From Raja brachyura (lineage: Eukaryota), in contig OY740792.1 of assembly GCA_963514005.1 (NCBI GenBank), positions 36,208,001-36,272,000 on the forward strand: 64,000 nucleotides of DNA, in the 5' to 3' direction. Below the pieces are notes generated by a model. That model made no database searches, was not told the origin of the DNA, and was given only the letters and a program-made list of their open reading frames with translations. Below, piece after piece: positions 1-64,000 of this stretch. How positions within the stretch are numbered: position 1 is the first letter of the stretch; each line of letters opens with the position of its first letter. The position numbers were made by a program, and so were the translations under genes.

Positions 1-7
1 TGCTCAC

Positions 8-412
8 CCAGAGATGTAATCGTCACTGCCTTATCACTGCTGACATATTCTCCGATTAGTTTCCAGTTTTGGTTGAGCACTGCTGTCCATTCCATCACTT
101 TGCAGGAGTACAGTCCTTCGTCTGAAATCCTGGCATCATAAATGCCCAACGTGAAAGTATCGGACCCCACTCTGGCCATCCGGATTTCTCCGTGACCAAC
201 TCGCTCACGGTAGGGTGGAGCAGTAACTTGGACACCATTCTGCTGCATCTCAATTATATCACTCTTCACGTTGTGTTTGTCCATGAACTGCCAAATAACA
301 GAAAGCTGCCCAGGTACTGTGGCCCCTGAACGAACATTGCAGGCAAACTGAAGAACATCTCCTTCCAAAACGTTCGTTGCATTAATGCTGATCTCCACCT
401 TAAGGTCGGCCT
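8..412 (-). CDS. IGSF3/CD101-like (EWI family) gene, coding exon for Ig V-domain 4
   Basis: Manual translation (Q)ADLKVEISINATNVLEGDVLQFACNVRSG...SVIWQFMDK...DEGLYSCKVMEWTA...VTITSL(G). Acceptor ttcacag (AG at 413-414), donor gtgag (GT at 6-7); 405 nt, phase 1-1. Not in the ORF track. Confidence 0.9.
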
Positions 413-1403
413 CTGTGAAGCAAGAGAGAGTTGGTGTTAATGTTGGCAGTCTTTGATGCAATGTATACTTGGTAGAGGAAAAGCAAGATTTAAATCATGT
501 TTACAAGTTGGAGGAGTACAATTAGGCCATTTGGTCCAAAAAATCTACTCCGCCATTCAATAACGACTGTTCTATCTTTCCCTCTCAACCCCATTCTCCT
601 ACCTTTTCCCCATAACCCTTGACACCCTTACTAATCAAGAACCTACCAATCTCCACCTGAAAAATATTAATTGACTTGGCCTCCACAGCCTTATGTTGCA
701 ATGAATTCCATAGATTCACCATCCTCTGACTAAAGAAGTTCCTCCTCATCTCCTTTCTAAAGGTACGTATTTTTATTCTGAAGCTATGGCCTCTGGTCCT
801 AGACTCTCCCAGAGTGGAAACAACCTCTCCACATCCAGGCCTTTCACTATTCCATCTGAGGAAGGGTCTCGATCCAAAACATCATCTATTCCTTTACTCC
901 AGAGATGCTGCCTGACCCTCTGAGTTACTCCAGCATTTGTATTTATCTTTTGAATTGATAATGTTAGATAACATAATGACGAATAATAATAATGTTTTGT
1001 GGTGAAAACAAAACTACAGAAAACACTGTAGTAACTCAACGCAGCATCTCTGGAGAACATGGATAGGGTTGGGACATTTCTTCATACTGAACTTGCCTTA
1101 CCAGTGATACATTATCATACATCCATCCTACTAAAAAGCCAACTATTTTAGTCTTGATACAAGGAACTACAGATTCTGGATTCCAGGCCAAAAAATACAT
1201 AAAATTACTCCTAACTGGGCTAGGAATGAAGTGAATCCAATTCCAAAGCTTTTTCAGTCCACTCCCACCTCCACTTCATCCATGCATCAGCTGCGATTGC
1301 AATATCGCGGAGTGCACAACACTGATCTGGTTTTTATTGCCCAAGATTAATGCTTCATCCACCCTTTTCAATATTGTGGCTGAGCCGAGATTTTCTTACA
1401 ATC

Positions 1404-1755
1404 AAAATGTACTACTTTATCTATCAATGTATCATAGACATTAACAATGCACAATTTTATCTATTGCAATATTATAAGCACTAATAATGCATTAACTTCA
1501 TTGATTAATCGTAAACACTAGACATATACTATTTTATCTTTTACTGTATTGTAAATACTACAAAATGTATTTTATCTATTACTGTAACATAAACTACAAA
1601 GGTATCTTATCTATTACAATATCATAAACACTACAAAATGCATTGTTTTCTCTATTACTGCATTGTAAACTGCAAAACGTTATCTAATGCTGTATCAAAA
1701 ACACGACCAAATTGCATTATTTTTCCTGTTACTTTATCTTAATCGCGACAAAAAT
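1404..1755. repeat. Degenerate AT-rich minisatellite, about 9 units of ~35-42 bp
   Basis: Recurring unit like aaaatgcattattttatctattactgtatcataaacactac. Confidence 0.65.
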
Positions 1756-1785
1756 AAGAAAGCTGTTCAAGTCCGTGTTCCTTAC

Positions 1786-2166
1786 GTGGCCTTTGCACGG
1801 TGATTACAATCTCCTCGGACCTGTTGGATGAGAACGCTCCCATTGTAACTTTCTCACTCTCCTCCACCTGGCAGTGATATCTCCCTCCGTCCTCCATTGT
1901 AATCTGGTACAGTTTCAGAACGTATTCCTTGTCGTCTTTCTTCCTGACAGCCAACTTTCCCAAATTCTCCCTCGCTCCGTATTCACCGTGGAAGGACAGG
2001 ACCGCACTGGGTTCCATACGGACTATCTCATCATTGTTCAGGAGCCAGACCACCGTGAAGAATCGCTCAGCAGGATTCTGAGCTTCCACCATGCAGGTAA
2101 TCTCCAGTGAGCCGCCTACATTAATATTCACTTCCTTGGCTTTAATAAGAGAACAAAACTCCTTAC
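1786..2166 (-). CDS. IGSF3/CD101-like gene, coding exon for Ig V-domain 3
   Basis: ORF 1739..2131 (LEITC..VVWLL..EDGGRYHCQVEE). Acceptor tttgcag (AG at 2167-2168), donor gtaag (GT at 1784-1785); 381 nt, phase 1-1. Confidence 0.92.
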
Positions 2167-2256
2167 CTGCAAATAAACCAAGCGCCGGTTAGTGTATTGT
2201 GTTTTGCTAGAAGGTTTAGTTAAGTTTAATTTTAGTTTAGTTTAAATTTTAGTTTA

Positions 2257-3625
2257 GTCACAATGTGCTTTAAAAGGGCATCAATTATATCGGTGCCCAA
2301 GAAGAGCAAGGTGACGTGCCTCAATGACTATCGACCAGTGGCACTAACGTCGGTGGTGATGAAATGATTTGAGAGTTGATCATGGCGCAAATCAACTCCT
2401 ACCTCGACAAAAGCCTGGACCCACTGCAGTTCGCTTACCGCCACAACAGATCAATGGTGGATGCGATCCCGCTGGCTCGCCACTCCGCTCTGGACCACTT
2501 GGACACCAAAAACTCATATGTCAGACTGTTATTCATCGACTACAGCTCAGCATTTAATACTATCATCCCCTCCAAGCTGGTTACCAATCTCTCAGAACTG
2601 GGTCTCTGTGCATCCCTCTGCAATTGGATCCTCAACTTCCTCATTCACAGGCCACAGTCTGTCTGTATTGGTGGAAATGTGTCGGCCTTGATAACAATCG
2701 GCATGGGAGCTCCTCAAGGCTGCATGCTCAACCCCCTGCTGTACTCACTCTATACTCATGACTGCGTAGCTGGTCATAGTGGGAACTCCATCATCAAGCT
2801 CACTGATGACACCACTGTTGTGTGACGTATCACTGATGGAGATGAGTCAGAATATAGAAGTGAGATCGACCACTTGACCAAATGGTGCCAGCACAATAAC
2901 CTGGCCCTCAACACCAGCAAAACCAAGGAACTGATTGTGGACTTTGGAAAGAGTAGGATGAGGACCCACAGTCCCGTTTATATCAACGGGTCGAAGGTGG
3001 AGAGGGTCAAGAGCTTCAAATTCCTGGCCATGCATATCTCTGAAGATCTCTCCTGGTCCAAGAACACTGATGCAATTATAAAGAAAGCACATCAGCGCCT
3101 CTACTTCCTGAGAAGATTACGTAGAGTTGGTAAATCAAGGAGGACTCTCTCGAACTTCTACAGGTGCACAGTAGAGAGCATGCTGACCGGTTGCATCGTG
3201 GCTTGGTTCGGCAGCTTGAGCACCCAGGAGCGGAAAGAAATGTTGTAAACACTGGCCAAACATCACTGGTCAATCATCGGCTCTGACCACCTGACCATCG
3301 AGGGAATCTACCATAGTTGCTGCCTCAAAGAGGCTGCCAGCATCAAGGATCCACACCATCCTGGACACTCACTCATCTCCCCGCTGCCTTCGGCTAGAAG
3401 GTACAGGAGCCTGAAATCTGCAACATCTAGGTTCAGGAATAGCTACTTCCCCACAGCCATCAGGCTATTAAACTCAGCTCGGACAAAACTCTGAATATTA
3501 ATAGCCCATTGCACTTTATCTGATTATTTATGTATTCAATTGTATATGGTCACACTGATCTGTTCCGATTTTATTTATGCCTACTTATTCTGTTGTGCTG
3601 AAGCAAAGCAAGAATGTCATTGTCC
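2257..3625 (+). mobile_element. Rex1/Babar-type LINE, 5'-truncated and decayed RT
   Basis: LDPLQFAYR, DYSSAFNTI, GAPQGC, YSLYTHDC, KLTDDTTVV*, WCQHNNLALNTSKTKELIVDF; in-frame stops. Confidence 0.85.
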
Positions 3626-5920
3626 TTCTTATCAAAATTTCAAGATCACCTGCAGCTCATTATTGGTGGTTATTCAAACCGAGCCAATGTAGCAGATATA
3701 AAATGTATTTTTGAATGAAATAGCCTGGATAGAGTGGACGTGGAGAGGATGTTTCTATAAGTGGGGGAGTCTCGGACCAGAGGCCATAGTCTCAGAGTAA
3801 AAGGACGTACCTTTGGAAAGGAGATGAGGAGGATTTTATTTTAGTCAGTGGGTGGTGAATCTGTGCAATGTGGCTGTGGAGGCCATCAATGCACATTTTT
3901 AAAGCAGAGATTGACACATTCTTGATTGGTAAGGGAATCGGAGGTTATGGGGAGAAGGCAGAAGAATGGGGTTGAGAGGGAAAGACAGATCAGCCATGGC
4001 GGAGTAGATTTGATGGGACGAATGGCCTAATTCTGCTCTTATGAAATATTATAGTATTTTAAAATTTCAGTATGCGCCCTCTGTGTATGTTGAAATCATG
4101 AGGGGAATAAATAGGACAGGTACACAGAGTCTTTCACCCAGGGTAGGGGAACCATGAACTAGAGGTCATAGATTTAAGGTGAAAGTCAGGGGAGAGGGAA
4201 ACTGAAGGAATGAGGAGTTAAAGAACAAAAGACTGAAAAGGTATGAAAAGTACAAATCAAGGACAGCAAGATGATCAAGGAAAGGTGGAGCCCACAATGG
4301 TCCATTGTTGGCGGTGAAAGAGGTGGATAATGAAGGAATACGAACAGTGAAACTGGTGGGAGAACTAGGGTGGAGGAGAGACGGGGAAGAGAGGGAATGC
4401 AAGGGTTACTTACAATTAGAGAAATCATAATTCATACCGCTGGGTTGTAAGCTGCCCAAGCAAAATATGAGGTGCCGTTCCTCCAATTAGAGTGTGGCCA
4501 CATTCTGACAGCGGAGGAAGCCCAGGACAGAAAGCTCAGTATGGAAATGAGAAGTGGAGTTAAAATGTTTGGCAACCGGGAGATGTTTGCTGTTGACGTT
4601 TGCCGTTGACGTTTGCTGAGGCTTAATAGCAGTGATTCACACTCCATTAATATAACACTGTGTTTTATTAAAGGTCATTGTCTCCAAGTTCAACAGAAAA
4701 GCTACATTTAAACTCGCCTCCACCATAATTAACCTGTCCAATGCTATATTATCCCTTATCACCTCCTGTCACTACTATAATTATTCAGATTACCAGCAGT
4801 TCACTGGTTACTATCCAAAGGAGAAAGTCAACTGTCGGCAAGGGAAAAATAACACATAATGATTAAAGTAACTGAATGGTTGGAATGCCTCTACAGTGTC
4901 AGAGACCCAAGTTCGATCCCGACCTCGGGTGCTGTTTGTATGTGGAGTTTGCACGTTCTCCCTATGACCTTGTGGGTTTTCTCCAGGTACTCTGGTTTTC
5001 TACTACATTCCAAGGTTTGTAGGTTAAATTGCCCCAACTGTTTAGGGAGTGGATGAGAAAGTGGGATAACAAGGAACTGGCGTGAATGGGTGATTGATGG
5101 TCGGATTTGGTGACCCGAAGGGCCTGCATCTCTAAATTAAGCTAAATTGCAATTGCTTCTGGTTGCTGCAATTAGTCTTCACCATCCAAGTCTGCACAAC
5201 CTCTCTGTAACTAAACCCCCTAATCCAGGTATCGTCCTTGTAAACCTCATCTGCACCCTTTTCAAAGTCTCCACATCCTTCCTGAAATGAGGCGACCAGA
5301 ATTGCCCACAATACCCCAAATACAGCCTAACCAAAGCCTTATAATGTAACAGAAAGGTACTACAAATATTGGTTTATACCAAAGATAGACGCAAAATGTT
5401 AGATTAACTCAGCACGTCAGGCAGCATCTCTGGAGAACTTGGATAGGTGATGCTTCGGGTCAGGACCCTTCTTCAGACTGTTTTTTGGAGGGGATGGGGG
5501 GGGGGGGGGGCAGGTGGTTGGAGACAAACTGCAAGAGAGAAGAGGGGGCAGAACAAATCATGCCCGGCAATAGATTATCACAGGCGATGGGTTTCCTTGA
5601 TAGCAAGATTGCCAGACAAAGACTAGGGATCAGAACAGGTGTGAACACAAAAGGGATACATAGATGTGGACTGTGAAGCTAGTTAAAGAGCTTTTGATCT
5701 TATAAGGCAGCATCATGACTTCCTAACTCCTATACTCAATATGCCTTCTTTACCACTCCATCTATTTTTGTTGTTACTTTCATTCGTGGATTTGTCTCCT
5801 TCTGCATATCAATACCATATTTAAACACCTGCAATATATATATATATTATAATATCGGTGTTTAAATATAGATACTGTACCTTCCTTTTTATACATATAA
5901 TATAAAATATCTATTATATA

Positions 5921-6478
5921 CCAGACCAAGTGGGAACCATTGGGTCCCTGTCACACGGCAGCCTGGTCCCCCAACGCAACCCGTTCCACCAACGCAATAT
6001 TCCACCACTCACCCATAGCCCCCAACTGCACAAGCGCGGCTCATTTGCCCTCATCCCCCAGCAATCCCACCCCCTCCTCTTCACCTTCCCTCTTTTTAAA
6101 CTTAAAAAAAACAATTCCACTTCCCCTGCCCCTGCCCGTTACAACGACTCAGTGTCCTGTAGTTTGTTACATTGTAACGGGCAGGGCCAGCGTGGAATTT
6201 GATTTTTTACAGTGGAAAGTTAAGTGAAAGGCTACATTTTTAAAGTTTAAAATGTGAATAACTTGTAAAATATAACATCAATCTGAACGAAACCTTGACA
6301 CACCACACCACAGGACAATGGTGAGTAAGGTGGTCCAAAAATTGTAGCCCTATTGGTGTACCATTTTGGCATAATTTCAGGATCATGCTCATCACATACA
6401 CGTGCACACACACACAGACAGACACACAGAATCACAGACATGGATACAAACAAGATTAGAGTTTCAGTAATATATATA
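5921..6478 (-). mobile_element. Non-autonomous Helitron
   Basis: 5' end TATATATATTACTGAAACTC (TC-type start variant); 3' GC hairpin (GGGACCC..GGTTCCC) then CTGG followed by T. Confidence 0.75.
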
Positions 6479-7067
6479 CTAGACCAAGTGGGACCTGTTG
6501 GGTTCCCATCACATGGGAGGCCTGGTCCTCCAATGCAAAATTCCACCACTGACCCATAGCCCCGAATTGCGCATGGTTGGCTGATGGGCATCCCTCCTCC
6601 TACCCCTATTGTCCATTCTCCCTCCCCTCCTCTTCACCCTTCCGCTACTTTCCCCTGTCCTCCTCCCCTTCCTCTCATCTCTTCCTCCCTCTCATCTACC
6701 CTCAGTCTCTCCCTCCCTTCCTCTATAACCCCTCTACCCTCCCTACCCCTCTGCTCTCCCTCTATCCCCCTGGTCCCCCACTCCTCACCTCCCCCTTATC
6801 CCACTCCCCCACTGTCCCTCCTCACCTCCCCCACTGCCCTCCTCTCCTTCTATCCAACACTCCCCCCCCCTCCTCTCCCTCTATCCCCTTCCTCATCTCC
6901 CCCCTATCTCACCCACACTCTCCCTCCTCACCTCCAGTCCTTGGCCTGGGTCCTGCTCCTGTCCTTCACCGTGGGCCAGCCCTGGTTGGCGCTCCTCCAA
7001 TCCCGGGTGGCTCCCCCCGGGCTTTCCCTCCCCGCTGGCCCGGAGCAGTAAACCCCCCCCTCCCCCC
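6479..7067 (-). mobile_element. Helitron 3' part with long purine-rich (plus-strand pyrimidine) interior
   Basis: 3' hairpin plus CTAG at 6479-6482; 5' end not recognisable, abuts a CR1 fragment. Confidence 0.65.
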
Positions 7068-7527
7068 AGGATAATTGGGTTAACAGATGATGAGCATTTG
7101 ACAGCACTGGACCTGTACTCACTGGAGTTTAGAAGGATGAGGTGGGGACACCTCATTGAGACTTACTGAATAGTGAAAGGTCTGGATACAGTGAGTGTGG
7201 AGAGGATGTTTCCACTAGTGGGAGAGTCTCGGACCACAGGGCACAGCCTCAGAATAAAGGACGTACCTTCAGAAAGGAGATGAGCTTTAATTGCTTTAGC
7301 CAGAGGGTGGTGAATCTGTAGAATTCTTTGCTACAGATGGCTGTCATTGGGTGTTTTTAAGGTGGGGACTGACAGATTTCTGATTATTATGGGTGTCAGG
7401 GATTATGGGGAGAAGGCAGGAGAATGGGGTTAGGAGGAAGCAATAGATCAGCCATGATTGAATGGCAGAGTATGGCCTCATTCTCCTCTGAGAAATTATG
7501 CACTTATGAACCACCATTACACCTTAC

Positions 7528-7935
7528 CCAGGCTTCTGACATTGACAGTGACGTTTTGTGTCCGCCTTTCAGACAGCTTCTGCCAGGATTTGTCTGGGTC
7601 TTGCATCCACTCCACACTCTGGCAGTGAAACTGCCCCTGCTCGGACCTCTGTAACTTGTGGACGGTGAGCCTGAACGAGGTAGCACCCATCTTGTCCAAT
7701 CTCACGTCTCCCGACTGATGCCTTTGCTTGTACAGCTCTCCTGTGCTCAGGATGAAATCTCGCGTTAGAGAGATGACCTGGACCTCCTGACCTCCCTTCT
7801 CCAGGTACCACGTGACGGCCACATGCGTGTGGTACGGCGTCTGTTTGGATACCTCGCAGACCAGCTCCAGCGAATCGCCTTCCACCTTATTGATGACCTG
7901 GGGCACCAATGTTGCACTCAATGTATCTGGAATAA
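7528..7935 (-). CDS. IGSF3/CD101-like gene, coding exon for Ig V-domain 2 (EWI-motif domain, here EWM)
   Basis: VIPDTLSATL...LELVCEVS...HTHVAVTWY...QGQFHCQSVEWMQDPDKSW. Acceptor ctctag, donor gtaagg; 408 nt, phase 1-1. Confidence 0.93.
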
Positions 7936-8749
7936 CTAGAGAAAGACATGTCTTAGAATCACTTGAAGACATCACACCGCATATATACAAGGCACATACA
8001 GGATCTCAGTAGTTCCCTGATAACTTAATTAGTCATAGCAGCAGAATTAGGCCATTTGACCATCAAATCTACGCTGCCATTCAATCATGTCTGATCTATC
8101 TTTCCCTCTGCAACTACTCTTTCTAGGCTTTCACTATTTGGAAAGTTTCAATGACATCACCTTTCATCGTTCTAAACTCCAGCGAGTGCAGGCCCAGTGC
8201 CGTCAAACCCTCATCATACGTCAAGCCAATTATCCCTGTCCTATTTCCCTTGGCTCAAGACACTGATAGGCCATACGGTGTCTTGCCATGTATAATAGAA
8301 AGTGGATACATTTAAGGCAGAGATAGATAGATTCTTGATTAGTATGGGTGTCAGAGGTTATGGGGAGAAGGCAGGAGAATGGGGTTAGGAGGGAGAGATA
8401 TGAGCCATGATTGAATGGCGGAGTAGACTTGATGGGCCGAATGGCCTAATTCTGCTCCTATCATTTTTGATCTATGACAATCCTAAATTGGATAGGAATG
8501 TTGCTCTTGGGATTCCGAGTGGAAAGTGCTTGTGTGTAGGTGGTACGCAGGAATTAGGCTACGCTTGAATAATTCTGAAGCTCAAATAGTATACCAGTCC
8601 CGTTAACCTTTTCACAAATGCCCTTTAGGAAAAGAAAGCAGCTCACACCAATGTGCGTGATTCTCAGCTTTCCTCAGATGAGTTTCTTTAATCAGTTTCA
8701 AGAAGTGCATAGAGGTTTGGATGTTATGCTACAGTTGCACAATGGCATT

Positions 8750-9057
8750 AGGGCTGCACGGTGGTGCAGCAGTAGAGCTGCTGCCAGACACCGTCAGGGA
8801 TTTTATCCTGACCATGGATGGTGTCTGTGTGGAGTTTGCACGTATTCCCTGTAACCGTGTGGGTCTCCTCCTGGTGCTCTGGTTTCCTCCCACATCCCAA
8901 AGACGTGCAGGTTTGTAGGTTAATTGGCTTCTATATATTGCCCCTAGTGTGTAGGGAGTGGATGCAAAACTGGGATAGCATAGAACAAATGGGTGATCGC
9001 TGGTTGGCATAGACTCGGCGGGCCCAACCAGCATTTCCACGCAGTATCTCTAAACTA
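8750..9057 (+). mobile_element. V-SINE (HE1-type: tRNA-derived head, V core, CR1-like tail), representative copy
   Basis: A/B-box head ggtggtgcagc...; core tgtgtggagtttgcacg...ggtttcctcccacatcccaaagac; tail tatctctaaact. More than 25 further copies in both orientations (e.g. 4870-5145, 10480-10765, 13925-14245, 23878-24200, 38480-38770, 41345-41612, 51285-51590). Confidence 0.85.
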
Positions 9058-9069
9058 ATCACGCAACAC

Positions 9070-9610
9070 GTTGGTGAGGCAGCATATGGATTATATACGG
9101 TGTATATTTTGTTCACCCTGCTGTAGGAGGTATGTCATTGACCTGGAAAGAGAGCAGAGAAGATTTATGAGAATGTTGCCAGGATTTGGCGGCCTGAGTT
9201 ATAGGGAGAGGTTGGGTAGGTTAGGACTTTATTCCTTGGAGTGCAGGAGGATGGGGGGTGGTCTTATAAAGGTGTATAAAATCATGAGGGGAAATAGATA
9301 GTGTGAATACAGGGGATCTTTTACGCAGAGTAGGGGAATCAAGAACCAGGGAACATAGATTTAAGATAAGGGGAGAAAGATTTAATGGGAACCTGAGGGG
9401 CAACTTCTTCACACAGAGGGTGGCGAGTACACGGAACAAGCTGCCGAAGGAGGTAGTTGAGGCAGGTACAAGAACAATATTTAAAAGGCATTTGGGCATG
9501 TATAAGGACAAGATAGGTTGAGAGTGATGTGGGCCAAATGTAGTCGCATCTTGGTCACATGTGCCAGTTGGGCCAAAGGGCCTGTTTCTGTGCTGTATAA
9601 CCCTGTGACT
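9070..9610 (+). mobile_element. CR1 LINE 3' fragment (representative of many)
   Basis: LEREQRRFMRMLPG..LSYRERLGRLGLYSLE; similar fragments at ~490-855, 3720-4045, 7068-7510, 15640-16050, 19455-19965, 58865-59215. Confidence 0.8.
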
Positions 9611-9963
9611 TATGCCTACCTTCTCAGTACAGTCTCACAAATCCCATAGTCATACTTGCTGACAAGAATCTATCTGCACCCTATCTGAACTTCTTGTTGG
9701 ATTTAAAACATTTAATAGAATTACACAATATTGCGATTCGACATACTGGGAGGTTTTGTAATAGAACGTTACAGATTGCTTCATGCTGGAAACCTGAAGA
9801 TAACATTCTGATTGGGGTAAATTGAGATATTGAAATATTGAGTCTGTTTTTCTCTCAACAGGTACTGCCTGACCTGCTGAGTAATACTCCCAATGCGGTC
9901 TAACCGTTATTCCATCCTGCGCTGTGTGACCCGACAGCTGAACAGAAAGTAGAGGTAACCTAC

Positions 9964-10341
9964 CTGTTAACTTTGTGAATGCATTGTAAGATCCCCAATA
10001 TACATCCTCCATGTTGGGGGTGTGACAATCGTAAATGCCTTCATCGCTCTTCCGCAAGTTGGTGATGTGTAGCCGCGAGGAGTTGCTTTTGATTCTCTCC
10101 ACGTAGATCTCCCCAGACGCCACTCTTTGGCTGTACATGGCGTACGTGTAGTCAGGATCATGAGTGCTGATGATCTGAATCTTCCACGTAGGCCTATCCG
10201 GGAGGGTGACAGACCACTCGAAGCTCTGCTCTTGCAACGGCCGTGTTCCCCGCACCTTACACTCAATCGTGACGTGACGCCCTTCGGCCCGAACAAGGGG
10301 CCCTTCTGGTAATATCACCTGCCGTTGAGCGATACACGTCT
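9964..10341 (-). CDS. IGSF3/CD101-like gene, coding exon for Ig V-domain 1 (mature N-terminus QRQV)
   Basis: (E)TCIAQRQVILPEGPLVRAEGRHVTIEC...DEGIYDCHTPN..YWGSYNA, typical of IGSF2/3/8 domain 1. Acceptor ttacag, donor gtagg; 378 nt, phase 1-1. Confidence 0.93.
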
Positions 10342-11125
10342 CTGTAACCAGAAATAAATAGGTGAGGAACTACAGCTGCATGCTTTCTCCATCCCCTCAC
10401 AAAATCATTCCAACACAAGTGGAACTTTATTCTAAAAAAGCAAGACAACAACTTATCCAGAATCCATATAGATACAATTAGTTTAGTTTAGAGATACGGC
10501 ATGGAAACAGGCCCTTCAGCCCAGCGAGTCTGCAATGACCATTGATCACCCGTGCACTAGTTCTATTCTGCACACTAGGGGCAATTTACAGAGGGCCAAT
10601 TAACCTACAAACCCGCACGTCTTCAGGATGTGGAAGGAAACCGGAGCAACCAGAGGATACCCTCAGGGAGAATGTGCGAACTCCACACACAGACAACACC
10701 CAAGGTCAGGATGGAACCAGGATCTCTAGTCTTGTGCGGCAACAGATCTACCGCTGCGCCACTGTTACACTGATGGAATTCTAAAGCAATCCAAAAAAAA
10801 TGCGGAATAAATTTTAAAAAGGCTTATTTTACAACTGATCACTGAATATTTGCCTCGTGTGCTGTGGTATTGGTGAGCAAATCCAACAAAGATAAACCTT
10901 AAAATACACAAAGTGCTGGATTAACTCAACGGGTCAGGTAGCATCTCTGGAGAAAAAGGATAGGTGACGTTTCGAGTCAAGGCCCTTCATTAGACTGAAA
11001 ATAAAGGGGGAGGAACTGGAGGTAGGAAAAGGCCAGAGAAAATCAGGGCCAGTAGCAGATGACCAAGGAAGGGTAGAGCCCATAATGGCCCATTGTTGGC
11101 TGAGGAAGAGACTTCTACATGAACT

Positions 11126-12030
11126 AAGATAGACACAAAAAGCTGAAATAATTCAGCGGGACAGGCAGCATCTCAGGAGAGAAGGAATGGGTGATGTTTC
11201 AGGTCGAGACCCTTCTTCAGACCGGTTAGGGATACGAGAGATATAGATGGTGATGTGGAGAGATAAAGAACAATGAATGAAAGACAAGCAAAAAGTAAAG
11301 TTGATAAAGGAAACAGACCATTGTAAGCAGTTTGTAGGGTGAAAACGAGAAACTAGTGCGACTTGGATGGGGGAGGGATAGAGAGAGATGGAATGCCGGG
11401 GCTACCTGAAGTGAGGTCTGAAGAAGGGTCTCGACCTGAAACGTCACCTATCTCCTTCGCTCCTTAGATGCTGCTGCACCCGTTGAGTTTCTCCAGCTTT
11501 TTGTGCAACCCCCGTGAGAGAAATCAATATGCATACCACTGGGCTGTAAGCTGCCCAAGCGGAATATAAGATGCTGTTCCTCCAATTTGCGTTTAGCCTC
11601 ACTGACAATGGAGGAGACCGAGGACAGAAAGGTCTGTGCAGGAATAGGAAGGCGTATTAAAGTGTCCGGCAACCGGGAGATCAGGTTGGTTCATGCGGGC
11701 TGAGCAAAGGTGTTCCGCGAAACGATCGCCCAGTCTGCGCTTGGTCTCACTGATGTATAAGAGTCCACATCTTGAACAACGGATACAGTAGATGAGGTTG
11801 GAGGAGGTGCAAGTGAACCTCTACCTAACCTGAAAGGCCTGTTGGGGTCCCAGGACAGAGTCGAGGGAGGAGGTATAGCGACAGGTGTTGCATCTTCTGC
11901 AGTTGCAGGGGAAGGTACCTGGGGAGGGAATGGTTTGGTTGAGATGAGTTTACCAGAGAATTGCGGAGGGAACAGCCTCTGCGGAAGGCGGAAAGTGGTG
12001 AAACTGGGAAAATATGGCTAGTGGGAGTAG
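11126..12030 (-). mobile_element. Penelope-like element 3' fragment with GIY-YIG endonuclease remnant and terminal repeat
   Basis: Minus strand: FTCTSSNLIYCIRCSRCGLLYISETKRRLGDRFAEH ... KRKLEEQHLIFRLGSLQPSG. Related fragments at ~4190-4580, 24570-25170, 50485-50850, 52210-52505, 54585-54975. Confidence 0.85.
11414..11449 (+). ncRNA. Minimal type I hammerhead ribozyme motif (Penelope-associated)
   Basis: aggt-CTGAAGA-A-GGGT ctcg ACCT-GAAAC-GTC-acct: intact core, stem II, palindromic ACGT stem III, GUC triplet, 4-bp stem I. Confidence 0.7.
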
Positions 12031-14676
12031 GGGATAGAGTCTTTGTAGGAAGCAGCGTGGGAGGAAGTGCAGTCAAGCTAGTTGTGGGAGTCAATGGGTT
12101 TGTATGTCTACATGAACTAAATCTGATCCTGTTTTTTTATGAAGATAATATTTAAGACCACTATTTTGTAATAGTTACTGGTATGTTAAGTAGTCACTGG
12201 AAAGCAGAGAAGTGAATAGCGAGCTTCAACAAACGTCCCAGTAGCCATCCGGGAGAAAGGTAGGCAATTAAGTCAAACTGCTCATAATGACAATGTTCCT
12301 AATAACTTTGATTTCTAGTGGGATGCAGACTGTGACCATCTAATGGGTATCTAATGCTGTGTTCTTGTTAAATATCTAAGCAGTTTATTTAAATGATTCT
12401 CTTCAATCTTCATCAGACACATTTGAGAAGCAGCAACACAGTTAAACTGATGCCCTGTGACACTCCTGAATGTTTTCTGTGTTAATTAAATGCTAGGTGA
12501 TGGAACACCTTGGGATTGGTCTCGGGTATTGAAAGATGTTGGTGAAGGAGGCATATGGTATGTTCGCCTTCATCGGTCGAGGCATTGAGTATACGAGTCA
12601 GGAAATTATGATGCACAGGCTCTTCGGCCCACAGAGTCTGTGCCAACCAGCGATCACCCCATACACGAGCATTATCCTACACACTAGGGGCAATTTACAA
12701 TGTTTAGCCTTTTAAAAATATTTAGGTATGTACATTGCAGGTTTAGAGGGATATGGGCTAAATGCAGGCATATGGGGCAAGCTTAGATGGGTCATATTGG
12801 TCGGCATGGACAGTTTGGGCTGAAGGGCCTGTTCCATGCTGCATGTCTCTGACTCTCACAAGCAATTGGATGGCTGCAGAGATGGATGCAAGTTTGCTTC
12901 ATTTGATATTATCTTTATTCATTGTAATGTACTCAATAATCTAAAGAGTTAGTGAAACAGGAAGTGGCTTCCGAAGTTCATTGGATCAAGTGCTAAACCT
13001 CAGCTGCAAGATGTTTGTGACCTGAACCCTGCCGAAGTCAGCAGAATAATAGAGGCAACTAGGCACCTTACCTCAAACTCAGAGACCCCGATTTTAAGTG
13101 TAAAGAGTTCAAACTTCAATTTAACTATGTAAAGGTTATCAGTAACATGTGTTTGATGCCCCCATGTGTCTTTAATATTAATCTTGAGACCTTGGTTTCC
13201 AGGAGGGAAAGATCGGGACCATATGTAAATAAAGCAAGCAGCAAATAAAATGCCGCCAAAAATGTTCGGCACAGTGACGTAGCGGTGGAGACCATGTTCG
13301 ATCCTGACAATGGGTGCTGTCCTTACGGAGTTTGTACATTCTCCCCGTGACCACATGGGCTTTCTTCAGGTGCTCTGGTTTCCCCCCCACCCCTCCTCCA
13401 AAGAGGTTCAGGTTTGTAGGTTTCTGTACGTTGTAAATTGTCCCTAGTGTGCAAGATAGTGCTAGTGCACAGGGTGATCGCTGGTCAGCGTTAAGTCATA
13501 AGGTCACAAGAAATAGAATTAGGCCATTCTGCCCATCAAGTCTACTCCACCATTCAATCATGGCTGATCTATCTCTCATTCTCCTGCCTTCTCCCCATAA
13601 CCTCTGACAACCTCCCAGTCGGTGGGCCGTAGGGCCTGTTTCTGCACTGTATCTCTAAAATATAAAGTCTAAAACAAATTGTGACAAACTGCTAAAGGAT
13701 CTCTGGGAACTAACTTTCTGTTTTATTCACAATTCCAGCATCTGCAATTCCTTGCGTCTCCATTTGACATTCTGGTGGTATATTTTAAATATCTATAAAC
13801 TAAACTTGAAACTAAACAATCTGTTCCTAAAAGTTAAAATACAACTTTCTATCATCTTCTCCTAATATATATTGTCGCCTGTACTTCCTCACTGTAAACA
13901 TTTCATACTTTTCTTTGAGCGATTGTTTAGTTTAGATATACAGGCCCTTTGACCCACCGAGTCCATGCCGACCATAAATCACACGTTCACACAAGTTCAA
14001 TGTTATCCCACTTTCTCATCCACTCCCTACACAGCAGGGGTGATTTACACAGGGCCAATTAACCTACAAACCCGCACATCTTTAGGATGTGGGAGGAACC
14101 CAGTGCAGCTGGAGGAAACCCAGGCAGTCGCAGTGAGAACGTGCAAACATCACATAGACAGCACCCGAGGTCAGGATCGAACCCGGATCGAACCCGGATC
14201 TCAAGCGTTGTGAGGCAGCAGCTCCACCAGCTATGCCACTGTGTTTAAGTTAACTTGGTTAAGGTAATCTTTAGAAACAAAGAACTTCAGACTGATCAGA
14301 ATGTGAAGAAGGGTCCCGACGTGAAACCCATGTTCTCCAGAGATTCTGCCTGATCCGCTGAGTTACTCCAGCATTTTGTGCCTTTTTCTAAAGGTAACCT
14401 TTGTCAGATTTCTTGACTGCCACTCCCTCTTCTGAGTTTAATTCACATGTCAGTCCGCTCTTGAAGCAAGAAATTCCAGTTCCAGCAGCCTGCTGTACAC
14501 AGCAACGTAATGAGTTCTCTCATCCTGATCTGCAGAATCCTTTTTCAACCACGAATGTACCAGCTGGGCTGTTTATGCACCAACACAAAGCATCCTCCAT
14601 ATCATGGCTGCAGTCTCCACAACTGATCTCGACAACTAGGGCAGCACGGTGGCACAGCTGTAGAGGTGTTGCCTTA

Positions 14677-14991
14677 AAGCCCTGTCCCACTGTATGAGTT
14701 CATTCAAGAGCTCTCCCGAGTTTGCCCCGATTCGAACTCGGAGATTTACGGTAACGGCCGCGTGTAGGTACTCGGGGCTTTCGTGGACATTTTTCAACGT
14801 GTTGAAAAATTTTCACAAGACTTCCGGAGTTTACTGTGTTTCCCGAGTACCTGCCATTAGCGTTACGAGCCGCTGAGACGTCCCCGAGCTCCGACGTACC
14901 CGCTACGTACACTCTATGTGCTTCCACAAGTTTGATATTTTTTTAAACTCGGGAGAGCTCTTGAATGAACTCGTACAGTGGGACAGGGCTT
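14677..14991. mobile_element. PIF/Harbinger-type MITE inserted in a V-SINE
   Basis: 47-bp TIRs (aagccctgtcccactgtaYgagttcattcaagagctctcccgagttt, 1 mismatch); TTA TSD (14674-14676 / 14992-14994). Confidence 0.9.
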
Positions 14992-16102
14992 TTACAGCAC
15001 CTAAGACAGGTTTGATCCCGATTATGGGTGCAGTCTGTACGGAGTTTATAGATTCTCCCCATGACCGTGTGGGTTTTCTCCGGGTGCTCCGGTTTCCTCT
15101 CACACGACAAAGACATGCAGCTTTGTAGGTTAATTATCTTTGGTAAAAATTGTAAATTGTCACTAGTGTGTAGGGTAGTGCTAGTGTATGGGGATCACTG
15201 ATCGGCGCAGACTCGCTGGCTGAAGGGCCTGTTTCTGCGCTGTATCTCTAAAGTCGAAAGTAAAGTTTTTATGTATTAACCACATCTGAAGTTCTTTGTT
15301 TCTCTATACATTGAAGCTATAGGTTATCGGAACAATTGCACCAGCAGATAGAGGATATTACCGTATACTTGGTTTCATACTGATGCAAATGATGTGCATG
15401 ATTAAATCTGCCGCCCACTTTTTAACCTCATTGGAACTACTGGCATGAGGTGATGTTGCAGATATCTGTCACACTACCAATCTCCTGCTGGGCCTCAGAC
15501 TGAGACTTGAACCATTTCCTCTCAACATGAGCAACATGGTGATGCTGTGGTAGAGCTGCTGCCTCACAGCGCCAGGTACCACAACGCAGGTGCTGTCTGT
15601 ACGTTCTCCCTGTGACCGCATGGGTTTTCTCTGGCTACTACAGGGAGAGGTTGGGCAGGCTAGAGCTTTATTCCCTGGAGCGAGGGAGGGCGAGGGGTGA
15701 TTTTATGGAGGTGTTCAAAATCATGAGTGGAATAGATAGGGTCTTTTACCCAAAGCAGGGGAATCAAGAACCAGTGGACAGAGGTTTAAGGTAAGAGAGG
15801 CAAGATTTAATAGGAACCCGAGGGGCAGCTTTTTCACACAGAGGGTGGTGGGTTTATGGAACCAGCTGCCAGAGACGGTAGTTGAGGCAGGCAAAATAAC
15901 TACTTTTAAAATACATTTGGACAGGTACATGGATAGGAAAGGTTTAGAGGGATATGAATCAAATGCAGACAAATGGAACTAACTTTGATGGGGTATATTT
16001 TTGCCGGCATGGACGTGTGGGGCCTGTTCCTGAGCTATATTACTCTATACTGGGCCAAATAATTACATCTATTTGTATATCCAAAGTACTTAATAAGTGA
16101 AG

Positions 16103-16205
16103 GGGGGGTTACACAAAAGGCTGGAGAAACTCAGCGGGTGCAGCAGCATCTAAGGAGCGAAGGAGATAGGCGACGTTTCGGGTCGAGACCCTTCTTCTAT
16201 CTCCT
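16103..16205 (-). mobile_element. ~100-bp Penelope-derived mini-element with decayed hammerhead
   Basis: 14-bp TSD cttaataagtgaag (16089-16102 / 16206-16219); same family as 11416-11513. Confidence 0.8.
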
Positions 16206-18406
16206 CTTAATAAGTGAAGTTCACTGAAAGTTCAGAGAGACCTAACCCACAAGCAATTACTAAACAAAGTCTGTTGAATATATAGATGCCACGGTTGTAG
16301 ATAACAAATATGTCGAAATGACTGCAGATAGACACAAAAATCTGGAGTAACTCAGCGGGTCAGACAGCATCTCTGGAGAAAAGGAATAGGTGACGTCAAA
16401 ATGACTGCGTTTGGCTGCACTATTCAGAGCAGCTACTATACAGACACAGTCACATTTTGCGGTGACAATTTCTGCATTTTTTTTGTGCCATTGAACTAGT
16501 ACCGACCTCCAAACCATTGAAGGGATCTACCGGAGTTGCTGCCTTAAAAAGACAGCCAGGGACCATCAGAGACCACTCCACCCTGGCCACGCTCTCATTT
16601 AACTCCTCTCATCGGGAAGAAAGTACAGGAGCCTGAAAACTGTACCGTCCAGGATCAGTAGCAGCTTCTTCACAACAACCATCAGGCTGTAACGCACACA
16701 CACACATATATATAATAAAGAAAGTTCAGAATATATAGTGTAATAAACAAGAAAAAGTTCAGTACTATATATTTATATATATTTATATATACTAAACTTT
16801 TTTTTGTTTATCATATTGTTTACAGAGTACTATGTTTACATATTCTGTTGTGCTGCTGCAAGTAAGAATGTCATTATTCCGTTTGGGACAATAAAACACT
16901 CTTGACTGAATTTGAGAATAAAGCACGAGGGAAGACATTTGGATTGATATATGAATAATCAAGGTTTGGAGGGATATGGGGGCAAAGGCTGGCAAATAGA
17001 TGCTGTCTGTGTGTGGAGTTTGCACATTCTCCCAGTGACTGCATGGGATTCCTCCAGGTGCTCCGGTTTCCTCCCACATCCCCAAAACATGCAGATTTGT
17101 AGGTTAATTGGCTTCTGTAAATTGTGCAGGGAGTAGATGAGAAAGTGGGATAACATAGAACTAGTACGAATGGATGATCAATGGTAAGCATAGTGGGCCG
17201 AAGGGCCTGATTCCATGCTGTATCTCTAAACTAAAAGCCAAAGCTGCCAGAGGAAGCTATTGAAGCAAATACAATTGTGACTTAGAGTCGGGCCATACAG
17301 TGTGGAAACAGGCCCTTCAGCCCATCTAACCAATATGCCCCATCTATGCTAGTACCACCTGCCAGTGTTTGGTCCATATCCTTTTCAAACATTACTATCC
17401 ATGTACCTGTCCAAATGCCTTTTATATGTTGTAAATGTAAATTACGACATGTAAATGTTAAATACCTGCCTCAGGTTGCCAACACTAACTACCTCCTTCG
17501 GTAGCTCATTCCATACACCCACCGCCCTCTGACTGAAAAAGTCACTCTTCAGGTTCCTTTTAAATCTTTTCCCTCTCACCTTAAACATATGTTCTCTGGT
17601 CCTTGATTCCCCCACCCTGGGTAAAAGACTGTGCATTCACCCTATCCATTCGTCGCATGATTAAATAAAACATTTGGACAAGTAATTGGATAGGAACGAT
17701 TTAAAGGACTATGGGCCAAATGCAGGCACATCGAGTCATAGAGTTGTACAGTGTGCCGACTAGGTCAGCACATACAAGGTGGTCCGAAGGGACAGGTTTC
17801 TATGACTCTTTGTGACCGATATTAATATCTCAATCATTTTATGCTGAAACTGTATAAAGAACTTGTGACATTTCATGCAAATACAAATGCAAGCCAGCGT
17901 TTCTCTGAGACGTTTAATAATTACTAGCACAGAAGACTTTAGCTCCTTGTTGCTGCTACATTCTGGTTTATAGCAGTCGGCAGGGGCAGTTCTACCAAAG
18001 GTGCGGCTTTAAGAGCCGTCATTATCCTGACAGGTTAAAACAAGGCGTGACAGCTCCCAGCATGGGCCATGGGTGCTCCGTCCACAAGGACTAACATGGT
18101 ACAACGATAAACTGGCTACTCACCAAACGAGAGAATCAGAGAGAATATCAGAAAGTTTGCAATCTTCAAAGAAGTCGAACGAGGCAACGCCATCCCTGTG
18201 AGTCCAGGCACCCGTCTGGGTTGTACTCAGTCGTTACAGAAGTTTCAGAAATAACTGGCAGTCTCTTTTAACCGCGACTTTGTGCAGCTGTTCTATGTAA
18301 AAAAAACACATTGCAGCCACAAGTTGTTTAACTTCTGCATCCCAGTTTGCTGCAGTCGCTTGGTGCTGCGAATGCAGGGACTAGTTAAACAAGGTGCACC
18401 TCGATG

Positions 18407-18410
<4 letters not shown>

Positions 18411-18444
<34 letters not shown>

Positions 18445-18454
18445 GGGGGGGGGG
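18411..18454. repeat. (TG)n microsatellite followed by a G run
   Basis: Directly visible; a second (TG)n at ~18953-18978. Confidence 0.9.
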
Positions 18455-19974
18455 TTGTTCTGTCAGCTTATGATCTCATTAGAATGTCAGCACTTCCGAA
18501 TTGGCTCACGGCGTCGATGCTGCAACTGTTGGTAAACTGGGCAGATGTCAACAGGTTTGTCAAACGCTGGGCGACTGCTGTGCTCTTTTTATGCCGGAGA
18601 CTGCCTTGTAAATCGGCTACGGGTTTAAAGGGCAAACATTGCACAGGAAATGGAGACGGCAGGCAAGGCAAAGGGAAATCCCAAGAGATTCCACGGGTAT
18701 TTTAGGAGTAACAGTGAGTGAGTGAGTGGTCATAAGGAATAGGAATAGCAGAATTAGGCCATCCGCCCATCAAGTCGACTCCGCCATTCAATCATGGCTG
18801 ATCTATCTCTCCCTCCCTGAGAGAATGGAGTGTGAGTGTGAGACAGGAGTGTGTGTGGGGGAGAGAGTGGCTTGTGTGTGTCTTCTGGGAAGACAGCCTG
18901 CATTAGGAGGTGGAAATCTACAGACTGTGGAAGAAAGCACAGATGTGAACACTGTGTGTGTGTGTGTGTGTGTGTGTGATTGGAGAGGGGGAGTGAGCAT
19001 CGCAGTAGGGGAATCAAGAACCAGTGGACATAGGTTTAAGGTGAGTGGAGAAAGATTTAATAGGAACCCGAGGGTCAACTTTTATTTACACTGTGGAACG
19101 AGCTGCCCGAGGAGGTGGTTGAGGCAGGTGCCGTAGCAACGTTTAAAAACTTTTGGACAGGTGGATGGATAAGTCAGGTTTAGAGGAACAAGGGCCAAAT
19201 GCGTGCAGGTGTGACTAGTGTAGATGCGGCATGTTGGTTACTAAGTGTACAAAGGCCATTCCCTGCGATAGGAATGGTGCAAACACATAGGTGTTCCCCA
19301 CACAACAACATGCAATGTGCTGCAGTATCTGTTTGACCACTGTTTATTTGCTCTAAGTAATCAGACGGGGGAATTCCACTGTTACACAGGATCATTCAAT
19401 GCCAAATGTAAATAAAACAAGAACATTCTCCAGGGGGAGGGCGGGCATCCGGAAGTCACAGAGTCATACAGCGTGGAAACATGCCCTTGGGCTCAACTTG
19501 CCAACACCGACCAAAATATCCCATCCACACTAGTCCCACCTATCTACGTTTGGCCCATATCCCTCTAAACCTATCAAACCCATGTACCTGTCTAAATGTT
19601 TCTTAAATATTGCAATAATACCTGTTTAACTACCTCCTCTGGCAGCTCATTCCATACACCCACCACCCACTTTATGAAAACGTTCAGGTTCCTCAGGTTC
19701 CTATTAATTTTTTTACCCCCTCACCTAAAACCGATGTCTTCTGGTTCTCAATTCCCCCACTCTGCAAACGAGTGTGTTTACCCAATCTAATCCTCTCAAG
19801 ATTTTATACATCTCTATAAGATCACCACTCATCCTCTCCTGCGCTCCAAGAAGTAGAGTCCTAGCCTGCTCAACTTCTCCCCATAGCTCAGGCTCTCAGG
19901 TCCTGGCAACATCCTTGTAAATCTTCTCTGTACCCTTTCCAGGTTAACAACGTCTTTCCTATAACATGATGCAT

Positions 19975-20488
19975 AAAACGTGGTCAAAGCTGCCATAGGG
20001 GGAGAGGGGGAGAGAAGGGGAGAGTGTGTTGCACAGGGCTGGTTTATGGGCTCGCCGGCCTCTTGCATTTTCTGCGGCAAGGTAGAGACCGTGTTCCACG
20101 TGTACATGTAGTGTGTGAAGTTTCTGCCGCTGTGCGAATATCTGAAGGGGCTGCTCCTCAAGTTCTGGTTGCATTTTAGTCCCACGATCCTGGTGTTTGG
20201 ACACAAGGTAGGGAGTGGGGAGGTCCGATCAGGGGGTTTTCCCTGTAGGCTTACTCCCAGGCCTAGCCAAGATGCCCATTCACGGGTCACCCCCATCCCC
20301 CCCCTCCCCCCCCCCCAACCCCCGCACCCCGCCCCCGTCTCCGTCCACCAACGTGGGGATTGTTTCCATAAATTCCATCATTTTCCTTGCGGGGGATGAT
20401 TGGCGCCTGCTCCGAGGTGAGCACCAATGCCGCACCCCCCCCCCCCCGGCGTTGGGGGACAGGGCCTAACGGGTCCCACTTGGTCTAG
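19975..20488 (+). mobile_element. Helitron 3' part containing a Tx1/L1 ORF2 zinc-finger fragment
   Basis: Ends ...aacgggtcccacttggtCTAG|T like the other copies; 20052-20230 reads SCIFCGKVETVFHVYM*C...LLLKFWLHFSPTILVFG. Left boundary approximate. Confidence 0.65.
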
Positions 20489-22352
20489 TGTCTCCATATA
20501 TTTCAACTGCCAAGGACAAAGAAAAATTATTAGCAATTAACTTTTTTTTAAATTGTGACTGACTATTCTGTATGCTGGTACCCATGCAGTCTACATTAAT
20601 AAGGCTTGGTTTTGGCATTAAAATCATGTTACTATCAAGGTCACATTTGTCTCACCAACCAGTAACCTTGGATTACAGCGTTTCATTGAACAATCCTGAA
20701 TGTCAAAACTTCCAGTGTTAATATATCATTTGCTATAGTAGGCTAGTGTTTTGCCTTACAAAATCATTAAATTTCTCTAGCTAAAGAGCTATGCAGTTTC
20801 TTTTAAAATTATACATGCACAGGACGACTTAAACCATGATATTTAATTGTAAAATATACAAAAATACAAACTTTAATATCACGTATTTTTATACTGTATC
20901 AAATTTTAATACCATGTGGTTTTATACTTTATCACGTGTCGGTGTATTGTGACAAAAGCAGAAATGACTCAACTCGGTTTAGAAACTGGATTTTCTAAAT
21001 GCCCTTAGAACATAGAACAGTACAGCACAGGAACAGGCCGTTCGGCCCACAATGTCTGTGCTGAACATGATGCCAAGACCTATTGTATAGGCCTGAACAT
21101 GATCCATATCCCTCTGCTCCGTGCCTATCCATGTGGTTGCTCAAAAGTCTTTTAAACACCATTATCTTATCTGCCTCCACCACCACCCCTGGCAACGTGT
21201 TCCAGGCACTCACCACCACTCTGTGAAAAACTTGTCCTGCACATCTCCTTTAAACTTTCCCTCTCCCACCTTAACACGATGCCCTCCAGTCTTTGATACT
21301 TCCACTCTGGAAAGTGGTTCTGACTGTCTATCCAATCTGTGCCTCTGATAATTTTATCTGCTCTTGTCAGGTGTCCCCTCAACCTCCACTGTCCCAGAGC
21401 AAACAATCCAAGTCTGTCCAACCTCTCCCTTTGAGCGGATACACCCTAACCCAGGCATCATACCAGATCCGTAATGTCACCTGTCCATTTTCTCCAGAGA
21501 TGTTGCCTGACTGGCTGAGTTACTCCAACATTTTATGTCTCTTATTATGGGCATGGTTACCCTTTGCAAAGCCTCCACATCCTTCCTGTAATGGGGCGAC
21601 CAGAACTGCACGCAATCCTCCAACTGCGGCCAAACCAAAGTCTTATAGAGCTGCGTCAGGACTATCTGACTCTTAAATACTGCTAAGTATGTGGTGCATG
21701 TGGTGCATATGCACAAGGCTTCCCAGCTACACATTATGAAATAGCTTGTTAAAATCCACTCTGACATTATAGGCACGTGATCAAGCCGTGAAGCGGGACT
21801 TGAGTGTTTTCTGACAGATGCACACCCAACTCATTCTAGTGAAGGTACACAACCAGATACGCCGCAGCGTGGAAGGGCGTCGTTGCTTCAAGGTACATTC
21901 CCAATCGCATGCATACAGCAGCAACTTTCCAGCATCTCCACGACAGCCGACCTCAGAAGTGTAAAAACACACCTCCAGATTCAGGGACAGTTTCTTCCCA
22001 GCTGTTTTCATGCAATGAACCATCCTACCAACAGCCAGAGAGAAGCCCTGTCCTCCCATCTACCTCATTGGAGACCCTCGGACTATCTTTAATCAGACTT
22101 TACTGAACCTTATCTCGCACTAAACATTATTTGCTTTATAGACACAAAAAGCTGGAGTAACTCAGCGGGACAGGCAGCACCTCTGTAGAGAAGGAATGGG
22201 TGATGTTTCGGGTCGAGACCCTGATGTGCATAAGGGGGCCTGTGTTTGGATGACAGGTGAATCACTCGTGCATGGCATCAGCAGCACACGCACGCTGTTG
22301 TATCAGATCTAGGATCTGTCTGTAAGCGTGGCCCACTGGTGATTACAGAGTA

Positions 22353-22450
22353 CAGATGCTCCTCGACTTACGAAGCTTCAACTTACGATATTTCAACTTT
22401 ACGATAAACATTCAGTAGAAACCATACTTCGAATTTTGATCTTTTCGACA
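22353..22450. mobile_element. Tigger/TcMar-like terminal fragment
   Basis: TA followed by CAGATGCTCCTCGACTTACG with repeated acttacga; second TIR not found. Confidence 0.5.
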
Positions 22451-22812
22451 AACCAGGCGTGCAACTGATTAACAGAAAGTAACAGGACATCAACCAACTC
22501 ACCCAAGTCCAGGGGCAATTCGTTGACCGACTCGGCCGAGGCTGGGTGAATGATAGACAATGGACAATAGACAATAGGTGCAGGAGTAGGCCATTCAGCC
22601 CTTCGAGCCAGCACCGCCATTCAATGTGATCATGGCTGATCAACCCCAATCAGTACCCCGTTCCTTCCTTCTCCCCATATCCCCTGACTCCGCTATCTTT
22701 AAGAGCTCTATCTAGTGCTCTCTTGAAAGTATCCAGAGAACCGGCCTCCACCGCCCTCTGAGGCAGAGAATTCCAAAGTCTCACAACTCTCTGAGAAAAA
22801 GTGTTTCCTCGT

Positions 22813-23249
22813 CATGATGAGTTGGCCCGGGTGCTGAGGAGCTTTGGCCAGGGCCGTGCGCCGTCACGCGCAAAGTCCAGCGCTCGGGCCAAAACTCCTC
22901 AGCTGGCCCGCCAGCTGGGCTTTGTGTTCTGTTGCACGCAGAGTCCAGCACCCATCCAACTCATGAACCAATGATCGGCCATGAGAAGGAGGGGTGGTGG
23001 CGTCAGCGGTAAGCAAAGGTCCGAAGGTCGGACTGCTGGCCGGGCTGCCGACCGACGCGGCCACGGGCGAGGCGCTGCTGCCGCACAACGTCGGGACAGG
23101 TGAGGCGGGGCCGGATGCGGCGCTCCGACCCGACTGCCCCCTCGACCTGAGTAGTAGCAGTCAAATATGGGACCAGGACAATATGGGACAAACCAATTTA
23201 GCCCAATTTACAGGATGTCCTGGCTAATACGGGACAGTTTGCAACCCTA
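22813..23249. mobile_element. GC-rich hAT-type (TAGGGTTGC-ended) non-autonomous element, right end
   Basis: Ends acgggacagtttgcaacccta with subterminal gggac repeats; CpG-rich body; CR1 tail inserted at ~22553-22812. Confidence 0.55.
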
Positions 23250-26200
23250 TTCAGACAGCACCTGAGATCAGGATCGAACCCGGGTCTCTGGTGCTGTGGG
23301 GCAGCGACTCTGTCACGGCAGATTCTCTGCGTGAGTTGAGAGGGGAGGGTGGAAGATCTACCAGGGGCACCATATCAGGGACAACTGCAACGTGTAAGAA
23401 ACATTTGGACAGGTACATGGATAGGACAGGTTTAGAGAGATATGGGCCAAACACAGGCATGTGGGACTAGTGTAGATGGGACATTTTGTTCCCATGAGCA
23501 AGTTGGGGCAGAGGGCCTGTTTCCATGACTATGCCTCTTAGAGTCAAAGAGGAGGTGACTGGGTCAAGAATCATCATACGAAGGAGCGACGCCAAGAGAT
23601 ATTTCATGTCCTTGCAAGTTGTATCAAGGTAAACCCCACACAGAAAACGCCCTCCTTTGTGTTCTTGCTCCGTAAGAGACAGAGAGAAGTTGTTCGTCAC
23701 AGTCTATTAATCCTTGCCTAATCTCCATACACACTCATTCCGACACCACACCCTGCCTTTACCCTTCCCTTGACATCCTATCCTTACGCCACCCACATTC
23801 AGCTCAATCCTCCATACACAGAGGAATAAAAAGGTCTCTCGCTTTTGTTCTTCTCCCCTGTTCAGGCGAAGAGGAACAGGTGGCGCAGTGGGTAGAACCG
23901 CTGCCTCATGCCGACAGACCTGGGTTTGATCCTGACCTTGGGTGCTGTCTGTGTCTATGTCTGTGTGTCTGTCAAAGTTGCAGGTTCACCCTGTGATTGC
24001 GTGGGTTTCCTCCAGTTTCCTCCCACATCCCAAAGACGTGAGGGTTTGTAGGTTAATTGTCTCTCTGTAAATTGCCCCCAGTGTGTCGGGAGTGGATGAG
24101 AAAGTGGGATAACATAGAACTCGTGTGAATGGATGATGGATGGTCGGCCTGCACTCAGTGGGCTGAAGGGCCTGTTTCCATGCTGTACCCCTGAACTAAA
24201 TAGCCATCCACATGAGAAAGGGTCCTCTAGGTTGTAGGGAATATGTGGGAGGTCAGGTAGTCTTTGCACCAGCACCACCATGAAACCTTACCACCGAACA
24301 ACAATGGGACGGCTGACCTAGCTTTGGGCAAAATGAAGGCCAGCAGCATGGAGAAGCAAGGAACTGCAGATGCTGCTTTACAACAAAAAGACACAAAGTG
24401 CTGGAGTAACTCAGCAGATCAAGCAGTATCCCTGGAGAACACGGAAATACGGCGGTTCGGGATGGGACCCTCCTTCAGACTGATTGTGGTGGTGGTGGTG
24501 GGAGGGGGGTGGAGTTAGATGGCGGAGAGGAGGGGGCAGGACACAGCCCAACGAGTGAGAGGTGGAATGAAATGTAATAGAAAGGAACTGCAGATGCTGG
24601 GTTATACTAAAGGTAGACATAAAATGCTGGAGTAACTCAGCGGGTCAGGCAGCATCTTTGGGGGAGGTGGATTGGTTATGTTTCAGGTCGGGACCCTTTT
24701 TCAGATTGATTGTCGGAGGGGGAGGGTGGGGGGTGTTGGAAGGGGAGGGGGGGTGGGGGGGTGAAGGGGAGGAACTGGAATCAAGAAAATACGAGAACAA
24801 ACCAGAGGTGGCAACAGATGAGCTCAGGCAGGGAGTGATAGGTGGATACAGGTGAGTGGGAGGGGTTTGTTAGGCAGATGGTTGGACAAGGGCCAGGGAT
24901 GAAAAGCCAAAAAGGTGTGGGATGAGGATGGCTGTGTGACGTGTGAAGCCAGGAATATAGATGGAAAGGGACTAGGGAGAAATGGGTGTGTCAAGGCAGG
25001 GCATGGGGAAGAGGGGGGGGGGGGGGGGGGGGAAGGTAAGGGTGGGAGTGGGGGTTGTCGGTTAGTAGTTACCTAAAATTGGAGAATTCGATGTTCATAC
25101 CATTGGGTTGTAAGCAACCCTAGCGGAATATGAGGTGCTGTTCCTACAGTTTGCGCATGGCCTCACGGGCTATGGAGTACCAGACGTTGTTAAGAACATT
25201 TGCTTTAAAGAGCTCCTTACACTTTGCAAGTACTTCTTGAAATCGTTCTTCATTCCTGAGGGTAACCACACAGAAGGTTTGAGACCCACAAGCCTTCTGT
25301 TCCTCATTCAAAACACACGCATCAAACACACATCCCTTCTCCACAGTTCCAAGCAGAAGTGGCAGTCCAGTGTCGGCAAGCATGGCGCAGCGATGCAGCA
25401 GGTAGAGCCACTGCCTCACTGCGCCAGAGACCCGGGTACGAATCCACGCCAACCATCGATCGCCCATTCACACTAGTTCTATGTTATCCCACTTTCTCAT
25501 CCACTCCCTACACACATGGGCAATTTGCAGAGGCCAATTAACCTACAATTCCAAATCTTTGGAATGTGCGAGAAACCCAAAGCACCCGGAGGAAACCCAC
25601 GCAGCCACAGAGGGAACGTGCAAACTCCACACGTAGTCAGCACCCGTAGTCCGGATCGAACCCGGCTCTCCACCGCTGTGAGGCAGCAGCTCTACCAGCT
25701 GCACCACTGTGCCGCAGAAAGATGAGGCAGCTGATAAAGGTCTGGAAGAAAACATAGATCAAATTAGGAAAAGTCTTTGTCAATGGTCGCACTCTACTTA
25801 TTACCAAGACCATCTCACACTGATTCAATAGTTCAATGGATTTGTCATGTATGCACAGCACAATGAAATTTGTTTGCACAACCCACAAAGGCACAGTTGT
25901 CATATATTGGCACCGTTTACAAAGAAAAATCCCAAAGTCCAAAATCCTGCTCCACATGCTGCAAGTACTGCATGCTTGTTATGCAGCATGCAATGTTCTG
26001 TAAAGGAGAAGTGGCATTGTAGCTGAGAGCCTGGGGCATTTTGACACAAACGTTTGTTTCTTTTGGGAACAATATTGGCCTCAAAACATTGAGTATTGAC
26101 TCATTTCTCCTGGAATAATTTATTTGTTGCTGACTACATAGTCATCGTGACCACTTCTGTCGATGATGGGGCTTACCTCTCGAATGGTTGCAACCACATC

Positions 26201-26400
26201 CTGCACAAAAGAAGATGTTAAGAGCTATTGAAGAGAATATAGAAGACAGAACAGCACAGGAACAGACCCTTTTTGCCCACAATGTCCATGCTGAACGATG
26301 TCAGGTTATACTCATAAGCTAACTCATACTCATAACCCACAAGCTAGGGTACTGTCCGATTATCGCAATTGATGACATTGGACTTTGTCTTGAACTGATG

Positions 26401-27464
26401 TAGGTATGGTACAATACCTACCTTTAGCAGCGCTGCAGTTCTGCCGCTCCCCGTGTGCGCGACTTTGGCGCCTTTCCGAGGGGGGCGGGTTTAAAATGCC
26501 GATTTTTTTTCTAGGCAGTCCAAATCGATTCATGTCGGGCGATTTCGTCGCTAACGAGAAATCGCTCCGACATTTCATTCATAAAGGTATTTTTAAACTA
26601 CGCTAGATTATTTATTAACTAGAGTAGTTTAAAAATCATCTTCTAAAGCTCTGAATGGTGACAGTGGAACGGACCTGAGGTAGGCGATAAAAGAAGCTAC
26701 ACAGTTTATTTTTACATAAAAACTTGTTTTTTAGGAAGGCTTTAATCACATTTTCATGTTGCGAAAAGGGGACAAAAAAAAATGTATGAACCGGCTGTAA
26801 TTTTCATACCGACTTCACTGCAAACCACAACGTTCCAATCCACCGCATTCCACTAAAACCCACTCGCTAGTTGATTTAAATGGCCATTAATTTACAGGCA
26901 TTAAACACTAAATTCCTTCCATTTGGCCTATAAATTCATGAAAATGAGATTTAAAAATTATGTTATATTGTGGATTATTGTGTGAATGTTATTTGGACAC
27001 TTAGGCAATTTAAAAAAAGTTTCTTTTCTTAAGAAATGGATAGATGTTTAGATCTTTTCTTAAGAAATGGATAGATGTTTAGATCTACTCATTGAATTTT
27101 GTTATTAGCTACAATTAGATAACTAACTAATTATATGCTTTAATTTCAGGTCATCCAAGTAAGATTGTTTCATATTTGTTTCAGAATGCTTCAATCTATA
27201 ATAACTGAAAATTTCATTGAGTTGTCTTAATTTTTAAGAAAGTTATGGACTTTTGACTATTCCAGATCACAGCTTTTGAGTTGTCAATTGAAAGGCAATG
27301 GGGAACAAGATGCTAATTTCCGAGAATGAAAATGGTCATAACTTTCTTAATACTGAAGATATGAAAGTGAATTAGGTGTCAAATTAAACTTCTTTTTATG
27401 CTTTATCTGATGGGATAAATTGCAGACTTGATTTTTTAAATCTCAAAATTTTGTAACATTGCTA
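26401..27464. mobile_element. Non-autonomous DNA transposon (hAT-like termini), AT-rich
   Basis: Imperfect 14-bp TIRs TAGGTATGGTACAA / TTGTAACATTGCTA; flanking duplication actgatg; interrupts a LINE 3' tail; internal ~32-bp tandem duplication at ~27025-27086. Confidence 0.7.
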
Positions 27465-27915
27465 ACTGATGTTGAGTTGGATGATCAGCCATGATCATAT
27501 TGAATGGCGGTGCAGGCTTGAAGGGCCGAATGGCCTACTCCTGCACCTAATTTCTATGTTTCTATGTTTCTATGTGCTACAATGCTGAACTATATTCTGC
27601 AATCTGTATTTTCCCCTTTGTTCTACCTTTTGGCCTTGAGTTTGGCTTGATTGTATTTATGTACAGTATATCTAATTTGTTTGGATAGCATACAAAACAA
27701 AGTTTATCGCTGAACCTCAGTGCACATGACAATAATAATAACGAAAGTCAGAACTAAACCAATGCCATTGGAAATAGAGCCCATCGGTTGAGTTCACCTC
27801 ACTGTGTGTGCGTCATGACCGATGCAACGCCACACAAATGTGAAGCCACTGATAATGGTTCAGAGATACCCTCTCAATATGATAGTGGTGTTTAAGAGGC
27901 TTTTAGATCGGCACG

Positions 27916-28630
27916 CGTTAATATTGGCCAAATTAGAGTTATTATAAAATGGAGGATCTTTGCATTTGCAGGGCCTGCTTGGTATTTTTCTGTGAAATGC
28001 CACAAGCTGCGAGCCGGTGCCAGAAAGTCTAGGTCCTAGATTGATATGTCAGATGAGGTGAGGTCCAGATGTCCTCTCCATTGTTAAAATGTATGCGGAC
28101 TTTGCAGAGGAGCTGGAGAGTATTGCAAATGCATGATCATGATTGGCCAGCTGCAGAAGGGTTGTAAATACTGTTAATAATGTTGCAATGTGTTTGTGCT
28201 GCTGTTTGATGATTGGCTGAAGTGTGAAGCCTTGTTTGAGTTGTTTATATTACCTGGGAAAATGTTGCATTACTTGGTCAACTGACTTCTTTCCAGAAGC
28301 TTCTGTAGAAACATTGTAATGGGGTACTTTGTAATTGGGAACTGTCAATTATTGCATAAGGTGATCGATATGTGTGATTGACTTGTAGGGGTTGCCACCC
28401 CCATGTAGTTCTGCCCCACAGGGCGCTTGGGACTATGTAACCTTTTGGAGGTATCTGCTTACACAAGGCTGAAGGGCTTGAACAAGCAGAGACAAGGATC
28501 AGACCCGCAGTTGTTAGTATTGTGTAGGGAGTTCATTATTGTTTAAAAAAATAAGGTTTAGTATCCAGTGCTTGACTTAGTGTTATACTGAACTAGACTA
28601 AGGGGGGTTAGCTCTAGGAGCATAATTACA
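27916..28630 (+). repeat. ERV 5' LTR
   Basis: (c)gttaatattggcc...aattaca, aligns with 33657-34416; AATAAA near 28550. Confidence 0.9.
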
Positions 28631-28631
28631 T

Positions 28632-28649
28632 TGGGGGTTCGTCCGGGAT
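28632..28649 (+). promoter_or_regulatory. Primer binding site, tRNA-Pro
   Basis: tgggggttcgtccgggat, one mismatch to the canonical PBS-Pro TGGGGGCTCGTCCGGGAT, immediately after the 5' LTR. Confidence 0.9.
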
Positions 28650-30346
28650 CTCAACGGACCCCCAGACATAAGTTTGCGATCGATGTATAAGTTTGCGTTT
28701 GCAACGAAGTGTTGAGCCGTTCCAGATTGGGAGGGGAGAAATCGGCGCCACGGTGCGGTTTTCGTATCGGTTTTCCCACTTCGCTAGTTGGTGTGGATCG
28801 ATCATTCACGCGCTTGTGTTGGGGTTTCCAACGAGATCTGAGAACAGTAGTCCAGCAAGCACTGAGGGCATTCTTGCCTTTTGGGGTGAAAGGTCCTTTA
28901 TAATTAGTCAACAGCTGTTGCAAAATCCAAAAGGCAGGTATCATTGAGTTGGCCTGACAACAAAAAGTAGCTGAGGGGTTCAGGGCCCTGCCCAGACTGG
29001 GATATTCGATTGGCTGGATATTTGAATATACAGGACTGGGTTAGATTTCAGTACAAAGAGGTGAAGTACTGCAAGGGTGCAAATTGGAAAGGCACTTTAA
29101 AGATTGGCATCGACTGCCAGCATGAAGTGAATACGCACTGACGCCAGGTACCAAGCAGGCTGAAAGGAAGAAGACCGTTGGTGAGCCTATGAAGGTTTGA
29201 GTCCTTGCCTGTGCGAGTACTATCTGTAACTCTGAAATGGGGGAGGAGTCTCGTAAAGGTACCGGGAACTCAGTAGTTAAAGTATAATCGGCAGAAAACA
29301 CTTTTAACCAATCCTGAGAATTTAATAATACTAAAAACATTTGCTTAAAAATTTGAATTTGAATTTGCGTACTAAAAAGACATTTTGGATAAGAAAATAA
29401 CGATTTGCTATTTTTTAATCCAAATTTACCTAATTCAGGACCTCGTATTGTAGTGCTGGTTAGATCCTATTCCAGGCTTTCATATTGGAAGCTGGATGTT
29501 GTAAAGTGTATATATTTTCTTCCTGATTAACTTGTGTATAATACTTTGTTGAAATTGTTAATAGTTAAGATTTGTGACTTTAAATTTGTGCCGTTTAAAG
29601 TGTGTTTAAGATTGTCGACTGTTTCATTGTATTTACTGTGTATTGCTTTTGATTTAAAGTTTTGAATGTTAGATACACTGTTATAATAATGGTTTGAATC
29701 GACTGTATAACAACATAGTTTGATTGGGATTGTTATTAGAATTGGAGTCCGACTCGTGGCTGTTCAACCATGGGTTCGTATCCTTCTGATCGCTGTATGG
29801 GGGGGGGTGTTCTGTTGGTTGAAAACAGCACGACAAGGGATTAAACTATACTGTGATTTGATTTTCAAACTGTGCAGTTAACGAATGCGACATTAGACGA
29901 ATGCTTGTATTTATATTGGATTGTGTTTTTGCATGATAATTATAAGTGGTATAGTTTCTTGTCTAAGTACGATTTTGCTTGCATGGTTTTAGCTTATTTT
30001 CCTGTGTTTAAATTGAAGTGTTTTGAGTGTGGGAGATTGCTGCTGAAGAATATGTTTGATTGTTCACTTAAGCACCTTAATTTGGTCGACCAAAGATTGT
30101 TTTGGAATTTGGAATTTGAGTTGTGACTTGAGCGAGATTGTTAAGGAATTTGGATACCCAATTGAAAGAATTTGGATACCCAATGATTGTGCAATTGTGC
30201 TGTGAGAAGTGCAAGACTGTTGTTGCGCTACGGAGCTTTTGGCCATTGTTCGGGAACGAGTTTGATAAGTCTAAAGATTGCGAGAGAAGTGTGAATTGCT
30301 AAGGAGGTGTGAGTTGTTTAGGAGTTTGTTTCCATTGTCTGCAAAC

Positions 30347-32403
30347 ATGAGAAATCAAGTGGAGCGAGATATGACTGAAGATTTCGAGAGTCCATTGCAA
30401 TTAATATGCAGTGAATTTCCACAAAGAGCTGAAAGGTTGAGAGACCTTTCAGGAGAATTGAATTAGAAATTAGGGGACGAATTATGGCCCACGGGAGGTG
30501 TTAGAACATTGAAGGGAATAAAGTGTACAGAACGAATTATTTGGCAAAATAGTGACAGTGAGGTAGCGAAGGAGTTAATAGGATGGTGGAGAATATACTA
30601 TGCGACGCGGAAGGCAAATAAAGAGGTTATAAAAAATGGCAAATTGGAAGAGAGCAACTTCAAGGCTTGGGATGGAGCTGAAAGGTACTGAAGTCTATCA
30701 ACCTCTAGGTACATTGAGAAAGGAGCAGGAATGTGCTAGGGAGCAGGAGCAGGGAAGAGGGAAATCTTCCGAAGGGAATCTGGCACCAGCAGATCTTGAA
30801 ATTAAGGACCCGGTGGGTGGCATTGACCTTAAAGGGGAAGAAGATGACTATTTGAGGAGGTGGGAAAATATTCTTCTAGCGTTCCCCGTACTTCAGATAT
30901 ACCTTGTTTAGCTTGTGAACACAACACACATTTGGATTCGGCAGCACCTTTAACTCCACCTCCTGAATTTACGCCAAAGCTTGCTTCGCCAACAGTAGTG
31001 ATGCCAGCACGGGATTCTTTAACCCCGATTACTTCATTAACGATAGATAGTTCGGTAGCTCACGGTACCAGGAAGAATAGAGCCAGTATTCAAGGATAAG
31101 AGCTTGGAAGGAATAATACAACCCCCAAAGTGCCTTTGCGAGCCTGTGCCTAGACGAATTAGATGGGCAGTGGGGGATTATAAGGAGTCATTTGAAAGGT
31201 ACCGTAATTCCCTTAGTGAGGAGGAAAGTGCCTCTGAGGGTGAGACAATAGTTGGAGATGCTAAAACAGATCCCGATATAGTAAATATTATAAGAGCAGT
31301 GCAAATAACCCATAGGCAGTTCAGTTAGGAAAGTGCCTACCCCTACTTTCTATCGGGTTAGTGCAGCGGGTGCAGATGCCCACACCCCATGGAACCCCAA
31401 TGAGATGATGACAGTGTTGGGCAGGATCCCTGATAGAAAGAAGTCACCTGCTTCCTTTGTAGATGATTTGAGAACTACAATGCATGGGCTTTATGCAGAC
31501 TCCCAACACCTATGGGATGTGATACAACAGACAATTACTCCAACAAACACATCAGATTTCTAACAGCCTTAGGACATCCAGCACTTGAAGCATTGGCAGA
31601 TGTAATAGCAGGCAGTAGTGCAAGGGAAGAGGCAGTTTTAACTGCCCTAGCGAATACCTTTCAGAAACCAATTGATCTAGCTAGAATTTTGGAGATAAAA
31701 CTAAAGAAAGAAGAGGGAGCAGGTGAGTTCTTGGAAAGATTTTTAGACCTGTACACAGATCAATCAGGTGACCTAGATTATCAGAGTAGGGCAAATTCTC
31801 CACAATACTGTGCTATATTCCTACCAACGTGGCTGAATCAATCAATTAGAACTAATAACATGGACTTGTGGAACAACAGTGCCAGTCAGATGGCTCGGGC
31901 AGTGAGATGCCATTGGAGAGATATAAAAGAGCAGGAAGGTCAGCCTGCAGGTAAAATAAAGACAGAGTACGTGATTAAAAAGCTGTTGCCAAAATCAGAC
32001 TTGGGACGGGCGAGATCCTAGAATAATGACAGATCGTGAATTTGAAATTTGGGAAAAACAACACCCAGCGGATAAGTTCTATGACATACCTGCCTTAGAG
32101 CCGATTTCCCCTAGACTAAATTGGAGAAGGAGTAAAATGGTAGGGCCAGATCCGTGCTATACTTGTGGTGAAACAGAGCATTGGAGTAGATCATGTCCAA
32201 TGAATAGGAGGAAGGGGGTCAAAGAAGAGAGTCACAAGATCAGAAGAACCTTTTGGGGCCCTAGAAATTACAGGAGCACTCGAGATCCTAGAAAGCCTTT
32301 AAATCCTAGAGATCAGGGAGAGCCGAGAGTAAGCTGGCCAGAACAACAGGGGTCAAGAAGACAAACACCTTTTTCACAAACCAACCCATTTTCACAGTCC
32401 TGA
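30347..32403 (+). pseudogene. gag: ERV gag (MA-CA-NC), with multiple stops and frameshifts
   Basis: Capsid-like HTPWNPNEM...; MHR-like DLARILEIKLKKEEGAGEFLERF; zinc knuckle CYTCGETEHWSRSC (32155-32196); ends TNPFSQS*. Confidence 0.85.
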
Positions 32404-32809
32404 TCTGCCACCAATCCAGAATTTACGGACAAAACAACCTGAACCCTACCTCGAAACCTATTAAAATAATCTAAAGGGGTTACGTACACCATCACCATAA
32501 AACACTGAGAATGGTACAGGGAAGACAGTAGAGGAGAATAACCCAGGAGCAAGAGAAAATTGCAAAAAGCCCCATATATACCCTGAGGAATCTTTTAAAG
32601 TAAAGAAATTAGCAGCCTCAGGAGTCTGCTTCAATTGTAACCAATTAGGTCACTAGAGCAGGGAAGGCCCCACAAAAAGACAAAATAGAACAAAGTATGA
32701 GAAGAACAAAGAATCAATAAAGAGACTAAGAAGGGAGACAAAGTAACAGTTGGTGATGTGCAAGAACTCGATTTGGCACTAGTTGAAGGAGAGAAGGGAG
32801 CTGTAGAAT

Positions 32810-33345
32810 ACACTAATAAAGCGGCTACTGTTATCAAGGAGTTAAAGAGAAATTATCCCTAGATTTGGCATTCTTATTCAACTTAGTTTAGATGAAGATC
32901 CACATCATATTAGAAAAAACTAATATAAATAATGCGAACAGCTGGAGATCCAGCAGCAATTGTATTGTGAGTATCGATCACAGGCTGCTGGATTTGTAGA
33001 AGGGACAGATCAAACCCCTAAAACTAAAATTGACTAAATTAGAGGCAAGACTGAAATTGATTTGATTACAATTACCTCCCATCGTTTTGTTTCAAATACG
33101 AGTCACACCTGTAGAGAAATCTAGACTGAACACAGCTGAAATCATTATAATGGACCCTTAAGAACCACCTAGAATCACAATGCAATGAACATAATCAACT
33201 TCCATCATGTGACTGCGGAGATGGCCGACGACATTCTAGCTTTGACTCTAGTGTTGGGAGAGTTGTGCTGTAGAGTAAGAGCAGCATATAGTGAGAGGCC
33301 TCTTGTTGAAGGGAGGAATGCATGGGTACATTTCCACCATTGCAA
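32810..33345 (+). pseudogene. pol: ERV integrase C-terminal remnant
   Basis: Decayed motifs NKAATVIK..IIPRFGI..QLS.D..PH, QQLYCEYRSQAAGFVE, IVLFQIRVTP, WVHFHHCK. Confidence 0.75.
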
Positions 33346-33656
33346 GAATATCAGTGGGCGTATGGACTGCAAACTTACTTTATTCCAGGTTCTTTTAGAA
33401 ACTTCATACTCTACTATGGATCAAGCACAGATGAATTATCAAGATGGATGGAGGGGATTTGCGCCCATGAAAACTCGGGAGGTGAAGACTCATCAGATCG
33501 AAATCATGAAGCTACGCCCACGCAAATTCAGGAAGCTTGATGAAATTCTGGGAAAATACATCAGCATCTTTTTAAGATATCTGTTAGAATAAAGCAGTCA
33601 CTATTGTATTTTGGTTATCATTAATGATGGGTTATCATTATGATAAAATGGAGGAA

Positions 33657-34416
33657 TGTTAATATTGGCCAAATTAGAGTTATTATGAAATGTAAGATCT
33701 TTGCAAATGTAGGATCTGCAAGGCCTGCTTGGTCTTTTTCTGTGACAAGCTACAAGCTGTGAACCGGTGCCAGAAAGTCTAGGTCCTAGATTGATATGTC
33801 AGATTAGGTGAGGTCCAGATGTCCTCTCCATTGTTAAAATGTATGAGGACTTTGCTGAGGAGCTGAAGGGTATTGCAAATGCATGATCATGATTGGCCAG
33901 CTGCAGAAGGGTTGTAAATACTGTTAATAATGTTGCAAGGTGGTTGCGCTGCTGTTTGATGATTGGCTGAAGTATGAAGCCTTGTTTGAGTTGTTTATAT
34001 TACCTGGGAAAATGTTGCATTACTTGATCAACTGACTTCTTTCCAGAAGCTTCTGTAGAAACATTGTAATGGGGTACTTTGGAATTGGGTTGGGGAACTG
34101 TCAATTACTGCATAAGGTGATCGATATGTGTGATTGGCTTGTAGGGGTTGCCACCCCCATGCAGTTCTGCCCCATAGGGTCCGGTGACCTATAAAAAGTG
34201 ATCCCTACTACAATCGTTGTCGATCTTCTGGAAGGGCGCTTGGGACTTTGCAACCTTTTGGAGGTATCTGCTTGCACGAGGCTGAAGGGCTCGAACAAGC
34301 AGAGACAGGGATCGGACCCGTGGTGCTTAGGTATTGTGTAGGGAGTTCATTATTGTTTAAAAAATAAAGTTTAGTGTTCCAGTGCTTGACTCGGTGTTTT
34401 ACTGAACTAAATTACA
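33657..34416 (+). repeat. ERV 3' LTR, preceded by polypurine tract aaaatggaggaa
   Basis: TG...CA termini; TATAAAAA at ~34190; AATAAA at ~34363. Confidence 0.9.
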
Positions 34417-35751
34417 CTTGGATATGGAGGAATATGGATCACGTGCAGTCAAAGGAGATTAGTTTAGTTTATTGTCACGTGTAATGAGGTACAGTGAAAA
34501 GCTTTTGTTGTGTGCTAACCAGTCAGCAGAAAGATAATACATGATAACAAATAGTTTAATTGGGGTCTTGTTTGGCACAGACATTATGGGCTGAAAGGCC
34601 TATTTCTGTGGTGTACTGTTTTATGTTCTCAGTAGTCTAGACATTAAATCCAAAACACAGAGCTGTGAAATGATTTTTTTTTTTTGAATTGGTGTAAATC
34701 TTTATTTAATTTCACTCTCCTGAAATACCATGCAACATTTTACTGTGTTAGTGGCGCTTAAGAGGCTTTTAGATGGTCATCTGGATATGTAGGGAACGGA
34801 GGGATATGGATCACGTGCAGGCAGAGGAGTTCAGGTTTTTTATTATTGTTGTCATGTGTGCCGAGGTAGAATGAAAAGCTTTTTTTTGCATGCTATCTAA
34901 TCAGATCAAATAATACTATATATAAATACAATCGTCAATCTTGGGTACAATAGGTAGTGTCACAAAGAGCTGGAGTAACTCAATGGGTCAGGCAGCATCT
35001 ATGGAGAAAAGGTATGTGTTTAGTTTAGTTTGGTTTATTATTATTATTATTGTCATGTGTACCAAGGTAGAGTGAAAAGATTTTTGTTTTTGGTCGGGAC
35101 CCTTCTTCCATCTGAGGAAGGGTCCTGACCTAAAAGGTCACCTGTCCATGTTCTCCAGAGATGTCCCTGGCCCCCTGAGTTACTCCAGCATTTTGTGTCT
35201 TTTTTTGCATATCCTTGTTTCTACAACAGGTTGAGCTAAGGGGAAGATACAGGGTGCGGAATGTAGTTCTCAGCATTGTAGCAGCACCAGTTCCAGAGAC
35301 AAAGTCCAATGTCCTCAATGAGATAGAGGTGAATCGAACAGTACCCTAGCGTTAGATGTGGCACTTGTGGCTAAAGGGATCAGGGGGTATGGAGAGAAGC
35401 CAGGTACAGGATACTGAGTTGGATGATCAGCCATGATCACATTGAATGGCGGTGCAGGCTCGAAGGGCCGAATGGCCTACTCCTGCACCTATTTTTATAT
35501 GTTTCTATGTTATGGAAGGGCTGTTCAGAAGCCTGATAAGAGAGGAGAAGAAGCTATTCCCGAGTCTGATGGTATGCGCTTTCAAGCTTCTGTAGCTTCT
35601 GCCAGATGGGAACGGGGAGAAGGAAGAATGACCAAGGTCAGACATGTTTTTGATAGCATTGAGATGTCCTAACATATATTGTAGAAGAATATGCTGCCTA
35701 TGCCGCTAAAAGAGGTCAAAGTTTCAACTAAAATAACTACAATAATGGCTA

Positions 35752-35939
35752 AAGAAGGAACTGCAGAGGTAGAAGGTAGACAAAAATGCTGGAGAAACTC
35801 AGTGGGTGAGGCAGCATCTATAGAGCGAAGGAAATAGGCGATGTTTCGGGTCTGAAGAAGGGTTTCGACCTGAAACATCACCTATTTCCTTTGCTCCATA
35901 GATGCTGCCTCACCTGCTGAGTTTCTCCAGCATATTTGT
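35752..35939. mobile_element. Fold-back (inverted pLTR) Penelope-derived mini-element with central hammerhead motif
   Basis: ~75-bp inverted arms; 15-bp TSD ctacaataatggcta (35737-35751 / 35940-35954). Confidence 0.8.
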
Positions 35940-36280
35940 CTACAATAATGGCTAGGTTATTTCAGAAGCGAGGTGGCAATGATTAGCTCAACAGCCCCAT
36001 CTGGAGGATAAAAGGTGCAATATGCGACAACCTGCAAAAGCAACAAATCAAATGGGAGACAAATATTTTGTTCACGATTGCATTTGCAACTTGCGAACTG
36101 TTCGGGATATGAACCATTTTCCCCATAATTTTCCCCCTATCTACAGTTCTGCTATTAATACCATAATCAACGCATCAAGGGATAATGGGGAAAAAGCAGG
36201 AACGGGGTACTGATTTTAGATGATCAGCCATGGTCATATTGAATGGTTTGAAGGTGCTGGCTATGTTTCTATGTTTCTAT

Positions 36281-36960
36281 CCCATCCAAGCTCATCACCA
36301 AACTCATGGAACTTGGTGTCAGCATTCATCCCTGCAACCGGATACTCAACTTCCTAACCAACAGACCCCAGTCAGACAGGATAGGGGACAAATCATCCTC
36401 TACGATAATCCTCAACACTGGTGCTCCGCAAGGATGCGTTCTCAGCCCCCTTCTGTACTCCTTGTACACCCGTGACTGTGTAGCCAAGTACAAGTCCAAT
36501 TCAATTTACAAATTCGCAGATGAAATTGGATATCAAATAATAACGAGACAGAGTATAGGAAGGAGATTCAGAACTTCCTGACCTGGTATTGAGACAACAA
36601 CGTTTCTCTCAATGCCCATAAGACAAATTAGATAGTGATTGACTCCAGGTAGCGACGCAGTACACATACCCCAGTTTGCATTGACGGCGCCAAAGTAGAC
36701 ATGTTGAACGCTTCAAGTTTCTAGGAGTAACTATTACCAGCAACTCTCCTGGATCACCCATACTGAAGCAATAACCAAGAAAGGACACCAATGATTCCTC
36801 TTCCTTAGAAGGCTTAGGAGGATCGGCATGTCCCCCAACAACTCTCACATATTTCTACAGATGCGTCGGAGAAAGTATTTTATCAGGATGCATCATTTGA
36901 GAACAGCTCAATCCAAGACCGCAAGAAATTGCGGAGAATTGTGGAAGCAAATGTGGTGAA
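36281..36960 (+). mobile_element. Rex1/Babar-type LINE RT fragment
   Basis: GAPQGCVLSPLLYSLYTRDC...KFADE, with frameshifts. Confidence 0.75.
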
Positions 36961-37188
36961 CAGAATTCTGATCAGAACTTTGACTGAGTAGACAAAAAGT
37001 GCTGGAGGAACTCAACGAGTCAGGCAGCATCTCTGGAGACAAAGGATGGGGACATTTCGGATCAGGACCTAGACCCTTCTTCAACACTTTGTGTCTATCT
37101 TTGGTATAAACCAGCATCTGCAGTTCTTTGTTTCTACATATTGACTGAGTAGAATTGGCAAAATATTATCACAAAAATATATTACGCA

Positions 37189-37875
37189 CTAGACTAAGTG
37201 GGGCCCGTTGGGTCCCAGCATCACACAGGAGGGTTGGTTCCCCAACGCAATATTCCACCTATCCACCAATTCCAATATTGGTCGGCAGTGGGGGGCTTTC
37301 TGGAGCGCTAGTATGGGTGTTGTGGGCTGAATTCTTGGGCTTGCGGCTCAGTCACTCAAGCCAGTAGTGCTGGCAGCTCACTCACTCATGGTTGGTGGGC
37401 TGGCAGTTGACTTGCGGCTATTCCTTGAAATTCCATTTCAAGCAGGGTGCAAGGCCACCAAATTCAAGTGCAGTTTCTTACCACTTCAAGCAGGGTGCAA
37501 GGCCACCAAATTCAAGTGCAGTTTCATACGATTTCAAGCAGGGTGCAAGGCCACTAAAGACAGAGTCGTGACCTCTCCCTCCTCCATTTTGCAGAGACTG
37601 AGCCACGCCCACACTTCTGGGTTTATAGTCCCTCCCCCCACCAGAAAGGGCGTGGCCTTCATGGCATGATTGACAGGAGAGAGAATCTCAACATTTTAAA
37701 AATACTAATAACTTTTTTTTTAAATCGATGGGAAAAATCCTCGTCTTGCGCGGTGGAGGGGGATTCTGAGTAAGATGGCCAAATATCACAGCTGTAAGTG
37801 GCAGCATTTTTTCTAAAATCAATATACAGAACAACAGGAAGTGGTCAAGATCAGACTTTTAGTAATATAGATAGA
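37189..37875 (-). mobile_element. Complete non-autonomous Helitron with internal ~48-bp tandem repeats
   Basis: A|TCTATCTATATTACTAAAAG 5' end; 3' hairpin GGGACCC-aac-GGGCCCC plus CTAG|T; no TSD; three copies of ttcaagcagggtgcaaggccac at 37437-37558. Confidence 0.85.
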
Positions 37876-40800
37876 TTACTCCTTGTCTGCTTCTAATTTC
37901 AGTTTTATTTTTTTATGGTGCTTGTGGAGGAAACAGAAATTATTTAATTTTGAAACCAGAAGATAATGTTAACTTGGCATTGCCTTCACTTTCACATTGT
38001 GGAGTTCATATTGAATCATTTCTCCACTCCCTCTCCACAAGATCAGTCTACATAACCCACAGAGCTCACATATATCAAGCTGCACCTTCTACAATATGTT
38101 TGGGCATGTTAACCATGTCAGCTGGGTGAGGTAGTCAACTCTTGTTCAACCAAGCAAAGTTCAATAACTCTGCCCACGACGGCTGTTTTCAAGGACTACC
38201 CAATTTTCCCACTCCCCTACACCCTCCCCAATGTCCTGACAATTCTCTCTCTCTCTGTGTCAAATTTCTTGTTGACAATTACTAACGAATCATTTCCCAC
38301 TTCCCTGTCAGTCACGGTGTTCCAGATCACAAAATTGTAAGCACAAAATGGAGACACAAGGAACTGCAGATGCTGGAATCAAGAGCAGAACACAAAGTGC
38401 TGGAGGAACTCAACAGGTCAGGCAGCATCTGTGGAGGGAATGGACAGGTGACGTTTCAGGTCAGGACCCTGAAAAATGTAGACTTTAGAGATACAGCATG
38501 GAAACAGCTTCGGCCCACTGAATCCATGCCGACCAGAGATCACCCCGTACACGAGGCTACCCTACGCACTAGGGACAACTTACAATATAGGGAAGACAAT
38601 TAACCTACAAAACTGCACATCTTTGGAGTGTGGGAGGAAACCGGATCGCCCGGAGAAAACCCACATGGTCACAGGGAGAACGTATAAACTCCGTACCGAC
38701 AGCACAGCTAGTCCGGATCGAACCCAGGTCTCTGGTGCTGTAAGGCAGCAGCTGTGCTACCGTGCTGCCCCAATTGCTGTGGAGCGTTCCTTCCTGCCTT
38801 GTTTCTTAATACTGAAACTGATCTTCCAAGTAGAAAGAAACCAACATATAATTAAATGCGCAGGTCAAAATGAAAATGCCACTCTGGTTTGTGTTTGAAC
38901 CCATATTAGCAAATTATAGAACTTACTAATTTATCTTAATGGGTACGTTAGAGTTCTTGCTCTATTACCCTCCAGTGATGTAACTTTAACGATCTATTCT
39001 GTGTTATTTACTCATCAAAAGACACAGAAAATTACAGCACAGGAACAGGCCCTTTGGTCCACAATGTTTGTGCCGAATGATGGCAAGATAAATTGACCTT
39101 CTTTGCCTGCACGCGATGCATATCCCTCCATTCCCTGCATCTCCATGTGCCTCTGTAAAAGTCTCTTAAACGCCACGATCGTGTCTGCCCCCACCACCAC
39201 CCCAAGCAGCACATTCCAGGCATTCACCAGCCTCTGTGTAAAAAAACATGCCCTGCACATCTCTTTTAAACTTCTCACCTTAAAGTTATGCCCTCTACTC
39301 TTTAACATTTCCACCCTGGGAAAAGGTTCCGTCTGCCCTATCTCTGCCTCTCGTAATCTTATATACATTTATCAGCATGAAAATAGGCCCTTCAGCCCAC
39401 CGAGGCCACGCCGACCAGCGATCATCCTTTCACACTAGTTCTACGTTCTCCTACTTTCACATCTACTCCCTAAACAGTAGGGGCAATTTACAGGGGCCAA
39501 TTAACCTACAAACCCGCACATCTTTGGGATGTGTGAGGAAACCGGAGCACCTGGAGAAAACCCAAGCGGTCACAGGGAGAACGTGCAAACTCCGCACTGA
39601 CGGCACCGGAGGTCAGGATCGGACATGGGTTCCTGGAGCCGAGGGGCAATGGCAGCTGTGCCACAGCGCCGCCCTAGTGGTGTGGTTGGTAAGGATGTCA
39701 AAGGTTACGGGGAGAAGGCAGGAGAATGGGATTGAGCTACTGTGTCTTATGGTCCAAACTCTATTTGATTGTCCCTGCCATCAGTTGGACCATAAGTTCT
39801 AGGAGCAGAATTAGGCCATTCGGCCCATCGAGTCTACTCCGATTTAATCGTGGCTGATCTTTCTTTCCGTCTCAAAATATTTCTGCTGCCTTCTCCCCAT
39901 GACCCCTGACACCCTTACTAATCAAGAATATGTAAATCACGACCCTAAAAATACCCAATGACTTCTCCTCCACAACCATCAGTGGCAATGAATTCCACAG
40001 ATTCACCATCCTCTGAGGAAAGGAAGTCCTTCTCATCTCCTTTCTAAAAGAGATTCTGAGGCTGTGACCTCTGGTCCTAGACTTTCCACTAGTGGAAACA
40101 TCTTCTCCACGTCCACTCTATCCAGGCCCTTCACTATTCAGATAGTTTCAATTATGTCTCACCTCATCCTTCTAAGCTCCAGCGAGTACAGGCCCAGTGC
40201 CGTCAGACATCACCATCCGTTAACCAAATCAGACAGACCGGGTATGTCTGAACAATGGGCCTTTAAGTTAGAAAAGGATCGGCATTGCAACTAATTGAAC
40301 TGGAATCCAGATGATTTACTACAGCTTCGGAGTGTTTGGTCTGACTGCTGGGAGTCTCGTCAGTTAGCCTCGGCCGAGTGTTTTACGATAACAGTAATAT
40401 TCTTCTGTGTATTTTGACGTATACATGCATATTTCTGCATGAATTCCTTAGTGTTTATTCACCCCAGGGCCAGGCTTGGCGTTAGCTAAACTGTAATCTT
40501 ACTAAAGATTACACGGTTGAAGGCAATTTTGAGATATTTCTCAGTCCTCAAACTGTGGCCAGACATCAAAGGCAGCAAAGATCTTGTGCAAAGTTCAATA
40601 ATAATCTTTCACCGACTTGACCTCACTGAAACAAAGCATGTATGTACCTGTAAACACGACACACAAGGAACTGCAGATGACAGAATCTTGAGCAAAACAC
40701 AAAATGCTGGAGGAACTCAGCGGGTCAGGCAGCACCTGTGGAGGGAATGGACCAAAGACGCTTCGGATCGGGACCCTTCTGCAGACTGATAGGGAGGAGG

Positions 40801-43800
40801 AAAGCTGGAAAAGCGGTGTGGGCAGGACAAAGCACGGCAATCGATTGTAGGATGTAGAATCAAAGGACTGTAGATAGAAGCAAAATGCTGGAGTAACTGA
40901 GTGTCAGGAAACTTCTCTGGGGGACATAGTTGACGTTTTGGATCAGAGCCCTTCCTCAGACCTTCAACGATAGTGTTGTTTAAGATACTTTTAGATAGGC
41001 AGAGGATGGAATTGATATGGATTATGTGCAGGCAGTGATTGGTTTAACCTGGCATCATGTTCAGCACAGACATAGTGGGCTGAAGGGCCTGTTCCTGTGC
41101 TGTACCTGAGATTTTCTTCAGCTCACCATATATATAAATTCACAAGAGCATATTTTTCCACAATAACAGAAGGTTCAAATGACAGCTTAGAGCATTGCCA
41201 TTCTGAACACTCATACACAACTGGTGTCTAACTGCTGCAGGTATGTATTGAGCCAGTAAATTTGAGCAAGATTTTATGCCCATGTTTACACCATCATTTA
41301 GATGTAGATTTAGGTTTATTACTGTCACATGTGCAAACATGCTCTTCAGCCCACCTAGTCCATGCTGACCAGCGATCACTAACACTTTCCTACACACTAG
41401 GGACAATTTACATTTCTTTCCAAAGCCAATTAACCTACAAACCTGCACGCGTTTGAAGTATGGGAGGAAACCGGAGCACCAGGAGAAAACCCACGTGGTC
41501 ACGGGGAGAACGTGCAAACTCCACACACACACACACAGCACCCGTAGTCAGGATGAAACCCGGATCTCTGGCACTGTGAGGCAGCAACTCTACCACTGCA
41601 CCACCGTGCCGCCTCACGGGGGAATGATGCCTACGGGGGTGAGATTGGAACAAACAGGTGAGTGGCTGGGGAGTAGACCTGCGAGACGCTCAGGTGATGA
41701 AATCAGGGGAGTGGGGGCTGTCAATTAAAATGCAACTTGTATCAGAATTGCAGCTGCCCCCTCGAGCCCTTACCCTCCACTCTACTGGGAGGAGGAAGAA
41801 CAGATGTCGACTAAACCATAAAGAAGGTTTCAGAGACGGGCCTGTCTCTGTCTTTTGCTGCCATTTTGTGGTATAATGTACGGGGATCTATCCAGCTCAG
41901 GTGGTTTTATCTCTGCACTCCCTTCCCACTACCTAAAATTGTACAATAGAGGGTGTGAGAAATAAAAAGCACCACTTAAACCCCCTCCTTATCAGCTGTC
42001 CCAAACCTAAAGGTTAATTGGCTTCTGTAAACTGCCCCTTGAGTGGAGGATAGAACTAGTGTAGGGCAATCGATGGTCGGCACAGACTCGGTGGGCCAAA
42101 GGGCTTGTTTCCATGCTGTATCTCTAAACTAAACTAAATTAAACTTTATATGGACAAGTCAGTGTGATTACTTTACATTGCAATGTGATATCATTGCTAT
42201 TTATTAGATAATTCCTTTAATACCTTAATGAAAATGATTTAGAGCAGAATAGATTAAATATGGGCATAAAGTGCTGGAGTAACACAGTGAGTCAGGCAAG
42301 ATCTTTGAGGAACATGTACAGATGATATTTCAAACTGAAGACCCTTCTTTAGACTGATTGTGTCTACGGGGCTTGTTAGATGTATAGTTTAGAAACAAAG
42401 AACTGCAGATGCTAATTAATACACAAAAGGACACAAAGTGCTGGAGTAACTCAGAAGGTCAGGCAGCATCTCCGGAGAACATGGATAGGTGAAGTTTCAG
42501 CTCGGGACCCTTCTTCAGACCCGAAACATCACCTGTCCAAGTTCTCCGGAGAGATGCTGCTTGGCCTGCTGAGTTACTCCAGCACTTTGTCTTTTTTTTT
42601 GTGAACCAGCACCTGCATTTCTTTGTATCCAAAAATGAAATAGGGCTCCCATTTTGGCAAGATGAACCAAATAATCTTGCTTCTCTACTTTTTCTCATGT
42701 ACCTTGCGACTTTTATTTCCTTTTAATATATATTAATCTAACTCCCTTTTGAAATATTACTTTTGAATATACTTCCTCTGCTCATTCAGGCAGTGGATGC
42801 CAACTTAGTACCATTCCCTTTCACTTGATGTTTCTCCATGTTCACTCCACCGACTCATTTAAATTGAGCACATTGATCAAATCCTCTCATAACCCTCACC
42901 CCCTGTAAAGATAACACCTGTCATCTTTCTTTTTTGCAGTCTTCCAACGTGCTCAGAAATTGTGAGATAATTAAACAATTGTTAATTAAACAAAATATTT
43001 TATAATACTTTGCATCTTGCGATAATTGTGTCAAAAACCAAAGCTTTCATAGCCCAGACCATCACGCAAAACCAACCGCCCTTCCATTGACTCCATCTAC
43101 ACTTCACGCTGCCACGGCAAGGCCACCAGCATAATCAAGGATGAGTCTCACCCCGATCATTCCCTCTTTTCCCTGCTCCCATCAGGAGAGAGATGCAGAA
43201 GTTTGAAAACACACACCTCCAGATTCAGGGACAGTGCCTTCCCAGCTGTTATCAGGCAAATGAATCGTCCTCTCACCAACTAGTCTTTGACATTACCTTC
43301 CTGGGAAACAGGTTCTGTCCACCCTATCTGCAGTACGCTTTTCATAATTGTATATATTTCTACCAGGTCTCCCCTCAGCCTCCTACAGTTCAGACAAAAC
43401 AATCTAAGTTTGACCATCCTCTCCTTATAGTTTAAACCTTCCAATCCAGGAGGTGACCTCCTCGGCACCTTCTGCTTGCCTCTACATCCTTCGTGTAAAG
43501 CAAAAACCAGTACTGCACAAAATAATGGTTTTGCAAGGACATGAAGATTCAGTATTACAAGTAGACATACTTATATACATCCGGTGGAGGAAAAGGCACT
43601 CTTTTAGAGTAATAGTCTTTCAGTATGGAAACAGTCCCTTCAGCCCAACTTGTCCTTGCCAGCCAAGATGCCCCATCTAAGCTGGTCACATTTGCCAAGA
43701 TCCCTCTAAATCTTTCCTATCCATGTACCCGTCCAAGTGTTTTTTAAATGCTGTTATAGTACAATAGTGTATTGTTTATGTGCAGTAGAGCTGCTGCCTC

Positions 43801-46779
43801 ACAGCAACAGCGACCCAAGTTTAATCCTGACTTTGGATGATGTCAGTACAAAGTATGTTTGTTCTACCTGTGACCGCGTGGGTTTTCTCCAGGAGCCCCG
43901 GTTTCCTCTCACACTCCAAAGACGTACAGGTTTGACGATTACTGGGCTTCGGTAAAAATTGTAAATAGTCCCTAGTGTATGGGATAGTCATTGGGCCGAA
44001 GGGCCTGTTTCCATGTTGTTTCTCTAAAGTCTAAAGTAAAGTAAAGTACCTGCCTCAAATACTTCCTCTGGCAGCTTGTTCCATATACCCACTCACTCGT
44101 ATGGAAATGGAGGGTTTTCTGCTTGGTACGCTGCACAAACTATCACCATTAATCCATGGGGAGCAGAAAATTAAATACCTATTTTGAGAAATTGAGTGTT
44201 TTGTTGTTCATTGAGCTGACGCTCAGAAATTGGCTCTCAACATAAAGCAAGCAGCTTCCGCAGCACCAGCAGCCCTGGGCAATCAGCTAATTACTCTTTA
44301 CAAGTCTACGCATTCTACATAAAGACATCACTGTTTCATCAACTTTATTCTATGCATCTCTGATCTAGATCAGAAAGAGCTGTAAACAATGAGGATTTTT
44401 AATCAGCGAGAGTTAAGCACAAAGCACTGGAGGAACTCAACGGGTCAGGCAGCATCTCTGGACCTGTATCACTGGAGCGGTTACTCTAAAGTCTAGAGAT
44501 GAAAAGCAGACAAAAGGGTGTCAGGTTAGGAGGGAAAAAGAGGAGTGAAATGTAAAGAGGAATGGGGTGGATGGGGAGGGAAGGAAAAGGGGCAGGATTG
44601 TGGGGGAAATGGGATCACACTGGGGCAGGAAAGGGGTAGGGGGTAGGGGGAAACAGAAATCAAGTTAATAGAAGATTAGTGTGCATTTAGAAAAAAATTA
44701 AGTCGCTGTGCAGTGCCACATTGATGCTCCAACAAACAACCAGCAGTGATGGACACAAATGTACGTTAGATACAGCATAGAAATGGGCCCTTCGGCCCAC
44801 TGAGTTCATGCCGACAATCTAGTTCTGACCAGGCTGTACACTAGTTCTATTGTACACACTAAGGACAATTTACAGAAGCCAATGAATCTCTACGCCTGCA
44901 CATCTTTATGATGTGGGAGGACAGCGGAACACCTGGAGGAAACCCACGTGATTTGCAAATTGCAATGGAAAGCACGGAATTTAAAAAAATACAAAAATTA
45001 AAAAAATATAATAAAACTGACCCGAGGGTTCCTGACTTGAAACATCACCTATCCATGTTCTCCAGAGGTGCTGCCTGACCTGCTGCGTTATTCCAGCACT
45101 TTTTGTCTTTTTTGTGTGAAACAGCATCTGCAGTTCCTCGTGTCGACATTTTGCTATTTCTTCAGGTTCATTTAGGATGCTGAAGGCAAAGCATATAGAA
45201 CACAGAACTGTAGAGCACAGGAACAGGCCCTTCGGCCCACAATGTCCATGCTAAATATGACGCCCAGAACTGTCTGCATATGATCCATATACATGAATAA
45301 ATCTGAAGTGATCATAAGGTTGCAATTTAGATCAAGTTGTTTTTGATAGTATACTATGTGACATACAAACATGCCTTACAATAGCTGGCAAAATTGTTCA
45401 CTTAGCAAATTGCATAATCCTTTGTCAGGACCAAAATAACTCTCCGTCCTTCAGTACTCTGAAAGGAATACCGTGGGCACTTAGGAAGGTAACTAAGTTT
45501 AGAAATGAAGGGAATGAGTGGTATGCAGTGCTGTGTTCTCTCTATTGAAATCGCCCAGCAAAGTACAGATAAGAGGCTAGAGAAAAATAAATCAAAAGGT
45601 GACAATAATGAAGCACAATGTGTCATTATCTCTTTTCCCCAGCAAATCTGTTTTTGAGAGCATGGTATTGATGCATTCTTCTTCTTCTTTCGTGTTGCGC
45701 GCACAGCCTAAAGTTGTTGGACAACTTGTTCCATTTGATGTTCCGTTTGTGCACGTCGAGTTTGTTGCATTAGTCGAAACAGGATGGACCACATGAAGGT
45801 TGCAATCTTCCACCCCATGCATTCTTTGAAAGCACGTTTCATTGTAGCTTACTTATTACACAGTACAGGGTGAAATTCCTTAAACAGTCCTCGAAAGAAA
45901 CAAACACAAACATGCACTAGTTCTATCCTACACACACGGGCCAAAAAGGTTCTGGAACGAAGGGTGCCACTAAATCAGTGGTGGACCTGTATTAATAACG
46001 TAAACACACACGTTTTACAATGTAACTCTAGCACTTACAATATCCCAAAAGAAACAACATAAGATATAATCCTGAGAGCGATTTAATCGATAAGGGTAGG
46101 CCGAAACAAAACTAATTTTTCAACTAATAAACCAAACTATTATTCCAACTATGCATAGTTGGCAGATTTTCACTCATCTGTACAACACGCACTAATTTGC
46201 ACACACAAACACAAGCACACAGATGTGCGGCACGGAGCAGTGGTCACTTCTGCAGCTGGGAATCGACAGAGGCTGTAACCATTGCACTACGCTGCAAATA
46301 AATGTTCAGATCTGGGCGATTCGCCACGGCGGGTTAAAGTGCCTGAGTGAGTTTGAAGCAGTTTTTCAACTTTTAACATTATGGAGGTATTTAAATAATG
46401 CAATGTGGGACACATGTGACCAAGAAGTTAACTACTACTCAATGATAAAGAAGTCAACAAGGAAATGGCAGTAGTGGAAATGTTTTTGCTGGGAGTCACT
46501 TGCCCACACCGACCAACATATCCCATCTACAATAATCCCAACTGCCTGTGTTTGGCCCATATGCCTCTAAATCTGTCCTATCCATGTACCTGTCGAACTA
46601 TTTCTTAAATGTTGCAATAGTACCTGCCTCAACTACCTCCTCTGGCAGCTTGTTCCACATACCCACCATCCTCTGTGTAAAAAAAGTTACTCCTCAGGTT
46701 CTTATTAAATCTATCCCCTCACCTTAAACCTATGTCCCCTGGTTCTCGATTCCCCTACTCTGCAAAACCTTACATTATT

Positions 46780-49527
46780 TATTTATTTTTAATTTAATTT
46801 TTTTTAAATAAAAGAACAGTGGAAGAAAAAAGAAATAAAGAGTGTCGGAATAGATAGACAAGCGAGTAGAAACAGATAGCAAAATAAATAAAGGACATAG
46901 AAGAGACGCTGAAAAGATTGAAATAGAAGGAGAAAGTAAAGAAAAAAGAGATTAGGAGAGATCTACCTATTTCGTATTTTTGCCCATCCGTCACCCGGTT
47001 CTAAACCATTTAATTTCTGAGGTTATGTTATGATAGAAACATAGAAAAATAGGTGCAGGAGTAGGCCATTCGGCCCTTCGAGCCTGCACCGCCATTCAAT
47101 ATGATCATGGCTGATCATCCAACTCAGTATCCCGTACCTGCCTTCTCTCCATACCCCCTGATCCCTTTAGCCACAAGTGCCACATCTAACGCCCTCTTAA
47201 ATATAGCCAATGAACTGGCCTCAACTACCTTCTGTGGCAGAGAATTCCAGAGACCTCACCACTCTCTGTGTAAAGAATGTTTTCCTCATCTCGGTCCTAA
47301 AGGAATTCCCCCTTATCCTTAGACTGTGACCCCTTGTTCTGGACTCCCCCAACATCGGGAACAATCTTCCAGCATCTAGCTTGTCCAACCCCTTAAGAAT
47401 TTTGTAAGTTTCTATAAGATCCCCCCTCAATCTTCTAAATTCCAGCGAGTACAAGCCAAGTCTATCCAATCTTTCCTCATATGAAAGTCCTGACATCCCA
47501 GGAATCAGTCTGGTGAATCTTCTCTGTACCCCCTCTATGGCAAGGATGTCTTTCCTCAGATTTGGAGACCAAAACTGTACGCAATACTCCAGGTGTGGCC
47601 TCACCAAAACCCTGTACAACTGCAGTAGAACCTCCCTGCTCCTATACTCAAATCCTTTCGCTATGAATGCTAACATACCATTTGCTTTCTTCACTGCCTG
47701 CTGCACCTGCATGCCTACTTTCAATAACTGGTGTACCATGACACCCAGGTCTTGTTGCATCTCCCCTTTTCCTAATCTGCCACCATTCAGATAATAGTCT
47801 ACCCTCATGTTTTTGCCACCAAAGTGGATAACCTCACATTTATCCACATTATACTGCATCTGCCATGCATCTGCCCATTCACTCAGCCTATCCAAATCAC
47901 CCTGCAGCCTCCAAGCATCCTCCTCACACCTAACTATACCCCCCAGCTTGGTGTCATCTGCAAACTTGGAGATGTTGCATTGAATTCCCTCGTCCAAATC
48001 ATTAATATATATTGTAAATAGCTGGGGTCCCAGCACTGAGCCTTGCGGTACCCCACTAGTTACTGCCTGCCATTCTGAAAAGGACCCGTTTACTCCTACC
48101 CTTTGCCTCCTGTCTGCTAGCCAGTTCTCTATCCACATCAATACTGAACCCCCAATACCATGTGCTTTAAGTTTGTATGCTAATCTCTTATGCGGGACCT
48201 TGTCGAAAGCCTTCTGAAAGTCTAGATATAACACATCCACTGGTTCTCCCTTATCCACTCTACTAGTTACATCCTCGAAAAATTCTATCAGATTTGTCAG
48301 ACATGATTTACCTTTCGTAAATCCATGCTGACTTTGTCCAATGATTTCACCACTTTCCAAATGTGCTGCTATCCCATCTTTAATAACTGACTCTAGCAGT
48401 TTCCCCACTACCGATGTTAGACTAACTGGTCTATAATTCCCCGCTTTCTCTCTCCCTCCTTTTTTTAAAAAGTGGGGTTACATTAGCTATCCTCCAATCC
48501 TCAGGAACTACTCCAGAATCTAAGGAATTTTGAAAAATTATCACTAATGCATCCACTATTTCTGTGGCTACCTCCTTGAGTACTCTGGGATGCAGACTAT
48601 CTGGCCCTGGGGATTTATCGGCCTTCAATCCGTTCAATTTACCCAACACCACCTCCCGGCTAACCTGGATTTCACTCAGTTCCTCCATCTTATTTGACCC
48701 CCGTTCCACTGCTATTTCCGGCAGATTATTTATGTCTTCCTTAGTGAAGACAGAACCAAAGTAGTTATTCAATTGGTCTGCCATGTCCTTGTTCCCCATG
48801 ATCAATTCACCTGTTTCTGACTGCAAGGGACCAACATTTGTTTTAACTAGTCTCTTTCTCTTCACATATCTATAAAAACTTTTGCAGTCAGTTTTTATGT
48901 TCCCTGCCAGTTTCCTTTCATAATCTATTTTCCCTTTCCTAATTAAGCCCTTTGTCCTCCTCTGCTGGATTCTGAATTTCTCCCAGTCCTCCGGTAGGCT
49001 GCTTTTTCTGGCAAATTTGTATACCTCATCTTTTGTTTTTATACTATCCCTGATTTCCCTTGTTATCCATGGATGCACCACCTTCCCCGATTTATTCTTT
49101 TGCCAAACTGGTATGAACAATTTTTGTACTTCATCCATGCAGTCTTTAAATACCTTCCATTGCACATCCACTGTCAACCCTTTAAGAATCACCTGCCAGT
49201 CTATCTTGGCCAATTCACATCTCATACCTTCAAAGTTACCTTTGTTCAAGTTCAGAACCCTTGTTTCTGACTTAATTTTGTAACTCTCCATCCTAATGAA
49301 GAACTCCACCATATTATGGCCACTCTTGCCCAAGGGGCCACGCACAACAAGACTGCTAACTAACCCTTCCTCATTACTCAATACCCAGTCTAGAATAGCC
49401 TGCTCTCTATGTTGCACCCTATGCTTGCAAAAAGTTCATAAAAGGAGACCAAGTCTTTGAGAATTGGTCTACTTTGCCTAGTAGGAGAAATCTCATTTCT
49501 TCAAGATGAAGCGTTTCAGACATGTAT
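46780..49527 (-). mobile_element. L1 3' end (ORF2 C-terminus, 3' UTR, polyA) split by the young CR1
   Basis: Minus strand 49425-49525 reads MSETLHLEEMRFLLLGKVDQFSKTWSPFMNFLQA; A-rich tail at 46780-46805; 13-bp TSD accttaYattatt (46767-46779 / 49528-49540). Confidence 0.75.
47030..49407 (-). mobile_element. Young 5'-truncated CR1 LINE (ORF2 RT plus 3' UTR with TTTCTATG tail)
   Basis: ORFs 48431..49417 and 47221..48408 with QHGF, YLDFQKAFDKV, SGVPQGSVLGP, KFADDTK; flanking tatgtt duplication (47024-47029 / 49408-49413). Confidence 0.95.
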
Positions 49528-52500
49528 ACCTTATATTATTAATCTCATGATTTTGTACACCTCTATGAGATTAGCCCTCATATGCACTCCAAGGAACAGA
49601 GTCCTATTCTGCTCAACCTATTGCTCAGGCCCTTGAGTCTTGGCAACATCCTCAATTTGTTTCTGCACCCTTTCCAGCTTGACAATATCTTTCCTGTAAC
49701 CTGGTGACCAAAACTGAACACAATACTCTAAATGAGGCCTCACCAACATCTTATGTAACAGGAACACGACCTCCCAACTTCTACAGTCAATACTCTGACA
49801 GATCAGGCCAATTTGACCACCTGATCTACCTGTGATGCCACTTCCAAGGAACTATGTACCTCCACTCACTGCCTGACCCGCTGAGTTACTCCAGAATTTT
49901 GTGTCCGCTCCTCGATCCCTCTGCTCTAAACATACCCCAGAGCCCCACCATTCTGGGGAGTGTTGTAGAGCAGAGATGTGGGAGTGCAGATAGTGGTGGC
50001 ACAGGTCACATTGCTAATGAATTATTTCACCCTGTGACTGTCCCTTTACGACTGATCCTCCAGTGATGCTAGCCACTAGCCCTTGCTTCTCCCAAGGGAT
50101 ATTTGAAGGAGATTAACATCTCTTATTTCCCTCCCAATGTTTGGCTGACATCAGATGGTGCAGAAGCTGAAAGATCAAAGTGCGCGCGCAGCTTTTACCA
50201 TGGCGCTAATCTTTGTCTGTAACACCACTTTTCATTCCATCCCCACTGGGAAGGCAGCCTTTTCAGCGTCTCATCACATTGCTGATGGTGGTAAGAAAGT
50301 CCACCCGTCTAAAATTACCCGATGTGCTTGGTATCTCCCTTCCTCTACCCTCCCATTTATTCTGCCCATATTCTCGCCGAAAAAAAATATTTGCTTTACA
50401 GTGCGAAAGACTCCAAATGCTGTCTGTACAAAGCTTGTAAGTTCTCCCTGTAACTGCGTGGGATTCAGCACCACATATTTCACTTGGGCAGCTTGCAACC
50501 CAGCAGTGTTTATCTAAGTAATCCTTGCATCTCCTTCCTCTCTGTCCCTCCCCCACCCTAGTCGGCCTACTAGTTTCACTGTCATCCTGCTTAGTTTCAC
50601 TGTTTGCATCTACTCGTTATCACCTTTCCCACAGCCCACAACGGACCATTGTGGGCTCCACCTTTCCTTGATCATTGTTGTTGGTTTTGATTTGTTCTTT
50701 TCACACATTTCATTCCTTTGCTCTTTGTACCTTTTCATACCTCTACTTTCTCCCTCCCAGAGTCTGAAGAAGGCTCTCGATCTGAAACGCCACCTATTCC
50801 TTTTCTCCAGAGATGTTGCCTTATCCCATGAGTTACTCCAGCATTTTATATCTGAGCCAGAGATAACGATGATTTTTCATTTGCTATTACAGGTTGAAGG
50901 CTGGAGGGCTGTACAACCAGTCTGGCAAGTAATGTCTAATTGCTCAGGAATCTTCACGAAAATGCAGGAATTATAAAGTTAGAGTACCTTGCAATGGTGG
51001 ACATTTGTCAGACCAAATGCCTCGGGCCAATGCATCTATAATAACGTAATCCTGTTAGAAAATGTCAAATAATTTACCCTGCTTTCTCTTTCATTTCCTG
51101 ACAGAAAGACGTGTACTTCATAACTGGATCAGTATTGAAACGTTAATTTATGTATAATATGCACTGGTATACATTTGAACCTGTGGATTGAACATAATTT
51201 ACAGCAAAGTAACAGGCCCTTCGGCCCTCAATGTTTGTGCCAAACATGATACAAGGATAAACTAATCTCATCTGCCTACACACAGGGCGGCACAGTGGTG
51301 CAATGGGTAGAGCTGCTGCCTCACAGAGTCAGAGACCCAGGTTCAATCCTGACCTCGGGTGCTGTTTGTGCGGAGTTTGTACGTTCTCCTCGTGACTACA
51401 TGGGCTTCCTGCTACATCCCAACGATGTGCAGGATCGCAGGTTAATTAACGTCTTGACTACCCGTTATGTAGGGTGTGGATGCAAAAGTGGGATAACAGA
51501 ACCAGTGTGAACGGGTGATCAATAGTCGACAAGATCTGGGTGGGTCAAATGGCCTGTTTCCATGCTGTATCTCTACAATAAACTAAACATGAACCATATC
51601 CCTCCACTTCCAGCCTATACATCTGCCTATCTAAAAGCCTCTTAAACATCCTCATCGTATCAACAACATGTTCAAGGCAGCAATTAAATGTTTCCACTTT
51701 TTGAAATTAACCAATTAAAATGGAACCTGGCTCTCCCTGGAAAAAGCCAAGATCATGTTGCTCTCATCAGCAGACAAAAAACCCTTTGCTTTTTGGGGTA
51801 GATTAATCCACAAGGAAAGAGTTTAAGAAAAGTGCTGAATGCAATGTTTAACTAGAGGCTGCGGAGGCATTAGGTTGGAACCTGTCACTCTGCTTAAAAT
51901 GAGCTACGTAATATCACGAGAGGAATAGACAGGGTGAATGCCCAGAGTCTTTTACCTAGAGTAGTGGAATCAAGAACCAGAGGACAAACTGTAGGTTTGG
52001 GGTGATGGGGTAAGATTTAATAGGAACCTGAGAGGCAACTATCTTACACAAAGGATGGTGGGTGTATGGAACAAGCTGCCAGAGGAGGTAGTTCAAGCAG
52101 GTACTATCACAACATTTAAGAAACATTTAGACAGGTATGGATAGGACTGGTTTATAGGGATACGAGCCAAATACAGGCTTTAGGCTTTAGAGATACAGTG
52201 TGGGTTTAGAGAAACTCAGCGGGTGCAGCAGCATCTATGGAGCGAAGGAAATAGGCAACGTTTCGGGCCGAAACCCTTCTTCAGACTGATGTAAGGTGGG
52301 GTGGGGAGAAGAAAGGAGAAGAAAGGAGAAAGGAAGAGGAGGAGCCCGAGGGCTGAGGGAGAGCTGAGAAGGGGAGGGGACAGCAAGGGCTACCGGAAAT
52401 TGGAGAAGTCAATGTTTATGCCGCTAGGGTGCAAACTGCCCAAGCGGAATACGAGGTGCTCCAATTTCCAGTGGTGCTCACTCTGGCCATTGAAGAGGCC

Positions 52501-52884
52501 CAGGACAGGTGTGCCGACAAGTGATCACCACATACACTTGCACTATCCTCCACATTATGGCACATTATAATTTTACCAAAGCCAATTAACCTACAAACAT
52601 GTACATCCTTGGAGTGTGGGAAGAAACCGGAGAAAACGCAACCGGTCACAGGGAGAACGTACAAACTCCATAGAGGCAGCACTCGTAGTCAGGATCGAAC
52701 CCGGTCTCTTGCACTGTAAGGCAGAAACTACCACTGCCGCCGCCCCTATGGGTACTACTAGCGTAGATGGGGCATGTTGGTCGTTGTGGGCAAGTTGAGC
52801 AGAACGGCTGGATGACTCTATACGGTGATTTGGAACTCATCTTTGCACAACAAAATACTTATCCATACATCAACGAAAGTGGTG

Positions 52885-52890
52885 TTTATT
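52885..52890 (-). terminator. Probable PTGFRN polyadenylation signal
   Basis: AATAAA on the minus strand ~360 nt after the stop codon, followed by a GT/T-rich downstream tract. Confidence 0.6.
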
Positions 52891-53250
52891 GTGCACTCTG
52901 TCAGTGTTGCAAGCGCAGTGATACGGTGTCCGACCCGCAGACACGGGGAACGTGACCGGGTCCAGCTCTTCACGTCCACACTGGGCGAAAGGAGAGGAAA
53001 TCGGCAACATCACCGTAGCGTAATTTACTGCAAAAAAAATCTTTTTAAAAAAAACTTAGAGAAAAAAATCACACTGACATTCCCAAAATATTTTTTACTC
53101 CACGCAAAGAAAATGAACATGGCTTTTTGTTTTAAATTACAAATCACTGCGCGTGGTAAATATCTAAAAGATCCGGCTTTGCTTGTCCTCCCCCAAGTGT
53201 CAGAGTACAGGTAGTTCAATCGTTGTTCCTGAACGTGGCTGGGGGTCGTC

Positions 53251-53414
53251 TCAGCTCAGGCATTTGTGGAGTAACCCACGTCTCTCGTCCAGGGGTGCAG
53301 CCCTTCCTCTTGGAGGCTTTGGGAAGGCACAATAACCGATGGTGCAGGCGAGAATCGCAACCAGTAAGGCACTGACTACTCCGTACAAGAGCGGCATCTT
53401 GAACGAGTCTAGCA
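53251..53414 (-). CDS. PTGFRN: PTGFRN (CD9P-1/EWI-F) last coding exon: transmembrane helix and cytoplasmic tail
   Basis: VLDSFKMPLLYGVVSALLVAILACTIGYCAFPKPPRGRAAPLDERRGLLHKCLS*. Resembles the recalled mammalian PTGFRN VLNAFKYPLLIG...CLIGYC. Pyrimidine-rich acceptor with AG at 53415-53416. Confidence 0.9.
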
Positions 53415-55202
53415 CTGGAGGGGAGGGGGAGGGGGGGGGGGAAAAGGGAAACAGCAAAAAGTGGAAACAAAAAAAGTCAGTACAAGTATCTTTAGAATGC
53501 AATTCCTCACACTATTAAGCTACTTCCTGGTTCTATTACTAGCATCTTATCAGTTTACTTCAGAGATAAAGTGCAGAAACAGGCTCTTGGGCCCACCGAG
53601 GCCACGCCGACCAGCGATCCCACACACTAGGGACAATTTACTATTTTACTGAAGCCAATTAACCTACAACCCTGTACATCTTTGGCGTGTGGGAGGAAAC
53701 TGGAGCACCCAGAGAAAATGCATGTAGTCATAGGGAAAACGTGCAAACTCCGTACGGACAGCACCAGTCAAACCCAGGGCCCTGGCACTGAAAGGCAGAG
53801 AGCCTAAAGAAGTGCCCCGGCCAGCAACATTTCCTGTTCATTCCCTCCACAGATGCTGCCTGACCCGTTGAGTTCCTCCAGCACTTTGCATTTTGACCTT
53901 ATTATTCAAGTTTTTTTAATTCACTCAATTAAACTCTCATTCTTTTGGTTCCTAACAATGTTCAAGAAAGAAACAAAGATTGAAATTCCTCCCCGATAAC
54001 ATTTGAACACTTTACTTAAAATCTAACGTTTTAATTAAAGGTGAAAAATCAAAACAAACACAAAGTGCTGGAGTAACTCAGCGGGTCAGACAGCATCTGT
54101 GGAATTCTGTGCCTCAGAGGGTGGTGGAGGCTGGTTCTCTGGATACTTTCAAGAGAGAGCTAGATAGGGCTCTTTAAGATAGTCAGTGGATATGAAGAGA
54201 AGGCAGGAACGGGGTACTGATTGGGGATGATCAGCCATGATCACATTGAATGGCGGTGCTGGCTCAAAGGGCCGAATGGCCTACTCCTGCACCTATTGTC
54301 TATCTCTGGAGAACATGGATAGGCGACGTTTTAAGTCGGGACATTCTTCAAACTGATTGTAGAAAAGGGCGGTGGGGAGGGGGGCATGGAAGAAAAGGCC
54401 AGGACAAGTCAGGACTGGCAACAGATGACCTCAGGCAGGGAGTGATAGGTGGATATAGGCGAGGGGGGGGGGGGGGGGGGGTGGGGGGCGGTGATAGGCA
54501 GATGGTTTCAGGTCGGGACCCCTTTTCAGCTGATATATTTTCGCACAGGGTGAATGATGCACTGGAGTATTATTCTCTGGTAGATAAGGCATAAATTGTT
54601 GGAGTAACTCAGCGGGTCAGGCAGCATCTCTGGAGAAAATGAATAGATGACATTTCGGGTCAAGACCCATCTTCTGGGTTGGGGAGAGAGAAACTAGAGG
54701 TATGAAAAGGTACAAAAAGCAAGTGAATAAAAGGTGTGAAAAGAACAAATCAAAGCCAGCAATGGTGATCAAGAAAGGTGGAGCCCACAATGGTCCATTG
54801 TTGGCTGTGGGAAAAGGTGATAGAGGTGAAACAAACAGTGAAACTAAGCAGGCTGACAATGGAAACTGGTAGGATAACTAGTTGGGGGAAGGATGGAGAG
54901 AGAGGGAATGCAAGGGTTACTTGAAATGAGAGAAATCAACATTCATACTGCTGGATTATAAGCTGCCCAAGCACAATTTGTTTGTTCTTTATACCCTTTC
55001 ATACCCCTGGTTTCCCTCTCACCTGACACTCAGTATAAAGAAAGGAGCCAACCCGAAAAGTCACCTATTCCTTTTCTCCAGAGATGCCGCCTGACCTGCA
55101 GAGTTACTGCAGCATTTTGTGTCCATATTTGGTGTAAACCAGAATCTGCAGTTCGTCCCTACACATTTGTTCTCTGGTATCTCTGAGCAAATCTCCACTA
55201 AC

Positions 55203-55502
55203 CTGAAATATCGATGCGCATGGAAAGCTGAGCAGATTCCTGTGGAGGGATTTGGACCCATTTATCGGTCTCATATTTTATCCAGGGCGTCACTTTGCAA
55301 AAATAATCTCCAGTGAAGTCACGGTCCACACAGTTGGCTCGCAGTCGAAAGCCGTGCGTGCTAACTCGTTCAGCGCTGATCCCACGCGTCCCAAAGTCTT
55401 CCTGGTAGGTGACTACTGATCTCCGATCCACCAACACCAAAGGACTCAGTGTGGCATTAAAATGAATGCCTTGGAAGTACCATTCCACTTCATACAAAAC
55501 AT
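55203..55502 (-). CDS. PTGFRN: PTGFRN exon, C-terminal part of Ig domain 6
   Basis: DVLYEVEWYF...ERVSTHGFRL...FTGDYFCKVTPWIK. Acceptor tcatag, donor gttag; 300 nt. Confidence 0.9.
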
Positions 55503-55599
55503 CTATGAGGGAAGGTGATAAATCATTTGGATTAATGGATGGCACAAGACAATAGGCATTTCTAAATTCAATTCAATCCCATTTATACCCACAATACAA

Positions 55600-56215
55600 T
55601 GAGCAGCACAATGGCGCAGCGGTAGAGTTGCTGCCTTACAGCACCATAGACACGGGTTCGATCTTGACTACAGGTGCTCTTTCTACACAGTTTGTGCATT
55701 CGCTCTGTGACCGTGTGGGTTTTCTCCGGGTGCTCCTGTTTTCTTCTACACTCCAAAGACGTGCAGGCTGTAGGTTAATTGGCTTCTGTAAATTGCAAAT
55801 TTTCTCTAGTGTGTAGGATAGTGCTAGTGTACGGGGGTCAGTGCTGGTCGGTGCGGACTCGGTGGGCCGAGGGACCTGTTTCTTAAACTTAACTTAAAAC
55901 TATATAACTCCACTTTGCTTTAGACTTTAGATATGCAGAGCAGAAACAGGCCCTTCATCCGACCAAGACAGCACCAACCAGCAATCACTCTGTATACTAG
56001 GACTATCCTACACATTAGTAGCAATTTACAATTTACAGAAGACAATTAACCTACAAACCTGCGCAAGTTTGGAGTGTGGGAATAAACTGGAGCACCCAGA
56101 TAAAATCCACGCAGTCACAGGGAGAACGTACAAACTCCGTACAGACAGCACCCGTAGTCAGGATTGAACCCGAGTCTGTGGCGCTGTGAAGCAGAAACTC
56201 TACCACTGCGCCGTT
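55600..56215. mobile_element. Tail-to-tail inverted pair of V-SINEs in a PTGFRN intron
   Basis: Plus copy ~55600-55900 and minus copy ~55920-56215; similar pairs at ~60045-60825 and ~62117-62870. Confidence 0.8.
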
Positions 56216-57418
56216 CCATGATACTAGATGCACAATAACTAAAAACTACATAATGTCCAGATTTGAGAAATGTCACTCCATTTACGTCACATTAATACAA
56301 CCGGGGCAATAACAATACAACCAAGACAATAACATTCCAGAGGGTTGCATCACAGTCTGGTTCAGCAACTCAAACACCCAAGAAAGAAAGACATTACAGA
56401 GACCCGGGTTCGATCCGGACCTCGGGGTGCTGTCTGTGCGTGGAGCTTGCATGTTCTCCTTGTGACTGTGTGGGTTTCGTCCAGGTGCTCTGGTTTCCAC
56501 CCACATCCCAAAGATGAATGCGTATGTAGGTCAATTAGAGTCACGCATCACAGAAACAGGCCTTTCGGCCCAACCTGTCCATGCTAAGAAAGATACCGCA
56601 TCTAAATGTCCCATTTGGCTGCATTTGGCCCATATCCATTTCCTAGCTAAGTAACTGTCCAAGTGTCTTTTAAATGGTGTCTTTAAATTGTCCCCAGTAT
56701 GCAACTAGTGTGAACGGGTGATTGATGGTTGGCGCGCTCTCGGTGGGCTGAAGGGCCAGTTTCTATGCTGTATCTCTAAACTACACAGGTCCAAAGAAGG
56801 GCTTCCAACCCAAAATGTCACCTATTCCTTTTCTCCAGAAATGCTGCCTGACCTGCTGATTTATTCCAGCATTTTGTGTCTATCTAAAGAGGCATAGGGC
56901 AGCACGACATGGTGGTGCAGCGGTAGAGCTGCTGCCTTACAGCGCTGGAGACCCAGGTTTGTTCCTGCCTACAGGAGCTGTCTGTATGGATTTTGTACGT
57001 TCTCGCCGGGACCGTGTAGGTTTTCTCCGTACAGGTTTGTAGGTTAATTGGCTTGTTACAAGTGTAAATTGTCGCTAATGAGTGTAGGGTAGAATAACGC
57101 GTGGGGATCGCTGGTCAGTGCAGACTCAGTGGGCTGAAGGGCCTGTTTCCGCGCAGTATCTCTAAAACTAAACTGCATTGCCTTTTTGCACCCTGCACAT
57201 CATGTAACTGCATCCCTGACAAATGCAACATTCCCCAAGACGTATAAATTTTGCGTAAAGCTCTAGGAGTGGGACGGTGTGAATTAAAGCCAGACCAGAT
57301 TCGACGTGGGTGCAGCTGCTGTGAAAAGTCACCGTAGCTGTCTGAAGGTGCAGAGCCCGGTGAAGCTATTTTGGTATCACACACTATAATAGATCCAGAG
57401 CATAACGTCTAAAATTAC

Positions 57419-57526
57419 CCGATGTGCTTGGTATCTCCAGCAGATCAACCACGCAGTACATTTCCAACGTCTCTCCTTGGAGCACATGAGGTCTCTCTGA
57501 CTCCAATGTCACATTAAACCGAGGAG
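57419..57526 (-). CDS. PTGFRN: PTGFRN small exon, N-terminal part of Ig domain 6
   Basis: Manual translation APRFNVTLESERPHVLQGETLEMYCVVDLLEIPSTS supplies the first Cys missing from the next exon. Acceptor ctgcag, donor gtaatt; 108 nt, phase 1-1. Not in the ORF track. Confidence 0.88.
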
Positions 57527-59300
57527 CTGCAGTGCAAAAGGAGACAAGTTAATAGATAAGCTTTATAATGCACATCATTAAATACAAACAAACCCATTTC
57601 CCTTACCCTTCCTCTAGATAAAGGCATCAAATGTTACGGGGAGAAGGCAGGAGAACGGGGTTGAGAGGGAAAGATAGATCAGCCATGATTGAACGTCAGA
57701 GTAGATTCGATGGGCCAAATAGTCTAATTTAGCTCCTGTGATTGATGAACTGGCCTCTCTCCTTATCTCACAGCCTATTGGCTTCTTCAATGGTTCGATG
57801 ATACTTTATTGTCACATGTAACTAAATACAGTGACATTTTTAGTTTTACGTCCAATTCAGTAAAATCTTACCACACATAAGCACCTTCACACCCAAGTAC
57901 AAGAGTGCAATGATTGTAGTGTAAGAATAGTTGATCACACTGAGGCAGTACAAAGAGTCGCCATGTTTCTGGTGCCATCTTGTATTCTTCAAGTTTCACA
58001 TTTCATAAAAGCATTGATGATTTCTGAAGCATCAGAAAGTTGTCAGCAACTTTGCACCATCCAGAATTTGGAATTGATAGGCAATTATGTCCGCTTGGTT
58101 GTTTATTATTGTCACGTGCACGTCACAGAAACAGTGAAAAGCATTGGTTTGCGTGCTATCCAATCAGATCAGATAATACTATACATAAATATAATCAAGC
58201 CAAACTAACTCAAGAACAATTGGTAGAGCGAAGGGGAGATACAGAGTGCAGAATATAGTTATCAGCATTGTAGTGCACCTGTTCCTTAGATAAAGTCCAA
58301 TGTCCTCAATGGGATAGAGGTGAATTGGATAGTGCCCTAGCTTATGGAAGGACCATTCAGAAGGCCGATTATGGAGGGGAAGAAATTGTTCCCGAGTCTG
58401 GTGGTGCGCGCGACACATGAATACAATCAAGCCGTCCACAGTGCAAAGATAAAGGGTACATCGTCTAGTGCAAAGGTGCCTGGAGCGCGCTGCTTGGGGT
58501 GGTGGTGGAGGCAAATACAATAGTGGCATTGAAGAGGCCTTTAGGTAGGCACATGGATATGTAGGGAATGGATGGATATGGATCACATGCAGGCAGAAGA
58601 GATTAGTTTATCTTGGCATCAAGTTCGGCATGAAATTGCAGGAGGGCTAGTTCCTGTATTATTCTCTGTTCTATAATATTGCATTACAGCAGCATGCAAA
58701 CTGATGAAGTAGGCAGATTGTAGATGGTGTTTCGTGCAGAGAAATGTGAAATGATGCATTTTGGTAGGTGAAATAAGCAAAGGCAATATAATTATATGCA
58801 TCACGTGCAGGTAGATGAGATTAGTTTAACTTTGCACTGTGCTAAGCAGACATTGTGGGCAGAAGAGTGAAAGGCCTGGATAGAATGGATGTGGAGAGGG
58901 AGAGTGTGGTGGGAGGACCTAGGACCAGAGGGCACAGCCTCAGAATAAAAGGACGTACATTTAGAAAGGAGACGAGGAGGAATTTCTTTAGCCAGAGGGT
59001 GGTGAATCTATGGAATTCATTGCCACCGACAGCTGTGGAGGCCATCATTGGGTATTTCTAAGGCAGAGATTGACAGATTCGAGATTAGCAGGGATGTCAG
59101 GGGAGAAGACAGGAGAATGAGGTTGAGAGCGAAAGATAGATCAGTCATGATAGAATGGCAGAGTAGACTCGATGGGCCGAATGGTTTAATTCTACTCCTA
59201 TGATTATGAACTTATGCGAAGAGGCCATTCCTGTGCTGTATTGTGTTAAGTTCCATGAAATCTATTGCAAACTTCACCGCAAGATACACTCAGAACTCAC

Positions 59301-59714
59301 CTGCTGTTGTAAAGGCGACGGCAATGGGGTTTGAGTAATTGGAGACAGCCTCGGCCCACAATCCATTGTGATCTTGTACCCACGCCTGGATCAGACAGTA
59401 ATACGAGCCCTGGTCGGAAAACTGAGTCCTGTACAGCCGGAATCGGAATTCCTGGTTGCTGACCTTCTCCAGGATAATGTCTTCCGGCCGGTCCTTGACA
59501 TCCCACTGCTCCAGTTTCACCACCGACTCCCGCGTCAGTGAGATAAGCCTCTTGCTGTCCTTGGTGTCGATGGAGGCCGGCTCGTTCATCGCTACCACCA
59601 CGGAGAAGTAGGGGAGCGCCACGTGCTCTGCTGAAACGCTGCACGTCATTTCAAACGTGTTCCCCATCACAGCTGCTGGCTTCTCTTCAGTTGCCGTGAC
59701 ACTGAGCCCTGGGT
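59301..59714 (-). CDS. PTGFRN: PTGFRN exon, Ig domain 5
   Basis: GNTFEMTCSV...ISLTRESVVKLEQW...LEKVSNQEFRFRLYRTQFSDQGSYYC...SNPI. Acceptor cctcag, donor gtgag; 414 nt. Confidence 0.93.
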
Positions 59715-61042
59715 CTGAGGGGCAGAGGGGACACCAACATTACATGCTGGAACACAAGGAACTGCAGATGCTGGTTAATACACCAAAGGACAGCTTGAGT
59801 GTCACATGTAAATGCTGCAGTGAGCTTCTTTGATTTGTATACAATACACGTATTTCCAAGAGGCGCCACGTTTCGGGCACAACAAAGTTACAAAAATAAT
59901 CAATATAGCCCCGTTGGTCCCTCTTCCTTCTTCTCCCACCCCCATGCCCTTCTCCGGGTCCATCGTTGATCTTTACGCCCCGCCCTCTCCCCAACGCCTG
60001 GTACCTCTGGACGTCTCTGCTTTAAAACAGCTCGCGCCGTCCCCAGGGGCGGCAGCGGCGTAGCTGGTAAAGCCACTGCCTCATAGCACCAGAGACCCGG
60101 GTTCGATACTGACTATGGGTGTTGTCTGTGTGGAGATTGCACGTTCTTCCTGTGACCACGTGGGTTTCCTCTGGGTGCTCCGGTTTCCTGCCACGTTGTA
60201 AAGTCGTGCGGGCTGGTAAGTACATTGCCCCTACTGTGTACGGAGGGGTTGAGAAAGTGCAATAACATAGAACTAGTGTGAACGGGTGATTGATGGTCAG
60301 TGTAGACGATGGGCCTAAGGGCCTGTTTCCATGCTGTAGCTTTCTTTTTCACACAGAGGGTGGTGGGTGTCGTGAACGAGCTGGCTTAAGAGGTAGTTGA
60401 GGTAGGTACTATCCCAATGTTTAAGAACCATTTGGACAGGTACATTGATAGGACAGGTTTAGAGAGATATCGGTCAAATGCAGGCAGTGGGACTAGTGTA
60501 GATGGGACATGTTGGTCGGTGTGGGCAAGTTTAGATATACAGCAAGAAACTGGCCCTTTGACCCACCTAGTACATGCAGTGATCACCTGTTCAAACTAGT
60601 TCTATGTTATCCCACATTGTCATCCACTCCCTATACACCAGGGGCAAGTTACAGAGGGCCAATTAATCTACTAACCCGCATATCTTTGGGATGTGGGTGG
60701 AAACTGGAGCACCGGGAGGAAACCCCCACAGTTGCAGACAGAAGCTGAGGTCGGGATTAAACCCGGGTCCCTGGCGCTGTAAGACTCTCTACCTCCACCT
60801 GCTGCGCTCTACCAATTGCGCCACTATATCACCCACTCAGCATTGTAGTGCACCAGTTCCATGGACAAAGTCCAGTGTCTGCAATGGGGTAGAGATTAAT
60901 CGGACAGTACCCCCAGCTTGTTGCGCTGAAAGGCAGCAACTCTAAAACTGTGCACTGTGCACTGTGTCACCCCAAAGAAAATAACAGCATAGCACCTGGT
61001 CAGGGGAGCAATGTCCTCACAGAAATTTAAGGGGCATTTTAC

Positions 61043-61465
61043 CTTCAGTTTTCCAGAACATAACAATAGCAGAGGAAAATATTTCCTGTTTTTTCATCCA
61101 CGTGTTTCCTCGTTGTTTAATCCAGGCAGAAACGTTGCAGAAATATTCCCCTCTGTCAGAGACAGATGCATGCTGCATCTGAAACTTGAACGTATGTGGC
61201 CTGGGTTTGGTAAAGGTTATCTCTCCCTTTTGGGCTCGCTCGTTATAGTGAGGGTTCAGTTTCAGAGTCCAATCTTCATCCATCTCCGCTATCGGCCCGC
61301 TCTCACCGGCAACTCCATCGGACACGTTCGGCGTGAAGTTCCAGGCCACGGTTAACTTGGCTTCGTCAGCGTTGAGCAAGTCCAACACTTCGCACTCAAG
61401 TTCCGCTGGGTCCCCCGAGGAATTAGGCATCTTCAGTGATCTGGAGAGAATGGTGTACGTGGGAT
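61043..61465 (-). CDS. PTGFRN: PTGFRN exon, Ig domain 4
   Basis: DPAELECEV...MDEDWTLK...RAQKGE...DRGEYFCNVSAWIKQR. Acceptor tttgcag, donor gtaaa; 423 nt. Confidence 0.93.
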
Positions 61466-63489
61466 CTGCAAACATTAGAACAGAGAGGTGGACATAAGCA
61501 ACTGCACAGAGTCATCGTCATACGACGTAGAAATAGGCCCTTCATCTCAGTTTGCTCACGCTGACCGATATGCCCCATCTACACTAAGCCCTCATGCCCG
61601 TATCTCTCGAAACCTTTCCTATCCATGTACCTGTCCAGATGTCAGTTTATAAAACAGAGGTTTGCCTCTCACAAAAGGACACAAAGTGCTGGAGTAACTC
61701 AGCAGCATCTCTGGAGAACATGGACAGGTGACGTTTCAAGTCGGGATCCTTCTTCAGATTCCTCTTTAATATAAATGCGACTGAAAATATGATGTCAACG
61801 TTATTATCTATGGGGGTCACCTTTCAATAAACTGAGGTACCATTAATTGCCTGAAGAAGGTTCCTAACCCAAAAGTCAGCAATCCATGTTCTGCAGACAC
61901 GCTGCCTGTTAATCCAGCGCTTTGTGCCTTTTTGTGACTCTGGGCCTGTTTCCATGGTGTCTTTTTCAATCAATCAATCAATCAATCAAATAATCTTTCA
62001 GAGAGACACAAGGAACTGCAGATGCGAGTTCACAAAAAAATGCACAAAATACTGGTGAACATTGGGCGGTGACACTTCTGGTCGGAACCCTTCTTCAGAA
62101 GTAACCTTTCACATTCGGCACGGTGGTGCAGCGGTAGAGTTGCTGCATTAAGGCTAGAGACCAGGGTTCTGTGTGGAGTTTGCACGTTCTCCCCGTGACT
62201 ATGTGGGTTTTCTCTGGGGGCTTCTGTCTGCTTCCAAAGACGAGCAGGTGTGTAGGGTACTGGACTTTGGTAACAATGGTAAATTGTCCCTAGTGTGTAC
62301 GATAGTGCTAGTGTACAGCTTGATCATTGGTCGGCATGGACCTGGTGGGCTGCAGGGCCTGTTTCCACACTATATCTCTCTAATCTAAACATTTATAATG
62401 CAGCAAAACAGGAAACTTAAGGGTGATGATAGCCAGGATTTGAATAACACCATAAAAACGTTGATAGGCTCTTGCTAGGCAAGGCATTGTGTCTATCTTA
62501 CCCATATTCTCTAGATATGCTCCCAGAGCTGCTGAGTTACTCCAGCACTTTGTGAATCTTGTCTAAAGGCTAATTTAGTAGTTTAGACATGCAGCGTGGA
62601 TACAGGACCATCAGCCACTGAGTCCATGTCAACCAGTGATCACCCCTACACTAGTATTTTCCTACACATTAGGGACATCTTTTACCAAAACCAACTAACC
62701 TACAAACCTGCACGTCTTTGGAGAATGGGAGGAAACTGGAGCACCCAGAGAAAACCCACGTGGTCACAGGGAAAACGTACAAATTCCAGATGGACGCCAT
62801 CCTTAGTCAGGATGGAACCTGGATCTCTGGCGCTGTAGGGCAGCAACTCTACTGCCAAACCACTGTGCCACGACCGTCCTTTCAGAAGGATGCTAGAATG
62901 CCCTTTTCTCTCCAATGGCTTTGCTAAACCACAAAGTGTAAATTGGGAAAACATGCTTCTAACCAGCATTCTTTGCAATGAGAACCATTCATTTATCTTC
63001 ATATAATTAACCATATCGATCCTATTTCAGCACTGCGCAAGGTCAAGGAGTCACTTGCAGTCAACACAAAGGCATTCCATGCTCGCTGAACGTCATGCGA
63101 TGTTGCTAATTATACACAATTACTCGCACACCCAAAATGACGAAGGAAGATCTTTAAGGAAGTTTTCCAAAACTCGATTTTTAGGGCGGCATAGTGGTGC
63201 AGCAGTAGAGGTGCTGCCTTGCAGCGTCAGAGACCTGGATTCCAGCCTGAATGTGGGTGCTGACTGTGCGGAGTTTGTACGTTCACCCTATGACCGTGTA
63301 GGTGTTCTGTGGGTGCACTGGTTTCCTTCCACACTCCAAAGATGTGCGGGTTTGTAGGTTAATTATCTGCTGTAAATTGCACATATTCCTTGTGGGTAGG
63401 GTAGAACTAGTGTATGGGGTGATCGCTGTTTGGCGCAGACTCAGGCCTGATTCTGCGCTGTATCTCTAGAGTCTAAAGGAAGAGATTAC

Positions 63490-63873
63490 CTAGAAGTGTC
63501 ACGGTGACGTGGAGAGGATCGGAAGTCTTCGCTGCTGCGTTGCGCTTTAACCAATTGGTATGTGGGACCCAAACAGAGGCAGCGCAGTAGTAATATCCAC
63601 TGTCTCCTTCGTCAGCTTGTTGCACTCTCAGTCTGTATTCGCTGCCGCTAATCCTGTTTAACATGACAAAGTCCGAGTTGTTGACGATGGCTGCAAGGTT
63701 CATGTACACCAGAAGTTTGCTGCTTTGAGTATCCGTCGGCAGAGATGTGCTGAAATACCAGCCAACCTCAACACTGAAGTCTTCGGCACCAGTTACACTG
63801 CAAACAAGATCAATCTCGCCACCTTTGCTCAACGTGAGGATCCCTCCGCTTGCTGAGACATTTAAAGCCTGGG
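63490..63873 (-). CDS. PTGFRN: PTGFRN exon, Ig domain 3 (gene continues beyond the right edge)
   Basis: GGEIDLVCSV...EVGWYFS...DSGYYYCAASVWVP. Acceptor ttacag, donor gtaat; 384 nt. Confidence 0.9.
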
Positions 63874-64000
63874 CTGTAACACAGAAAACGCATTATTTAG
63901 TAAAAAATTCCTACCCTGCAAAGAGTATTTCAAGCTTGATGAAAGACACCAAGTGCTGGAGTAACTCAGTGGGTCAGGCAGCATCTCTGGAGAACATGGA

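What the first reader, a model, noticed from the sequence alone, without database searches (positions are those of the whole stretch)
11414..11518. Hammerhead ribozyme carried by a ~98-bp mobile unit inserted into another Penelope element
Seen: 11416-11513 is flanked by gtgag/gtgag, interrupts a GIY-YIG PLE in the opposite orientation, and starts exactly at gtCTGAAGA-A-GGGTctcgACCT-GAAAC-GTC-acct, a complete hammerhead core with an extra A after A9 and a palindromic ACGT stem III. Known: Penelope-like elements carry minimal type I hammerheads that can act as dimers. Inference: these ~100-nt HHR-plus-tail units behave like SINE/retrozyme-style non-autonomous elements. Two bases of stem I come from the target site.
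Basis: partly seen in the sequence, partly recalled or inferred. Interest (0 to 1): 0.7.

Follow-up and report, generated by a model that had tools for sequence, protein, structure and literature searches.

The report
Run-off stump of a Penelope retrotransposon
This 98-base insertion is a short copy of the hammerhead-bearing end piece of a very abundant Penelope-like jumping gene, and about half of its sampled sister copies begin at the same spot, likely because the copying enzyme starts near the front of the element's RNA and runs off its start, which would offer a testable clue to how these elements rebuild their end repeats.

Summary
Observation confirmed: 11416-11513 is a real insertion with a 5-bp duplication (empty site found) in an older, oppositely oriented Penelope-like element (PLE), and it carries a minimal hammerhead. 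It is not a separate SINE or retrozyme. It is the 96-nt end module of a ~4-kb autonomous Neptune-type PLE (1204-aa RT/GIY-YIG frame); short and long copies share one majority haplotype with no diagnostic site. The 5' boundary is, however, not random: 53 of 109 tail-anchored arms start within 11 nt around the hammerhead's first base (1.5 expected), while the ribozyme cut site shows no excess (380 versus 469 at a control site). So the template was uncut RNA. 3' ends fall at ~96 or ~131, matching two published internal RT start sites. Best reading: internally primed cDNA runs off the RNA's 5' end, probably the transcription start. That step is inferred; no raw RNA reads were available. This copy's ribozyme has a G10.1-U11.1 decay and is predicted not to fold. 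The scan has noted the same pattern many times in this and other genomes.

The parts
11411..11415 (+). left copy of the 5-bp target-site duplication; its last two bases supply two pairs of hammerhead stem I
   Evidence: single copy in the empty site, L107
11416..11513 (+). inserted unit = positions 1-98 of the end module (pLTR) of a Neptune-type PLE, short-tail form; 5 differences from the full-length copy L336
11414..11449 (+). minimal type I hammerhead fold (core 11418-11424, extra A 11425, stem-loop II 11426-11437, GAAA 11438-11441, palindrome 11441-11444, C17 11445); activity untested
11437..11437 (+). C-to-T change (CpG site) turning the conserved G10.1-C11.1 pair into G-U
11446..11513 (+). 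tail after the cut site; predicted hairpin 11475-11507; ends at the first of two preferred 3' ends (~96 and ~131)
11514..11518 (+). right copy of the target-site duplication
11519..12104 (-). host PLE, older subfamily: decayed 3' part of the ORF including the end of the GIY-YIG domain
11133..11410 (-). host PLE: last codons, 3' UTR and its own hammerhead-plus-tail module (11133-11222)
10905..10997 (-). another decayed module of an older subfamily, 227 nt from the host's own module, core damaged
16105..16198 (-). near-identical sister copy of the same subfamily, with a 14-bp duplication and a short inverted piece at its 5' junction

Best explanation
The insert is a short copy of the end module of an autonomous Neptune-type Penelope-like retrotransposon, likely made when the element's reverse transcriptase, primed at a nicked target, started inside uncut element RNA about 96 nt from its 5' end and ran off that end, which is probably the transcription start just before the hammerhead. 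Shown: the module both ends long copies and runs straight into the ORF start in full-length copies; 3' ends sit at ~96 or ~131; about half of 5' ends sit at -4..+6; the cut site is not a preferred start; short and long copies are one lineage. Inferred: that the boundary is a physical RNA end and a Pol II start; that 96-nt copies are dead on arrival; that long copies arise when the run-off cDNA transfers to another part of the RNA or when tandem read-through RNA is used. The hammerhead is predicted to be a passenger in this copy.
For: Anatomy: in L335 and L336 the module continues into a 1204-aa RT/GIY-YIG frame and reappears 3969 nt later. 3' ends: 59 of 114 arms at 92-99 and 36 at 129-133, as for the two RT start sites mapped in vitro for an anole PLE, where uncut RNA is the template and product length follows the template's 5' end (PMC11167929, parts 1-2 read). 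5' ends: 53 of 109 arms at -4..+6 against 1.5 expected from the upstream rate of 0.0015 per nt. Genome-wide, 9,765 of 39,152 core matches lack the A at position 0 and 6,107 more lack the C at -1. Cut site: 380 versus 469 at a control position, about 230 versus 200 after removing substitutions in 30-locus samples. Junctions look like run-off and re-priming: fold-back inversions in 43 of 179 sampled loci and short duplications of the first bases in 19; flush junctions have background G (estimated G:Y 0.43 against 0.46) while 1-3-nt additions are G-rich (1.9; 8 of 19 versus 5 of 36, Fisher p 0.04); 10 of 328 boundary copies are joined to scattered internal element sequence; 3 of 5 partial pieces that include the ORF start (to positions 232-270) also end at the boundary. 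Contigs of two other organisms show loose ends and go-back joints at the same positions (contigs, weak). D. virilis Penelope has an internal promoter in its pLTR (PMC2377424, sections 15 and 18 read), and the boundary bases resemble the initiator-like TCACT named in PMC3846280.
Against: No raw RNA reads were available, so no transcription start was seen. The three full-length copies found start at -26, upstream of -39 and +37, none at the boundary. One of five ORF-start pieces (L315) continues upstream into the 3' UTR, so RNA crossing the boundary existed or a second transfer occurred. The G excess is only about twofold, and many additions look like fragments of the element's own first bases, so a copied cap is not shown. 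One-base insertions at the boundary in long copies, expected from end-to-end jumps, were seen in only 3 of 179 loci and none of the last 79. In D. virilis the start lies about 120 nt upstream of the hammerhead, with an intron between. The 5-bp duplication here is shorter than the 8-20 bp (mostly 9-16) resolved in sisters, though my finder could not report under 8 bp. Samples come from one end of contig C1.
Confidence: 0.62

Rival explanations
1. The boundary is set by RNA structure or bound protein, not by a transcription start: positions 1-12 pair with the end of the long tail, and this closed 131-nt domain either stops the enzyme or survives 5'-to-3' trimming of longer transcripts.
For: The 131-nt module folds with its first 12 bases paired to positions 120-130 (z -2.1, 6 of 200 shuffles as good), pair probability 0.7-0.9, so both preferred ends meet at the base of one helix. 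All three full-length copies start elsewhere. An exonuclease-made end would also give run-off junctions.
Against: The consensus fold of 11 diverse long-tailed copies does not contain this helix, and the 5' strand is invariant so covariation cannot be tested. The anole enzyme reads through its hammerhead in vitro. Structure stops usually lie at the 3' foot of a helix, not after its 5' strand (established knowledge, recalled).
Confidence: 0.2
2. Short units are a self-propagating non-autonomous family (SINE- or retrozyme-like) transcribed from their own internal promoter and copied in trans by the PLE protein.
For: Fixed ends and clean duplications in tens of thousands of copies. pLTRs act as cis elements in trans in a rotifer (PMC3846280, parts 1-3 read). 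Many weak young source copies would leave no diagnostic site.
Against: Same majority haplotype and minor variants in short, long and inverted copies; lowest p 0.025 over 80 positions; the rare tail variant of this very copy occurs in 10 long, 14 short and 2 inverted hits. No head-to-tail partner, unit not cut to cut, no tRNA/5S/7SL head. The anole protein needs RNA downstream of the RT start sites, which a 96-nt copy lacks (analogy).
Confidence: 0.12
3. The boundary is a 3' splice site (pyrimidine tract plus CAG at -1..+1) and short copies derive from spliced or splicing-intermediate RNA.
For: The sequence fits an acceptor, and in D. virilis an intron ends at the 5' end of helix I (PMC4209133).
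Against: No recurrent upstream exon among 328 boundary copies; the 10 element-derived joins are scattered. No canonical donor is visible in the 240 nt upstream (by eye). Only 4 of 57 boundary arms start at position 2, where an exon would start.
Confidence: 0.04

Closest known systems
5'-truncated insertions of endonuclease-positive PLEs, Neptune type (Craig et al. 2021, PMC8557442, passages seen; Arkhipova et al. 2013, PMC3846280, parts 1-3 read)
   Same: Single RT/GIY-YIG frame, Cys linker, partial-tandem pLTR, adjacent inverted copies, 35-nt tail on one end only (13 of 13 directly joined head-to-head pairs have one short and one long tail), solo pLTRs.
   Different: The passages read describe variable 5' truncation. 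A fixed 5' boundary used by about half of the copies was not found in them or in searches.
[quoted passage not shown]
   Same: Core, extra base between 9 and 10.1, palindromic 15.2-16.2, place in the pLTR, mostly single dispersed motifs which the authors ascribe to truncated PLEs.
   Different: Helix II is 4-5 bp instead of 7-8; native helix I is 2 bp (as in D. virilis); this copy has G-U at 10.1-11.1.
Poseidon PLE of the green anole, PAc (Frangieh et al. 2024, PMC11167929, parts 1-2 read)
   Same: Two internal RT start sites downstream of the hammerhead that define the tail; uncut RNA as template; both target strands extended; no RNA ends at the cut site.
   Different: Other clade; ORF starts inside the hammerhead there, downstream here; no genomic 5' hot spot in the parts read. 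Supplementary figures could not be seen and may bear on this.
Non-LTR retrozymes (Cervera and De la Pena 2020, PMC7229834, passages; Li et al. 2026, 10.64898/2026.07.22.740005, part 1 and passages)
   Same: Short, non-coding, type I hammerhead, related to PLE pLTRs.
   Different: Retrozymes are head-to-tail arrays with a hammerhead per unit and yield circles; this is a single unit spanning the cut site with a minimal motif.

Membership tests
EN+ Penelope-like element, Neptune type (parent element) | single ORF with RT and C-terminal GIY-YIG | tested here: met
   1204-aa frame in L335; RVT_1 E 2e-4 and GIY-YIG E 1.7e-3, both below Pfam's curated cut-offs
EN+ Penelope-like element, Neptune type (parent element) | CX2-5CxxC linker between RT and EN | tested here: met
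   C-X4-C-X2-C at residue 1071; motif from PMC8557442. Shared with Nematis; no tree was built
EN+ Penelope-like element, Neptune type (parent element) | partial-tandem pLTR, adjacent inverted copies, 30-40 bp tail at one end | tested here: met
   L335, L336; 3' ends ~96 and ~131; 13 of 13 joined pairs asymmetric
minimal hammerhead of metazoan PLEs | catalytic core, extra nucleotide between 9 and 10.1, palindromic 15.2-16.2 | tested here: met
minimal hammerhead of metazoan PLEs | G10.1-C11.1 pair | tested here: not met
   G-U in this copy; G-C in 178 of 219 family copies, so the family meets it and this copy has decayed
minimal hammerhead of metazoan PLEs | compensatory changes in helix II | tested here: inconclusive
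   only one-sided U-A to U-G and loop changes among the common haplotypes of a young family
minimal hammerhead of metazoan PLEs | self-cleavage as dimer or with protein | not testable with these tools
   monomer fold not favoured; no excess of genomic 5' ends at the cut site
non-LTR retrozyme | two or more head-to-tail units each with a hammerhead | tested here: not met
   single unit; nearest same-strand family copy 2.9 kb away
non-LTR retrozyme | canonical type I hammerhead with 6-bp helix I | tested here: not met
   helix I 2 bp native, 4 bp here; no Rfam match
non-LTR retrozyme | cut-to-cut monomer and circular RNA | tested here: not met
   unit spans the cut site and cut-site starts are at background; circles themselves not testable
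SINE | Pol III head from tRNA, 5S or 7SL | tested here: not met
   no such Rfam match at E up to 10
SINE | lineage separate from the partner autonomous element | tested here: not met
   no diagnostic site between 138 short and 53 long copies; many weak young sources not excluded

The most novel reading that the evidence does not exclude
Penelope-like elements make an obligatory strong-stop cDNA: the mRNA starts at the first base of the hammerhead, the enzyme can prime only ~96 or ~131 nt downstream, and longer or full-length copies, with their pseudo-LTRs, arise when this cDNA transfers to the 3' repeat of the RNA, much as in retroviral minus-strand transfer. The ~20,000 short units of this one subfamily are failed transfers, and the hammerhead sequence doubles as core promoter.
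Probability: 0.35. Interest if true: 0.72.

Novelty: new member of a known kind. Interest (0 to 1): 0.42.

Why it matters
The copy itself is one of tens of thousands. The family pattern matters more. [quoted passage not shown] A fixed 5' boundary at the hammerhead's first base, no excess at its cut site and strict one-short-one-long pairing give a genome-scale record of uncut templates, twin priming and run-off. If the boundary is the transcription start, a strong-stop and transfer step becomes directly testable with the existing in vitro PLE system. It also warns that such units should not be annotated as SINEs or retrozymes.

Tried and rejected
Rfam scans found no hammerhead. The first genome search, ranked by full-length match, was biased and was not used for the histogram; a tail-anchored sample replaced it, and 5 of 114 arms were dropped as segmental duplicates. 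Templates cut by the ribozyme: rejected, cut-site starts at background against one control position; an excess under about 1.5-fold is not excluded. A copied cap G: only weakly supported. End-to-end jumps marked by a one-base insertion: 3 of 179, not pursued. Spliced templates: no recurrent junction. Public runs held only contigs of other organisms, kind uncertain; no start or splice could be read, and no splice joint at the putative intron was among the rows shown. The G and Y junction samples cover 90 and 89 of the first 100 listed rows; 17 rows of another subfamily, 1 overlapping row and 3 last rows were left out. The head-to-tail dimer cofold did not give the hammerhead fold, which says little for a motif known to need helpers. 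One sequence look-up in earlier notes found nothing. Papers seen only in search listings were not used.

Full report
Observation. The insert, its coordinates and the GTGAG pair are as described. An uninterrupted sister of the host carries the pentamer once, which confirms the duplication. The host is an older PLE subfamily on the minus strand, interrupted in the last codons of its GIY-YIG domain, and has its own hammerhead module at 11133-11222. The hammerhead core is complete; a descriptor finds 2 hits in the window and none in 100 shuffles. Rfam has no matching model. The copy differs from a full-length relative at 5 positions, one of which turns G10.1-C11.1 into G-U. In context the hammerhead stems have pair probabilities of 0.06 or less. 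Positions below count from the first inserted base as +1.

What the unit is. The window holds 35 family matches. A 23-base tail motif of this subfamily has 53,233 exact matches in the 2.7-Gb genome. Walking upstream from long copies gave full-length elements: in L335 and L336 the module runs directly into a 1204-aa frame with weak RT and GIY-YIG Pfam matches and reappears 3969 nt later. A C-X4-C-X2-C linker at residue 1071 marks the Neptune type; I checked this after earlier notes used that label. The unit is thus the pLTR module: the end of every copy and the front of the next transcription unit. That the genome is a cartilaginous fish is my recollection from the repeat content, not a tool result.

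Ends of the copies. I sampled 114 arms by the tail motif alone from the first 4 Mb of contig C1 and dropped 5 segmental duplicates. 3' ends are bimodal, 59 of 114 at 92-99 and 36 at 129-133, like the two internal RT start sites of the anole element (PMC11167929). All 13 directly joined head-to-head pairs have one short and one long tail (one short arm was scored 104), the known one-sided tail, here best read as priming on both target strands. 5' ends are not random: 53 of 109 at -4..+6, 15 inside the module, 41 spread over 1.8 kb; the upstream rate predicts 1.5 in that window. Genome counts agree: of 39,152 core matches, 5,517 have G and 4,248 have C or T in place of the A at 0; 3,197 and 2,910 have G or A/T in place of the C at -1; 13,531 keep 8 upstream bases. 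About one match in ten belongs to other subfamilies. At the ribozyme cut site the count is 380 against 469 at a control position, about 230 and 200 after removing substitutions. The templates were uncut.

Separate family or by-product. Among loci not chosen by likeness to this copy, 74 of 138 short, 29 of 53 long and 34 of 58 inverted copies carry the same majority haplotype; 35 positions were fixed by the search motif; no position separates short from long (lowest p 0.025 of 80). The rare tail variant of this copy occurs in 10 long, 14 short and 2 inverted hits. The unit is single, spans the cut site and has no Pol III head, so it fails the retrozyme and SINE tests. Many weak young sources among short copies cannot be excluded.

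Why the boundary. Junctions suggest an enzyme that reaches an end and re-primes. In 179 loci sampled from the G and Y classes, 43 show fold-back inversions and 19 short duplications; resolved duplications are 8-20 bp; flush junctions have background G while 1-3-nt additions are G-rich (p 0.04). Ten of 328 boundary copies are joined to scattered internal element sequence, and 3 of 5 partial pieces containing the ORF start also end at the boundary. Contigs from two other organisms show loose ends and go-back joints at the same positions (weak, contigs only). The anole enzyme copies through its hammerhead to the template end. D. virilis Penelope has an internal promoter in the pLTR; the boundary bases resemble an initiator named for a rotifer PLE, and the ACGT palindrome at +26..+29 shares its core with the downstream element RGACGTGY (5 of 8 letters, suggestive only). 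I therefore favour run-off at a transcription start (0.62). Against it: no RNA start was observed; three full-length copies start elsewhere; one ORF-start piece crosses the boundary; the G excess is modest; in D. virilis the start lies further upstream. The main rival is a structure- or protein-defined end, since the 131-nt module folds with base 1 paired to base 130, though that helix is absent from the consensus fold of 11 diverse copies.

Comparison and verdict. It works like, and is, a 5'-truncated insertion of a Neptune-type PLE with a minimal hammerhead of the kind described in 2014, whose authors already ascribed single motifs to truncated PLEs. The fixed boundary was not found in the texts read or in searches; subscription papers, Repbase notes and the supplementary figures of PMC11167929 were not seen. 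The scan has recorded the same pattern repeatedly (157 notes by words, 59 in this genome); these are unchecked notes, not support, and my reading was formed before I saw them. Verdict: new member of a known kind, interest 0.42, with a strong-stop and transfer model as the novel case.

Noticed in passing
L336, module positions 90-163 (oriented 5463-5536): A 74-nt GT-AG stretch whose removal would put the ATG at position 53 (window 11468) in frame with the long ORF; the length is close to the 75-nt Penelope intron, and both RT start sites would lie inside it. Not seen among the joints shown.
   Followed up: partly
L158, L166, L172, L448, L479, L480: A repeat of at least 2.2 kb, 96-99% identical between loci, that carries head-to-head module pairs; either a host repeat carrying them passively or a PLE-mobilised composite.
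   Followed up: partly
G000:C1:1207515-1207796 (L055, L056): Two head-to-head modules, one short and one long tail, separated by about 170 bp of unrelated DNA, with outer flanks that read as one 14-bp duplication (by eye): possible capture of another template.
   Followed up: no
window 35781-35936 and 42432-42590: Fold-back pairs with the same junction, the inverted arm starting at about position 18-22 and the direct arm at position 1; the same junction recurs in 4 of 90 G-class loci.
   Followed up: partly
L415-L416 and L436-L438: Short head-to-tail arrays of partial modules lacking the hammerhead, periods 61 and 58 nt.
   Followed up: no
window 7520-8005 and about 9960-10310, minus strand: Ig V-set exons, EWI/IGSF3-like by recall; if the insertion lies in an intron of this gene it is antisense to the pre-mRNA. 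The upstream exon was not located.
   Followed up: partly
L335 5539-9150: The ORF has a Pro/Ser/Thr/His-rich stretch of about 300 residues before the RT domain.
   Followed up: no
window, e.g. 8798-8926, 10582-10760, 38557-38772: A second abundant short repeat family (D4, D5, D7), resembling a shark tRNA-derived SINE by recall; not tested.
   Followed up: no
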